Part shown: positions 1-64,000 of the stretch, piece after piece
How positions within the stretch are numbered: position 1 is the stretch's first letter
Layout: each line of letters begins with the position of its first letter
Source of the DNA: Paecilomyces variotii
Lineage: Eukaryota
Assembly (NCBI GenBank): GCA_004022145.1
Contig: RCNU01000004.1
Reading direction: 5' to 3' (one strand)
DNA length: 64,000 nucleotides
Notes under the pieces: model-generated
The model's database searches: none
Told to the model about the DNA's origin: nothing
What the model saw: only the letters and a program-made list of their open reading frames with translations
Translations under genes and position numbers: made by a program

Positions 1-2694
1 CGATTCGTTCGGCAAGATCTCTGTGCTCGTCATCTCAAACGCCATATGGGACGCGGTGGCTCAGGTCTGCTGAAAAGATCAAGTAGCGCACCGGACGCAC
101 TTGCTAAGGAAGCTGAGAGAAATTCGAGTATTGCACAGGGGGGTCTGCAGTCTCCTAGTAAGACAATGTGTAGGACGGTAATCACTCAGCAATCGCCATC
201 TTCAGCAACATCCGGGACCCCCAGACTCGATGTGGATCAATCTGCTTCCGGTAGAGATGCTCAGCAACACCAGCACACCGATTCTGTGACCCAGGAAGTT
301 GGGGTCGTGCCACGTCTAGGTTGGAACAATCCAATGCCTGGGCACCACAAACGTGGCGATTCGAATCATATCTCAAGTTCACATGTGGGATGGACGCCCA
401 GCAGAGTCCCCGTTCAGCAGGATAATCTGACCTCGCCTACTCCCCACATACAGGCCAATAGACAAGCTCTAGATTCGCATGGCTCACCAGCAAACTGGGC
501 CTCACCCAGCGGTCAGTCATACCTGCTTGGGTCTCAAATCATGCCACAAGATACAGCAAGGCAAGATACAATGCCTAGGGAAGACCGGCAATTCACAATT
601 ACACAGCCTCCCGGATATTTGTCAATCTCTGCCAATTCACAGGCCTCACATGGTGGTGCCCCGATAGCAGGGATGGTAGAGACTCTGAACGATCAGTCAC
701 TTTCTGAATCACCATCTTCAATCAGGAATGATTTTACGGCATGGTTCTTTGACAGCTCTCAAAATTTCTATGACAGTCTCAATGTCACGGGTACACAGCC
801 TTTTCTGGGAGCAATGGACTTTGGAGGGCCTCCAGCGACATCAGCGTTACCGGATCACTGGACGAGTCCATTCGATGATCCTACTCGACATTCGACTGAC
901 CTGCCAGGTCGGACGAATTTTGACGCCTTCGGCAACGGAACTGGACAGTCTACAGATACAACCCTTTCTCCTGGCCGCTGGAGGTATCTGATCGAATTTA
1001 TGCGGGTGCGATTTGTTGGAGGCAACGAACCAGCTGGTCTGTTCTACCGAGAGGAGATTCTAGGAGGTGACCATGATGACAACCAGCATATTCTCAGTCT
1101 ACATTCGATGAGATGCTACGTCACCTCCTACTGGCAGAATTTCCATGATCAGTTCCCGATCTTGCATCGACCCACGTTCTCAGCGGACAGAGCTCCGGAC
1201 CTTTTACTGCTCACTGTCATGGCTCTGGGTGCTTCATTGCTCACCAAGGAGCATAATCCTGTGGCAACACCAGCCGCCCATCGTTTTGCTAATTTTATAG
1301 CATGGCATGTCAGATGGCAAATATATATGGATGGACATTTCCACCCACCAGCAAAGCTCTGGATTTTTCAGACCTTACTCTTGTTGGAAGTCTATGAGAA
1401 GATGAATGCAACCCGCTCTCTCCATGAAAGAGCCAATGTGCATTCGCCTCTCACTGTCAATCTTATGCGCAGAAGCACAGCCCTTTACGAGGACCTCAGC
1501 ATCAATCACTCCCAGAAAACCGCGATGTCGCCCCAAGAATGGTGGGATCGATGGATAACTGCCGAGGCCACTAGACGGGTCGCTTATGGCGCCTTCTTTC
1601 TAGATGCGACACATGCAATCATGTTTGGTCATCCTGCCATTATGGTCGTGCAAGAGATACGTCTTCCCTTGCCTTGTGATGAAGCCTTGTGGTCCGCCAC
1701 ATCGCCAGCTGAAGTTGGCATGGTAGAATCATGCCTTCATGCAAACGCAATCAAGCCGACAACTTTCCTGCAGGGTCTGAAGCGGACCCTCACTGGCCGT
1801 AAAGTCCGTACAAACACGTTTGGCCGGATTGTTCTGATGGCAGGCCTCCTCTCCATTTCCTGGCATATGCGTCAGAGAGAGCAACAAATGGCGACGCTCG
1901 AAGTACCGCAAGCAATGGCTGTCCCTGACATGTGGCGAACAACTCTAGTGGAGGCATTCGACTTTTGGAAAAGAGATTTTGACGAGAACATGAACCACAT
2001 GCAAACAGCACCGAATGGTTGGCAGACGTGGGGAGCACCATTCGACCAAATGAGTGTGAGCGACCATGCCACAGTTCTTCATCACCTCGGCCATCTGGCG
2101 ATGCATATCGATATTGCAGACTGTCAGATTGCAGCCGGCGCCCGTATTATAACAAGCCGAGCGATCACTGTTGCTGATCGTGAGCGAGTAAGCGAGAAGA
2201 TGACCAAGTGGTGCAGATCTGAAAATGCGCCGCAAGCCGTTCACCATGCCGTACAGCTCCTCCACAAGTTCCTAGTACGGCATTGTGATCCTGTGGGCGT
2301 TGGCCTCCGAGTATATAGTACTCGAGATGATCGCCTTCTCTGTCGTCCCTGGGTGCTTTACTTTGCTGCTTTAGTTGTCTGGTGTTACAGTCATTTCAAA
2401 AGAAAACTGAATACGCTACTCAGTTCCACTACGCCTGCCATGACCCGCCATGAGCAAGTGGCCTACTCACCGTCCGCTGATTATGCTGGAGTCGAACATT
2501 TTCTGAGAAACGCGGCATTTAAGCCACCCGCAGAGATAGCACTTCTCGAGTTTGAGGAGCGAAACGTTTCTGATATGTTGCACCTTCTCCAAATGTCTTT
2601 CCAAGAATCGCGGTGGGAACTGCTTCACGAAGCGGCCAACAGGCTGAGAGACGCTATTTCCATTTCTTGCAATGAAGCATGGTCCAGGGCATGA
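1..2694 (+). CDS. C2H2 zinc-finger / fungal-specific transcription factor (Fungal_trans domain), 5'-partial
   Basis: Frame 1 is open from base 1 (RFVRQDLCARHLKRH, the end of a C2H2 finger) into the 882-aa ORF. YWQNFHDQFPILHRPTF and EATRRVAYGAFFLD...LPLPCDEALW are typical Fungal_trans/middle homology region motifs. Confidence 0.85.
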   Translation, partial: RFVRQDLCARHLKRHMGRGGSGLLKRSSSAPDALAKEAERNSSIAQGGLQSPSKTMCRTVITQQSPSSATSGTPRLDVDQSASGRDAQQHQHTDSVTQEVGVVPRLGWNNPMPGHHKRGDSNHISSSHVGWTPSRVPVQQDNLTSPTPHIQANRQALDSHGSPANWASPSGQSYLLGSQIMPQDTARQDTMPREDRQFTITQPPGYLSISANSQASHGGAPIAGMVETLNDQSLSESPSSIRNDFTAWFFDSSQNFYDSLNVTGTQPFLGAMDFGGPPATSALPDHWTSPFDDPTRHSTDLPGRTNFDAFGNGTGQSTDTTLSPGRWRYLIEFMRVRFVGGNEPAGLFYREEILGGDHDDNQHILSLHSMRCYVTSYWQNFHDQFPILHRPTFSADRAPDLLLLTVMALGASLLTKEHNPVATPAAHRFANFIAWHVRWQIYMDGHFHPPAKLWIFQTLLLLEVYEKMNATRSLHERANVHSPLTVNLMRRSTALYEDLSINHSQKTAMSPQEWWDRWITAEATRRVAYGAFFLDATHAIMFGHPAIMVVQEIRLPLPCDEALWSATSPAEVGMVESCLHANAIKPTTFLQGLKRTLTGRKVRTNTFGRIVLMAGLLSISWHMRQREQQMATLEVPQAMAVPDMWRTTLVEAFDFWKRDFDENMNHMQTAPNGWQTWGAPFDQMSVSDHATVLHHLGHLAMHIDIADCQIAAGARIITSRAITVADRERVSEKMTKWCRSENAPQAVHHAVQLLHKFLVRHCDPVGVGLRVYSTRDDRLLCRPWVLYFAALVVWCYSHFKRKLNTLLSSTTPAMTRHEQVAYSPSADYAGVEHFLRNAAFKPPAEIALLEFEERNVSDMLHLLQMSFQESRWELLHEAANRLRDAISISCNEAWSRA

Positions 2695-3252
2695 TGTTAT
2701 TGACAAATTATACTATATTAGCTGGATATTTACCTACAAATCGGCCTGGTATTGCCGATTTCGAGTCCAAGTACAGCCACTCGGCTTCTGGATCGTTGTG
2801 ACAAGGCCATATCTTGACGAATGCGTAGTCTGATACGTCATTTTATGTACAGTACTATCTTTACAGATCAACATTTAGTAAGAGATACCCACTTTCAAGA
2901 CTTTTTCTATAAAGAAATGTCCTGTTTCTGTAAGAAATTGGAATCTTCGTCAAATGCCCAGGTGGAGATGAGGTTATCCAGTATCAGCTCCACAACACAC
3001 AATTATAATATTCCAGTTACTGCAGAAAGATAAATTCATCCGATCATTCGAAGGATGGAAGATATATTTTATGCCAGGGCTATAGATCCATCATTGAAAC
3101 TCTAGATGAAAGCCACACAAGTAGCCCGATAGATATATGCAGAAATAAATAAATAAATAACACCTTTCCCGCGAATTTTATGCATTGTAAACAGAAAATT
3201 ATGTGATTATGGAAATGCATTTTGGACATGATCCACCAAGCGCTATGTATCA

Positions 3253-5880
3253 TCACTGTTTTGCCTTCCTCGTGGACCCTTTTCGACCATCCGTCTTAAC
3301 TTCCTTCTCTAGCTCATCTAGGGCAGCTGCATACTTCGATCTGATGGACTCGGCATCGTCAAGCTTGGCGCTCACTTTTTCGACGTTCGATGACCGCGTT
3401 ATCTTTCCTTCTGATCCCTTTGCGATCTCGGTCGAGAACCATCGGCCTTCTCTGTGTGCAACCAGCGTCCAGGCCGATCCTTCGTTACCGGCTCTCGCTG
3501 TCCGACCTACACGGTGCACGTAGGTAGTCACACTGGACGGCACATCGTAGTTGACCACATGGGTGAGTGATCGTAAGTCGAGACCACGGGAAGCACGATC
3601 CGTAGCAACGATGATGGAGATCTTGCCTTTGTTGTAGGCGCTAAGAGTCTTGCGGGATGCGGACGACTTGTTTGACTTGACGATGGTGCCAATGCGAGGG
3701 GCCAGAGAGGGATGCAGTAGCGAGAGCAGACGCGCAAGTCGAGTCGCAGATTCGGAAGACTTGGTGAAGATGAGTACGTTGGTACGTGTCGGCTTACGGG
3801 AGGGTGAATCTGACTCAGGATCTGAATCATCAGAAGCTGATGATTCGTCTGACGATGATGAAGACTCCGAGTCGGAATCTGACCCAGAGTCGGATTCGGA
3901 GTCAGAGTCAGAGTCGGAATCAGAATCAGTGTCCGATTCATCCGAAGATGAGCTGTCTGATTCCGACGAGGTATCATCTTCGGAGCTCGAATCATCTGAG
4001 TCTGAGTCTGAGTCGGAATCAGAGCTGGATTCAGATATAGAGGAGGAGGAATCTGGCGACACGCTTCGCTTCTTAGGACTGGAACTCTGGAGGTCCACCT
4101 TGATGTGAGAGAGCAACAAGCGAAGAAGGTACAGTGGCTTCTCAGAGCCATCTCCAACGGAGACACTGTATTCCTTGAGCGTGGGCGGTAGAGTAAAGCT
4201 GGCGTCGGCATCTGTTCCGTTGTCGACGTTGCCCTCGGCCGTCTCTTTGCCGATAATGACGAGCTTGGGCTTGACAAGCCGCAAGGAATTAAGTTTTGAG
4301 ACATCCCTAGTCATGGTAGCACTCAAAATGACCTTTCTGGGGGCTTCTTTTTGTAAAGAAAGACCAAGATCTGAAAGTAGCCGGTCGGCTGGCCCCTTAG
4401 CTGACGGTGCTTCTTTAGCATCCAATGCCCCCATAACAACATCCACCCATTCCTGGAAACTCTCATTGAGAAGTCTATCGGCCTCATCAATAACAAGCCA
4501 CTGAATATGCTGTAGGCTGAATCCTTTCGTGAATCGTATATGATCGACAAGACGGCCAGGGGTGCAGATGAGGATGTCGACATTAGGCTCCTGCTTTTGA
4601 ATGTACCCTGGCAACGATTCCTGTAGTTCATCTGCCTCCGAAATGTAATCCTGAAGATTGAACTGCATCCAGTCACTGCCAGTCAACCTCGCCTCTTGTT
4701 GGGATTTGAAAGCCTGAGGACTGTATATCGGATCTATCCGCATCAATGTCCGCTGTTCGTCCTTGAGTGCCGCGCTTCCCACCGCCGTTCCAATACGCAG
4801 TCCTGTTCCAGTTGCACATAGCTCTGCGGTTTCACGAGCCTGTCTCACAAGTTCTCTAGTGGGGACCACAATAAGGCCTCGTAGGCGGGGAGCAGGCGTT
4901 GGCTCCAGCGCAGTCACAAGTGGCAGGACGTAAGCCAAAGTCTTTCCGGACCCGGTCGCAGCAGATATGCAGAGGTCTCCAGGATGGTTTCGCGCACCAG
5001 GAAGAAGTAATGGAATAACGGTCGATTGAACTGAGAATGCCTCCTTGTACCCATTGTCGTTCAGTGTACGCAGCAATCTTGGGTCGATGCCAAGCTCAGA
5101 AAACGGGGCGCGATAGTCGGCAGACTCCCTCAACGGCCTTGCAAGCCATGAAGGAAGTGATGAGTATGTCGGCTTTTCGACAACTTCTGGAGCTGGCGCT
5201 GGCTGTGGAAGTGGTTCAAGGCCATGCGCAACCACTGGCTCTACTTTTGGTTGATCCGCAGATTCATGGTCTTCAGGTTGTGCTTCTTCCAATTTGCGCT
5301 TCGTTTTGACGGTAGACTTTGTGAATTTGGACAAGATCTTGGAATGCTTGGAAAGTGCTGCTGGCATATCCTCCTCTGGTTCTTCGGGCTGCTGTTCTGA
5401 CTTTCTTTTCCGTTTCTTTTCCTTTTTGCCATCTCTAGTTCCCTCAGCAGTAGACTGCGTTTCATTTTCTCCTGTCAAAGCCTCAGCATCCTCATCTTCT
5501 CCATCACCTGCATCACCTGCATCACCTTCTCCGGAGGTTCGTCGATTCTTCTTCTTCCTCGCTTGCTTGTCGTTAGATTTCGCTTTCCTGTCATTCGCCG
5601 CAGTAACACTTTCTTTCCTGGTCTCTGTTTCTTGAAGACCATCGTCAACTTCCACGTTGGCATTTTGACGTCCTTTTGAGACTTCCGGACCACCTGAACT
5701 GGAGTGGCTCGTATGCTCAGAGTCTTCGCTTTTCTGCTTCTTCGCCGGGTTCGACGCCGATGCAAGGCTGGCGGAGCCATCGCCGTCTGATTTTCGTTTG
5801 CGCGATTGATTTGAAGTCTGGGGAGAAACCGGGTCTTTCTTCCCTGGAGGAATAAAGCGCTTGAAGAAAGCGCCCGCCAT
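3253..5880 (-). CDS. dbp6: DEAD-box ATP-dependent RNA helicase Dbp6 (60S biogenesis)
   Basis: Q motif (AFSVQ), AATGSGKT, PTRELV, TPGRL, DEAD (IDEADRLL), SAT and HRVGRTARAG. Lys-rich N-terminus and Ser/Asp-rich insertion. Single 875-aa ORF. Confidence 0.88.
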   Translation of the reverse strand: MAGAFFKRFIPPGKKDPVSPQTSNQSRKRKSDGDGSASLASASNPAKKQKSEDSEHTSHSSSGGPEVSKGRQNANVEVDDGLQETETRKESVTAANDRKAKSNDKQARKKKNRRTSGEGDAGDAGDGEDEDAEALTGENETQSTAEGTRDGKKEKKRKRKSEQQPEEPEEDMPAALSKHSKILSKFTKSTVKTKRKLEEAQPEDHESADQPKVEPVVAHGLEPLPQPAPAPEVVEKPTYSSLPSWLARPLRESADYRAPFSELGIDPRLLRTLNDNGYKEAFSVQSTVIPLLLPGARNHPGDLCISAATGSGKTLAYVLPLVTALEPTPAPRLRGLIVVPTRELVRQARETAELCATGTGLRIGTAVGSAALKDEQRTLMRIDPIYSPQAFKSQQEARLTGSDWMQFNLQDYISEADELQESLPGYIQKQEPNVDILICTPGRLVDHIRFTKGFSLQHIQWLVIDEADRLLNESFQEWVDVVMGALDAKEAPSAKGPADRLLSDLGLSLQKEAPRKVILSATMTRDVSKLNSLRLVKPKLVIIGKETAEGNVDNGTDADASFTLPPTLKEYSVSVGDGSEKPLYLLRLLLSHIKVDLQSSSPKKRSVSPDSSSSISESSSDSDSDSDSDDSSSEDDTSSESDSSSSDESDTDSDSDSDSDSESDSGSDSDSESSSSSDESSASDDSDPESDSPSRKPTRTNVLIFTKSSESATRLARLLSLLHPSLAPRIGTIVKSNKSSASRKTLSAYNKGKISIIVATDRASRGLDLRSLTHVVNYDVPSSVTTYVHRVGRTARAGNEGSAWTLVAHREGRWFSTEIAKGSEGKITRSSNVEKVSAKLDDAESIRSKYAAALDELEKEVKTDGRKGSTRKAKQ

Positions 5881-6208
5881 CCTCGGGAACTTGGAAAGGT
5901 GCAGTGACTAGAAATTTCTAACGACCGTTCTCGTATTTCGTCGCAGTCGCTTCTTTTTTTCTCTTTGCGGGGAGAACGCTAAGTAAACCGGCCGGATTTG
6001 GCCGGCAGAAAACAGCCACCGCCTTTCTCGGCCGCCCATGCATACCGAAAGAGTCCAGACCCCTTCTCGACGTCGAGTACACACCAGGAGCCATGAAGCA
6101 TTGACTGACTGCTCCGTGTCGCGTCGGTTCTGCCGTACGCCATGGGAAAGTTGATCTTAAACGCGTCACAGAATCCATGGAAAAGTATTGAGGGAGACAG
6201 CCGCCATC

Positions 6209-7891
6209 ATGCCTTACAACATTGCGTGAGTATTGCACTGCATCTGCTTTCCAGAGCTAGTGGCTGACACCTGTCTGAAGTATGGTCAGCGACTTCTTCT
6301 TCCCACAACCTGGTAAGTGCTACCTTTAGAGTCCATGGTATTGGATAATGCTGAATGAGCCAGGCGGAGTTGAGAGTCACATATACCAGTTATCTTCGGT
6401 AGGTAATCCGTGCGGCGTGCGTTGCTTCTCCGACACTAATGGCTCCCAGAAACTCATAGACCGTGGGCACAAAGTCATTATCATCACTCATGCTTATAAA
6501 GGCCGAACCGGCGTTCGCTACCTTACCAACGGCTTGAAAGTCTACCATGTCCCCTTTTTCGTGATATATCGGGAGACAACCTTCCCAACCGTCTTCTCCT
6601 TCTTCCCCATCTTTCGCAATATCATCATACGGGAGCAGATCGAGATAGTACATGGTCATGGGAGTCTGAGTAACTTCTGCCATGAAGCTATCCTCCATGC
6701 TCGAACGATGGGCCTGCGGACGGTCTTCACAGACCATTCGCTATTCGGCTTTGCAGATGCAGCTTCGATTCTAACAAACAAGTTGCTCAAGTTTACATTA
6801 AGTGACGTCGATCATGTCATATGCGTGAGCCATACTTGGTAAGAAGCCTATGTCGATAACATATGGTACGATATCTGATCTGTCACAGCAAGGAAAACAC
6901 AGTTTTACGCGCATCCCTAGACCCACTTATGGTGTCTGTGATCCCTAATGCTGTCGTCGCAGAGAACTTTCGACCCAAATCATACAATCCACGACCAAGC
7001 AGACCACTAGCCCCCCCGTCTGAAGTGCCACAGCGCATTGGGCCGAATGATACCATCACCATTGTTGTTATTTCTCGACTGTTCTACAATAAAGGAACGG
7101 ATCTACTGATTGCTGCCATCCCACGCATCCTAGCCTCCCACCCGAACGTGCGGTTCGTCATCGCAGGCTCCGGACCAAAAGCCATTGATTTGGAGCAAAT
7201 GCTGGAACGGAATGTGCTGCAGGACAAAGTGGAGCTTGTGGGACCTGTGCGCCACGAGCAGGTGCGCGATGTCATGGTTCGAGGACATATTTATCTCCAT
7301 CCGAGTTTGACAGAGGCGTTCGGTACGGTCATCGTTGAGGCTGCCAGCTGCGGACTCTACGTGGTCTGCACCCGGGTCGGTGGTATCCCGGAAGTTTTAC
7401 CCCAGCACATGACGACTTTTGCAAAACCGGAAGAGGACGACTTGGTGGCAGCTACGGGTAAGGCCATCGCTGCCTTGCGTTCGAACAAGGTTCGTACGGA
7501 CCGTTTCCACGATCAAGTGAAGATGATGTATTCCTGGACCGACGTGGCTCAGCGGACTGAACGAGTATACAACGGTATCTGCGGAGCCATTAGCCAAGAG
7601 GAATTCTATGGTTGTTACCCGGGACAAGGCTGGGAAGCCACCCGAGACCGCATCCGCAGCTTCGCTTTGATCGATCGGTTGAAGCGGTACTACGGCTGCG
7701 GTGTCTGGGCGGGGAAGTTGTTTTGCCTCTGCGTGGTTATCGACTTTCTTATCTACGTCTTCCTTGAGATGTGGTGGCCGCGGGCGAGCATCGATATCGC
7801 CCGGAGTTGGCCAAAGAAGTTGAGCAGACAGGATGACGCCGAAATAAACAGAATTCAGGCTACACAAGAACGTCACCGTTCGATCTCGTGA
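6209..7891 (+). CDS. gpi3: Phosphatidylinositol N-acetylglucosaminyltransferase catalytic subunit (PIG-A/Gpi3/Spt14), spliced
   Basis: Spliced N-terminus [36 protein letters not shown] built from short exons with GT..AG introns. [10 protein letters not shown] and the GT4 motif [18 protein letters not shown]-terminal transmembrane segment. Confidence 0.93.
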
Positions 7892-8125
7892 CGCGCTTGA
7901 AACCCATTGTATATTACTGGATCAATGTCTTCGGGAGGGGACTGAGGGAGGGAGGTATACGTCTTTCGATTCTTCAGTTATATTCATTTCTTCATGATAG
8001 ATTTTTTATTATGTAGGGATCATGCATCAAGCAGATCCTATGATACCCATGTGAACAATCGCAAAACAACTAATTATACATAACCGATAGCCACATCCTG
8101 CGCCTTCTCTCCGTCATGAATGCAT

Positions 8126-8828
8126 TTATCGGTAGCGCTGATTGTAGTCATGGTTCCTCTTCGTTCCTGGCTCGTAATGCCACTCGGCGGCGATGGTCTC
8201 CGCGGGCTCAGGCTGCTTGTCCTCTGCAGCCAGGGCGCCCTTGTTACCGTGCTGACCACCACGAGCTTCTTCTCTCTCAATACCACGCTGGTCCGGCCGA
8301 GCACCCTCGTCGGGCATCTTGGGTCTCGAGGCTCCAACGCCTTCCAAGCCCTGTCCGACATGCTTCCGGTGGTGCTGGCCATCATGGCGGATCTCAGTGT
8401 TAGTCTCGCCTACACCAGGGTGACCCAGACCCCGGTGGACATCCTTTGACGTCGCACCGGGCATCGAGTTAGCCGCCGTGTAGGTAGACTCCTTTCCGTG
8501 GCCCCGGAGTGTGTCCTCGTTGTTTGCCTGGCCGGGAGTCTCGTTGATGGGGTTAGGCTGGTAGGAGCTGCTGGCAGGAGCAGTGCCAGGGGGGAGGACC
8601 TGTGCGTGGAATTCAGGGGCGTAGTCTGCTGGGGAGGCCTTCACTCCAAGCTGGTGCTGTATAGAGAGACATTCTCGTTAGCATTGCATTATACCCAGAA
8701 GGAAAGATTAACTATAGGGATACGAAACGTACACCCTTGGTCTCAGGTCCAGGAACCGAGGGTTTAACACCGGGCTTGAACTCGCCCTGCTTGTTGTTGA
8801 GAGATTCGATGTTGCGGAACTCGCTCAT
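8126..8828 (-). CDS. Hydrophilic Gly/His-rich hypothetical protein (possibly stress/spore associated), 2 exons
   Basis: ATG at 8828; exon 1 8733-8828 (MSEFRNIESLNNKQGEFKPGVKPSVPGPETKG). Intron GTACGT...GCTAAC...ACAG joins in frame to the 8126-8656 ORF. Function is not recognised. Confidence 0.75.
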
Positions 8829-9068
8829 TGTGGTAGGATTATAATCGTCGTAGTTCGTCAGATAAATGAAATGCAGCAAACGAGGTTCAATTCGTAGTAA
8901 AGAGTATGATATCGGATTGTATCCAAACGCTTTTGTTTTTCTGATAATGGATCTGGTCCGAACTCAACGATGAATCCCAAGACACTTATTATATGTCTAG
9001 GTCTCTAGAGCTCGTGGACTTCTTGACCAGCTACAGTTACATAGAGGGGGTCGAGGTCCCATTTGTCG

Positions 9069-9076
9069 TGACGTCA
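9069..9076. promoter_or_regulatory. CRE/ATF palindrome TGACGTCA (candidate AtfA-type bZIP site)
   Basis: Perfect TGACGTCA about 240 bp upstream of the 8828 ATG. Confidence 0.4.
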
Positions 9077-9994
9077 GGCTGACTGCTGTTGACTTCATCT
9101 TCGAAGATCCAAACCGCCTTTTTTCTCTTTTCTTTCTATCCAGATCAAGTATGAAGTTAACCAGGCCCCATACTTACTCTAGAGTACTTTACTCTACTCT
9201 CCACAGGGCTCCAGCCTCGCATTCTCTTATGAGTAAAGTAACGTAACTAACAGCTCTTTTCGCAGAGTAAGTGGCTCGTCCTCTTCGATCGTATTTCTGA
9301 GGCAATCGTCATGTTCTCGGGAGGTGACGTCGATCAAGGTGGACCAACCCATCAACTAACTACGAATTACACCGAGAACGCCTCAAAACCGCTTCTTATG
9401 GCACGGACAAGTAATATGGTACTCTAGCTCTGATCTGCCTTGGATTGAGGAATTCTTTTCTTTTTTTTTTTCTCTCTTTTGCGCAAGTCTTGGCGATTTG
9501 ATCCGTTCATTGCTCGTTTCTGTTGTTTTCGTTGAAGCTCTTTTATGTCGTAGATTGTAGCTTGTATCAAAGGCAGTATCTATGTGGTCATCTGCATAAG
9601 TCAACTAATGTTGCTTATGCAAAGAGATAAATCTGCTTCTGTGATCCAATTGCGATGCCAGGAGCAGCGTGAGCAGGAACGCAAAAATAGCGATGCATGC
9701 TCAGTGACATGTATGTACTGTATTCACATATCTCAAAGATGATGCGACCGGGACCATTCAGAAAAACAAAAGACATCAATGATGATATTATAGCCTACCG
9801 AGGTATCTTGTCTAGTATATGTGACCTCCCTAACGCCGCAACCGAAAATAAGAAGACAAAAGGAATGGGAATGCCGTCTATAAGCAGCTTCCCTGAGGGG
9901 TATATGCGGAGAGATTTCTCCAGCATTAGTTCAAGATGACTTCGATCCAGAGCACACTTCAACCGTCCTCGTAGACGTGTCACATCTAAGTCCC

Positions 9995-10907
9995 TTATCT
10001 CATCAGCGGGGGACGGCCTTCCTTGTTCCATTTCACGCGACTTCGCACCCATTCGACCGCTTCCTGTACGCCGGTACCCAAAAGGGCACTGATTGGTAGG
10101 ACACGGCTATCGCGAACACCACCCCCCTTCTCTCCCTCAAAGACCTTCCGGACAAAACCCTCCTTGATGCGAACAACCTCGACACAGTCCTCACGGTCCT
10201 GTTTGTTTGCCAGCACCAGGATCGGTACCCCTGCCACATCGGAGTGTGCTAGCACCGACTCGAGAACCTGGCGACATTCATCTAGGCGACCGAAACTATC
10301 CCCAGCAGCACCGATGCCTGCCATCTGCTCTGCGAATGTCGGTGCGCTCTCTGCTGCCGATGACCCAGATGCGGTGCTGGGCCGACGGCCTTTATTCGGG
10401 AGACGGGTGATATCGGGATCCTGGCCGACATCTGCACTGTCTACCACGAAGATAATCGCATGGCAGCTGGAGTAATAGCTCTGCCACAGTCCTCTCATGG
10501 AAATCTGTCCACCGACATCCCAGATCTTGAGGTACATATCCGGCATCGGGATGGTCGCGACATTTTGTCCAACGGTCGGGACAGTTTTCCCTGGGTCGGG
10601 CGCAGGTGCTCCTTCGGTGCGAGGCAGGTATAGCGCTTTGATCTGGGATAGAAGAGTTGTCTTACCGGCGTTGTCAAGACCCAGTAGCAGGACGGAATAC
10701 TCTATCGAAGCCACCTGTCAGCTATCTGTTTTTGCTAGTAGATAGTAGTAATGCGCTAGGCTCAGAAGCTGCTCATGCGACTGCGATGAAACAATAGTAA
10801 CACCATTCCAATAGATATGAATGCCTCACAACGACGAAACAAATCATCATAGGCGTACCTTCTTTGCTGGTGGCGTATAGATAGAGAGACTTTGCGAGAT
10901 GGTACAT
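9995..10907 (-). CDS. arl3: ARF-like small GTPase Arl3/ARFRP1, 2 exons
   Basis: Exon 1 MYHLAKSLYLYATSKE (10859-10907; Met-Tyr start typical of the acetylated Arl3 N-terminus) spliced to EYSVLLLGLDNAGKTT. WDVGGQ, NKQD and ISAL motifs present. Confidence 0.9.
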
Positions 10908-11277
10908 GGTCACGGTTTACGGTTGCAGGTCGGACGGCCCATGCATGGCTGATGGGGCGCTCCCCAACGTTGCTCCCTGTTGGCTAGATCCGGATACTAG
11001 ACGACCTCGAGAATCCGTGAATTACATGAAATCCAGCAACTTTGGACAACATGGAGGTCGTCCTGACAAGGGACGTCGAAGCTCATGGCGATCTCCCTAC
11101 GCGTCAGCTGCGGCCGGGAGACGCTAGGGCTCAGGGCAGGGTGGCACAGAGCCCTAAACCCTGGTTGTCCCGTTTTGGAACCCAACGGCGAACTAGTGAA
11201 TCCTCAGTAAGATAATAATGCGGGGTGGACGATTAATACAATAATGATTCTCTGGCAGAGGGGCAGACAGTTGGAGA

Positions 11278-11296
11278 TCTCTCTCTCTCTCTCTCT
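11278..11296. repeat. (CT)n microsatellite
   Basis: tctctctctctctctctct run in the arl3 / oxidoreductase intergenic region. Confidence 0.8.
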
Positions 11297-11712
11297 ATTT
11301 TATCCAGGACGACGGCAACAGTTACTCTAGTCAGGGACAGAGGGAACACAGCCAGTCGATAGCTTGACGTCTCGATGATGCTAATGCTCCTTTAGGCTTC
11401 TCGTTCTGCTCTGGATCTGGATCTGGATCCGGATCTTGGTTCTAGTTACTTACCCAGACCCTAGTGACGGTCCGCCTCATCTCTTCCGAGAAAAGTCTCT
11501 CGTTTTGTCAGCATCTCCGGCCGGCATGGGTCTCCCACTCTGCCCCAGGCAATTCGCCTCCTCACGCCCTCGATGAAAGTCGCTGGCTGAGTCTAGGCAA
11601 TTGACCTGCTGTAGCCTTCACCAGCACAGCTGGACGGCCTCATCACTGGTATCTTCGTCGCATGTCTCATGCAGAATGCCCCTCGTTGGATAGTCAGCGC
11701 CGGGCAGAGACC

Positions 11713-13501
11713 ATGCCATCCTCGTCGAGGATCGAGACTGATACCATAATCATCGGTATGTCGCCATCCGCCAGGCACGTCGTTCGCTGTTCCCTTGCTC
11801 TCTGGATCTCGACGTCTTTTCTTCGGCCAATAATTGAACTTTGACGGCGCCTGATGTCGGAGAACCGGCTGACTGACCAATATCGCAGGGAATGGACCAT
11901 CGGCTTTGCTCTTATCGTACATCCTGCATGGCCACATTCCACGTTATATTCAGGATCCCCCGCATCCTGATCCGCTACTCCATGCCAAGCTAAAAGATTC
12001 TCCCCAGCTATTGTCTTGTGACATTGACCGCCTTACGGAGCACTTTGCGGCCTCTCGGATCTCGTATTCTACGCAAGCGTTGCCCATCAATGTCTTGTTC
12101 GACACGCTGGTGCGCCCGAACGCTGAAGTTGACGATACCGAGAAGGACACCAATGTTGAATGGTGTTACGTGCCTGAGAAGGCCGTTCCGCACCTGGTCT
12201 TTGGCAACACGCCTCGCCCAGGAGGTCAATGGACTGACAATCCAGTTGCTGCCAGCTGGGACATCCAGACGCTGAGTTATGCGGGCATGCTTGGTTTACC
12301 TGGATACTCGTTCGCAGAGCACTATCGCAAGTCGACTGGCAAAGAACTCCCCGCATTCACCCGGCCAACAAGAAAGGAGGTTGCAGACTACTTTGCTGCC
12401 TACCCAGTAGCGGTCGGAATTGAGGGTGTTATACACTGTGAGGAGACTCTGGAGAACATCTCGAGGACTGCAGATGGATTTTATATCGGATCTCATGGCA
12501 TCCGTTGTAAACGCTTGGTCTTGGCTAGCGGAATCTTCTCTGAAGTGATCAGTCCTCCTTCACTCCTTCAGCCCTTGGCGTCTCTCCCACTTGGGTCATC
12601 AGCGAGGCAGGATGCTCCGCTACTTGTCATTGGGTCCGGCTTCTCAGCGGCAGATGTAATCATTTCCGCCCCGAAGGACCGGAAGATCATTCATGTCTTC
12701 AAATGGGACCCTGATAACCGACCATCCCCTCTTCGTGCTTGTCACCAGCAAGCCTATCCAGAGTATGCTGGTGTGTATCGATTGATGAAGCGGGCTGCTC
12801 TCACTCTAGAGTGCCAGTCCAGTGACCGGCCAAAGAACAGACGTCTGGCGTCTACTTCTTTCCTGGAGAGCCGCCCGTGGGATGAAGTGTACGAAGGCTG
12901 CCCGAACACTGAGATCACCCATGTTGAAGTCAGCGAGGGACGAGCCATTGTGTCTTTCCGCCGAAGCGATGGGACTACTCTGACTCGTGAGGTGTGCGGC
13001 CTGGCCTACGCTGCTGGCCGAAAAGGCTCACTGCGATACCTGGACAATGCTCTACTTACAGAGGTTCTCGACGGAGAAGGGGTCACTGACACTGATGGCT
13101 CTGTTACCGGTCAGACCCTCCGCAGCAAGGCAATGGACAATCTAGAGGTTGCTCCAGATGTCTTCATCATCGGCAGTCTGACTGGCGATTCCTTGATTCG
13201 GTTCGCCCACGGAGGCTGTGTTTATGCGGCATCCAGAATAATCCCATCGCATAATGGCTTGGATGAGCGAGCTAGTGTGCGAAGCAGTAGTTCCACCTCA
13301 ACGCAGAAGACACCACGCATTGTCCCAGCTGCTATGAACGGCATGGATGGTCACCACACGCCACGCTCGTTTCTAGACGAGAAGCAACCGCAAGACCGGC
13401 GGGAAAAGGACGAGGACGAACGCTTGAAACATGGTACTGCACAGGCTGAGAAGCCCCGTGCGAGCAGCTGGTGGACCTCACTGCTGCAGATGCTGCGATG
13501 A
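11713..13501 (+). CDS. FAD-dependent oxidoreductase/monooxygenase, OSGIN1/2-like, 2 exons
   Basis: Exon 1 MPSSSRIETDTIII spliced (intron 11756-11888) to GNGPSALLLSYILHG restores a Rossmann FAD motif. Second dinucleotide motif VIGSGFSAAD; C-terminal IIGSLTGDSLIRFAHGG. Alternative in-frame ATG at 11662. Confidence 0.75.
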
Positions 13502-13803
13502 TGTCCAATATACGCATTTCGGTTACCCGCTGTATGGTGTTTTAGACTTGGTTAATTTAGAATCCCCTCCATGGGATGCTTGCATGTACGAATTGGATGA
13601 TACAACCCAGGCATGATTAGTATATTTTCTGGACGACATAGACTGAAATTTCAAAAGAATCATGGTCATGACGACCGGCAGTTTTGATTAAATCAACATC
13701 TGATCCTCGACGCTGATGTTTCTTGGTGTTCGCTATAACATTTTATATGCCTGAGATAACTCTATACATTACGCCCCGATAAAGACAAGGTCATAGATTC
13801 CCA

Positions 13804-15030
13804 TCAACCCATCAGCTGCAACTGGTCGTCCGGCGGCCACCGCACCTGTGCAAAGCTCAAACAACGCTTGATGCTCTGGAGGAACTTGCGTGTAATCTCG
13901 TCACTCATGATATGCGCCGTATTATTATCACCATGCAGTTTCTCACGGGCAGATCGCTCGTGGATACCAACCATGGTCACACCAATAGGCCAGGCTCTGT
14001 ATTGCAAGTAGTCATGTCAGCATGTATAACCCATATGTATGGAAGCAATAGGAAGGTAATGGAGGGGAGGTTCAACGTACGCTTTTCCAATACTCAGCCT
14101 CAAATACCCGTCGTTGGCATCAACATATCTCCTTTCTTGGGCACAGTGCACAATCTCCACCACTGGGTCTAGGATCGAATCCTCGAGGTCCCCACGTTCG
14201 AATTTCCGAATCAAAGGCTTCATATTCTCCCGCGATTGTACCATCGCGTTGTACGCCGCTCGACCTTGGAACGACTGTTTCACCGTCGCGTCCCGCTTGT
14301 TTAAAGCATCTTCCCATTCTGACAGCACCATGTTGAAATATGACGCCAGCTGTCGGAATAAGAACTTGCGAGCTTCAGGATCTTTGGGAGCTGTCTTCGG
14401 GACTTTCATATCAACCTCCGCTACACGCTCCAGCGTCGTGGGGATCGGTCCCTCAGTGACATTCTGCGGTGTCAGGGAGCGCTGGACGAGACGTCGATAC
14501 CGTCGCAATCGCCCACGATGCGTTTCGCCAAATAGTTTTGCTGGCTCGTTCAAATCCCGTAATCTCTGTATTAAGTCTTCCTCCGGAATATCCTCCTCCC
14601 CTTCTGCCAACGGCGTTCCCTCCTGGCTTCTTCCACGCTCTTTCTGCTCGGCCTCTGACGGTGGCAGTTCCGGCAATCCCAGCCTCTTTCGTCGCTCACG
14701 TTCCTTCGCTGCTTCTTCGGCTTCTCGTTTCTTCCGCGACTCTTCTGCCAATTTCCGCTTCTTTTCTTCCCGTTCACGCTTGCGCTCCGCTTCTTCCTCT
14801 TCGAATTTTCGCTTCTGCGCGGCGCGCGCCTCGCGCTCTTGCCGGAGTCGTTCTTGTTCAGCGTTGTAGGCGGCTAGTCGCTGGGCTTCGAGCTCAGAGC
14901 GGCGAACGTATTTCTTTTCTGGGGCGGTGGATGAGGATGTGTCTTTGTTGTTGCTGTCTGATGGGGGAGTGGGAGAGGCGGACGATTTGGCCTTGGATAT
15001 CTCCTTGGCCATGAGCGAAGCGAAGTCCAT
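13804..15030 (-). CDS. prp18: Pre-mRNA splicing factor Prp18, 2 exons
   Basis: LRDLNEPAKLFGET (PRP4-like motif); ANDGYLRLSIGKA|AWPIGVTMVGIHERSAREKL (conserved Prp18 loop); AHIMSDEITRKFLQSIKRCLSFAQ. Confidence 0.93.
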
Positions 15031-15585
15031 GACGGAGATAGCTTGCTGCAGGCGCAGCTAGAGATTTATATGTGTATTTTTTGACTTTATTTAATAGTGT
15101 GACCTTTTAATAGCGTTGTTTTGTAGATCGAGCGAAATATAAACTGCGAGTTGCGTAGATGGCCAGGCTGCGTTGAAGTTCAGAAAAGAACGTTCGATGG
15201 TCGTCCGGGGAAAGCAAGTGGGAGAGAGATCGCCGATCCGTTCCTGAGCCACGCAGAGCTTCCTTAGACAAACCACAGCTTGAATCCTTAAGTCATTCCC
15301 CATTGCATATCGCCCTCCACAAGGTCAAGGCTATAATATCTACCCTGAGTGTCATTGGAACTTTTATCATCCATCCATTACCACATGAGAATCTGTGTTT
15401 CACAACCTCAACGCAAGCAACGAGACGACCGCGCGCGGCGGCACGCGCCCATCTCATCGCTCACCAGCGGCTCTTCGAAGAGGCAGAACTACTCCAAAGA
15501 GAACTCATAACAGAAAAAACATCACTCATACCTAGTCGCCTTCTTGAAATCTCTACAAGCCATCCAAAAAAAGAAAGAAATCACA

Positions 15586-16335
15586 ATGGCTGCGCGCGAC
15601 GCACCCAAACCTACAATCGACCGCCAGTCGACGACACCCTTCCATCTGAAGCTCTTTTACCGCCAGAATGCCTTCCACCACCTGTCCGACTTTCCCATTA
15701 CCTCCCCGCCTCCCCTCCCGCCACACCTTCAGATCTACACCTGGCAGTCATGCACGCTGCGAGAGCTCTCGCAGCTCCTCACATCCGCAATTCCCAGTCT
15801 CCTGCCCGACCCCGCCGTTGGCACGCGGTTAAGCTTCCGCTTGATCTATCCCGACACGCGCGGCGCCGCGACTATGGGAGGAGATGTGCGAGGGAGGTTC
15901 CTGAGTAAAGATATCGGCAGCGTGGTTGTGGCGCCACGGGGAGACAGCGAGGAAGACGCAGCAAATGGACACCGGCCATCGGCTGCGGGGATTAAGCTGG
16001 AAGGCGACGATGCCGATAAGACGTTGCAGGAGATCCGCTTCGTGATCGGAGATTATATTGACTGCGCGATCCTGCCCCCGTTAGAGGACGGTTCGGTCGC
16101 GCCGCCTCTGACGGGCAGAGGTGCCGCGCCTAGTTCAGCGTTGGGAGGAGGGATGAGGGCGTTTGGACCCCCACGGGAGAATGGCTACGGTCGTCCTAGA
16201 GGAGGTGGTCGTGGGGGGTTTTCTGATCGAGGTAATGGACCTGGAGTGCCCAGTGGGGATTGGAGGAGAGGGGAGAGAGTGCCGGAAGGCTCTGGTGGAC
16301 GATATGGAGGGAGGAGAAGCAGTCGGCAGTATTAA
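15586..16335 (+). CDS. sap18: Sin3-associated polypeptide SAP18 (ASAP/EJC-associated)
   Basis: IDRQSTTPFHLKLF, LQIYTWQSCTLREL, DADKTLQEIRFVIGDYIDCAI and an RGG-rich tail. ATG at 15586. Confidence 0.88.
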   Translation: MAARDAPKPTIDRQSTTPFHLKLFYRQNAFHHLSDFPITSPPPLPPHLQIYTWQSCTLRELSQLLTSAIPSLLPDPAVGTRLSFRLIYPDTRGAATMGGDVRGRFLSKDIGSVVVAPRGDSEEDAANGHRPSAAGIKLEGDDADKTLQEIRFVIGDYIDCAILPPLEDGSVAPPLTGRGAAPSSALGGGMRAFGPPRENGYGRPRGGGRGGFSDRGNGPGVPSGDWRRGERVPEGSGGRYGGRRSSRQY

Positions 16336-17124
16336 GCGTTGGGTAATCGGCAAACCGGAATGAATTAAAGCAATCATTCGGGATATTGATGTCGTTTTAC
16401 GGTTCGAGTCAAGGGTCTCTGTCTTCAGAGCACGTCCTTGCCCGCGGCCGTCACCAATCTACTTATTCCTCTCTTCGACGGGACCGAAATATCCTCCGGC
16501 ACGTGAACGTCAAAAGGGCAAGGCCGGAGAGATGGGGTTGCAAAGAGTTAGCTGGTCCCTGCTGAAACAGCGTGGACTGGGATCTGTCTTTCGGTTCGAG
16601 ATATGTGTCGATATGTGTCGATAAGGTTTATTTACCTTATAATCTTGCCCGTGTATGATACCAATCAATTGAATAACAACCATCCTGATACGGTCAGTAT
16701 GAGACATACGAAAATGTCTCCGGCAAGTTGTAAAAGACCAGAATAGGAGCCAACGTCATAAGCTGGAACGAAAGTGTGAAACAGAACAAAACAGCCCGCT
16801 TTCTAGCATCCGTAGTATATACACAGCAGACCGTCGCATTTATCTCCCCATGGAGGATGACAAAAGTAGGAAAAGCAGACAGCAAGGCATGACCAGGAAG
16901 ACTCTGCCATGTCCCTCCGTGATCAGTAGTCAAAATGGACACTCCCTCGATTGCAGACTAGAGGTGACAAGACATGACTTCCACGACACGGACGAGTACT
17001 CCCTTCTGCCTCAATTCCCGACCAGACGATCTGTTTTCCTATGCGAGCCGATAAAAAACAGTGCATGACAACAGTCGAGATAAGAATCCCATATGGTATC
17101 CCAATCCTTCAATCTCAAACCCAT

Positions 17125-17736
17125 CTAAAACTCGCGGATCGTGTCTCCCCGTCTCTTCCCACGGAGCTCATATTTGCCCTGTTTGTTCGCACGATGCTGT
17201 CAGCTCTTGTCTTTATTCCTCCCTAGACGAGGTAAATAGGGGGAGATTATGATTTTATCCCAACAGGTATTTGGGGGAGACTTCAACATACGTCAGTCTT
17301 ATAAGCGACATAGGTCAGAGCAGCGGGGATGATGCCGACGTAGACGAGAGTCAACCAGGCGGTGCGTGGCGTCCATCGGAAGTACCTGAAGCGGGTCTGG
17401 TTGAGTTCTGCGACAGACAATTGTTAGATATCCCGTTGTCATAAAATGAATCCCTCCTCCCCGCAGGACCCCCGATCCGATCCGGAGTCCATTCGGGTTC
17501 CATCTGAGGAGATATAATCAAATCGAAGTGAAGTCAGAGCCGCTTCAGCTCTGCAACGATGACACATTCGAGATAGTGACGAAAGGGGATGTTCCATACC
17601 GTAGTATTTCTGAATGGCCGGGTCGAGGACCAAGGCTATATTGTGGCGGGCATTGCGTTAGCTAGAGGGGCACGGGAATGGGATCATCGAGATGATCATA
17701 TGGATGACTGAGTTACTCACACTTGCTCTCAGCCAT
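17125..17736 (-). CDS. NDUFB4: NADH:ubiquinone oxidoreductase accessory subunit B15 (NDUFB4/NB5M-like), 4 small exons, absent from the ORF track
   Basis: Manual splicing of three canonical introns gives [76 protein letters not shown]...[10 protein letters not shown] followed by one TM helix matches the fungal B15 pattern. Confidence 0.85.
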
Positions 17737-18395
17737 GGTTGCGGTGTGATTGTGAGATTGCGCTCAAAGCTGTATTATGCCTGCAGACCTGGTTTACGAG
17801 AGCGTCGTTGGAGATGAACGTGAGGTTCGAGATTGGGCTTAGTCAGCGCGGATTTGCGGGCGGTGATTGGTGGGTTTGGTTTAAGGGCAGGATCGCGGGT
17901 TTCCTCCAGCTTTAGATGTATCCGGATCTCTCTCTCTTTCTCTCGCAAGGTTAATACCGCATGTGAGATTGAACTACTTCATACATATAGAGTATATCAC
18001 TACTAGTTTTTCTAATAGACAACTTGTACATGCATACTTCACGGAGATGCATCTTTGTCTCGAAAGGATCCGCCATACATAACGTGCGCATGTGAGAATG
18101 AGTAGTAACATGTCGATTTAAAAGTTAGGACCAATTCTAATACTGTCCTCAGAAAACTACTTCATGTGACTACTCATAGCATGTCTAGTAGGGTGGATTG
18201 AATACTTATAGACTTCGACTAAGCAAGATTCCACCTTCAGAAGTTGGCATTGAAACAGCCGAGGCTGTTTTGTCATGACATCACGAGATGTTCCAAGGAA
18301 GAAGACTGCTAACAATAGTATATAAAAGCATTCCAAAGCTCTTTTCATGCCAATAACTTCCCAATTGTACACACAAACCTACATATTCTTGCACG

Positions 18396-19287
18396 ATGGC
18401 CGCCGCAAACAATAAGGGTGCTACGATCACCCTCTACTGGTACGTGCCCACGAGAGGCCTCCCGCCTTGTTCGGGCTGACGGGTCGCGAGGGCCTAGGCT
18501 AGAACAGTCGCGTTCACAGCGCATTGTTTGGCTACTAGAAGAATTGAATCTGTCTTACAACTTAAAGACGTTCAAGCGCGGCAGCGATATGCTTGCGCCG
18601 CCGGAGCTGAAGAGTGTGCATCCGCTAGGGAAATCCCCCGTCATCTCCATCGAGGCGCCTGCCACTTCCAAACCACTAGTCATCGCGGAGTCGGGATCGA
18701 TTGTAGAGTATCTGTGCGAGCATTTCGGGGGGGAGAGGCTTATCCCCAAGAGGTATGCTCAGGGAAAGGAAGGCCAAATCGGGGGAGAGTCCGAATCGTG
18801 GCTACGGTATCGATTCTACATGCACTATGCAGAAGGGAGTCTGATGCCATTTTTGGTGATCGCGCTCTTGGTAAACAGTAAGTCCAGATGTGTTCTATCA
18901 CTCCGCATAATTTGCAGTCTACTAATCTTGTGTGCAGAGATCCGAAATGCACCTGTCCCCTTCTTCATCAGACCGATCCCAGCGTTCGTTGCTGGGCAGA
19001 TCGAGTCCCAATTCCTCACAAGGAATCTACAAACTCATTTCTCGTTCCTTGAAGATCAGATCAGGACTTCTCCCGATGGGGGCAAGTTTCTCTGCGGCCA
19101 AGAGCTTACCGCTGCAGACATCATGATGAGTTTCCCCCTTATTGCTGCAGCAGGCCGTGATATTTTCGACAAGGGTGAGTATCCGGAACTGACGGCCTAC
19201 ATCAACCGTCTCCAAGACACGGAGGGTTATAAGAAGGCTGCCGCAAAGATCGAAGAGGTGGAAGGTACCTTCAAGGCTTCCCTCTAA
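18396..19287 (+). CDS. Glutathione S-transferase (Gtt1-like), 3 exons
   Basis: MAAANNKGATITLYW|LEQSRSQRIVWLLEEL, HPLGKSPVI, ESGSIVEYL, HYAEGSLMP and LTAADIMMSFPL. Confidence 0.9.
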
Positions 19288-20844
19288 ATCGGGAGAGGTT
19301 ACTTGCAGTTCCAGTTATTGCCTACGCAATGACAGATTAATCGTGTCAGAAATTACGGCGCTTTATCTGAATGATAGCAAGGTTGGTCCTTGAAAGTCAG
19401 GGCCGACTACTATATTCCTAGCACGCCAATATGATAATGAAAATTCCGTCCTTTCAGTGAAAGGATCTGCCGAAGTTCCTTTCAATAGCTGTCGTGGAGT
19501 CGGCACTGAGAGCAAAGAGAGCAAGCTCTCTGACCTTAAACAACTCCTAATATAGATGATCTTCGCTAGCCGGCGATGCTGCCACACGCGACATACGACA
19601 AAGCCCTAAAACTGGGACTGGGCAGACGGGCCATGTTGAGCGCTAACTGTTCCGAACTTCCATGCCACTATATCCGGTATTGTTCTGGAGAATAGGCGAG
19701 TGATGTTCGGTAATTATCTGCATTTTCAGATAACCCAAAACTAGATTATCACCGGAGCGAGATCACTGATGAAATTCTACCATAGCTCGTCGGATGTACT
19801 CCGTATGTCGATGCGGTCCTGGCGGCGCGTGTCAGATCCTCATAGTTAGTCGTGGGGGCCAAAACATGAGAGCACAGTCCAGACTCCAGACTTGAAGACG
19901 CAAAGACCACATATCTACGGTTTACAAATCCGAGTTTTAAAGGCACAACGCGCAACGATCAAAAGGCAGCTCGGGCGTAGGCCCTTTCATTTCAACTCCC
20001 CACTGCCACGGCCAGGACCAGCTCACTAGGCAGAAATGGGCCGGAGATCGGCGTGGTCAGGTCAGAATTGCCAGGAGCCGGCGTCCAGCGGCCGGTGACT
20101 GTGTGTGGTCTAAATCTTGGGTTCCTTTTATGCAGTTTGCGCACACAGAAGCTGTTACACAGACGTTAAGCCTCGCAGCTGACGATGTCTCTGATCAGCT
20201 CTGGAGTCTATGCGCCCCTGTCCATCTGATCTTTTGGATTGGCTTGTGGTTTCAGCCACTGCCGTACAGGCGTTATGACTCTGTACTTCACATTTGATCA
20301 ACAACGGATATCCCCTGGGTACGAGGTTCGTCAAATGTATGCACCAGCTGCTGAACGCGGTAAATAGAGGCCACCCTGCACGCAACAGCATCCTTTCTGC
20401 ACGGGCTGGGATGGGAAAGGAGAAGGTTGATTGTTTGTAGATCGCCTGAGCTCCGGGTGGTTTAAGCGCCAGCGTCCTGATACCAACCCCTCCTCTTATC
20501 CCATTGTCCAATTACTGATCCACGTTGGGGCCTTCTTCTGCTCCGCGACTCGCTGATCTCTCGATTGCCGGAGATGACTGTCGCCGGCTATTATTATTGT
20601 TTAGTCTCCCTCTTTAATGCCTTGCTCTGTTTTTAGCATATTTGCTCTGTGCATCCACGTTCTCGCAACCTCATGCTCTGGAGTTGGCCGCACATTCGTT
20701 TCCCTCGGCGACTCTGACTCTTTCCATTCTTTTACAAGCATCGCTAGACGTCAGCATAATTAGAAATTTGCCTATTCTGATTGCCTTTCGTTTTCTTTTC
20801 CCACTTATGCGCTTTCGTCTGTGAAGTTGACATGATAGCCCAAC

Positions 20845-21660
20845 ATGGATTACTTTGAGTACTCGGCGCTGTCTAAGGCGCCCAACGACAGTCGCATTCA
20901 AAAAGACACTGTATCATGGTGCTGGAAAGTCCCAGCCTTCATATCTCCGTGGTTGATATTAGCAGGGTATGTTTCTGTGTAGTACTCTGTTTACTATCGT
21001 ATCATCTGGGTACTGACTAGCAACAGTTATTTCGCAGCACCTCTGGCGCTCGAGAGAGGGGACGATAGACCGCGAGTCAACCGGACAGCACTAATCATAC
21101 TGGGCTCTACCTTGGTAGTCTCGGGATATGTCGTTTCCATGGTCCTATGCTTTAAGCTGCGTCGCCGTTTCCTCCTTGAATCACTCTTCTTGTAAGCAAC
21201 CCAGCACCTTTTTGTTTCTAGATCAGGTTGTTGATATTCGTCTCTTAGACCATGCTTCGCTTCCAGTCTACTGAGCGCACTAAACGTCGTCTTCAACGTT
21301 CTCAGCCGCGACCTGCTCCCCTTAGATTCTTTGGCCACTCTGGTCATAGGCGTCTCATCTATATCTACGGTTATATACAGTTTTGCCGCAATAATCACGT
21401 ATTGGAAAGTGATCTCCAGCCAACGGCCTGCCCGGAATACGTCCTCCCCTGATGATAGTGCGGCCTTCGTCAGCGAAGACGAAATGCAACGGAGACAGCT
21501 TTTGAAGCTTCTAGCGAATAACTCGGACGCCGCCAACCCGAACCTGGTACGGAGTACCTTCCGTATCGACCTTCCGGAGAATATAAATCCGTTCAGGGGC
21601 CGAGAGCAGGATCGATACCTTGTCGTGCCGGAGAGTGCGCACGAGAAATACAAGAACTAG
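20845..21660 (+). CDS. Hypothetical multi-pass membrane protein, 3 exons
   Basis: ATG 20845 MDYFEYSALSKAPND...ISPWLILAG|YFAAPLAL...LIILGSTLVVSGYVVSMVLCF...LESLFL|PCFASSLLSALNVVFNV joins the 21331-21660 ORF. Canonical GTATGT/GTAAGC donors and several hydrophobic segments. Confidence 0.7.
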
Positions 21661-22445
21661 GGTTTCCAGAACAGAATTCACTGGATAGCTGAAAATATAG
21701 CATCATCACTCTATTATCTGATCTGAGCACTTAAAGGGGACAGAGAGGGCAAAGGTTGTCGCTAGCTTCCTGAGGTGCATGGCCCGAAGGCCTATTCGTT
21801 GGATATTCGACTTAATTGGCATCAGACCACGACACGTTGCTTCATCAAAATTGTCTCGAAGGGCTCGAAGGGCTCTAGGCATGCCTGAGTATTTCATTCT
21901 TTTTTTCTTTCTTTTTAACTTACCTGTGAAGAACGCATACGTTCATTGGTTAGCGATGGCGCTTGGTTAAGGGGCATTGGGTCTTGCTAGCTACAGCGAC
22001 TTACAGATGCAATTGTCTGGATTTCTTCGCGAGCTGTCTGCACTAATTGACGATAATACGAAAATCAAGTTTCATTTGACAAACTAGCATGTGCTGGATA
22101 CTTAAGGTAAATCTGCATAGAAGCACAAGCCACGGTTATTGAACTGGCCAGCGAATATAAATTCCCGACTTATCAGGACTTGTCCGCGACTCGAGAAGCT
22201 CCGAGGCGCCCAGACTTTATCGCCGCTGAGCCTCGGCAACTCTGATGCGTGGGGCGGGCTCGATCGTCAATTCATTAGACCAGGAGCGTCATCTTCGATC
22301 ACAACAGATTTCAACTGTTTCGGCTTTCAGGGGCTTTGGTTTTTCTTTCTCTCACACTGGGTGGTAATAGTTACTGCGACTTCGGGATTTTGAAGCATAA
22401 GCAGGCCTAGACGCTTACACCATCCCCTGGTGGTTCTTATCTATC

Positions 22446-23829
22446 ATGGCTAAGAGAGTGACACTCTTCGAACCGCCGCCATTGGATCCCTCCAAGGCTC
22501 CGATTGAAAATGTCCTCGAGCTAACTCCTGTATTAGATATTGGTCCGGTAAGTTTACTGTCTCTAATGTTCATCTTTTCGTTATCTGCTTCCATCTCCTT
22601 TGGTGCCTTTTCCACGACATCCTCGTCAGACCGTCACTAACCATGAATGTCCCATCAACAGGATGTCTTCACGAATACTCGCCCACTGTGGCATCCACCT
22701 GGTGCGCGCGGAATCTACGGCGGTGCCGCTATCGCGCAATCCCTGGCAGCTGCGCAGCGAACCGTTCCTGACAATTTCTTTGCCCATAGCATGCACTGCT
22801 ACTTTGTCCTAGCCGGAGACTCGGAGATCCCAATTCTATACCATGTCGAGCGCGTGCGTGACGGAAAGAGTTTCGCGACGAGAACAGTTCAAGCGAGGCA
22901 GCGAGGACGGCCAATCTTCACGACTACTCTAAGTTTCAGCCGGGAGGGCAGTGGCGGAAAGAAGAAGATCGAGCATGCAGTGCCGATGCCAGACGTACAG
23001 CTACCACCGCCGGAGGATAATCCTTTCTTGGATAAGTTGAGCAACACTCGCGAAGGTGGACCATTTGAATCGAGAAGAGCAGGAATTGTGAACAGTATGC
23101 GCAGCCGATCCTTTCGCCTGGTTAAGACCAACCAGCTAACCGCTATCGTTATTTAGGGGCCTCTCCCCATCCCACGGACAAGCGCATACGCCAATTTAAC
23201 CGCTGTCGCGGCGAGATTTCTGCCGAAGGTGGTCATCAAGCCCACCTCTCTGCTCTCGCCTATATCACCGACAGCTACTTCATCGGAACTGTCGCACGCG
23301 TGCACGATATCCCGCGATTCTCCTCTCCTGCGGCCCTCCAGCGCGCCCTCAAAGCTCTGAAGAACCCATCCGATTTAGATGACGATACGATCTCCAGTTA
23401 CTTAAAGGATCTTGCGGACGAGGAAACCGCTGAGCTACGATCCCGACTGGAAGGTGCGCTGACCAGAGCCCAGAACGTAAACAAAGAAGTGGGGATGATG
23501 GTCAGTCTGGACCATACCATCTATTTCCATAATCCGCAGGCATTCCGCGCGGATGAATGGATGCTCAATGAGATGGATAGTCCGTGGTCCGGGGAAGGAA
23601 GAGGACTGGTGACGCAAAAGATCTGGTCGAAGGACGGAGTGTTGATCGCGACGTGCATTCAGGAGGTAAGTGCTCTTCCATTTTCATCCCGGCACAATGG
23701 ATAACTGCCAATGTTGCGGGCATTTCATTGCTCGTCCGAGTTTTCAGCACCGGAAAGGCTAATATGGAATAGGGTCTTGTACGATTAAAGCAGGACGATT
23801 CGGACAAGACCAGGACATCAAAACTATGA
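22446..23829 (+). CDS. tes1: Peroxisomal acyl-CoA thioesterase II (TesB/Tes1/PTE1 family), spliced
   Basis: GARGIYGGAAIAQ, HSMHCYFVLAGD, VERVRDGKSFATRTVQARQ, SLDHTIYFH and IATCIQE|GLVRL. C-terminus ...TRTSKL* is a PTS1 signal. Confidence 0.9.
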
Positions 23830-24677
23830 ACCTCTTTCTGTTCCTCATTCAATCTGAGGCATTATATACCCGTACTTAGTTCTCGTCGCTCATTGTTCTG
23901 TTCCCTTTCGATCATTTGTATCTATAAGTCTACGCATGGTGTCATTTACGTCTTCAACCCCCATTATAGAATCTTTTCCATTGTTTTTAAAACTTCGAGG
24001 GTTTAATTGCAGCTATTGCAGTTCCTCCTTTGGCGTGGTAGCACTTTATTTTGTTCCCCGATTTTTCAGATATCAATGTACAGGCAAATACAGATCATAG
24101 CCATGAAGCCGTTCCTTAAACTCAAATTATTCTTTCCTTAAATATATGATATTGCGGACTGAATGATCTGGATACACGATGATCATGGTGGGTTCTGACT
24201 TTCCTTTCGCATTCTATATCTCGACACTCGATAGTATCGCGTTGTTAATTTCGGTTATTCCACGTACGTTCCGGCTTATTGTATACCGAGGAACGAGTTG
24301 GAAAGAAAGAACACCCCAATACCAATACGCAGGTCAACTGACGCCTGTAGATGTCTATCGCACCATGGATCACCAAGAAGATATACCAACATGTTATCTG
24401 ACTTTATTCTGAAGAGTGGCGACCAAGTCGTGTTGATCTGCTTTGGGCACCTGGTGGTTCAAGTCACGTTTCAACCCAGCGCCTGCCCCGCGATCAACTA
24501 CTTATCTCGCCGTCTCCTCAAGTGCGACAAACGCCTTTAAAAAGGGGGAAATCCATTTAACAGAGGTGAATCAGACAATCGATCCATGCCGGAATGCTCA
24601 TAATACAATTCTCAGTTCGAAAACGCTGCAGGAAGCCTCCCATGCTTTTTTGAAAAAACATCACAGAAGCCCGAAAA

Positions 24678-25843
24678 TCACCCCACCTGCGGCAGCCCGA
24701 TCGTTTGTTGGCAGAAATGCAGAACACTTTCTCCCCAGATATCTTTTCCTTTGTAACTTGCTACCTCTTCAGGCCAGGTTTCCATCTCTCTAACTAAGTT
24801 ATGCAGTTCCTCTCTTGGGAGCTCCTCCAGTGTGGTGAGAGTGGTCTTGACGCCGAAAAGAAGAGCTCCGCTTTGCGGTAGCTTGCGAAAGGTCTGTCTT
24901 TCGCGTCGAATGATGATATCGCATGGTCGAGGACTGGGGGTCGCCTCTGAGAGTCCATCTGGTCTGAACAATGTGGAATAAAGACCCTCGTTTGGTCCTT
25001 TTAGTTCTACAAAGTAGTTGGAGCGTTCCATGGGAGATTCAGGGGTCAATCGAGCAAGGAACCTTTACGAGCATCAGCACCGCCGACGAGCATACCCATT
25101 GTTGGAATTGTGGAGAAGTCTTACTTGCTAACAGATGCGGAGACTTGCTCTTTCCATAGTGGCACGGGGCTATGCAATTGAGTCACCGTCCATCCGATCC
25201 GTTCTGCAACAGCCCAACCGACGGGAAAGAGGCTTCCACTTGCTGCCCTGCATTGATCATTAGCCATTCGTTCTGTCCTCAAGCACAGTGTTAACACATA
25301 CAGGTAGTACTCGTCATCCGCATTCTTTATCAGGATACTCAGGTCTTCCATGGATAGCCGCACTGCAACCTCAAGGGGTTCCATGCTGCTGTTTGGCCCT
25401 CCAAATATGAAAGTTTCTCCTGTTTTCTTGTTATGGACCGCTGTCTCCTTATCTTTCTTTGTGCTTTCGAACATCCACGGATACCTTTCACAGAGGAAGG
25501 CCACGACTTCTGTCAATGCTTCGGTACAAGCTTCCCGAGATTCGGGAAGAACTTGGAATACTTTTGGCTTCTCCGCCTCAAGCAGACGCGCTCTCACTCG
25601 ATGCTCGTCCATATAGTTCTTATCCATTGTTAACCAATTGTGTTGGTCAAGTTTGCGGACGTCCATCATGACTCGATATGTACCCCGGCCTCGAATCGGC
25701 CTCGGAGGGTATGGTGCCATGCGCTCAAGATCGTGTGCAGAGCTTCGAGATCCCTTCCCGGATGGGAAGTCTCGAAGCCGTGTATAAAGCCATTGAAGGG
25801 AAAGGCTAATGAAAAGGAAAACCGCTAAGTATACAAGTAACAT
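24678..25843 (-). CDS. DUF3445 / HRQ-family protein (heme-dependent oxidative N-demethylase alpha subunit-like), 3 exons
   Basis: N-terminal TM segment; MDVRKLDQHNWLTMDKNY, EDLSIL, FPVGW..AERIG..VTQLHSPVP, ERSNYF and RRERQTFRKLPQSGALLFGVKT. Confidence 0.8.
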
Positions 25844-28800
25844 GTTTAATGTTGGATCACTTCAACTGACAAAGAATATCCGGACGACATTTTGCTGAGA
25901 ATCCGAGGAACTTATAATCCAGCTTTGTCCGGCAAGGAAAAACAACCGCCTCAATTAGCTTCTCTTCCATTACTCATTTTGCTTAATGGTTAATGACGAC
26001 ACGTGCCTGTGTTTCTGATACGTTCCTCATATTCCCCACAACGTCCACAGTTCGCTTACTTACATAGCATGGCAACATCCACATGATCATGCAGGCTTTT
26101 GGCGCGGTGCCATTGACGAGACCCATAATGAAACTATCAAATAGAACCGCCAGGAACAAGACGCCTCTGTATAGACGGGTCCTACGCAGCTCATGGATTC
26201 AAGAAGCTGTGAAAATGACAAGCGGAACTCCAGCCGAGCCGTGTCCGTGCGCTTGGAACCTTTGTTGCTCGATCAGAGACAGGCCGGAAGCCGATCGCAG
26301 AACCGCAGTACCCGCCGATCTCTTGTCATCCGAATTTCAGCTCTTCGAGATAATAACTATAGGTGAGGATTCGGCTACCCCCTGTCGAAGTTCTCGGTCT
26401 TGTGAGTTACCGCGACAGCCACTCGAAAGAGCCGCTATCTTTGAGCATGGCTGTGGAGTTAGTCCCCGGCAGCTTCTCCGCCCTACTGCGGACAAGGCTA
26501 CGGAGTATAGCGTCTGCTCAACCGACCGCTCTGACGCCTTTTCTTGGAAACTGCGTGACGGAACACTGGGTCCGGGTCCATTTTGGTTCCACATGGTGGT
26601 GGCTTATGGATCGTGGAACTGCTTCCCCGGAAAGTCCAGGCTTCGAAGTATCATTTGGTGACACAAGCTTCCAAGCTCAATCCGCCTTGACGATTATTGA
26701 GTTTCCCGCACAAGGCGCGCTTGCCGCCTGGAGGTTGATGCTTATTCTAAGAGATCTTGATTGTAATCCAATCAGTTCGCTGCCATAGTCATTCTCGATC
26801 TCGACTCATCGTGAGCGGTCAAGAGAGAGGCTCCGATAAACTGCTTATGTCATGACGCCATACTCGCCTTTTTTCTGATCTATCTCGTGTGCCTTTTGCC
26901 TGTCAGCTTTGGGATCCAAGATCCTAGCTGCGGATCGTTATGTCAGTATTCTGTTAACGGTTGCAGTTACCACGATGCTACATTATTCGATCCAGGGGGT
27001 GCGGGCCAACCAGCTCTTTGTTACCGGTGCTCGGGTGAAGAGGCCACGCTAACCTTCTAGACAGACGCAGGGTCTCATCCACAATTAGTCTGGCCATTAT
27101 TGAGCCCACCTCCCGAACGAACATACCGGGAAGCGCGGAGGAGTAAGTATGCTTTCCTGGTCGACGCCCCTGAAACGCGTCCTCATTAGTGTCTGCAGAT
27201 CTGGTTCGTGTATCTGGTTCATGCTATGTACTTCCAGCCGCAGCGTGACCAATCCACTAGCGACTATTGATAACAAGTAGCCCTTGTTCCTGACGCCTGA
27301 GCCAGCCTATGAGCGAAGTACATGCTCGATGGGGTCCTCGTCCAATCAGGATCAGACATTGTACTGTTTATAACTTATTTCACTTTTTCGATTCTTATAA
27401 TCTGGCAATTCATGTACTTGATGAACTGTGCGCTCTCCGGCTCTCGTTGTCCAGTGTAGGTCCATTGCCTAGTCACATACTGGATAAACAGCTTCTGCAG
27501 TTACTGCTGCGAACGCGTGCGGATAGCACAAAATAACGTTGGCCACGCCGACAGACCCGGTTCCAGATCGACAGACCAGCTCGCTATAGGGAAAGGGTCA
27601 AACACGTCACCCAAGCTCGTGCATGGTCTAGCGAGCACCGAGGCTGCGAGTCTTAGGAGAAAAAGGACATGTCATGTCAATTTGGGCTTTCGGATTGTTC
27701 AATTCCAATACCCCACGGGCCCGAGCTTTTCAAGTCTATTTTGACAGCACTGCAGACTATACAATCTGATGCCGAACTATCGCCTCCGGTGATTATAGGT
27801 CGACTGTTTCTTATCCCCGCAGAAGCTATAGCTAGCTATGTTCATACCATGCGATCAGAATTATCTGGACCCTAACATTCGGGACTTCTGCTAACCATGT
27901 GAATGCACTTTGTTTCGGTCCATGAAAATCTTACCTTTTGACAGATACAAGCAGACACAACGTGCACTTGTTGGGAAGGATGAAAAGCTGCGGGTTGCGC
28001 ACGCGATAGTGCAAATTGCAGGTCAGACTCAATTACCGAATGACTTCCATTGCTACTCTTGCTAAACGCTGGGGGGCTCGGAGATGCCGGACTTGAGACC
28101 TGTGGTTTGCCACAATCAGGCTGATGATGCACAAGGGCGTTCTAATCTGCGAACACGCAATAGCCTGAGCCTTGACTCGCCGTCTCTACAAGCGGACTTT
28201 TTAGTAGATTCCCTAAAAAGTGCTAGAGGGTCTTCTGAGATTCGGAAAACTTTGATATCGGCATCCAAGGAACCACTGCTTTTGGTATCAGCTTTCTACC
28301 TGTTCGGACAACTCATCTTCTGCCTCGATAAACGAGAAAACTATACAGCATTAGCAGCCACTTCCTCTGTACAGATGCTAGTCCAGGCTAGGCAGGAGAA
28401 ATGGACGGCGCAATGCTTAACGTCATCAGGTTACACGCACTTCGCTTCTCTGCAGTTGATCAACAAACGTGAATTTTCCTTCTGAAGGCACGCCTGAGTT
28501 TCGGAGAAAGTGTACTAGCGAGGAGAATCGGAGGTGGTACATATTACCTATCCCTGTCTATCTGTTTACCTCCCTGTCCAACCGATAAATCACCCCAATC
28601 GACAGGGTATCTGAGAGCTGCGGTACGTAGTCAGTTCCTACAGTTGACTCCCGGGGATCTTATCGCTTCTCCGAGTACAATTGCAGCATCAGCTCCGATC
28701 TTTCCTACAGCGAGTATGTGGCACAGTCAACTTTCGTCTCATGCACCCCTCACGCAGACGGGACGTTAGCCCTCGATGAGATCACTCGTGTCATTCTGTC

Positions 28801-30427
28801 AAATTTAGCCAGGAAGAAAACGATGCGCCTAGTTTCTTGTGTTCCCTCTAAATGGCGATGGTGATATAGTCTTGCCTCTCTCGATAAGCCATTCTAGAGT
28901 TTCCCCCGGCCGAACAGCTTGCCACGTTGCCACTATGCGCTGCCTTGCCTACAGAACGAGGATGAGGCACGGACATTAGACGAAGTCACCTGGTCGATGG
29001 TATCCCGTTTAATGGCCCAAATCAGAATATCCAACCCTGCAACCCGTGTTCTGCATCTTTCCCCCACATCGGATCTTAGGAGCTCGTGCATAATACTAAT
29101 ATACGTACGAGTCATGAGGATGATCATGAGAAGGGGGAAAATATAAGGAATGACAAACAGAGGTCATGAGAACTTCAGAGGTACTATCCTACCCCAAAAC
29201 ATGCATCTGTTGCATTCCTCCCCAGCTGTATGTAGGTTTCAGTTGCGGAGGCAGCTTGGCAAGAACAACGACAGCAAGGGAGACTTACGAACCTAGCAGT
29301 AATAGAAAGAAATCGGCAAATGTCCGTTTAGTTCTTTCCAGTGCTAGTCATACAGGACAGTAGCACATTGATGAAGTGATATTGTATAATCCTAACTCCG
29401 GGGACTTGAATTCAGCCAAGAATATTTCAATCATCTGTTTCTTAGATTTGACAATCCTTTCTAAGTTACACCTTTCTAACTTACAGACCAACAGAGCTCA
29501 TTGATCTAGACGTTGGGCATGAGAAATGACGCACTACGTGTCTGTTTGTCGATGCAGAAAGATTAGACCTGTCACATCGCCCTTTGCAGCATATATACGC
29601 TAGTTATAGAACATACTGGATCTAGATTCTTTGCATGAGTAGCACTTATGGTAATCAAGCCTTAAGTATGGAAGTCGACTTACATTACTGGATTTCCTAA
29701 AGAGTGGCTTTTCGAAGCACTTTCCCATCTTGATCTATGAATGTCTCGAGACGTATTCTCAATTGAGTTATGGAACAACACAAGAGTGATAAGGTCAAGG
29801 TAAGATATAATACCGATCATCTGATATGATATGATTGAATTGGATTGTATCGCATCGCATCGAATATAGGCTAATCATGATATATAAGATCTCTTCTCTT
29901 CTCAATCCATGAACAACAATACAGAAAAGAATAAAAAGAAGAAGAAAAAAGTAACTATCTCTTAATTTCATGACGACGGGAATATGAGGTATACGAAATT
30001 TCGATCTGTATCGAAAAAACAGGGGAATAGGGAAACGAAACATAAAAAAAAAAGTATAGATTAGCGCATGGGGAATCCAAAAAAAAAAAAGAAAAAATAA
30101 TCAATCAGACATAGATCATGTGCAAACAAAAAACATGAGGCACTCGAAGGAATAATGATAATAATAATGTACGCTCAAAACTCCGGTTCTCCAGTGCAGT
30201 GCAAAGTTGTCGGGTTTAGGTGCCCAGACATCTTTTCTCTTTGCTTTTTTTTTTGTATGAACGTAATCCAGTTTCCAGGTCCAATCTGCTTCGCTCGGCT
30301 ATGGGACCTATTGGAAGCTTGCTTCTAGGACATAATGATTTCGCGGAGCCTCTTGTAACATCTAAAATGCCATTCGTCCGGTCTCTCTCTATCTTTGGGA
30401 GTCTCAGGCATGGATAGGACTAACCAA

Positions 30428-32788
30428 CTACCGGAACTTTGCCGTGCAACGGCCCATGACCTCACCCTGGCAGACCAGTTCGGCGTTGAATTCACTTCCA
30501 TCAAGTGTTAGATAGATGTCGAAGTACACGCGGTAAAAGGTGCCCTGAGGCGTGTCCATGCGCTCAAAGTCCTTTTCGAGATTCTTGCGAGAGAGGTCCG
30601 AGGTAAGCGTGACGACCTCCTTGATGCCTGACGCGAAATGCCGGTTAGCAATGGATGGAATAGACTATGTTGGGCGAAAGAAAAAAAAGGAGAAACTTAC
30701 GAGGATCCTTGGTATACTCCGGACACACATCCTCGTCACAGGCATAGAGGATATCTTCGTACATCAACGTAGCACCAGGAGCAACCTGGCGGAAAAAGCT
30801 GACTTTGACTGGCTCTCCGATCTTCACGCGCTCACCCTTCTGGACAAAGATTTGCCGTGTATACTTGCATCTATCTTTACCGTCCAAACTGGGCACGCGA
30901 TACTGCTCTGGGTGGTAGCCTTCTTTGAATGGCTGTAAGGTTGCCATCAGATAGTGTCGACGGGCAACTCTATGGGTGACGACTCGCTCCGTGATACCTG
31001 CAGTTACTGCACCTTTGACAATGGCCGCAACCGAGTCCATGGGCCGCACAACCTTAGACTGATACTGAGGGGGCACATGAAGTTTGATTTGCTGGAAGAG
31101 GTATTCGGAAGCACCAAAACCACCAACGATCAAGACGTTCTAGGGTGACCGTCAGAAAAAAAAAACTGCACATATAAGAGCAAATAGTGGGGTTGGTTAA
31201 TGCCACCTACCTGTAACGACCGGTTCTGAGCTTGGATGGCTATGATCTGATTGCGAATCAGTTCCAATATCCGATTCACAACCGGCTCGAAGCACTGTAG
31301 GATCTCCTCGTTGGTGAAAGTCATGAAACCCTCCTCAATTCCAGCTTCAGGATAGTCAGACTCGATACCAACATCCACCGCCCATTTCTGACCATTGTTA
31401 CGGAAGTCCGCCTTGATTCGGTTCTCAAAGTCCATAATGCACTTCGCGTATACTCTTCCGGCGGTCCGTGATCCATCTGGGAGTTTCATCTTTCGAATCT
31501 TTGCGCGCAGGATGTTGCTGAAGTTCCGATTCAAGGTTGTAGATCCGCAGGAGTCACCGGAACCAGCGGTGCACTCCGCAACACTGAAGGGATGTTCCTC
31601 CTCAACTTCATATGCGATCAGGTCAACTGTTCCACCGCCACAATCGACGATGAGAATGGCGTCTCCAATCTTCAAGTTGAGAAGTCCAGTCTTGGAGCAA
31701 AACATAGCAGCAGCCTCTGGCTCCGAGATCAAGGTCAAACGGTTATCATTCTCATCCCGCAAGAAACCAGCTTGAATGGCCGCCGATCGCGTGGCTGCTT
31801 TTCCAGCATCATTCCAGATGGCGGGTACTGTCAAGAAATATCTGATGTTTCGCTCTTCTCTGTCGAAAACCTCTCCTAGTGTCTTCTGCAGCTGAGCCCG
31901 CATTGCCTGTCGTAGCTTGAAGAGATAATCTGCCGCGACGTCGATCTCTGACTTGCCTGGAGGCAGCGGAGGAAGGTTGATGGGGTCAATGTAGGTATTT
32001 CCTGAAAGCATAAGCTGTAGCTTGAACCATTCGACCTTCTGTACTCCAGGTTTTGGATAGCCGCTAGGAGCGAGGGCGTCCGCAACATCGTGGGCCCATC
32101 CTACAACGTTCTGGTACTGATCGTAGTATAGCACGGTGGGAATCTACTCAGCAACAGCAAGGTTAGATGCCAGACTCGTCAAATCCCAAGGTCATTCGAA
32201 CACAGCTCTCCATACCTTCTGCTTGGTATTCGTGCCCGCTCCGGGCCATTCTGTGATTATATCCTCCCTCGCCTCTGTATTCGTCGCAAAAGCGAAAGCA
32301 ACACCAGAGAATGTTGTGCCAAAATCAATACCGACGATTAGCTGGGCCTTGCTCCGCCCTGCACCCTCCACCTCTACTGCGGGGTTGCGCATCCCATACT
32401 GGTTCATCGTGGGTTGGATCCCATGCGGAATCGATTGAGGATATCCTCCATAGGCTGGAGGCGCCATAGCAGGAACACCATGCTGCCCATACTGCAGACT
32501 GGTGTTTATAGGTGCGGGGTGGGGGGCAAGCTGCTGCCCCGGCGGCATCGGGCTGGTCGGTCGACCCGTACCATTATATGGATAACTGGGAGGGCGACCG
32601 TGCTGCGCGTGGCCAGGCATGGGTAAACTGGCTGTCGAGGCCGACGGTGGAGAGCCGGTAGAGCTGGCGTTCGACGGCGCCAGGAGGTTGTTGTGCGGAC
32701 TGGCGACCTGGTCCTGAGGTAGGTTGCTGTGACTGTTCTTGCGTCTGCTGAAAGTGAGGGATTTGAATCGGGAGCTCATTAGATCCAT
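30428..32788 (-). CDS. Hsp70-like protein (HSPA12-like fungal subfamily), 4 exons
   Basis: VGIDFGTTFSG, TVPAIW, ISEPEAAA, VDCGGGTVDL and IVGGFGASEYL. Last exon ...GEVMGRCTAKFR* ends at 30428. Pro-rich N-terminus; start is 32788 or 32779. Confidence 0.88.
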
Positions 32789-34633
32789 AAGAAGGCAAAG
32801 CCTGGAGGGGAGAAGAGAGGAGAAGAGGAAGGCTGAGGGCCAAAAGGATAAGCAAACGATGAGTAAAGAGCGGGTGGGAGATCAGAGTCAGCACAAAGTC
32901 AGTTAATTAGGTCTTTCTTTCGGAGAGCGGGGGGTCTGTATCGCAGAGGGCAGGATACGACGATGGCCACCGGTTACACTCGACACGATACTGATTCTGC
33001 AGACATTCGCTGGTTGAAGATCAGATCACACTGTCCGACGCAGAGATTTGAAGAGACAAAAAAAGTCCCGAGACGTTTGCTGCAGACGATACGGGGGAGA
33101 GTGAGCGCGGGTCTAGTGCGAGGCCAGGGCGATGCTGTGAGGCTGAGCAAGATGGCGGTTAGGTATGGCCTTCCAACAAGCGGGGATCAAGCCAAAAGCA
33201 ACCAAAATAGAGCTGAAAGCTGCCAGATCAAGGTACTACGATGGATAGTTATGAAGAAAAAGAGACTGGAGTTCTCTGCTGCGTGGGTTCTGGCGTGATA
33301 TGCCTCTCATTCTCATGCTCGCGATGTCCATAGCCAGCCAGTGACAGGCGGAGAGGAGCGCCCAAGGGATCTCCGTTCCGTACGGTCGCATACCAGACGT
33401 TTGTTACGGTGGAACATGTCCAGTACGGGGTAATTCTTACCTTACAACTCGATTATTCAAGTTCAAGATCAAGATCAAGAACCAGGTCGGGCTTTATCTA
33501 TGAGCGCTTCCCCATGGTCACCGACGGATAATAAATAATCTTGCTAACAACGGGTCGAATGTTTCCCGCCGGCTAAGTACTGCTGCTGACTGTATGTTGT
33601 TGAACACCACGTTTCCCGCCTTTCCAGTGTCCAACGTCTTGATTCAGGCTCCTTGGTTATCATGATTCACTTGGCTCAGACTAACTATTATTAACTAGTT
33701 AAATAACCGATTAGTACTCAAGTTACAAGTATCAGTGCGCTCTCCCTTGAGTGAACAGAGCATCCCGTGATCGATCCGATAGATACCGCCCCACTGTGCC
33801 ATGTCTATCGCGCAGTCAAGGGAGCGCAGTGAACGTTTTTGACCCCGTTGGTTAATAATTATTGTAGTTCGTTAACTACAAACTGGCTTGTCTACTACTG
33901 CTTACGCCGGGCAGGCTAAGGTAGTCATGGTGACTCGGATGCCATTCTCGCAAGATCAAACCAGCCTCTCAGGCCGTGTGCTTCGACACTAGAGTACTAC
34001 AGGCTATAGCAGAATCTCCTCCGGCAATAATAATTGTCCTCTCATTGTCAGTTCCCAATGCCCCGGGACCAGCTGGGTGACCTGGCTGGACGAGGTTAAT
34101 ACTGACTGGACAAAACCCCCCTGGATAGCGCGCTGGCCAACAAGCGCCCCTAGACTACTACCTAGGTAGACTACCTCTCGGCCCCAGAACGAACGACCCA
34201 CGGGAATCAGATGAAGAGCGTTGGAGCTTGCTTTCTCCACCAGCCACATTCAGCCTTGCGACAACCATCTTGTTGAGGGTGGAAAGAGTCCAGCTGAACC
34301 GATCATGATGAGAGAGTCTGCGGATCGTAGATAACGTGGAATCTGGCTTGACATCAAGTCATCGTCAGCTGCCGGCCATGTCCGCAATCGAAGATTCTCA
34401 GGCTGTCTTAGTGTATCAAAACCCTCAATGGAACCCCTTGCCGGCGACGCAGCTATGCTCTTTGTTAGTCGTTACAGTACCGATGCGGTTGTCACATACG
34501 GTAAAGAACATGGACACTGGTGGCCTAAGGCGGATTTCGATACTACTCAAACCCTAGCGCCGTCATCCCATAATAGAACCATATTGCGTTACTAGCGGGC
34601 ATTAGGGAGCATACTATGGAGAAGTGACTATAT

Positions 34634-36266
34634 TTATGTCGCTTTCTTTCGAGCTATCCAGCGAGAAGGTCTGTACAGGTTCTGCAGCATACTGCGCGGG
34701 TCTTGGATGTAGCCACATTCACGCTGCCCTTCCCTCAGAGCACGCTCCTCCACGTGGAATCCCATCCGCTCCACAAGTAGCATGACTTCTTCGTCGGTCA
34801 GCTCGACACTTCCAGGCTCTCCAATCCCGTCATTCTGATGAGTATTCGCGCCAGTCTCCTCATTACTCTTGCCACCTCGGGTGCTGCTGCTCTCAAAGTG
34901 CCATAACAGAGGGCCTACGTTGATCCAGATTCCACCGGGCTTGAGACAGTTTCGGATGACTTCGATATACCGGATCAGATTTGGCGCAGTATCGATGAAG
35001 AACACAGTGGCAACCGCATCGAAAGCGTCCTTTTGTGACTCGCCTCGGTATAGAACCACAAAGTCCGCGGCAGACATGCTCATCGTCCCGAAATTTCCTT
35101 CTGCGTTACCCTCTGCTTGCTCCTGCTGAGCTGCAAGCATCGCAGACATGGGATGTACGTCTGGTATCATGACCTTTCGTAACTGTTGCGTCCTTGACTC
35201 TAGGTTGGAGAATTGTGTGGCAAAAGGATAGAGGACATGCTCTCCGGGCCCACGGGAGTGATTGAGTACCCAGCTGCTGGCTATCAGCTGGTGGTACGAG
35301 ATCTCATTACCTTCCGCTGCAAATCCAGCCTGGCAGAGATCGAAAACGAGCCTACCCAGTCCAGCCCCAGGAACCAACACTTTCACTTCTGACCGGGACC
35401 CCTTCCTTTGCCCGAATTCCTTATCTAAAGCTTTGATAACGGGGTCGTAACAGACCTCTCGCTCGGCCTTGCCTTCTGCACTCCAGTCCCTGTAGAACTG
35501 TCTAATAGTCGAGTGAGCCTTGCTCACATCGGACGATGTAGCCGTTCCCTGCCAATTGCGGGTCGGATCATCCTCTTCGGGGTTCGCTGATAGTCCGAAC
35601 GACTCCAGGCCAGTCTTGAGTATGGCGTCAGCAAGTTCCGCATTCGCATCAATGGCATCATCCACTTTGTTGAAGTTATCCAGAAGATTGAAAGGCGCTT
35701 CCGCTAGCATCTGCCAGTGCGAGGATGGGAGTGCGTAGAACGCCTGTCGTCGGCGGTGAGTGGTGTTCATGTGAGCTGTCCTTCGGTATTGCCTATTCAT
35801 TGCTTAGTGGATGTAAAGAATGCAAAATGAAATTATGGATCTCTGAGTGATTTGATCTCATAATGGAAGTTTGTAACCCCATGACCACATTAACAAGACC
35901 AACAAGGCAAAAGGGTATGAAGAGCATCAATTCTGAGCACACAATATAACGAACGCATATTCATTGGGAGACAAGAAATACATTAAACGACAAGCTTCGA
36001 TATTAAGGTCAATAAAGATTAACAAGCAATAAAGCAGAATATATCAAGGTCACGGTATCAAACACAGGATAGACAGATTCTGGTCTACCCCCTCTGGGTA
36101 CATAGGCCCATACACATCTGGAAACATAAATAAAAGATACGTACCTGAAAGAGTCAAGAGTAGAAAAGAGCACTCGACGCTCCTCCGGATCAGCAAAGGG
36201 ATCAAAGTCCCCTGCCCAACTCTGGACTTCTTCTGGCTCATCGTGATGATGGGCGTGCGGGTCCAT
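34634..36266 (-). CDS. Carnosine N-methyltransferase-like (N2227/CARNMT1 family) SAM-dependent histidine methyltransferase, 2 exons
   Basis: STIRQFYRDWSAEG, VLVPGAGLGRL, EGNEISYHQL, TVFFIDTAPN and GIWINVGPLLWH. Intron 35793-36144 joins LDSFR|QYRR. Confidence 0.88.
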
Positions 36267-36817
36267 GACTTCTAGAAATATGCATACAGATCGAGCTCAA
36301 ATACTCACTGACATCAAGCATGCCCTCTATCAGAAGAGCATAGATGGCCAATACACTCGTCACCCTTGGTCAGTAGAAGCTAACAATATAGAGCAGAGTA
36401 TTGACGTGGTGGGACGTCAAGCTCGGGGATGTTTCCGGGTCTCTTTTTGAGTGGTGCGCGAGGAGTGGGTCCAAAGACCTCCAACATCCCAAAGGAATCA
36501 CTATTCCTATCGTCAATATAATACACCTGCACCTTGCTTGAATCGGTTTCTGTCCTGGTGGTCTTAATCTGTGCTTCCAATTCTGACCGCTATATGAAGA
36601 AGATTCTTCACAATTAGTTGGGTTTAACCACGTGACAAGTACACGACCTCCATCGAATACTACCAGCCTATCTGCGGTGATCTTTACGAAGTCTCTCTTA
36701 TATTGCTTTCAATCTCCTTCATCCAACTTTTATTATCCTCTATCAAGTTCGTTTCACCTGCACTCTTGCAGGTCCTGAAAGCAATTCTTAAAAAAAGAAA
36801 GGGGAAAGGAAAGGAAA

Positions 36818-37684
36818 ATGACAACCATATCCACCCCACCGATAGAAATGCCACACGCAGAACCTACATCTCCTTCTACGACTCCAATCGAGATCTCATT
36901 TCCACTTCCAAAGACACCTCATACGACAGCCCATGTTCACCTGACTTTCCTGGCTACCTCAACCATGGTCTTTCTGGCCACGACGACGCCGGGAGATTCG
37001 GCGGGGACGATGAAGCCGCTGGGGAGTTTTGTGTATGCGATGCCGGATGTAGGTTTATTTTTTCTGATCTTGATTTCCTGTCTATCTTTATTTTCCTATG
37101 GTCCTACTCCTGTATCGTTGTTCAAGTGTTTATTCTTGATTTCCCTCTATTTTGGATTGATTTTGCGCTTCCCGGTTTATTCGCTTTTATGGCTTTGCAT
37201 ATTATTTCCTGATCTGGAAGAGCACTCGTTCTCTTCTAATAATATTCTGGGCCCGCATCGAACCCGTTTCAACTCTCCCCATGCAGTCACGCCCTGCCCT
37301 TCTATCGCGTTCCCGCTACTTATATAGCCTACCAATGTATCTTGCTCTACATCAACTCACCCCTTTGCGAGCCCAGTGCATTCATGCATGCATGACAAAA
37401 TATTGAGTGAACATATACTAACAAATATCCAGCGCACAAACACCCGCCCCGCACTCTCCACGGCGCTCTACACATCTCCCGCTAGCATCGACTACGCGAC
37501 GCGAACGGCAAAGATCCTCGCGCGTCGCATGCGTCGTCCCGTCTATGTCGGATGTAGCATCGACACGGTGGCGGCCGGTTCAACGGCCGAGGAGGAAATG
37601 GAAGGGCTAGCGAAGATCGTGGACGAGATTATGAAGAAGTGGGATGAGAAACAGAGGGCAGATGGTGTTGTTAATGGCGTGTGA
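36818..37684 (+). CDS. Probable 20S proteasome assembly chaperone (PAC4-like), 2 exons
   Basis: LGSFVYAMPD|RT...STALY...DYATRTAKILARRMRRPVYVGCS pattern. Intron 37049-37432 (GTAGGT...ACTAAC...CAG). Confidence 0.65.
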
Positions 37685-37936
37685 ATCTGGGACAGGTTCT
37701 TAGCAAAAAAGAAGATGAGGACGAAGACACTACTTTGCGAGGACAGTTTGCTGTGCTCCTAAGTTGTTGATGACTTGATGAGCGTATTCTGTTTAACCCT
37801 TGGATTGACCGCAGTTTTAATAACTTAGGATTCTCCTCTGATTGTGTAATCCACCAGTTGATGCGGCTTCGTGAAGCCGTTCTTCAGATATAATCAAACA
37901 TGCCTGTCTACCGCTATCTAGATCCCCTGTACAGGA

Positions 37937-37964
37937 ATATATATATATATATATATATATATAT
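37937..37964. repeat. (AT)14 microsatellite
   Basis: Uninterrupted AT dinucleotide run flanked by GA...TC, making a perfect palindrome. Confidence 0.9.
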
Positions 37965-38362
37965 TCTTGTTACCTACGGGGCAAGATATATGTTGGCCTC
38001 AAACGAGCAGGGTTGATGAGAAGAATTTGCAATCATCTGCTCGGGGTAATGACCATTCTATTTCAAAATGTGTCACCAGGTCGGTGGGCCTTTATCTAAT
38101 CATGGACGTCTGTTTTAGTTAATGTGCGTCGCCAACAGACCTAAAACTGTACGTTTTGATCTTTCGTATTGGAAAATTGCAAAAGAATGGCTTGATATTA
38201 TCGGAGAATCCAAAAAACATAGGAATTCGATTTGAACCCTCAAAGTGAGGGAAATGCCTAGCCTCTGAGATATACAAGTACATGTAGTGAAATGACGAAC
38301 TCTTTTATAATAGCACAAACGTGGTATAAAATGTCAAAAAGGGAGATTTTATGTATCACATC

Positions 38363-38488
38363 GCCCGGATGGTCTAGTGGTATGTTACAAATGGCACCCT
38401 CGCAGCCAATCATCATTGCTAATTCAAATTCAGGTATGATTCTCCGTTTGGGTCGGAGAGGTCCCGCGTTCAAATCGCGGTTCGGGCC
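38363..38488 (+). tRNA. tRNA-Pro(UGG) copy 1, interrupted in the D-loop by a 54-nt spliceosomal-type intron (exons 38363-38379 and 38434-38488)
   Basis: Joined exons read GCCCGGA TG GTCT AGTG|GTA TGAT T CTCCG TT TGG GT CGGAG AGGTC CCGCG TTCAAAT CGCGG TTCGGGC C (72 nt): 7-bp acceptor stem, 5-bp anticodon stem around TGG, 5-bp T stem, A and B boxes, downstream T run. Confidence 0.92.
38380..38433 (+). other. Spliceosomal-type intron inside tRNA-Pro copy 1
   Basis: Donor GTATGT (38380), branch GCTAAT (38418-38423), acceptor CAG (38431-38433). Confidence 0.82.
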
Positions 38489-38499
38489 TTACCTTATTC

Positions 38500-38506
38500 T
38501 TTTTTT
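38500..38506 (+). terminator. Pol III oligo(dT) terminator of tRNA copy 1
   Basis: T7 run starting 12 nt after the discriminator base. Confidence 0.75.
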
Positions 38507-38576
38507 CCTTTTTTTCTTATTGAGCTGTCATTATATTTTCTTAGAGCATCTCCGAAGAGAGTTCTATTACAGCATC

Positions 38577-38711
38577 GCCCGGATGGTCTAGTGGTAAGTT
38601 ACCAAATATCTATATGTCACACTAGTCTTTGTCTGTCTCTAACATTCTCTCCTCAGGTATGATTCTCCGTTTGGGTCGGAGAGGTCCCGCGTTCGAATTG
38701 CGGTTCGGGCC
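38577..38711 (+). tRNA. tRNA-Pro(UGG) copy 2, interrupted in the D-loop by a 63-nt spliceosomal-type intron (exons 38577-38593 and 38657-38711)
   Basis: Exons identical to copy 1 except G57 and T61 (GTTCGAATT). Same insertion point between G18 and G19. Downstream T run. Confidence 0.88.
38594..38656 (+). other. Spliceosomal-type intron inside tRNA-Pro copy 2
   Basis: Donor GTAAGT (38594), branch TCTAAC (38638-38643), pyrimidine tract and acceptor TTCTCTCCTCAG (ends 38656). Confidence 0.82.
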
Positions 38712-38723
38712 TATGCTTCATTC

Positions 38724-38732
38724 TTTTTTTTT
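38724..38732 (+). terminator. Pol III oligo(dT) terminator of tRNA copy 2
   Basis: T9 run starting 13 nt after the discriminator base. Confidence 0.75.
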
Positions 38733-39322
38733 CTTCTCTTTTAATTTGATTCCTCACCTTGACTTTCCAAGTTATTTATTACCATGTCAAGGTGGATTCA
38801 ATTGATTCATTAATTGAACCATCGGGCAGGCGTGATGTCGTCCTGTGTGGTGGGACATGAGTCTCGACAAATGAGTCGATAGGAATCCTTTTTTCTTTGG
38901 ACTGAAGATCTTCATGACACCAAGTGAAGATGAGAGAACTAACTACTAAGGTGGTAGCTACTGTTTGGCGTATCGAGAGATGGTATCGAGTAATATCTCA
39001 TTCTCATTGTTGTTTTACTCTTTGTATAGGAAAGCAGTAACTCTTTAAATACTCATCACTACTTGGGACTCTCGTACCATTTTCATAATTGAAGTATCGC
39101 CATAAGCAAAGAGAGGGAGAAGGCTAACGAGCCCATGCTACGGAGAAAATTGAAGTATTTTTTTTACCAGTACTCTTTTATATTATCAGAATCCGCCATA
39201 GAGGGTGAGGCCCTCATCATGAAAGCGACATTGGAAGAAGGAAAAGAAAGAAGCAGATTTCACATCAATAGTAATACAAAGAGTATTAAACCTTCCATGT
39301 ATGATATCCATCCATTCGTCCA

Positions 39323-42300
39323 TCAAGCCTTCGCACTGACTTCAACGCCTGCCTTAGTTTCATTCATGGAACCCTGTCCAGACCCGTTGGTTGTAGGAGC
39401 AGACGGTGGTCCCTCAGCCCACATGGGAGCGATGGTTTCTACCGCTCTCTCAATCACAACCCTCACTCTATCTCTCAATACGGCGTAGGAGCATTCGACA
39501 TTTAGATCCTCCAGCCAGACACGAGCGACGTGCTTATCGACCTTGATCTCGATTCCGGGGAAGGGGATTCCGAGAGCATTTAGGCGAGCGAGCTCTGCTG
39601 CCTCGGCCTCAGCGACATCTTCAGCATCTTCTTCCTCTTCTTCCTCCTGTTCTTCCGCATTGGAGGCTGGAGTTTCAGTGCCGGGTTCGGTCTTAATGGC
39701 GCTAGGTGTCGACACGCCATCCTGGCTCTTTGCAGCGGACAGGTCTTTAGGGAGACGAGGACGTTCGATTGGGACAATGTCTGATCCGAACTGTGCTTCT
39801 AGCATCATCAAGAGGCGCCCAAAACGCTCTTCTGGGCCAAGATTCGAGTGTGGGTTCGGGGGAAGTGGAACATCATGGCTATGGTGGTTGTGCTTGCTGG
39901 ACTCTGTGATCCGGAATGCCAGTTAGTCCTATCATGCGACAGTAGTTGGGAAGACAGTAGATCTGAAACATACGCTTTACGGAAGCAGGGCTGCTTTCGA
40001 CTGTCAGAAGCACGGCCATAACTGCATCAGCTACCCCGTCGTTCATCATGTTACCCTCCCACTCCAGCTCGACCTCACGAGTGCGGGCCATATATCTGAC
40101 AACCACGCAGCCCATCACAAGATATGCGTGGTCCTCTTCGTGAGGGATTTCCTCGTCAGCAGCCTCAACTTTCTCCAAGTGACCGTTTTTGCCGTTGATT
40201 GAATCGTCTCCGTTTTCCTTTTTAGCCAGCTCCTGGTGGCTGACACCGATCTCTTCTATCGCACCAAATGTGCCCTCAAGGGCCCATTTTATCAAATCCA
40301 TGCTTGCTGAGCTAAGCGTGATGTGTTGCTTGCAGGTAATGGTCGTTGTTGTCAGGCCCGCATACTCGCGGAGGTCATCAGGCGCCATCAGCGACAGGTT
40401 GAATCCGTTCTGAACCAAGACCCCCGCCATCAGACGGCCATCATCTTGTTCTGATGGGGGAGTGATCTCCGCCAACTTGCCGACAACTTTGGCGACCTTG
40501 TCTTTTCGGAAAGGTATGCGTACTTCTTCACAGTTGGCAGGCGTGTAGATCTTAACCTTCACTGTCTTCTCGGAATTAAGACTGAGGAGTTTGGATTTAA
40601 GACGCATCATTTGGTGCTTCTCGCCATGTACCAGGATCTGGGATAGGATGTCAGTTCAAATTGCCCACGCATAGTAAAGGACAATATACATACTACAACA
40701 GGAGCAGCGACTTCTTCGATAAAATTCCGATTCTCCACGCCATCAACGTGTGCCGCGAAACTGATCTCATCAATGGTACATCTTCTCGGGATCATGACCT
40801 TCTGCTCCTGATCACCAGCAGTCGGGACTCGACCTCGGACAGGCAAGGCTGCCGTCCTGGACATGACTGCAGGGATCTGCTCCGGTTCATTGAGAAGTTG
40901 CTTAGCCATAGTTCCTTCAACGCTATAACCCGTCATAACAACCCCATTTCGTTCGCTAGGCGCCCATCTTTCCAAGAGCTCCCTACTTGTTCCGGTTTGG
41001 AGCATACCAGGAGAAGCTAGCATAACGCAACTACCGACGTCATCAAAACGCTCCAGACTTCTTAGACTGCGAACAAATTTGAAGTCCCAAGGCCCCGCGC
41101 TGACGCTCTTGTCGCCTCTGGCCTCCGCTTCTGCCATCCGCTGACGGAAAAGACGCTTGATGTTGTCGTTCATGGCACCAATGTAGGTCTGATAGACAAC
41201 CATACAGCGACGTGCTGTGTTTCCAATATAGTAGATAGGGATCTTCTGGAGCTCTGGGTGCTTCTCCCAGTATTCATCCAAGATCAAAAGTAGTTCCTGT
41301 GCACGACCCAAAGCAAACACAGGCATGAGAACCCTGCCTCCTCGGTTCAAAACACCAGTGACTGTCTTCATAAGAGCTGCTTCACGCTCTAGTCGAGGAG
41401 GGTTCGATGAGATACCGAATGTCGATTCCGTAATGAGAACATCGATCTTAACGCCTCTGGGAACCTCTGCAGGTATCAGATGGCGGTCCTCTTCTCGAGA
41501 GTAGTCGCCAGTGAAAAGTATGTTGAGCCCAGCAATGGATACCAAAAACATAGCAGCACCGAGGACATGGCCAGCGGGGAAAGGAGTTACGCGGATACTG
41601 TTTATTGTGTGGGTCGTGTTGAAGTCAATTGTCTCGATTAGGGGCAGGGTCGACAGGTGATCGTGTTCTGTGTATAGTGTCGTCCGTTGGTCTGATGATG
41701 AAGATGTATTGCTGACTCGGACGTTGTCTTGGATAAGCCATTTGTAGATTGCTTTGGTTGCATGCGTCATGAAGACACGGCCTTTGAAGTTTGTCTTGCT
41801 CAAGACATAGGGGAGGGCAGAGGAGTGGTCGACGTGGAAACTGTAGTGATACAATACTCATACATTAGCTATTTCTGCAAGCGAATAGAATTGAAAGTCG
41901 CGACACATGAATGGATCAAGAGGTTGCGAGATGCTCGCAACCATACGAGAGGCTTTGACAGTAGGGCGTACGGGAGGACAAATATCCGATAATGTCAGAC
42001 TGAAGATATTGTATTGTTTCTCTGATATACATGCAGTCAAGTATAAAGGGTGTGTGGTATGATCCTCTTCCAGCGGTGCTGCTCGAGTATGGGCTTTTAT
42101 CCGCTCCGTATACAGCACACCAGGTAGACACTCCAGTGATATTATATCTGCGTGACAACAAGCTCGAATGAAAGAAAGAGATCGGACGTACTGGCTGATA
42201 AGGAGTATGTCAACTGTGCTGAGATCGAACTCGTCGAAGAATGGAAGAGAGGCAAAGCCTTCTTTTGCAGGGTGCATGCCAGCATCAAGCTATCGGTCGT

Positions 42301-42491
42301 TAGCACTGCAACGGAAACCAAGGAATACAAGGACAAACCATGACAGTTTTCCCCTTATATTGAATTATATGACAAGAACGGCCAACTTCATTTCCACCAC
42401 CCAGACAATAGAAGGCTAGCTCATCTGAAGGGTCGACAGGCTCCTCGTCCACCGTGGCCGTCATGGCCGAGGCTTTCCGCTTTGCCGCCAT
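39323..42491 (-). CDS. ysh1: mRNA 3'-end processing endoribonuclease Ysh1 (CPSF73/CPSF3), multi-exon
   Basis: [28 protein letters not shown] (metallo-beta-lactamase HxHxDH), [22 protein letters not shown], beta-[23 protein letters not shown] and a CPSF73 C-terminal domain. Confidence 0.95.
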
Positions 42492-43208
42492 GATAATCCA
42501 ACACTGCGAAAATAGATGTCAAATCGAAAGAGCTGTCTTTTCTTGCGTCTGTATAGTATGTGGGGGCAAATAGATAGATGAACGAGTAAGTGAAAAGCTA
42601 CAAGAGATTATAGCCAAGCTACCAGTATCGTAGCATGTCAGATGTGAATCGAGCGCGATCTCGATGTCAGCATCATGGGGTCAAAGAAGCCATTGGGAAG
42701 AGTTCAGCACATGTTGCACAATGTATCGTAACACCGCAAGCTTCTGCCGTCGTCCCAACTTGATATCAGTGACAAAGGCACAATCCAAACACAGTCCTGT
42801 TTCTCTTCTACTGTCCGTCCCCTTCGCTTCGCGCGGGCAAAGGCGAAGGACCGGCAGCTTACATAACTCAAAAATGCAACTCACGTGATCGCGGCGGCGC
42901 GCGCTTCTCTTGAGTCTGGTCGTCTTTGATCTTCCAAGCTCGCATCGCACCGTTGCGACCCATCGACCAGGCCTCTCCCATTCACTGTCCACCATTATCT
43001 ACATAACCGGGCGATTCACTGTTAGCTCATCCTTCATTCAAATGCCTGACTAGACAGTTCTGAAATGGTTACAGCTGGCGGAGAAATACGGTTCGAGCTC
43101 TCCGCTCAGTTCTCAGGTCCTCGCGCGGGCACCTTGTCCTCACCTCGATAGGCGTATTCGGACCGGACAGCGAACAATAGATATTGACTCGAGGAGTCTT
43201 TGTTCATC

Positions 43209-44946
43209 ATGGCGCAAACTCAGCCTCACCAGTTCCCTTCACAACCTTTCTCTCCTCCGGTGTCTACACCATCGCCAGGCGCCGCTTCGCCAGTGAACGG
43301 GGGCGCTGTTCCACCTCCTCAGAAACGACAACGGCTCTCGCCCATGCCTCAGTCGCAATCTCCATACGCCTCTCCGAGTTTTGGAACACTTCACCTTCCT
43401 CAGAACCCTGCCCCTATGATGAATGGAACAAATATGAACGGCATGACGCCGACACAGATGCCTTCACAAGCACCGCCTCCAGTGGGCTCGATGGGACCGC
43501 CTTCGCGGCCGGTCGAGAAGACGACGGATGCCGCTGAGCTCACAGATGTGATAGCGTCGTCCGGTATCGATATGAAAGAGGAAGAAGCCTTCCTTACTCA
43601 AGAATATGCGGCTCCCGGTGCGCAGGCGCAGCAGAGACCACAACCGCCGCCGCTGAATATGTCCTTTACCTCCCAGGCGTCCACGCCGGGTACGATGACC
43701 CCGTCAGCCAGCTTCACCGATCTCTCTCAACAGAAACCACCTAGTGCGCCGGACTCATTCTATGCTGGAGAGCCAGCAGCCCCGGTCCCTGCTCCGTTCA
43801 AGGATCCCAATGAACCGACGCGCGAAGACACACAGGCAGCTAGGCGGTCACAATATCACCTGCAGGATCCTTTTCTGCTTACGAAAGTTCTAGAGCAGAG
43901 GCTGCAGAAGCGCGGTTTTGAATTAGGTGTCCGTATACCAGCAGAAGGGTTGTTTCATCCCGTGCCTGGCCGGCCACAGCCAATCGAAGTTACGGGACCC
44001 GACGGGTCGTCTATTGTGCGTAAAGGCCAGACGATTTTGAACCAGGAGGGCGCACCTCTGGTGGACATCTTGACGCTCATGTCCTTGTCATGCGAAGAAC
44101 GACTACGGACTGTGGTTGATTACTCCGCGACGCTGGCAAGGAGCCGGCGTAACCATTCCCACGGCATAATACCAACTGAATGGAAGGAACTGGCTGTACC
44201 TGTTGGGGCGGACGATGAGAACGCGGTCGGCCCGAAAGCTGCCTCTCTCAAACGTACGGTACATCCGAAACCATCATAGCGTAATGATGCTAACAAGATC
44301 TACAGGTTCTCATCCAGAAAGTACAGACACCGTTACTAACCCACTCGCGGAAAAATACCGGAAGTTCATGGATAAGGATGTGTCGGTTGAGGAGATCCGT
44401 GCATCCAAGCGGGCCAAGCGCAGTGCAAGCGCCATCCTAGGAGATAGTAGCAGAGCAGGTTCGGTGGATGTTCTGGCCTCAGGAGCAGCTACACCCACGG
44501 GTGAAAAGACGCCATCGTTTGATAAGAAGGGATTAACCAAGAAAGAAGCGAAGAAGCAGTTGGATGCTCGAGCTAGCGAAGCTCAACAGCACCAACAGTC
44601 CATTGAAACTGCCCGAATGGCTACCAACAACATGCTGTCGGGTAACCCCTTTGGCAGAAAGAAGACATATTCATGGCTCAACAAAGGCCCATCTGCGGGC
44701 AGCGGGTTTTCTACTCCACGGACGCAGCCAGCAACGCCTGGCGCTGGGGGCGACAAGGGCAGCCGGTCCGGTGATACGGGCGCAGCGACTGCCACCAAGC
44801 GGCTTGGGGACTGGCGGGAAGACAAGGAAAAAGGCGCAGGTATCCAAGTGCGGGATATCCTGTTCATGCTGGAACTGGACGGGCGAGGTACGCGGCACGT
44901 CCAAAAGGCCTACTCAAAGGATGTCAAAGAGGATCGACTCGAGTAA
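43209..44946 (+). CDS. taf4: TFIID subunit TAF4, 2 exons
   Basis: ELTDVIASSGIDMKEEEAFL, histone-fold region (LMSLSCEERLRTVV), TARMATNNML and C-terminal IQVRDILFMLE. Intron GTACGG...GCTAAC...TACAG near 44253-44305. Confidence 0.8.
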
Positions 44947-47121
44947 TCGATCCAGCAGGATTTTAATATATTTCTTTTACCTGGATTTTATGTGTTGTCT
45001 CTGAGAGGCAGCGGCGCTCAAGAGTGCCGCTTGCTGAATTTCGCATGGCTGCTGCGTGGGATCATGGTTTGAGGCGTTGCGGCAGACTGTTTGTCAGGGA
45101 CCATCATCTTTGTTCTTCCTTATGGTCTGTATATTTTCCACGGCGGTCGGCGCCCAGTTTCTTCGTGCGGAATCTCTTTTACTTTTTTTTTGAGTATGGC
45201 GAGAAGATCCCTCCGGATGGATGTCGGTCAGCGCAGCCCAGGAGATCCTGGTTCTGCTGCCATTTGAGGGGTTTTCGGGTCGACATTATGAGTCGATGAT
45301 ACGAGTTACACTGCGCTTCCTGTAGCGAAACAGGTATACCCTACTCTACGGTCTACGGAATATCTACTAGCTATGACTATTGGTAGTCCGATAATTGGAG
45401 AGCATATCGACATCAAGTTCAACTGTGGTCATGTATAGACCCGGATGGGGATCGTAGTAATCCGACATTTTTGTCGCATCTCTTTAAGGTACGATACTTG
45501 CCAGCGTGAAAGAGTCCTTAACCGCATAGCTGCTACCGTGTAAAGATGAATTTGATCTCTCCGAAGTGCTACGGGCCGCTTTTGAAGTCCGCGGCGGGGG
45601 GATACGAGCGATATCGGGAATGGTGCCACGCACGCAGCTTGGAAGCGCAATTTCAGGGACGTCTTGGGACAAGTCGATATAGTGGAACAAAGTCCTTGAT
45701 GATTCTTTATTCCTCCAGAGTGTCGACGATATGTGATCACGAAGCGTGATCAAGATCCAGCTAGTGCTGATTTGACACTTTGCTCCATGTAGCAATGACG
45801 GGGATTATCATACATACCATGTGGCTGAGAGAGCACGACCCTTTTGTGACCATGTTAGGAACATTCTTTCGAATGCCTTGGAGATCACAGATCGAGGAAT
45901 GGATTATTGCAGCCATCAAAAGAAAAAAAAAAAAAAGAAAAGGAGTCGCGCAAATGATGTGAGAAAACGGTTCCAGCCTCGTCTGACCGCGGCGTCGTCC
46001 GTATGGGAACGATGGCGATGCAAGATGGAGGGACTGACTTTTTCTAATAATTAAAAGACTTCATTTGTTCTTGTCGGCTGCAGCGCCAGTGGGCGCAAGG
46101 GGACTTTTTCTTGTCCGGAGGGGTTCGGGGCATGACATCGACCCTCTTGAAATTCAAGAGTCGCGGTGACGTTGCCACCGACGGCGGTTTCTTTTCGAAT
46201 AATGGTTCCTGTCTGTAACTATCCAGAGAATTCTTTGCCAGAGAACAACAACACTACCTCATCGCGCAGAGAGTAGAAGAGTATCTAGAGCAGAGCAGGA
46301 GAGCGTGTACCATAGACTCGTTTCTTAGTGGTATGGCGCGGTGTACAGAGCCCCCCAGGGCACAGTGAGCAGCCCCGTCTGCCCAAGTCTCATCCTCAAA
46401 TCTCTCGCGGAGTCTGGACCGCAAGTAGAGAGCGTCTCCGTTAGTCACTATTTGTATGGTAACTAGTCAATATGGCCTCGGGAAGATCGCCCTTTTCCCC
46501 CAGCCCAGAGGACGAAGGAAATCGATGAAATGGAAGGCAGCTGAGGCGTAGATCAACGTGGTGACGGTGTCTGTGTGTTCTGATATCCTCGTAGCCGAAC
46601 GAAACCACAGTCAGCGGCGTCGCCCCGTCCCCCATCCTATCCCATCGCATCCTATCGTCTCCATCCCCATCATCCGCGAGCGCCTCGTTTAGTCTTCTTT
46701 CCCCCGGCTGCTTCTTCCATCTTTCGTTGCAACGTCGTTCATCCCGTACACGTCCTCGAGCATCGCTTCTTGATCCTGTGTTTCCTGATCAGATGCCTCC
46801 TTCACGGTCAATGGTGGTTCCATTCATCATCTCGGCCCGCTGAAGGAAACGAGACTGGTTGAACGCCGACCGATCGATTATTACCTCGTCATCCGGACGT
46901 CTCCCACGTTTCCACTGCCCAGAAGAACCCCTCGATCGCATCCCTGAACACCTCAAAAACCCGTCGTGAAGACGAGTCTTGTCTCGACGGGCAATTCTCC
47001 CTCTCGGAAGTCGCCTCGTGCTGGTGGCTGACTCGCTCCGCGCAACTCACCTCCGTCTTTCGTCCCTCCACAACCTCAGCCTTCGTCGCTCGTCCAGACG
47101 CCCAGGTCTGACAGTCCCGTC

Positions 47122-49413
47122 ATGTCGACTCCGTCGACAGCCACTGCGACACATCCTTCGCATCATCAACATTATGGGTATCCGCATCACCAAGCATCAT
47201 ACCAGGCCAACGGTTCATACCCTTCAGCTACGACAACAACAGGGACTTCTCGCCTAGCCAACCCGTACACATATCCCGCCAACACGCCAACTACAACCCT
47301 TCCCTATCCTCAATCGAAGCCTCCAGTACCCTCCACGACGGGGACCATGTCCTCTTATCCAAATAACAACGCTCCGACCACTGTTCGGGTCCCCCGGAGG
47401 AAGAAGCCCGACTGGGGCGAGTTCTATAAGAACGGGTTGCCAAAGGAGGTGATCGTCATCGATGACACTCCTACTCCTGAGCCGCATGAGGAAGACCCCT
47501 ATCCGCCGGCCGGCCCTTCTACAGCCACGGCCACGGGTGGGATGACCGTTCAGCCCGCAGGTAAGAAAAGACGGACTGGTGTCGAGACCGCGTATGATCT
47601 GGGGTACTACGATCGCCCGTCGTTCTCGATCAACCCCCAGCACTACGGAGAGGATTCATCTGGAACATCCATCTCCACTGATCGAACCACCTCTCTGCAC
47701 ACTACGGCACCCACATCGCTTGGATCTCATGGCAGTTCAGGCGCGAGCAACGGTGTGGTTTATGAAGATGCGAATGTGGGCCAGAAGCGAAAGCGGGTGA
47801 CCACACGAAAGTCTGCTCGCGACGAGCAAAAGCGCCGGGAACTCGAGACGGCTGGAGATGCGTTCCTCAACTACATACCTCCAAAGAAGCCACCTATCAA
47901 AGCGAAGGACGTGCCAGTTCCGGTAGTCCGCGACGTAAGTGACCAGATTAATCATCGCGAGGACTCACGACCGATCATGCTAATGCGCCTGTACAGTACA
48001 CCTATTCAAAGCACCAAAAAGTTGATGATGACGATGGTCACTACATTGTGACGCCGGATACGGATTTGACGGATAGATGTAAGCTACCCCGTAATTCAGT
48101 GGGCATCGAAATACTGCATGCCATGGGGAAAGAGCTAACAGCATCTTTTACAGATTCGATTATCAGGCTGCTCGGCCAGGGAACATTTGGCAAAGTGGTC
48201 GAGGCCTACGATAAGCAAAAGAAGACTCGATGCGCAGTCAAGATTATCCGCTCGGTACAGAAATACCGAGACGCATCCAGGATCGAGCTTCGAGTTTTGT
48301 CGACATTGTCTTCGAATGACAAGACCAACCGTAACAAATGTATTCACTTGCGAGACTGCTTCGATTTCCGAAACCATATCTGCATCGTCACGGATCTCTT
48401 GGGACAGAGTGTCTTTGATTTCTTGAAAGGCAACGGTTTCGTCCCATTCCCTAGCAGTCAGATCCAGAACTTCGCTCGACAACTATTTACCAGCGTGGCT
48501 TGTAAGTTGCAATGACAGCCAGAATCGTTTCCGGTGGCTCCAGACTGACAAATATGCAGTTCTTCATGACCTGAACCTGATCCACACAGACTTGAAACCG
48601 GAGAACATTCTGCTTGTGAACAACGCGTACCAGACATTCACGTATAACAGAACCATCCCCTCGTCCTCTCACACCACTTCAAGGAACGCCCGACAAAGAC
48701 GTGTACTGCTGGACAGTGAGATCCGCCTCATCGATTTCGGATCCGCGACCTTTGACGATGAATACCATTCCTCAGTCGTCTCCACCAGGCATTACCGTGC
48801 GCCTGAGATCATACTGAATCTGGGATGGAGCTTTCCTTGTGATATCTGGAGTATCGGTTGTATTCTCGTGGAGTTCTTCACTGGGGATGCTCTCTTCCAG
48901 ACCCATGATAATCTCGAGCATCTTGCTATGATGGAGGCCGTCTGCGGAGGCAAGATCGATACTAAACTTGTCAAGCAAGTCCAGCAGGGCGGACGAGGCA
49001 ACAGCCAGAATCAAGCGGCCAAGTAAGTTGCGCATGATTTCCGTTCGCTTTTCGCGTCGATACTGACATTTCCAGATATTTCAACCGCAATAAGCTTGAC
49101 TATCCGAACGAGGAGACGACGAGGCAATCACGGAAGTATGTGAAGGCCATGAAACAGCTTTCGGTAAGTTGCCTGTCGTTCACGATTGGCTTGTTCAATT
49201 ACTAACGTCATCTAGGAATTCATTCCATCGAATACGCCTTTTAACAGACAATTCCTCGACCTCCTCCAGCGGATTTTTGTATATGACCCCAAGAACCGCA
49301 TCACTGCCAAGCAGGCTCTCAAGCATCCGTGGTTCAAAGAAACTATCATCGATGATGGCACGGAGGCGTTGCGCATTGGTCAACAACTGCAACGCAACGC
49401 CCAGCGAGGTTAG
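47122..49413 (+). CDS. lkh1: LAMMER dual-specificity kinase (Lkh1/Kns1/CLK family), multi-exon
   Basis: [40 protein letters not shown] and the signature EHLAMME. Last exon ends ...QRNAQRG* at 49413. Confidence 0.94.
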
Positions 49414-50403
49414 ATATGATTTGGCCTCGCTGGTCCATCATTTCATATCATACACATTATGTTTATTCCGGCTATCTAATTTGTGACGGCAACAATTTCC
49501 GCTTGCAGTGATGTTCCCGGTTACTGTTCCGTCTGCGGAGGTAGCATTATGTATACCTATCGATAGAGAGTTTCTGGATATCGAGCTATATTCCAGCAAG
49601 AGTGCTACTGTCTGTGCTGCTGCTGATGACGTTTATGGATGGATCGTGTGGGAAGCTACTGTGTTGCACCACAGTAAGGACGGTAATACTGGAATGCTGG
49701 AGCAGGCGATATGGACTGGCGTGTGGGGGGCACTGCTCGCGATGGTGGGTGTAATGGGACATGGTTTTCTTCTTCTTTTTCGCAAAGTACAAAGAAAACA
49801 AAAGGAGCGGGGTCTTGAAGTTTCCAAGACCTCAAAACTGGCGTGGATTTAGGGTGTGGATTGATTGCTCTTTATTTTACCCATCTCTGCAGCACTGTTG
49901 TTGTTTTTTTCCCTTTCTTTTTCACTTTTATGCCCTACTCGTTGTCTACTTCTATATTTACGGGTTCGGCGATTACGATATGGTACAGGTTGTTACATTC
50001 TTGCATAGTACTTTTTGCCAGTGTTCTCCTCGAATCAAATGTTCGAGGCAGAAGCCATGGTTCAGATGGTTAATGTTATTTTCGGACTTGCGTCTGCATA
50101 TGTTGGGCTTCGTCTTGAAGATGAGCCTTGCTGATTTGACTATCACATCCTGGTCCTCCAACAGTATGATTTTGGCTGTCTTCTAGTTCTATTACTATTC
50201 CAGATGACCCGGAGATTGTTATCTGTTCTCCATATGCTACCTATATAGATGAGCCCTGTCTTTCCAGGAGTCTGCATGCTGCTTTAGAAGGTCATTCGCT
50301 GAGCACTCTAGGTGTACCTGAGAAGGTGCCTGTGCCTGAAACCGTGATGCTAGTTTTAAAAGAATGCGCATTTCCATGATGAATTGCCCATCGCATGAGG
50401 CAT

Positions 50404-50411
50404 TGACGTCA
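50404..50411. promoter_or_regulatory. CRE/ATF palindrome TGACGTCA
   Basis: Perfect site about 390 bp upstream of the DUF1857 gene ATG. Confidence 0.3.
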
Positions 50412-50798
50412 CAAAAGAGAATTTGATCTCCTATGCCAGGAAGCTACGATGGGTATAAATAACAATTATTTCGACTATTGCTTCTCTTATACTATGAACA
50501 TGTAAAAAGCTGATCTAGGTAGCGATTATCATTCTGATTAACCTTCGGGAAGTTGAAGTCGCCGTGGAACTGGCTGAATAAGCACCACCACGATCGATCG
50601 ATCACTCACAGAATTGGGTTGTCAATTAACTTCAACCCTCTGATACATATTCTCAGGTTCTGGGTATGCGAATAAGAGTATACACTCGAATCCATGATCT
50701 TCCAGATTTTTTCATCCACTCACTAGTAACAACACATACCTAAACCTTTTCTGATTCCTTGATTAACCCCAGTACTACCTAGGTAGTTAACCACAACA

Positions 50799-51449
50799 AT
50801 GGTAGTCATCTACGTCTCAACCACTCACCCCGTCAATCCGCCCGAAAAAGCCAGTGATATTCTCACGCACGATGAAATATGGGCCGCTCTAGTGGCCAAA
50901 GCGCGCCATCCAGAAGAATTCGTCGCGGCGATCGAGACGTCGCGCATCGTCAGGGAAGATGCGACCGGGTTGACGAGAGCGGTCCTCTTCAAGGGCGAGT
51001 TGGGTAAGGGAGGAGAAGTCGAGGAGGAGATTAAGTATTTTGGGAAGATGAAGGTGGGTTTTCTTTCCTCTTTTCTTTTATTATATTTATTTATCTCGGC
51101 GTCTGCCTCGATAGATGACAAGAGACGGCGCATCTCTTGCCATGTAACAATAGTAAAGAAAGAAAGGACTTGGGGCAACTAACAATGTATACTATTGATA
51201 TCACAGATCGATTTCGCAGTTCCTAAAACAGGACAATTCGTGCAGAACATCATCTCTGTCTCATCTAGCGGTGCGCCGGAAGAGTTATTCTTGACCTTCA
51301 CTTTCCACTGGCCGCATCCTGATGTGGTGGAGGGAAGTGAGGAGGCTAAGAAGCTGGAGGAGAAGTACTGGGCGATGAGCAGACAGGTTGTTCCGCATAC
51401 CATTGAGACTGCAAGGAAGATGAAGGCTGAAGGGAGGTTGGGGTTATGA
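50799..51449 (+). CDS. DUF1857 / AtaL-like SRPBCC (Bet v1-like) protein, 2 exons
   Basis: THPVNPP...LTHDEIWAALVAKARHPEEFVAAIE...LTRAVLF, spliced to IDF...NIIS...LFLTFTFHW...VPHTIETARKM. Confidence 0.75.
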
Positions 51450-52918
51450 GTTGATTAGGTAGTTGCTTGGTTATGTTATGGGGGAGGTTGAGCGTTGCGA
51501 CTGTTACTTAGCATGAGCAAAGTACAGTATATATGGAGTAGGTTAATTAATTATTACGTCGATAATTCAGCCCTACAAGGGCAGTAGTACTGTACTAGTA
51601 ACTGCACCGCAGATAAAACCGGTGCAGAGAGATCAGCGCACCGCCCCTACTTATATCTCTACTCCAGGATCCGGCCCGTTTATTGTTTCCGTTTTCTGAT
51701 ACTCACCGTGGTGGAGAGAGAAGCTTAATTGATATTCCCTGCAGGGATCTAAACAAAGAAAAGACTGGAGCCGGAAAAGATATTTCGCTTGAAGTGCCGG
51801 CAGTTTCGCGCAACTGTAATAATGCCAACTAACTAACTAGCTATTCCAATACGATATCACACTTAATATTTCTAAAATATCTATTAGAGATATAAAAGAG
51901 AACCAAGAAGAAATATTTTATCTTTAAAACAGACCCAAAAAGGGATCTCGGAGTGACGAAGCGTGACGACTCAATCTAGCGCGCTCTCAGCCACTACTTA
52001 CGCTTGCGCGCTAAGAAACTTGCAGTCTTACGTGGACGAGCTCGGTATCCACTGCGCTTATATAGTCTCTGGAATAAAGTTATTTTTGGGCTTTCCGGAC
52101 AAGAAGGAAAAAAAAAAGTAATGAATGAATGAATAGTGGCGATGATTTTTGATTCGACTGGAGTAGATTTTGGTTTTGGTTTTAGTTTTGGCGACTATTA
52201 AGGACCATGAGGATCCGGATCGAGCATCGGTAAGATAGTATAATATGTACTTGGTCACTGTATTTATTATATTCGCTAATTTAGATACTCTTACCGTTTA
52301 TAATGACTATAAAGAGCCAAACCAACACGATGTAGATCTCCTAAGCTATTCGCAATAAAAATGCACTTCTGTTCCTGCAGACAAGCCGATCGATTATCCC
52401 CCTCAGCCAATACCTACTTATCCCAGCCGGCTCTCTCCGTTGGCGATACAGCCCAAGTCCGCGTAGTCTCTCAGGAACCAACCATTAGTTACAAGGATTG
52501 GATTCGTCATCCGGCAGTGCCAATTAATGGACACGGGGGGCGCATGCGTTTCCTTAATTTAGTAGTCGACAACAGTTGGAGGTGTTTCCCCAAGGTAAAG
52601 TTCTGGATGAGCTAGTGCTGTGGTCTAGACAGAAGATCTCTTCTAGCTTACTTACTTACTACCATACAAGGCTTTTTAATTCATAGTGCCACTGATTCCG
52701 TATTCATCCCACTTTGTCTCTGTCTTTGATCTTCTTGTTTTTGATGCCTATAAGGCGGTGAGCTGTTGTCTTATGTGTTGTATGAGTTGACAGGGTTGTC
52801 TTTGTTTATCCTGTCTTTCGCTTTTACACCTCACACTCGCTTCTCAGAGCTCACACAAATACTTTTACCATCATCGATTTTCATTTAAAAAAGTCCTGTT
52901 ACTGTGAAATCTATCAGA

Positions 52919-53848
52919 ATGCATAAGGAAAAGTTGGCTGTTATCCTGGCTTTGGCTGCCATTATCATGGCATGGCCTTTTCGTCTCCCAATCTCTCTGC
53001 AGCCTGTTGTGGAACTGTCTCTTCCAGGAGTGGGCCACGTCCTGTCTGAAGGACAGAATCACAAAATCCAACACGTCAAAAGAGACGCCGAGAAAGATGC
53101 CCATCACGGTGTTATTCTTTCAAAGCTCATAGAGATTCGCGCCGAGACTGATACCACGACTGATACTACCTCAGCAACTACAGACACTGCGACAACTGCG
53201 ACATCGACCTCAGACACTGCAACTACTACGTCTGATACGACCGCTACCTCTACTACCACATCTGAGACATCGTCCACTACTGCGTCGACTGCCTCTTCTA
53301 CCACCGCGACCACTACAAGCAGCACGTCCACATCAGCATCAAGTACTACCACCGCATCCACATCGTCCAGCACGGCAACGACCACTTCCTCCAGTACATC
53401 TTCCACTACATCATCTACTTCCTCCTGTGCCCCCTCGGCAACAAGCAGTTCCTGTGTAGCTCTCAGAAAATTCAATCATGACGGCATCGTCCGTGCAATC
53501 GCCGTCTTCTGCTCACTGGCTGGTGTCGGCCTCATTTTTATCCTCTGGCGCTACATCAAGAGGAGAAAAGAGCAGAATCGTCAAAAGCAAAACCGGATCA
53601 GCCAGAACAGCGACAATTCGACTGCCTCGACGGAGTTTCTGACCGGTGAAGGAAGGGTCATGTCGCCCGCGGATAAGCAGCGGTACAGGGAGTCACTCAT
53701 GTTTATGGATCAGCGGTCGTCGACTGCTTTCGACTCGCGACGCAATAGTAGAAATATCCTAGTTGTCTCACCGCTGGCAAAAGAAGAGTCTACGGATCCC
53801 GCGAATACGGACATTGCGCTGGAGCCGATGCGTCCTGCTCACATTTAA
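52919..53848 (+). CDS. Ser/Thr-rich single-pass membrane glycoprotein (Mid2-like architecture)
   Basis: Signal peptide (LAVILALAAIIMAWP), roughly 100-aa Thr/Ser tract, TM (AIAVFCSLAGVGLIFILW), basic stop-transfer KRRK and a cytoplasmic tail. Confidence 0.75.
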   Translation: MHKEKLAVILALAAIIMAWPFRLPISLQPVVELSLPGVGHVLSEGQNHKIQHVKRDAEKDAHHGVILSKLIEIRAETDTTTDTTSATTDTATTATSTSDTATTTSDTTATSTTTSETSSTTASTASSTTATTTSSTSTSASSTTTASTSSSTATTTSSSTSSTTSSTSSCAPSATSSSCVALRKFNHDGIVRAIAVFCSLAGVGLIFILWRYIKRRKEQNRQKQNRISQNSDNSTASTEFLTGEGRVMSPADKQRYRESLMFMDQRSSTAFDSRRNSRNILVVSPLAKEESTDPANTDIALEPMRPAHI

Positions 53849-54779
53849 AAGGAGTCTGAAGGAGTTGGGTTGGATGCTTACGATGAACGTTTACGGACTT
53901 CACCGATAGCGAGGGCAGAGTCTAAGGACACATGAATCACGGATACCGCACTGGAGCGAATGCCCTGCGCATATTCAAGGAGTTCGAGGAGTTGGATCGG
54001 ATTGTGATTTTCCCCCGGTTGATGCTAATGGAATGTTCTGGGATGGATGCATCTGAGAATGATGAACGTTTATGGGCGTATGTATGAGTACAAATTTTCC
54101 ATCAAATCCTCTTCTTGTATGTATGTGTTGAGATCAAAAATCATGATTCTATTTTTACTCTTCGGTCCTAAGTATGCGAGTCCTAGTACATACATGATAC
54201 TTAAGTACGGCGGAGTTGCATATGCATGAATAAACAAGTCCACCACACATTGTCGAATCCTTTAGCACGGAAGCAGAATCTGAATTGCTTGCGTGACTCT
54301 AGGTCTAGAGGGAGATTTGATCCCATATTTACCATATCTCTAGCATATAAAGAATCCAGTAGGTTTGATCCAATTCCATGCGGGAACCTGGTGTCACGGA
54401 TGATTGTCTTCTTTGTACACCGACAGACATTATGCGCGTACTTTTGAGTAGTCTGATCGGACCACAGTGATATTATCTCGGCGAACACCAGCTGACTTAC
54501 CCCGCGATAAACGATATCAAGAACCATGAAGCCCGATAAATGGCTTCCCTGTGTGAGATACATTGCACGTTGTAATTGGAAAATATTCGACCGGAAAGGT
54601 AAATAGAACTATATTCCCTTGTGTACCTGGATATAGACTTGCTAATTGAGAAGTTACGTAGTTACCTACCTACCTACTAGCAGATGCCTAACTGCATGCT
54701 CGACATAATCACCACATAACGTGCATCACACACAAAACACACATCTATAGAAGACAATATCCCTGAATCAATTGAATCA

Positions 54780-56462
54780 ATGGACACCACTACAAACCCA
54801 CCATTTACCATGAACGAACTGACCATATCCCGCTTCCACTCGGCCCTCCTCGCCGGCTCAACAACCTGCGAAGCACTCACTTCATTCTATCTCTCCCAAA
54901 TAGCTAAATATGACAAAACCCTCCGGTCCATAATCACCATCAATCCGCAAGCGCTGGAAGAAGCACGTCGCAAAGATGCGCGATTTGCCGCGACCAAAGC
55001 TTTTGCTACAGACCCTGACGATCCGGATGTGCAATTGAAATTGCACTTACCACCCCTCTTCTGCGTCCCTATCGTCCTCAAAGACACCTACGCCACAACA
55101 TCCATGCCTACAACAGCGGGCTCGATCTCTCTCCGCACCCTGCGCACCAAGGAAGATGCATTTGTCGTCCAGCGTCTCCGCGCCGCAGGAGCGATTATCC
55201 TTGCGAAAGCGAATCTTCATGAATTCTCCCTTCAGGGCATCACGATCAGTTCTCTCGGCGGACAGACGCTGAATCCATATGATAGCACACGCACGCCCGG
55301 GGGCTCGTCGGGCGGTACGGCCGTCGCGCTTGCTGCGAATATGGCCCTGGTTGGATGTGGTGGTGACACGATGAATTCGCTACGTAGCCCCGCGTCGGCG
55401 TGTGGTGTGGTTGGGTTCAGGCCGTCGAGGGGCCAGATTTCGAAGCGTGGGACGGTGCCAGTGACGATGGCGCAGGATGTGCTTGGTCCTATGGCGAGGG
55501 CGGTGGAGGATGTGAGGGTTCTTTTTGAGGTTATGAGAGGGCAAGATGTGGAGGATCAAGTCACGGTGGATGAGAGGAGGGAGAATGAAACTAGATCTCC
55601 TCCTTCGGGCCCAGAGACGTCTAGTATCAATGCTCTCCGCGGACATGATCATAAGATCAGGATCGGAGTCCTGGATAATTACTTCGATGACGACACCAAT
55701 CAAGATCAGGAGATATCCATCGTGAACGAAACGATCCAATCTGCACTGAAGAAAAGCCATGATTTCGCAGACCTCATCCATCTCTCCGTTCCGGAATTCG
55801 ATACACACACCCTCCTCTCGACGGTAGATGTGCAATCATACGAATTCCGCACCGCAATTGACTCCTTCTTACAATCAGATATCATAATCCCCGGGTCGAC
55901 GCATCGATCCCTCGCTTCTATTGCTGCTAGTGGGGAGTTCATGCGCGAAGCGATGACGCCGCCGTTCTTCGAATCGTTGCAAACGGATGTATTCAACACT
56001 TCGAGTCCGGAGTATAAAGAGCGATTAGGGAGGATTGAGGCTCTGAAGCGGAAATTACAGGAGTGCTTTGAGAAGAATCGACTCGATGCATTAGTGTATC
56101 CGCATCAGAGAAGGTTGGTGGTGAGAGTGGGAGAGACGGTGCAGAGTGGTAGGAATGGGATTCTGGCTGCTTTGACGGGTACGCCGGCCATTTGTGTTCC
56201 TGGTACGTTTTGTTGTTTTTCTGTTTTGGAAATGTGATGGCTTGGATCAAGGAAGAGGTTGGGAGGGAGGAGGGGGAAAGATAATAAGCTGACGACGACT
56301 CAAGCTGGTTTTAGTTCACCGACAGAAACAGCCCCTTTGGGAATCCCTATTGGTATTGAATTATTGGGTCGGCCGTGGAAGGACTTTGAGCTGCTCGATA
56401 TTGCGGAAAGGTTCGAGGGCGTTCTGCAGGCGCGGAGGGAGCCCGTTCTTGAGACAGTTTGA
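54780..56462 (+). CDS. Amidase-signature family enzyme, 2 exons
   Basis: PIVLKD (catalytic Lys), GAIILAKANLHEF, PGGSSGGT and GGDTMNSLRSPA. Last exon GFS...GIPIGIELLGRPWKD. Confidence 0.9.
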
Positions 56463-56954
56463 GGCGGGGTAGGTAGGTATACAGACATGATAACTGCTCA
56501 TTGCGATAGAATGGACAAGGATTGTTGTGAACACAGAGGGAGATAGTATGTGTTGTGATATATTCCAGATGATCAATGACGTTTTGATAATTATGGACAG
56601 TCTATCTAGACTCTAGTAAAGCTTCTATTCATCAAGAACAGGAGAGGTCTAATTGACGACCGCTGCTGCAGGAAGAAGTAAGGTAGAAATAACTCGACGC
56701 TAATGCCTCCCCGAAATGCGTGGGAAAAGAGACCGTTTTTATGAAATAGAGAAAGGGCGCAACCGTCCTTCTCGACTTGACGAGACTAGCACATCTCGAA
56801 GACATTGCTCCTATCAAGCCATACTGAGCTTTCCCGCCTGATCTATGATTCACTGATTTATTCTAGTGAGGTGCATAGAATCGCGTGGGCGGGGCCTCTG
56901 CTTCGACCCCATGCCCTACTGGTGAGATCTTCACTCGGCGACGGAATGTCGAGA

Positions 56955-58274
56955 TTACATTCCACGGTTGAATTCAACCTTGCCATCTTGACCGCCCCGG
57001 CCCCAGAACTCCGGCTCCAAGCTATCAGCACTCACCGCTTGGCGCTGTGGGAATGCTCCGAGGGCCAGCGGAAGGGCGAAGAGAGAAGTGGTCAGGATCA
57101 GGCCGAGGTTGACGGGCAGAACCAGACGGGGTCGAGACTTGAGCCAGTCCATCTTCTCAAGCTTCACAAGAATCAAAGGTGGAATCACCATGATGGGAGT
57201 CGCGTTCAGCACACGGCTAATAGCAGTCTCACCGACCGCCAACGTAGCGGCCTTCTTGCTCTTCCCGAGACTCTGCAACCCTTCGCCGGTGATCTCACGT
57301 TTCTTCTTCTCCTCCTCAGAGAGAACAGGATAGACGTCAATTCCTCGTCGGATTTCCTCACCCCGCATCAAGAAGACGTTGAGAGCACTGGCGCTGGAGA
57401 CGGCGGCAAACGGCACCAAACGGCTCAGGATCAACTTCGTGTTGGGGGAAACGCTTTTCAATCGGGGAACAAGTGCGTTCAGACCAAGTGCCACCGAGCA
57501 GGATGCGGAGACAGCCATGCAGTAGGACTTGGCCATCTGGGAGACGGAGAGCGGCGTGGATTTGTTGGCATTGGAGCTGTTGATGGCCACGTTGAGCGAC
57601 TGGTTGGCAATCTGCCACAGGAGCGTGCCAGTAGTCTAGCTGCTAATCAGAAACCAATCCTTCCCATGATCATCTCTATCTGTCTGCCAGTCATACCTTC
57701 AGCCCAGGCGTGAGCATTCCCGCGGTGACAACCAAATTGGACAAGACGAAGCAGGACATGCGGAAGGGAAGGAAAACAGGTTCGCTGGTATCTGCGTCAA
57801 TACATCAGTACAGTCCATCCAAATGAGAAGAGATATCAGCCGGTCTCACCAGGATGAAGTGTCGAATCCAGCACCTTCTTGGCCTGCCACAACTCCGGGG
57901 TCATTGATGGAATCTCGCCCTGCTTGTAGGAGGTCACCAGCTTCTTCGCCTGCTCCAGACCGGATGAGGATACGAAAAGCATCCTGCGCAAAGCATCATT
58001 AGCATCTGCAGTAACAATTGACCGTGTTTGCAATCAGAGAGAAGCCCTGCCGTGTCAGAGCAGACTCAGCTGCACCATCCTCAAGAGGAACTGGACCAGC
58101 CCAGCCCCTCATCGTCTCTTCTGCGCGACTCCCCTACCCAATACCAAATTGAATGTTCAATCCAACTCACCGAGGATCCGAAATATCGGCGGCCTGCCTC
58201 ACGCGACCCCAGTAGGTACTGAGATCATACTGGGATGCGGGGAGCTCCCGATTGCCGGGGAGCGAAGAGGACAT
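56955..58274 (-). CDS. fsf1: Sideroflexin (mitochondrial Fsf1/SFXN carrier), multi-exon
   Basis: MSSSLPGNRELPASQYDLSTYWGRVRQAADISDPR|MLF...LWQAKKVLDSTLHP|DTSEPVFLPFRMSCFV...WQIANQSLNVAIN...VEFNRG. A further tiny terminal exon cannot be excluded. Confidence 0.9.
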
Positions 58275-58719
58275 GTTCCAGGAGAACGCAGTCTGAAACC
58301 CACAGGAGACGAGAGAGTCGAGTTGGCAACTGATCCCGCAAGGCTGATTGTGGGAATCGAATCACTCTTCCAGACTGGTTACTGGGACCAAAGAGTCATC
58401 CACACGCTGACAAAAAAAATTGCCCGTCGCTATCGGAGGCGGTGAAGGGGATTGCTGATAAGCCGGTTTGGGACTAGCGCTCTCTCCCCAGATCTATCGG
58501 ACATCCGAATAATGCGCGCACCCGATTGGCCGGTGACCGAGCTCAATCTTTCATGAGTCAGTGTTGGCGAGTCCGAGTCGTCATGAAGATAACTATCTGA
58601 TCTAGGGTCGATGGAGGCTTGGCGGCCATCACTGCTGCTCACCGGATGGACCCTTTGTTTGCGCGATGGGGTGGACACGAAGATCGTCGGGGGAAGCAGG
58701 ACAGATTGATTAATTGATT

Positions 58720-58754
58720 GATGGATGGATGGATGGATGGATGAATGAATGGAT
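58720..58754. repeat. (GGAT/GAAT)n tetranucleotide microsatellite
   Basis: gatggatggatggatggatggatgaatgaatggat. Confidence 0.75.
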
Positions 58755-59220
58755 CAGATATGGTTGCTTTGTATCGACGATGATCTATGTCTATCAAGAA
58801 CGCCTGAGGCCGCCTCTAGCATCCCGGGAACCGTCCAGCTGGAATAAGACGGGGAGGATCTCCTGCACGTGACCGCCACCAGCTCTGCAGAAATCGCCGA
58901 GAGACTCCGCCGCCGTTGCTCTCCGCGCTGTCCAGCCAATCAGATGCCCGGCACACGCCGTCCCTGGGGCTTTCTCGGCGCCGGCGCTGCACCTTGCCGG
59001 ATGCGGGCATGAGGGGAAAAGCTTCCCATCCCAGACGAAATACACCTTAGTTACCCGGTCTGACGGGTCCGGTACTTCGCTTGCAATTTACTGCATACTC
59101 CTAAAAAGCAATCATCCCACCATCTCCTGGTCTTCGTATCGCAGCTGTCTGTCGCACAGGCATATCGCGCTATAACAATTGCCCGATGAGCGATGCTCGT
59201 CGATGGGCAGACGATCGTCG

Positions 59221-60916
59221 ATGGCTGAACACACGGGCCCGGACCCAGGCGATGATCCGTTCTACCAGACGATAGAGGTCGATACGCAGGTCCGTAACCA
59301 CGCGTTGATGCTGTTCACTCCCCTTCATACGAGGCAAAGAAATAATGGGTCTCTCCCTTTTCCTTTTTTAGGTAACGGGTACCGATAGCACATACGAGGA
59401 TGAACTGTAATGAGATTCTATCCCGATGATCAGCAGCAGCAGCAGCAGAACAGTAGAAAGCTAACAGTTGCTCAGATCAAGTTGTACGAAATCCGTCACC
59501 TCCATTCGAGACTACCGGCAAGAGCATGGCAGACGCTACCACTCATACCACGACGGCAGTGAGTCTCCTTGATGACCATATGGGTCAACGGTATCTAATT
59601 GCAACGAAAGGGTATCTTCTGCCTAATGATGAGGCCGAAGCGCAGCGATTAGACATGATGCACGAGATGATGTTGTTCATGATGGGCCAGCGGCTCTTTC
59701 TCGCGCCTATCGCGGATAACCCCCAACAAGTTTTGGATCTAGGGACGGGGACGGGTATTTGGGCACTTGATTTTGGTGAGTCGCGGATCGTATCAGTCAA
59801 AAGAAGGGAATGCTGACCCCAATTGCACTATCTAGCCGACCGGTATCCGAATGCAGAAGTACATCTCTCCTTCGAAGATCTATGGACGAATTGGCGTAGC
59901 ATGCTGAACGATTTTATTTTCTAGGTCACTGGTACCGATCTCAGTCCAATCCAACCGTCATAGTAAGTAGCCTCAGTTTCCAGGATCTCTCGACAGCCTG
60001 GTTGGATCCTTCCACTATAATGTCTGCTTTTTGGGAGTGTGAGCGCGCTCGATCAATCTTAGCCTTCGTGGCGACTTCTCACCAGCATACTTCCCATCCC
60101 CATATATAGTCGCTAATAAGATGGACATAATCAGTAGCGGCCCTCCAAACGTTCACTTCATCGTGGATGATATGGAAGATGAATGGGCTTTCCCCGAGCA
60201 GCAGAAATTCGACTTTATCCATGCTCGTTTCCTCGCGCTGGGTATCAAAGACTTTCCCAAGCTTCTCACAGAGTGCTTTAAGTAAGAACTCCGGATCACC
60301 TCCCAAAGAAAACTAAATTACTAACGTACCTAGCAATACGATCCCGGGCGGATGGGTCGAATTCCAAGATTGGGACCTGAACATGTATTCACAGGACGGT
60401 TCGACCACGGGAACATCAATCGAACAATACTACAATATCGGCATCAGAGCTTATGAGAAAACAGGGCACGTCGTGAGCCCTGGCCCGCACCTGGAGCAAT
60501 GGTTCCACGAGGCAGGATTTACCGAAATTCACGTCCAGAAGTACCTGCTCCCCATGGGACCATGGCCCAAGGAAGAACACCTAGTCAGTCATCACAATAT
60601 ATATCCCTTATCTCCCTCGACCCATATCTGACCCCGAAGTCCAGAAATCCCTAGGAATGTGGAACCTATTACAAGCCTCGACTGGTTTCGAGGCTAGCGC
60701 CCTCGCAGTATTGACGAGATACGAAAACTGGACCCCCGCTGACGTCGTCCATCTGGCAGAAAAAGCAAAGTTAGATGCTAGAGACCGGAACATACATGCT
60801 TTATTTGATTTGTACGTCACACACACACAACCCTCCCACTTAATATTTTCAATCCATTCAATTAACCAGATCCACCTACCACCAGCTACGTTGTATATGG
60901 GAGAAGGCCATTATGA
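59221..60916 (+). CDS. LaeA-like (TAM-domain) SAM-dependent methyltransferase, about 10 exons
   Basis: IRDYRQEHGRRYHSY, YLLPNDEAEAQRLDMMH, VLDLGTGTGIWALDF, GTDLSPIQP, PPNVHFIVDD, FDFIHAR, PGGWVEFQD, PMGPWPK and terminal YVVYGRRPL*. Confidence 0.88.
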
Positions 60917-62061
60917 GCTTTTTTTTCTTCTACCTTTTACGATAACGACACATTCTCAACCCCGCAAACCTCAGACGAGGAGCGGATCCGATACGGGAGG
61001 CGTTTTGTCAAAAAAGAAAGATTACTCAAACGATTATTTCTTTTGCATTCATTCATTCAATTCCTCATCAGCGCAGAGGGGGAAATATGAAATGCAATTC
61101 ATGACATGACCAGAATAAAGGGACAACAACACAGTCAATAGTTAGTCCCCATCGCATTACGTGATCAATCTTGGCCGCTTCTGCTACGGTCTAGATTTTG
61201 GAGATACCTTTTACTTCGACACTTATGAAGAAGAAGAAAGCTTCTAAGTGCTTTGATGCACTCTATTGACATGATACATGGTACTAGCTAGTATGTATAT
61301 ACATAATATACCATCGTCATGAGGATCCTCGTTTCGATTTAATGTGACCATATTGGTAAAGTATATCATGTATCTTGGCCCTCTATATTGAGTATTGCTG
61401 GTGTAATTACAGTCCGGCTTATCAGGTCACCACGGTCATCATTCATTTTACTAGGGTAGGATCATGGATAGCGAAACACAAGCGTAAGGTAAGTGAAATT
61501 ATATATTATCGTAACTGTCTACCGAGGTCTGCTGATCTCTAGTCATCCTGGGGAACACTCTCCAAATGGCGCAGGCGAAAAGCGAAGAGCTAAGAAACGC
61601 AGAATTAACTTCCATCGTGAGGGGATTTATTGTATGTGATCACCCGAAGCGCGGAAAAGGGGTCCAGGTGTACATGAGGTAGTAGATACAACAAGGAGGT
61701 GTCCATATATGGGAGACATGTGTCTCGGGGGCTCAGAAAAGGGAATCGCTATGGAACAGAAGTAGTGGTTACAGTAGCCCTATAATAGACGGGCGATGAT
61801 GTAGGCATGAGGGTATACAGCCGTGCCACGAAATAACAAAGACAGGCTTTTGGGTATCCAAATGACAAGTCAACAGGAAACATAAGAAAAGAGTCTCCTC
61901 CCCGTATGTCGTTGGATATATCCGTAGGTCGAGGAGTACAGGCAATATAACAAACGACAAAGACCATCACGGCGGTATGCATAATATATGTAAAGAAGCT
62001 GGACGTATTCATGCATCAGATGAGGCTAGGAACGAAAGGAAAAAAAGGGATCGTATCGCTA

Positions 62062-64000
62062 TCATCGATATCGGAAAGACTTATGTGCCAGGGGTGACGT
62101 CGGCGCATGGGCCGTCCCAGCTAACGGGTCTCGCAGTCGGCCTCCCCTCATGGGGGTTTGTGAGCAGTAGACACAGATGTACACAGGAGGCAGGTTTGCT
62201 CGCTCCAAGCCCACACATTTAGTGTGCAGCCAGTGATTGCAGGACTCGCTGGAATAAGTTAGCCTATGCACTAGATTTTATGGGTGTCCTTCGCAGGGCG
62301 TACCATTGGATCATGAGATGTCCACCGTTGTCCATCGAGTTACATATACATCTGGTGCTATTGCTGGGATTGCTTTGCCTGTCGGTGCTTGGCGTCGCAA
62401 TATCGGGGTCGGTGACGGTCGTCGGCGAGTTACCTGAATCGGCAATGTTGAGATCCAGTCGTGCTCCGAAATGGGGAGGAGACGAACGGAGATGTGCAAT
62501 GGTATTGGATGTCCGTGTGAGGCCAGAAGGGTATCCGACGACAGAATTCCTTGATCTATTTCTTCCTTTGAGGACTTGCCTCAGTGCGTGCTGTGCATCT
62601 CCGTCATCTTCATTCTGGTCTGGAAGGCTGTCCGACGTGGCAGATGTACCACGAGAGAAATCAGCATTGACAGGCATCGACAATCTTCGTGGTGTTTGAG
62701 CAGCCCAATCCTCCAACGACGGTCGTGGAGCTCGCCTTAAACCCCTAGAAGAATTGGCCCAAGGCGACTGCCGTCCGGAATGCGAGACTGTCGCACTAGA
62801 ATATGATGATCCCTTTGAATGAGGTCTTGAAGTAGAACTAGCCCGGCTGAGTTTCGACTTCGAATCCGAGAATAGACTGTGGCTGATGGGGTATTCAGCG
62901 GATTCGCATTCGCTCTCTGTGGCAGAGCCGTCAAGGTCCATTCCGCTCAGAGGATCGGTTAGACCCGTTGAGGATTCATCAACCACCTGCATCTCAGTCT
63001 TTGCCCTCCCATCCTTCCCAATCTTCAGGACAAGCGACTGGGAGCGAGTTGGAAGGGTGGCGGAGTTAGCACGAGGCAGACTTTGGCGCAGGGACTTGAC
63101 TGGTGAGGTGCGTCCTTTTGATGGCGTCTTTCGAATCCCGGTGGTCGATGCCAACACTCCTGACGACATCTGGTTCTGTTGCCTGTTATGGCTTGAGACT
63201 GCGGTGTGGGTTAAGCTCCTGGTCAGTCCCGGTCGGACACCACTAGGTGTCCAGTCATCGTCCTCCTCATCTGAGAACGATCCAGGCATCCGCAGGCTTC
63301 TAGAGCGATGCAGTTCTTCCCTCTTGGATTCTTCAGTCTGGTGGTGATAAGGCTGGCGTTGCGATTCCCGTTGTACAGATCTCGGATCCACCCTAGTTTG
63401 TAGATGTCCAAAACGTCGAGCCGGGGAGCTCAGAAACATGGCAGGGTCTTCGGCTTTGGTAACGGGAACACGGGGAGATGTGGAAAACGGTGCTGGGAAC
63501 AATGCTGCGTCTGCGGTAGTCGTCCCTCTGAGGCCAAAGCTGGTGTCTCCGAACTCAGGCAGGTCGAGTGAGCCTTGGATCGTGGGTAACTGAGGAATTT
63601 GCTGATCGTGTGAGACTGTATTGCTTGGACCGAATGCTGCCCCCGTAGTAGGACCGAATATGTCATTGCTACTCCCCGGCAATCCGATGCTTTCTCCCTG
63701 GTTTTCAGACTCTTGGTCCCAGAAGAGTTTGTGCTGAGGAAAGAAGGGAGAAGCCGACTGGTCGATCGAGGCAAATTGAAACAGGTCAGGAGAACCCTGG
63801 ATATTCGAGAATAGTTGAGGGGACGCTCCGATCAGCCGACTGGGTGTCTCTAGATGACTACCTCCCATGCTGACAGTAGAGAGCTTTCTTGAACTGTTCT
63901 GAAAGGCCTGGGCCGTCCCATTATTGTCATACTCCGTACCCTTCCTCCTCGAAGTACTGGTTGGCGGCGGCGTCTGCATCGAAGCGGCGGACTTCGCCGA
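62062..64000 (-). CDS. PHD-finger protein with long Ser/Pro-rich disordered region, 5'-partial
   Basis: [17 protein letters not shown](C)|[14 protein letters not shown]...YICVYC gives a Cys4-His-Cys3 PHD after removing the intron at about 62251-62303. The frame stays open to the window end. Confidence 0.85.

Follow-up and report, generated by a model that had tools for sequence, protein, structure and literature searches.

Two tRNA-Pro(UGG) genes lie in tandem in the window (the whole 64-kb stretch of DNA analysed here), at positions 38363-38488 and 38577-38711, and each carries an insert within the conserved GG of the D-loop (Table 1). The original prediction had placed inserts of 54 and 63 nt between G18 and G19, and these coordinates were confirmed in the sequence. 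By inspection of the sequence, both window copies are free of an insert at position 37/38. The copies share 70 of 72 exon letters, while most of the intron and of the flanks is different; the donor, branch motif and acceptor are retained. In copy 2, the T at 38699 produces a G53-U61 wobble pair, and other strains have a C at this position (T>C, runs X12 and X13).

Table 1. Positions of the features of the two interrupted tRNA-Pro(UGG) genes and their surroundings
Feature	Position	Strand	Remarks
Copy 1 exon 1	38363..38379	+	acceptor 5' strand, D-stem 5' strand, D-loop to G18
Copy 1 D-loop intron, 54 nt	38380..38433	+	longest T run <4
Copy 1 donor GTATGT	38380-38385	+	from sequence
Copy 1 branch motif GCTAAT	38418-38423	+	branch A 38422, 11 nt before intron end
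Copy 1 acceptor CAG	38431-38433	+	from sequence
Copy 1 exon 2	38434..38488	+	rest of D-arm, anticodon arm (TGG), variable loop, T-arm with B-box, acceptor 3' strand, discriminator C
Copy 2 exon 1	38577..38593	+	same sequence as copy 1 exon 1
Copy 2 D-loop intron, 63 nt	38594..38656	+	longest T run <4
Copy 2 donor GTAAGT	38594-38599	+	from sequence
Copy 2 branch motif TCTAAC	38638-38643	+	branch A 38642, 14 nt before intron end
Copy 2 acceptor CAG	38654-38656	+	from sequence
Copy 2 exon 2	38657..38711	+	two T-arm differences from copy 1
TATAAAA, putative upstream promoter element	38325..38331	+	mature copy 1 starts 38 nt downstream
Copy 1 trailer T7-CC-T7, Pol III terminator-like	38500..38515	+	from sequence
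Copy 2 trailer T9, Pol III terminator-like	38724..38732	+	from sequence

The position of the cut is ambiguous, with seven adjacent positions in copy 1 and five in copy 2 yielding an identical product, because the first letters of the insert repeat the start of exon 2. At just one of these product-equivalent positions, in each copy, does the insert read as GT-AG. The A box likewise remains whole in the DNA because the intron opens with the same letters as exon 2, and in copy 1 the A-box-like sequence runs uninterrupted from exon 1 into the first two letters of the intron. Together with the B-box of exon 2 and the T-run trailers, this A-box-like sequence makes up the predicted hallmarks of a Pol III type 2 gene. 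TATA-like elements occur upstream of both copies, and from the TATAAAA before copy 1 it is ~31 nt to the position (38356) where cover by an RNA-library contig starts. A separate B-box-like sequence with a T6 run lies on the minus strand at ~38205-38245, where no tRNA fold was found by eye.

When the exons are joined in silico, ARAGORN identifies a 72-nt tRNA-Pro(tgg) for both copies, which bears out the cloverleaf that had been predicted to result from excision. The spliced product has standard pairs at 20 of its 21 stem positions, and the sole non-pair, U13-U22, is common to all 12 of the relatives that could be resolved. The expectation that standard tRNA finders would miss or mis-call these genes also held, as tRNA-Pro was called by ARAGORN after splicing alone. 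On the raw 64-kb window the default ARAGORN search returned 0 genes, and with the intron option the loci were mis-called as tRNA-SeC(tca) and tRNA-Glu(ctc). Rfam had 0 matches at the gathering score over the 64 kb, and tRNA matches were absent from 37500-39500 even up to E=10. Should the introns be spliceosomal, tRNA-Pro genes would be under-counted by standard finders in many mould genomes, including those of industrial and food-fermentation species.

The resemblance of the inserts to the mRNA introns of the window, a further element of the original prediction, extends to both length and motifs. Candidate introns that link open reading frames in the window are 49-73 nt long, with predicted GTATGT or GTAAGT donors and CTAAC, CTGAC or CTAAT branch motifs; examples in the CPSF73 gene are found at 39904-39973 and 40638-40693, and the Pfam match continues across the former. 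The properties of a U2-type intron that can be read from sequence (a donor like the fungal GTRNGY, a CTRAY branch motif, the acceptor, a length like that of mRNA introns, and an unconserved, unstructured interior) all appear in the inserts.

Metagenome contigs were scanned with a pattern that fixes exon letters alone and does not impose splice signals, and this recovered 16 tRNA-Pro loci with a D-loop insert (given L numbers below). Applied to prokaryote genomes (596 billion bases) and to viral contigs, the same exon pattern had 0 matches in each. Thirteen distinct inserts from the scan and the two from the window form a set of 15, in which a GT-AG reading is possible for 14 (shuffle mean 0.11, maximum 3 in 2000 shuffles) and GT-AG plus YTRAY at 8-20 nt from the end for 11 (shuffle mean 0.016, maximum 1 in 2000 shuffles). 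The GT donor, branch motif and CAG acceptor proposed for both window inserts are thus present and, across the set, occur beyond chance. Among the three GT-AG inserts without YTRAY, ACTAAAC is found in two and a branch motif is absent from L014. The acceptors of the 12 GT-AG inserts from outside the window are CAG, TAG or AAG, and insert lengths are 45-63 nt. T runs within the 14 GT-AG inserts gave no clear signal of depletion: runs of T4 or longer occur in two of 14 introns against 3.6 expected, and T5 or longer in two against 1.1. Two Penicillium tRNA-Pro(CGG) introns (L009 and L012) contain T6, which should terminate Pol III.

While the splice signals are kept, the interiors of the inserts have diverged, and this holds for the Penicillium loci, for that of a Dothideomycete and for those of unplaced eukaryotes. 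For seven Eurotiales-like genes, exon 1 identity is 94-100% against an intron identity of 53-66%, approximately the background level. The window introns are unstructured (copy 1, MFE -4.2 kcal/mol, z +0.24; copy 2, MFE -0.8 kcal/mol, z +1.41), as are all 14 GT-AG inserts (z -1.57 to +1.80). The sole insert without a GT-AG reading, that of L016, forms a stable hairpin (-19.5 kcal/mol, z -2.59). A bulge-helix-bulge, defined as a 4-bp central helix with flanking bulges, was found in 0 of 15 inserts over all product-preserving cuts, a weak test because 0 of 5 canonical introns, run as controls, were recognised by it. An origin of the inserts by tandem duplication of the tRNA was considered and rejected, as the interiors are unlike their own exons (smallest shuffle fraction 0.066 among 15 inserts). 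The retention of splice signals across lineages requires selection for splicing, and the comparison supports a reading in which the inserts would behave like U2-type spliceosomal introns under selection.

The relatives identified by name are Penicillium for L015/L012 and Dothideomycetes for L001, and protein comparison left L004, whose nearest clusters were Chlorophyta and Oomycota, and L011 without a firm taxon. All 12 of the resolved genes give a 72-nt tRNA-Pro with many compensatory pair changes, and the D-loop inserts occur in all three tRNA-Pro isoacceptors. For L003, L007, L009, L010 and L012/L015, removal of the D-loop insert leads ARAGORN to report a tRNA-Pro with an ordinary 37/38 intron, so that these genes have an endonuclease-type intron at the standard site in addition to the GT-AG intron. 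In L002, L011 and L005, the T-arm and acceptor are restored only by a second deletion, for which the sole family of product-preserving cuts includes a GT-AG reading with a branch motif. These second deletions were assigned with a strict pairing test, as brute-force deletion with ARAGORN was too permissive (116 'solutions' for L002); under the strict test a clean tRNA was not obtained for L001, L008 and L014.

The tRNA-Pro(AGG) genes of L003 and L007, which originate from two samples, have an insert at the same +1 position and introns that have diverged. On the Penicillium contig of L007, four of five tRNA-Pro(AGG) paralogues have identical exons and no D-loop intron, and interrupted copies can therefore be redundant. 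The L010 gene is flanked by degenerate partial copies. A T run is retained just past the 3' end of nearly every gene.

Contigs from three RNA runs (X12, X13 and X17) and one DNA run were searched for the spliced exon joint, which was not seen among them; the lack of a joint in contigs is no proof that it does not exist, and the capture of mature tRNA is poor. RNA run X17 gave a 292-nt unspliced contig (record 19) that spans both introns and the spacer, passing through the T7-CC-T7 trailer into copy 2, and this one contig of one library may reflect read-through or DNA in the library. Coverage by X17 is limited to 38356-38672, with the flanks at 38200-38353 and 38684-38850 uncovered and a snap-back contig (record 18) at 38356. 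The edge of this cover might mark the 5' end of an RNA, 7 nt before copy 1 begins, a hint drawn from a single study and from missing cover. In DNA run X1, a 42-nt piece common to both copies begins inside the end of the intron and has ~2x the depth of its neighbours, and the intron-free junction is absent from the X1 pieces, which are contigs. The pieces are consistent with two copies alone, both interrupted, where depth is not to be taken as a copy number. The library contigs (record 4) also contain another tRNA-Pro-like locus in the organism.

Based on the sequence evidence, both tRNA-Pro(UGG) genes of the window are likely to be functional nuclear genes of a Eurotiales mould in which a true U2-type spliceosomal intron interrupts the GG of the D-loop. 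A protein encoded in their neighbourhood is 100% identical to a protein assigned to Paecilomyces variotii. The mRNA-type signals in both inserts and the similarly split genes of other moulds suggest that the mRNA splicing machinery is probably needed, and that these tRNAs probably mature by way of it. Of the original proposal that the pre-tRNAs are spliced by the spliceosome, the part that stands is carried by the splice signals, the divergence of the interiors, the lack of structure and the coexistence with 37/38 introns; on the other side, the RNA-library contigs are unspliced only and provide no joint. For the further proposal that CCA-codon decoding is thereby linked to mRNA splicing, a dependence on these two loci is hypothetical, with another tRNA-Pro-like locus in the organism and intron-free tRNA-Pro(AGG) paralogues in Penicillium.

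Transcription of such genes by Pol III would start from the internal A and B boxes, possibly with a TATA-like element upstream, and would end at the T runs. In the pre-tRNA, the intron would block the elbow formed by the D-loop and T-loop. U1 would base-pair to the donor (GUAUGU or GUAAGU), U2 and the branch-point factor would assemble on GCUAAU or UCUAAC, and the CAG 11 or 14 nt downstream of the branch would serve as the acceptor. Two transesterifications would release the lariat and join G18 to G19, and the restored cloverleaf would then be end-processed, CCA-tailed and modified in the usual way. In relatives with a 37/38 intron, the tRNA endonuclease and ligase would take out the second intron, so that both splicing systems would act on one pre-tRNA.

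The inserts could instead be non-canonical tRNA introns, cut at a bulge-helix-bulge by the tRNA splicing endonuclease and closed by a ligase, with the GT-AG ends and branch motifs incidental. Introns of the D- and T-loop that are removed without the spliceosome are described for Cyanidioschyzon, Chondrus crispus and nucleomorphs (available portions of PMC4090602 and of the PlantRNA 2.0 preprint), the structured, non-GT-AG insert of L016 fits this type, and the ambiguous cut position would permit it. This explanation is nonetheless very unlikely, given that GT-AG occurs in 14 of 15 inserts against 0.11 expected and GT-AG plus a branch motif in 11 of 15 against 0.016, and that the GT-AG inserts are without structure. 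The fungal endonuclease, moreover, measures from an intact mature domain that includes the D-arm (PMC4090602, in the portion available), and it is this domain that the intron disrupts; the bulge-helix-bulge result (0 of 15, control 0 of 5) points the same way as a weak test. Self-splicing introns of group I or II are known in bacterial and organellar tRNA genes, and inserts of this kind, or otherwise structured RNA elements, might be imagined here. With lengths of 45-63 nt, far too short for such elements, no Rfam match in the window, no stable fold among the GT-AG inserts and an unconserved interior, we give this explanation almost no weight.

It is also conceivable, though improbable, that the interrupted copies are dispensable or dead and make no mature tRNA, with proline decoding supplied by intron-free genes elsewhere. 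The intron-free paralogues adjoining the interrupted gene of L007, the degenerate copies around the L010 gene, the damaged appearance or lack of a clean tRNA in L001, L008 and L014, the T6 within two introns, the G-U at 53-61 of copy 2, the solely unspliced RNA-library contigs and the other tRNA-Pro-like locus of the organism would all accord with dead copies. Decay of this kind is difficult to align with exons that remain intact and identical while introns and flanks diverge, and with splice signals kept across lineages, which requires selection for splicing. The shared +1 position in the tRNA-Pro(AGG) genes of L003 and L007 with their diverged introns, the occurrence of such introns in all three isoacceptors, the strain variant at 38699 that preserves the pair as G-U or G-C, and the maintained T-run trailers likewise argue for working genes. 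No more probable than dead copies is a scenario in which the introns are spliceosomal and the precursor is a longer, possibly dicistronic Pol II transcript, from which the tRNAs are freed by RNase P and RNase Z. The X17 contig that continues past the copy 1 trailer (T7-CC-T7) into copy 2, the T6 in the L009 and L012 introns that would halt Pol III, and the TATA-like elements upstream of both copies could be explained in this manner. Upstream TATA elements, however, serve Pol III too in some fungi, the bridging contig is a single contig of a single library for which read-through or library DNA is possible, the A and B boxes are intact, and a T run follows close behind the 3' end of nearly every gene. 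Spliceosomal removal of the inserts from Pol III transcripts of functional genes remains the favoured reading.

No report of spliceosomal introns in tRNA genes was found in the literature searched. As far as the available portions of the cited sources extend, the nearest known system is U6 snRNA, whose genes in fungi carry mRNA-type introns (Tani and Ohshima 1989; Canzler et al. 2016; via PMC5855946), with the U6 intron of S. pombe as an earlier example of a Pol III transcript processed by the spliceosome (PMC5855946). Both cases have a Pol III-type structural RNA gene with short introns that show a canonical donor, branch and acceptor and are otherwise unconserved. Insertion occurs at several sites, one gene may hold up to several introns, their occurrence in related fungi is patchy, and some paralogues carry introns while others are intron-free. 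In contrast to U6, the host here is a tRNA and not a component of the spliceosome, so that the active-site reverse-splicing argument made for U6 is not directly applicable, and the pre-tRNA may also require the tRNA endonuclease pathway. Spliceosomal introns occur as well in ascomycete rRNA genes (Bhattacharya et al. 2000, via PMC5855946), a comparable case in that a structural RNA gene not transcribed by Pol II carries introns of spliceosomal type in the same fungal subphylum; it differs in being a Pol I transcript and in its host RNA. In the portion of PMC5855946 available, tRNA is absent from the hosts listed.

Red algae and nucleomorphs, including Cyanidioschyzon, Chondrus crispus (20/21 and 58/59) and the Guillardia nucleomorph, have nuclear tRNA genes whose D- or T-loop is interrupted (available portions of PMC4090602 and of the PlantRNA 2.0 preprint). 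Like the genes described here, these sometimes have an additional 37/38 intron and are missed by tRNAscan-type tools; unlike them, they rely on a bulge-helix-bulge-like structure and the tRNA endonuclease, and the portions available do not describe them as GT-AG introns with a branch site. The inserts here are by comparison unstructured and have spliceosomal signals, and that of L016 may be of the older type. Canonical eukaryotic tRNA introns are located at 37/38 and removed by SEN/TSEN and a ligase (PMC10275265; PMC12530127, each in part). As with the D-loop inserts, their removal is required for a working tRNA, and the same genes carry them in relatives; the differences reside in the D-loop position, the GT, branch and AG signals and the presumed machinery. 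In the available portions of these tRNA reviews, nuclear tRNA introns are treated as endonuclease/ligase substrates (PMC10275265; PMC12530127), and spliceosomal and tRNA introns are presented as unrelated types, with the spliceosomal ones in Pol II transcripts (PMC12530127).

If spliceosomal maturation of these tRNAs is correct, the separation between tRNA and spliceosomal intron classes would be broken, and the spliceosome would acquire a second Pol III substrate after U6. A transcript of ~130 nt would offer a compact natural system for studying the spliceosome on short, structured, uncapped RNAs. In genes with both introns, one small Pol III transcript would have to pass through two unrelated machineries in succession, and it would become possible to study which splicing pathway acts first on a single molecule.

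With somewhat less assurance than for the two window genes, we lean towards a broader interpretation in which some cytoplasmic tRNA-Pro genes, across a large part of the filamentous ascomycetes, are true spliceosome substrates. Their introns, added to the group I, group II and endonuclease types, would bring the kinds of tRNA intron to four; they would be situated in the D-loop or T-arm and sometimes share a pre-tRNA with a 37/38 intron. Both genomic copies in the organism of the window would depend on the spliceosome under this interpretation, which would tie proline decoding to spliceosome activity. The three adjacent sites and the paralogues with and without an intron would further provide insight into intron gain. 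All three insertion sites fall no more than one nucleotide away from a D-loop GGUAUGA that resembles a donor, a clustering that would suggest that the introns arrived by reverse splicing into a mimic of a splice site.

Copies 1 and 2, the two neighbouring tRNA-Pro(UGG) genes of the window, lie in tandem on the plus strand with 88 nt between them. The original prediction held that they carry inserts of 54 and 63 nt between G18 and G19 of the D-loop, and its coordinates, donors, branch sites and CAG acceptors proved correct (see table). When the exons are joined in silico, each copy produces a 72-nt cloverleaf that ARAGORN calls as tRNA-Pro(tgg), with standard pairing at 20 of its 21 stem pairs and U13-U22 as the sole exception, and position 37/38 is free of an insert in both, again as predicted. 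The proposed cut at GT and AG stands as the sole GT-AG reading in each copy, but it is not the only cut available, because the first letters of each insert repeat the start of exon 2 and several adjacent positions (seven in copy 1, five in copy 2) therefore yield the same product. This repeat also leaves an A-box-like sequence unbroken across the border of exon 1 and insert in the DNA. The two copies have 70 of 72 exon letters in common and differ in their intron interiors and flanks, and a TATA-like element lies upstream of each (TATAAAA at 38325-38331 ahead of copy 1). Just upstream of copy 1, the minus strand at 38205-38245 holds a B-box-like GGTTCAAATC followed by T6, which could not be folded into a tRNA and may be a relic.

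Features of the tRNA-Pro pair and of the neighbouring genes in the window
Feature	Position	Strand	Details
Carnosine N-methyltransferase ORF	34634-35803	minus	protein comparison
Copy 1 exon 1	38363-38379	plus	read from sequence
Copy 1 D-loop insert	38380-38433	plus	54 nt; starts GTATGT, ends CAG
Copy 1 branch motif GCTAAT	A at 38422	plus	11 nt from insert end
Copy 1 exon 2	38434-38488	plus	read from sequence
T7-CC-T7 trailer after copy 1	38500-38515	plus
Copy 2 exon 1	38577-38593	plus	read from sequence
Copy 2 D-loop insert	38594-38656	plus	63 nt; starts GTAAGT, ends CAG
Copy 2 branch motif TCTAAC	A at 38642	plus	14 nt from insert end
Copy 2 exon 2	38657-38711	plus	read from sequence
T9 trailer after copy 2	38724-38732	plus
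CPSF73/Ysh1-type gene, 3' end	about 39323	minus	Pfam
Candidate mRNA intron, CPSF73 gene	39904-39973		70 nt; predicted
Candidate mRNA intron, CPSF73 gene	40638-40693		56 nt; predicted
Candidate mRNA intron outside CPSF73 gene	47935-47996		predicted
Candidate mRNA intron outside CPSF73 gene	48502-48559		predicted

Genes split in this way escape standard annotation, as had been anticipated. ARAGORN reported no tRNA gene in the raw window and, with its intron option, mis-called the two loci as tRNA-SeC and tRNA-Glu; a search against Rfam gave nothing at the gathering score, and even with E values of up to 10 no tRNA was matched. The claimed likeness to the mRNA introns of the window was borne out among candidates predicted by linking ORF pieces, whose donors, branch motifs and sizes match those of the D-loop inserts.

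A pattern of ten fixed letters, drawn from exon 1 and from the beginning of exon 2 with 40-70 free letters between them, imposes no GT, AG or branch motif. It matched 16 loci (L001-L016) in JGI metagenome contigs, and had no match in prokaryote genomes totalling 596 billion bases or in viral contigs. L013 was rejected as a false positive in which the pattern spanned two adjacent tRNA genes; this contig holds 24 tRNA genes within 2.6 kb (L013:29-2552). With L013 dropped and the repeated inserts of L005 (as L001) and L015 (as L012) counted once, the scan contributed 13 distinct inserts and the window two. Considering product-preserving cuts only, a GT-AG reading exists in 14 of these 15, against a mean of 0.11 and a maximum of 3 in 2000 shuffles of the inserts, and GT-AG combined with YTRAY 8-20 nt before the end occurs in 11 (shuffle mean 0.016, maximum 1). 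ACTAAAC is present in two of the three GT-AG inserts that lack YTRAY, while that of L014 lacks a clear branch motif. The GT-AG introns are 45-63 nt long and fall at three adjacent sites, between U16 and G18 (L001/L005, L002, L004 and L011), G18 and G19 (both window copies, L006, L008, L009, L010 and L012/L015) or G19 and U20 (L003, L007 and L014). Identity across seven Eurotiales-like genes is 94-100% in exon 1 but 53-66% in intron alignments, the latter about the level of unrelated sequences under the scoring used. The anatomy of these genes and selection on their splice signals are matters of observation, and D-loop GT-AG introns in tRNA-Pro are widespread in moulds. Protein comparison placed L015/L012 in Penicillium (best named match 78%) and L001 in the Dothideomycetes (84% to a Meristemomyces protein) and gave no firm taxon for L004 and L011; L007, L009 and L012 share a metagenome source.

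Removal of the D-loop insert alone allowed ARAGORN to call tRNA-Pro in nine of the 16 loci, the false positive L013 included, and no tRNA in the remaining seven. The calls comprise AGG (L004, L016, and L003 and L007 with 37/38 introns of 16 and 18 nt), CGG (L009 with a 30-nt and L012 and L015 with a 29-nt 37/38 intron) and UGG (L010, 14-nt 37/38 intron), and therefore all three proline isoacceptors can carry the D-loop intron, which occurs together with an ordinary endonuclease-type intron at 37/38 of the same gene. When a perfect T-arm and acceptor stem were demanded, L002, L011 and L005 required one further deletion, in each case a single family of product-preserving cuts (2, 2 and 3 cuts, respectively) that includes one with GT-AG and a branch motif. 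These second introns lie in the T-stem 3' strand (46 nt in L002, 45 nt in L011) or at the T-loop/stem border (53 nt in L005), such that L005 and L011 have three introns per tRNA gene, one at 37/38 and two of spliceosomal type. In L006 a T-arm intron of GT-AG type appears to begin before the contig ends, and the strict pairing test gave no clean tRNA for L001, L008 and L014. All 12 resolved genes, with L005 counted using a 14-nt 37/38 intron, form a 72-nt tRNA-Pro in which U13-U22 is the sole non-pair in 11 (L016 has two), and many compensatory pair types occur across their acceptor, anticodon and T stems.

A Pol III pre-tRNA from which the U2-type spliceosome removes the D-loop intron is the most likely account, and one we consider probable. 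Excision would restore the GG required for the tRNA elbow, normal end-processing would come after it, and in relatives with a 37/38 intron endonuclease splicing would also follow. In this account, we infer the excision, the lariat and the polymerase. The splicing proposed in the original prediction gains comparative sequence support, but no spliced joint occurs among the contigs of the DNA-type run X1 and three RNA libraries, which can show presence and not absence. RNA-library contigs cover the locus in unspliced form; one of 292 nt from X17 spans both introns and what lies between them (exon 2 of copy 1, the T-run spacer and exon 1 of copy 2), and indicates at most that precursor-length sequence is present, as RNA libraries can contain DNA. 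Against transcription by Pol III, T6 directly follows the donor in Penicillium-like tRNA-Pro(CGG) D-loop introns (L009:240-294 and L012:3543-3600) and should terminate this polymerase. Removal by the tRNA endonuclease has a precedent in the non-canonical D- and T-loop tRNA introns described in red algae and nucleomorphs (PMC4090602). None of the 14 GT-AG inserts folds stably (z -1.57 to +1.80), and a strict bulge-helix-bulge is found in none of the 15 inserts, though also in none of five canonical-intron controls, and so discriminates little. The 47-nt insert without a GT-AG reading (L016:9198-9244) folds stably into a hairpin (-19.5 kcal/mol, z -2.59) and may be an endonuclease-type D-loop intron of the red-algal kind from an unplaced eukaryote.

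A review of U6 names the snRNA genes for U6, U2, U5 and U1, along with rRNA genes, as hosts of spliceosomal introns and does not include tRNA (PMC5855946), and the tRNA introns covered in three further sources are treated as endonuclease substrates unrelated to spliceosomal introns (PMC10275265, PMC7954030, PMC12530127). Fungal U6 introns, up to four per gene (PMC5855946), resemble the tRNA-Pro inserts in combining canonical signals with unconserved sequence. The kind of event is known and the host, a tRNA, is new: in line with the original prediction, which knew of no established case, searches of openly accessible full text found no description of tRNA genes with spliceosomal introns, though an earlier one may exist in subscription journals or closed supplements. 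A donor-like GGUAUGA in the D-loop is no more than one nucleotide away from each of the three insertion sites, and one may speculate that introns entered by reverse splicing at this splice-site mimic; a test of whether they arose by tandem duplication came out negative.

The interrupted form is not fixed among recent paralogues. On a Penicillium-like contig (L007:1819-9067), five tRNA-Pro(AGG) genes lie within 12 kb; their exons are identical and their 37/38 introns, of 17-18 nt, nearly so, but the D-loop GT-AG intron is confined to the copy at 8214-8360, and is therefore gained or lost among recent paralogues. Interrupted copies can therefore be redundant, given the four paralogues without the intron. 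In L003, which comes from a different sample, a diverged intron occupies this site in the same isoacceptor, so the interrupted form persists. At L010 (reverse strand), the intact interrupted gene is flanked by degenerate partial tRNA-Pro copies, which lie at about 400-450 and 690-850 when the locus is oriented. Each starts with the 3' end of the intron and the start of exon 2, which shows local duplication at the DNA level.

Runs containing the window locus come from one organism and from food-fermentation metagenomes. Position 38699 is T in the window and X1 and C in the RNA libraries X12 and X13, a change that replaces the G53-U61 wobble in copy 2 by G-C and so keeps the pair. Another tRNA-Pro-like locus of the same organism (X1 record 4) matches the final 32 nt of the tRNA (38457-38488) with 2 differences; ahead of this stretch is intron-like sequence that ends near the anticodon-stem 3' strand, and a T8 trailer follows the tRNA. 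A tRNA-Pro(CGG)-like gene whose 37/38 intron measures 14 nt is present in X12 (record 11).

In the window (GC 49.8%), the tRNA-Pro pair sits between convergent protein genes. In the CPSF73 gene, the match to a Pfam C-terminal domain runs on across the candidate intron at 39904-39973. A palindromic (AT)n microsatellite at 37916-37991 resembles several miRNA models, but the matches are weak, fall below threshold and are probably meaningless. Over 99% of its length, the carnosine N-methyltransferase ORF matches an NCBI Paecilomyces variotii protein at 100% identity, and its next named relatives are from other Eurotiales (72-74%). Alignment to the named Paecilomyces protein puts the first intron of this gene at 35795-36143 (minus strand) with a length of about 349 nt, far longer than the other candidate introns of the window (49-73 nt).

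What the first reader, a model, noticed from the sequence alone, without database searches (positions are those of the whole stretch)
38380..38656. The two tRNA introns have diverged except at splice signals, a signature of selection for splicing
Seen: the exons of the two copies differ at only 2 of 72 nt and share the CATC leader. The introns differ in length (54 vs 63 nt) and align only at the 5' end (GTATGTTACAAAT vs GTAAGTTACCAAAT), the CTAA branch core and the terminal TCAG. The donor difference swaps one consensus fungal donor for another. Inference: one ancestral insertion was duplicated, the intron body drifted, and both exons and splice signals stayed constrained. Dead pseudogenes would be expected to decay uniformly.
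Basis: partly seen in the sequence, partly recalled or inferred. Interest (0 to 1): 0.8.

Follow-up and report, generated by a model that had tools for sequence, protein, structure and literature searches.

The report
Spliceosome-type introns inside two tRNA-Pro genes
Two neighbouring proline tRNA genes of a Paecilomyces-like mould are each split in the D-loop by a short intron carrying messenger-RNA-type splice signals, and public RNA data show one of them cut out exactly, which breaks the textbook rule that nuclear tRNA introns sit only beside the anticodon.

Summary
Two tandem tRNA-Pro(UGG) genes (38363-38488 and 38577-38711, + strand) are each interrupted after G18 of the D-loop by a 54-nt or 63-nt GT...AG insert. 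Removing the insert restores a perfect 72-nt cloverleaf in both. The exons differ at 2 of 72 nt. The inserts align only over the 5' 13-14 nt, the CTAA branch core and the final TCAG; their bodies are no more alike than shuffles. Standard finders (ARAGORN, Rfam) miss both genes.

New evidence:
- One RNA contig of a public run joins exon 1 to exon 2 of copy 2 exactly at the predicted junction. Neighbouring mRNA introns are also spliced in that run.
- A metagenome scan that did not require splice signals found 4 further D-loop-interrupted tRNA-Pro loci, 3 of them with GT...AG. One lies beside a Chaetothyriales-like gene, and two also carry an ordinary 37/38 intron.
- I found no strict bulge-helix-bulge motif.
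- Seven literature searches found no report of spliceosomal introns in tRNA genes.

Best reading: these are functional tRNA genes whose intron the spliceosome removes, as in the fission-yeast U6 gene. Which polymerase transcribes them, whether splicing needs the spliceosome, and whether intron-free copies exist remain untested.

The parts
38325..38330 (+). TATAAA, 38 nt upstream of copy 1; a possible upstream promoter element for either Pol III or Pol II
   Evidence: Its function is inferred. Upstream TATA boxes matter for tRNA genes of some fungi (passage of PMC3978253).
38363..38379 (+). Copy 1 exon 1: acceptor 5' strand, D-stem and D-loop up to G18
   Evidence: With the first G of the insert, the A-box-like TGGTCTAGTGG stays unbroken in the DNA (38370-38380).
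38380..38433 (+). Copy 1 intron, 54 nt: donor GTATGT, branch-like CTAAT at 38419-38423 with 11 nt after the A, acceptor CAG
   Evidence: Longest T run is 2. RNA splicing of this copy was not observed; it has no cover in run X3.
38434..38488 (+). Copy 1 exon 2: G19 to discriminator C, with anticodon TGG and T-loop TTCAAAT
38500..38515 (+). Two T7 runs (38500-38506 and 38509-38515), 12 nt behind copy 1; terminator-like for Pol III
   Evidence: function inferred
38577..38593 (+). Copy 2 exon 1, identical to copy 1 exon 1
38594..38656 (+). Copy 2 intron, 63 nt: donor GTAAGT, branch-like CTAAC at 38639-38643 with 14 nt after the A, acceptor CAG
   Evidence: It is absent from the RNA contig of run X3, which joins exon 1 letters directly to 38656/38657.
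38657..38711 (+). Copy 2 exon 2. It differs from copy 1 at T-loop position 57 (G) and at position 61 (T at 38699; C in the strain of runs X1/X2)
38724..38732 (+). T9 run, 13 nt behind copy 2; terminator-like for Pol III
   Evidence: The X3 RNA contig reads through it.
38656..38884 (+). Stretch covered by the spliced RNA contig of run X3 (244 nt, depth 4.7). The contig begins with 14 letters of exon 1 and ends 5 nt before a T6 run (38889-38894).
   Evidence: (tables 7 and 8). Contigs do not give the strand; + is inferred from GT...AG.

Best explanation
These are two live tRNA-Pro(UGG) genes that each carry an mRNA-type (U2-type GT-AG spliceosomal) intron in the D-loop, between G18 and G19.

Proposed path:
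1. The gene is transcribed, most likely by RNA polymerase III from the internal A and B boxes. The first three intron bases, GTA, repeat G19-U20-A21, so the A-box sequence stays intact in the DNA.
2. U1 recognises GUAUGU or GUAAGU, and the branch-point machinery recognises CUAAU or CUAAC.
3. Two transesterifications remove the intron and rebuild the G18-G19 D-loop.
4. Ordinary end processing then gives a 72-nt tRNA.

Shown: the interrupted genes exist in DNA, the cloverleaf is perfect once the insert is removed, and copy 2 RNA carries the precise junction. Inferred: that the spliceosome does the cutting, which polymerase transcribes, and that the product is charged and used.
For: - Removing the insert gives tRNA-Pro(tgg) in 2 of 2 copies, with U8, A14, G18G19, U33, the T-loop and the acceptor stem in place.
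- Donor, branch and acceptor match two RNA-verified introns 0.5-1.3 kb away. All three signals together occur in 2 of 127,892 window segments of 54 nt.
- In run X3 the neighbouring PAC4 and ysh1 introns are spliced. One contig (244 nt, depth 4.7) consists of 14 letters of exon 1 followed by 38656-38884 with 0 mismatches. Rebuilt in a script, it is an exact substring of intron-less copy 2 plus its trailer. The junction 31-mer is absent from the window DNA on both strands. Intron 2 has no cover in X3.
- A metagenome scan blind to splice signals gave 5 loci: 1 false positive and 4 D-loop-interrupted tRNA-Pro loci. Three of the 4 have GT...AG: L001 GTAAGT..ACTAAC..CAG, L002 GTAATT..GCTAAT..CAG, L004 GTTAGT..TAG. 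The same pattern has 0 matches in 185,579 prokaryote genomes and 0 in viral contigs.
- Exons are 70 of 72 identical, while the intron bodies and distal flanks are randomised.
- T7, T7 and T9 runs follow the genes, and neither intron has a run of 4 or more T.
- Precedent: the S. pombe U6 gene carries an intron that the spliceosome removes (passage of PMC5855946); that U6 is a Pol III transcript comes from the listed abstract of PMC2082468.
Against: - The RNA evidence is one low-depth contig in one run. Only 14 letters lie on the exon 1 side. Contigs can be chimeric and show neither strand nor ends.
- Copy 1 splicing was not seen.
- The contig runs through the T9 run to 38884. That fits a Pol II or read-through transcript better than a normal Pol III product.
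- Runs X1 and X2 show only the unspliced form, but they behave like DNA because the neighbouring introns are also unspliced there.
- No genome is held, so intron-free tRNA-Pro(UGG) genes may exist and make these two dispensable.
- Copy 2 carries T at the near-universal C61.
- L002 has a weak donor (GTAATT) and sits among decayed fragments. L004 is a decayed tRNA. L005 has a non-GT-AG insert at the same site.
Confidence: 0.7

Rival explanations
1. The pair is made as a Pol II transcript. Transcription starts just upstream of each gene, the spliceosome removes the intron co-transcriptionally as in any mRNA, and RNase P and RNase Z then cut the tRNA out. This rival concerns the polymerase only; the intron is still spliceosomal.
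For: - The only spliced RNA seen reads 173 nt past the tRNA 3' end, through a T9 run.
- It comes from a library in which mRNAs dominate (depths 382-642 for the neighbours against 4.7).
- TATAAA lies at -38 of copy 1.
- Spliceosomal introns are described as a feature of Pol II transcripts (passage of bioRxiv 10.1101/2025.06.17.660180).
Against: - A-box and B-box sequences are intact, and T-runs sit 12-13 nt behind both genes.
- X3 has no cover of the spacer 38489-38576 or of anything upstream of tRNA position 3.
- An mRNA-enriched library would select rare read-through molecules whichever polymerase is the main one.
- Pol III read-through past terminators is on record in yeast (title and abstract of PMC4937561, as listed).
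Confidence: 0.25
2. The two genes are dispensable relics. The insert inactivated a tRNA-Pro gene, the pair persists by recent duplication or gene conversion, and the junction seen in RNA is incidental splicing of a rare transcript that yields no working tRNA.
For: - C61T in copy 2 hits a conserved position and is polymorphic.
- L002 and L004 show that interrupted tRNA-Pro copies do decay.
- It is unknown whether intron-free copies exist.
- The spliced RNA is at low depth.
Against: - Flanks and intron bodies are randomised, yet 70 of 72 exon bases and every stem pair survive in both copies. The second strain restores G53-C61.
- All three splice signals are kept in both copies.
- The same architecture is intact in L002, and L001 keeps strong signals.
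Confidence: 0.12
3. The insert is a non-canonical tRNA intron removed by the tRNA splicing endonuclease and ligase through a bulge-helix-bulge-like fold, as in archaea, Cyanidioschyzon merolae or nucleomorphs. On this view the GT...AG ends are coincidental.
For: - D-arm introns of that kind exist in archaea and C. merolae (papers listed; passages of PMC3978253).
- L005 has a non-GT-AG hairpin insert at the same site in an otherwise intact tRNA-Pro(AGG).
Against: - My scan found no strict helix-bulge-helix-bulge-helix motif in any register. The best scores are reached by 102 of 500 (copy 1) and 220 of 500 (copy 2) shuffled inserts. The scan is weak, though: 2 of 3 ordinary 37/38 introns used as positive controls also failed to beat shuffles.
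- Recognition by eukaryal endonucleases depends on the 37/38 location (PMC3978253).
- Complete donor, branch and acceptor signals occur by chance at about 1.6 in 100,000.
Confidence: 0.06

Closest known systems
mRNA-type (spliceosomal) intron of the Schizosaccharomyces pombe U6 snRNA gene and other fungal U6 genes (Tani and Ohshima 1989, 1991; Canzler et al. 2016, as cited in PMC5855946; passages read)
   Same: A short intron with canonical 5' splice site, branch site and 3' splice site inside a small, highly structured non-coding RNA gene of the Pol III class. It is not conserved outside the signals and occurs in fungi.
   Different: The host here is a tRNA, not a spliceosome component, so the usual origin story (reverse splicing into an RNA sitting in the catalytic centre) does not apply directly. 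Pol III transcription and spliceosome dependence are not shown here.
Spliceosomal introns in U1, U2 and U5 snRNA genes and in rDNA of ascomycetes (Takahashi et al. 1993, 1996; Bhattacharya et al. 2000, as cited in PMC5855946)
   Same: mRNA-type introns in fungal genes for stable RNAs, including genes not transcribed by Pol II (rDNA).
   Different: The host RNA classes differ. That review's list of hosts does not include tRNA.
Canonical nuclear tRNA introns at 37/38, removed by the tRNA splicing endonuclease (PMC3978253; bioRxiv 10.1101/2025.06.17.660180)
   Same: A short intervening sequence in a nuclear tRNA gene that must be removed to make the tRNA. L001 and L002 carry such an intron as well (19 and 14 nt).
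   Different: The position is D-loop 18/19 instead of 37/38. The ends are GT...AG with a branch motif. No bulge-helix-bulge motif was found.
Non-canonical BHB introns in D-arms of archaeal, Cyanidioschyzon merolae and nucleomorph tRNA genes (papers listed; PMC3978253)
   Same: The interruption lies in the D-arm, and the genes are missed by standard tRNA finders.
   Different: Those are defined by the BHB motif and cut by the endonuclease. Here the signals are those of the spliceosome, and the host is a filamentous ascomycete.
Group II intron in the D-stem of plastid trnG-UCC (recalled from my own knowledge; no call)
   Same: A lariat-type intron in the D-arm of a tRNA gene.
   Different: It is organellar, hundreds of bases long and self-folding. 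It is not a 54-63-nt nuclear intron dependent on snRNPs.

Membership tests
U2-type GT-AG spliceosomal intron | 5' splice site GT with an extended fungal donor (GTRNGT) | tested here: met
   GTATGT in copy 1 and GTAAGT in copy 2. This is the same type as the RNA-verified neighbour introns GTAGGT and GTATGT.
U2-type GT-AG spliceosomal intron | Branch motif CTRAY a short distance upstream of the 3' splice site | tested here: met
   CTAAT with 11 nt after the A, and CTAAC with 14 nt after the A.
U2-type GT-AG spliceosomal intron | 3' splice site YAG | tested here: met
   Both inserts end in TCAG.
U2-type GT-AG spliceosomal intron | Precise removal at these sites in RNA | tested here: met
   Met for copy 2 only, by one contig of run X3. 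Copy 1 has no cover in X3.
U2-type GT-AG spliceosomal intron | Lariat intermediate and dependence on snRNPs | not testable with these tools
   Needs branch reads, debranching mutants or splicing mutants.
Nuclear tRNA intron cut by the tRNA splicing endonuclease | Location between positions 37 and 38 | tested here: not met
   The insert lies between G18 and G19 of the D-loop.
Nuclear tRNA intron cut by the tRNA splicing endonuclease | Bulge-helix-bulge or relaxed hBH motif at the exon-intron junctions | tested here: inconclusive
   No strict motif was found, and the scores do not exceed shuffles. However, 2 of 3 ordinary 37/38 introns used as controls also failed, so my scan has little power.
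Functional cytoplasmic tRNA-Pro(UGG) gene | Cloverleaf with conserved positions and a Pro anticodon | tested here: met
   Met after removal of the insert: ARAGORN of 2. Unspliced, ARAGORN default finds 0 genes and Rfam at gathering threshold finds 0 matches.
Functional cytoplasmic tRNA-Pro(UGG) gene | Pol III control elements: A box, B box and a downstream T run | tested here: met
   Read from the sequence only: TGGTCTAGTGG, GTTCAAATC or GTTCGAATT, and T7, T7 and T9 runs. Copy 2 has T at position 61 of the B box. The consensus sequences are recalled.
Functional cytoplasmic tRNA-Pro(UGG) gene | A mature, charged tRNA is present in cells | not testable with these tools
   The runs held are mRNA-type or metatranscriptome contigs.
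mRNA-type intron in a Pol III non-coding RNA gene (S. pombe U6 type) | The host gene is transcribed by Pol III | not testable with these tools
   Inferred from the promoter and terminator elements. The one RNA contig reads through the T9 run.
tRNA pseudogene | Stem-breaking changes and loss of conserved positions | tested here: not met
   All stems pair in both copies. The only weakening is G53-U61 in copy 2 of this strain. For contrast, L004 and the fragments in L002 are visibly decayed.

The most novel reading that the evidence does not exclude
Eurotiomycete fungi hold a hidden class of Pol III-transcribed tRNA-Pro genes whose maturation depends on the spliceosome. In some lineages (L001, L002) a single 72-nt tRNA needs both the spliceosome (D-loop intron) and the tRNA endonuclease (37/38 intron). 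Standard tRNA finders miss these genes, so current fungal tRNA gene sets would lack them, and proline decoding would be coupled to spliceosome activity.
Probability: 0.4. Interest if true: 0.9.

Novelty: new variant of a known kind. Interest (0 to 1): 0.8.

Why it matters
Current reviews treat spliceosomal introns and tRNA introns as unrelated classes handled by separate machines, and place nuclear tRNA introns only at 37/38. A tRNA gene with a working mRNA-type intron would cross that line. It would add tRNA to the short list of stable RNAs carrying such introns: U6, U1, U2, U5 and rRNA.

It would also give a simple natural substrate for two open questions. One is whether the spliceosome acts on uncapped Pol III transcripts with a 17-nt first exon. 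The other is how introns enter non-coding RNA genes; here the site, G|GTA, is repeated at both ends of the insert.

On the practical side, ARAGORN and Rfam miss both genes. ARAGORN with its intron option miscalls them as tRNA-SeC and tRNA-Glu. Fungal tRNA inventories and codon-adaptation measures may therefore be incomplete.

Tried and rejected
- **Whole genome:** none is held for the window. I could not ask whether intron-free tRNA-Pro(UGG) genes exist, nor scan other isotypes genome-wide.
- **Synteny in related Eurotiales:** no fungal genome collection is on hand. The records behind L004 and L005 are not held for a search.
- **Earlier notes of this scan:** nothing for this place or sequence, and two word look-ups gave nothing relevant.
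- **Other interrupted tRNAs:** I removed every GT...AG of 35-130 nt (59,772 candidates from the window, L001, L002, L004 and L005) and ran ARAGORN. Of 16 calls, the 7 in the window all lie at the two Pro genes. There is no third case in the 64 kb.
- **Intron repeat family:** a short-word BLAST of both introns, the spacer and the flanks against the window and the loci gave only self hits. I saw no introner-like family.
- **Bulge-helix-bulge scan:** nothing above shuffles, but the positive controls were weak, so I count it as inconclusive.
- **Runs X1 and X2:** they are labelled RNA, but they carry the neighbouring mRNA introns unspliced in contigs of 1.9-12.6 kb. I treat them as DNA-like. They say nothing about unspliced precursor.
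- **Absence of T4+ runs in the introns:** by my own rough estimate (no call) this is expected by chance often enough that I give it little weight.
- **Papers:** PMC8007984 ('missing tRNA genes') has nothing on fungal Pro tRNAs or introns. PMC6108506 lists only A. niger tRNA-Pro(AGG) genes with 19-nt introns in its Table 1. Its S1 Table with all 284 gene models is a supplement that I could not see, and it may show whether Pro(TGG) genes were predicted there.

Full report
**What is there.**
On the + strand lie two tandem genes that become tRNA-Pro(UGG) once a short insert is taken out.
- Copy 1: exon 1 38363-38379, insert 38380-38433 (54 nt), exon 2 38434-38488.
- Copy 2: exon 1 38577-38593, insert 38594-38656 (63 nt), exon 2 38657-38711.

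With the insert removed inside a script, ARAGORN calls both as 72-nt tRNA-Pro(tgg) with every stem paired. Left as they are, ARAGORN finds no tRNA in the 64 kb, and Rfam has no match at gathering threshold. With its intron option ARAGORN miscalls them as tRNA-SeC(tca) and tRNA-Glu(ctc).

The insert sits between G18 and G19 of the D-loop. G|GTA(TG) is repeated at both ends, so the cut can slide by -1..+5 nt in copy 1 and -1..+3 nt in copy 2. Exactly one register in each copy is GT...AG. The intron starts with GTA, so the A-box-like TGGTCTAGTGG is unbroken in the DNA.

All counts hold.
- The exons differ at 2 of 72 positions: position 57 A/G, and position 61 C/T.
- The inserts are 54 and 63 nt.
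- They align over GTATGTTACAAAT against GTAAGTTACCAAAT, the CTAA core and the final TCAG.
- The whole inserts score 4.5 against -4.4 +/- 3.4 for shuffles (5 of 500 reach it). The bodies alone score -8.5, which 466 of 500 shuffles reach.
- The 100 nt upstream are unrelated (164 of 300 shuffles reach the score). The proximal 40 nt keep a trace of similarity (5 of 300).
- Branch-like CTAAT and CTAAC have 11 and 14 nt after the A.
- The combination of GTRNGT, a CTRAY 8-30 nt from the end and a terminal YAG occurs in 2 of 127,892 54-nt segments of the window.
- Two introns of the neighbouring genes, verified by RNA, read GTAGGT..TACTAAC..CAG and GTATGT..GACTAAC..CAG. The tRNA inserts therefore use this organism's own splice signals.

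**Context.**
The pair lies in a 1.27-kb gap between the 3' ends of two convergent genes.
- Upstream is a PAC4 proteasome-chaperone gene on the + strand. RNA contigs end at 37914-37925.
- Downstream is Ysh1/CPSF73 on the - strand. RNA contigs begin at 39192-39199.
- The Ysh1 piece is 99% identical to Paecilomyces variotii proteins, so the Eurotiales attribution is right.
- TATAAA lies 38 nt upstream of copy 1.
- T7 and T7 runs follow copy 1 by 12 nt, and a T9 run follows copy 2 by 13 nt.

**RNA evidence.**
No genome is held. Public runs were found with 36500-40500 (24 listed, 19 holding some of it, 8 studies), and four were laid.
- Runs X3 and X5 are RNA: both skip the PAC4 intron (37048^37433, GT..AG) and the ysh1 intron (39903^39974, CT..AC).
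- In X3 one contig (244 nt, depth 4.7) lies on 38656-38884 with no mismatch. It carries 14 loose letters in front, and these are letters 3-16 of the tRNA (38579-38592, identical to 38365-38378).
- Rebuilt in a script, loose letters plus stretch are an exact substring of copy 2 without its intron. The junction 31-mer is absent from the window DNA on both strands.
- X3 has no cover of intron 2, of the spacer or of copy 1.
- This is direct evidence, though thin, that RNA from copy 2 (its exon 2, with T at 38699, and its own 173-nt trailer) exists with the intron removed at the cloverleaf-restoring junction.

Limits of this evidence:
- It is one contig in one run, and contigs can be chimeric.
- The 14 letters cannot tell whether exon 1 came from copy 1 or copy 2.
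- The contig reads through the T9 run and stops 5 nt before the next T6 run.

Runs X1 and X2 are labelled RNA but carry all neighbouring introns unspliced in long contigs. I read them as DNA-like. They confirm the interrupted genes in a second strain, with two differences nearby: 38282 A>G and 38699 T>C. The second restores G53-C61 in copy 2.

**Relatives.**
I scanned JGI metagenome contigs for the D-loop exon end, 40-70 free bases, and the exon 2 start plus anticodon loop. No splice signal was required. Five loci came back.
- L003 is a false positive, an array of 24 tRNA genes.
- L001 is a tRNA-Pro(AGG) with a 51-nt insert GTAAGT..ACTAAC..CAG, plus an ordinary 19-nt 37/38 intron. The contig ends inside the T arm, just after a further GTTAGT.
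- L002 is a tRNA-Pro(TGG) with the same acceptor stem as the window. It has a 51-nt insert GTAATT..GCTAAT..CAG and a 14-nt 37/38 intron. ARAGORN accepts it once the D-loop insert is removed. Decayed fragments of the same gene surround it.
- L004 has a 57-nt insert GTTAGT..TAG, one base further 3' (after G19), and a 23-nt 37/38 intron. Its T arm and acceptor stem are damaged and ARAGORN rejects it. A neighbouring FHA-domain gene is 80% identical to Exophiala and 76-78% identical to Fonsecaea, Cladophialophora and Capronia, all Chaetothyriales.
- L005 is an intact tRNA-Pro(AGG) with a 47-nt hairpin insert that is not GT...AG.

So 3 of 4 true D-loop interruptions carry GT...AG. The same pattern has no match in the prokaryote genome collection or the viral contigs. 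The taxa of L001, L002 and L005 are unknown.

**Mechanism.**
I commit to spliceosomal removal (confidence 0.7). The signals are complete and species-typical. The junction in RNA is exact. The site is one where a eukaryal tRNA endonuclease, which depends on the 37/38 location (PMC3978253), should not act.

My bulge-helix-bulge scan found no strict motif and nothing above shuffles (102 of 500 and 220 of 500 shuffles reach the scores). However, 2 of 3 ordinary 37/38 introns also failed it, so I count that test as inconclusive.

Pol III is my preferred polymerase, because of the intact A and B boxes, the T runs and the U6 precedent. The one RNA seen is better explained by read-through or by Pol II, so I leave this open at roughly 55:45.

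How the intron arose is inference only. The repeated G|GTA(TG), and an exon sequence that already resembles a donor, fit either reverse splicing into an AG|GT-like site or an insertion with a short target duplication.

**What is known.**
Seven full-text searches found no report of a spliceosomal intron in a tRNA gene.
- D-loop and D-arm introns appear only for archaea, Cyanidioschyzon merolae and a plant database.
- The U6 review (passages read) lists mRNA-type introns in U6, U1, U2 and U5 snRNA genes and in rDNA, but not in tRNA.
- A 2014 review says nuclear tRNA introns lie exclusively at 37/38.
- A 2025 preprint calls the intron classes unrelated.
- The library lacks most subscription journals, so a prior report cannot be excluded.
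- An unchecked note of this scan (e1-4091646) describes an mRNA-type intron in a tRNA-Ala gene of an Ostreococcus-like alga. I did not test it.

**Verdict.**
I class it as a new variant of a known kind: an mRNA-type intron in a stable-RNA gene, with a tRNA as a new host. Still open are the polymerase, spliceosome dependence, splicing of copy 1, whether intron-free copies exist, and how far the trait extends.

Noticed in passing
L005 9188-9263 (+): An otherwise intact tRNA-Pro(AGG) gene carries a 47-nt GC-rich hairpin insert at the same D-loop site. The insert is not GT...AG, and CTAGTG is repeated at both of its ends. It could be a small palindromic insertion with a target duplication, or another intron type.
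   Followed up: partly
L001 minus strand, last 54 nt of the contig: After ...TTCGAATCG of the T arm the sequence continues with GTTAGT instead of the rest of the stem. This may be a second mRNA-type intron in the same tRNA-Pro(AGG) gene. The contig ends before any 3' exon.
   Followed up: no
L002 minus strand, about 180-850 in reverse-complement coordinates: Around the intact interrupted tRNA-Pro(TGG) lie at least four decayed pieces of the same gene: a 3' half, an inverted exon 1 with the start of the intron, and two intron-end-plus-exon 2 pieces. The gene was therefore copied at DNA level together with its intron.
   Followed up: partly
L003 (2592 nt): 24 tRNA genes are packed into 2.6 kb on one strand, covering many isotypes. 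This dense tRNA array in a metagenome contig was a false positive of my pattern.
   Followed up: no
window 38363-38488 and 38577-38711: ARAGORN with its intron option reports the two loci as tRNA-SeC(tca) and tRNA-Glu(ctc) with 36-nt and 56-nt introns. Automatic annotation could carry this miscall into public records.
   Followed up: yes
window 38748: In run X1 a contig leaves the window sequence at 38748 and goes on for about 255 unlike letters. This may be a structural difference or insertion 37 nt behind copy 2 in another strain.
   Followed up: no
window 37049-37432: The PAC4 gene has a 384-nt GT..AG intron, long for this fungus. It is spliced in X3 and X5. X3 also holds a low-depth contig (13.8) running unspliced through it, which points to intron retention or an internal transcript.
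   Followed up: no
window 39627-39656: Short contigs of very high depth in X1 and X2 lie on a GAT/GAC-type repeat inside ysh1. They are probably shared low-complexity words from other organisms in the metatranscriptome.
   Followed up: no
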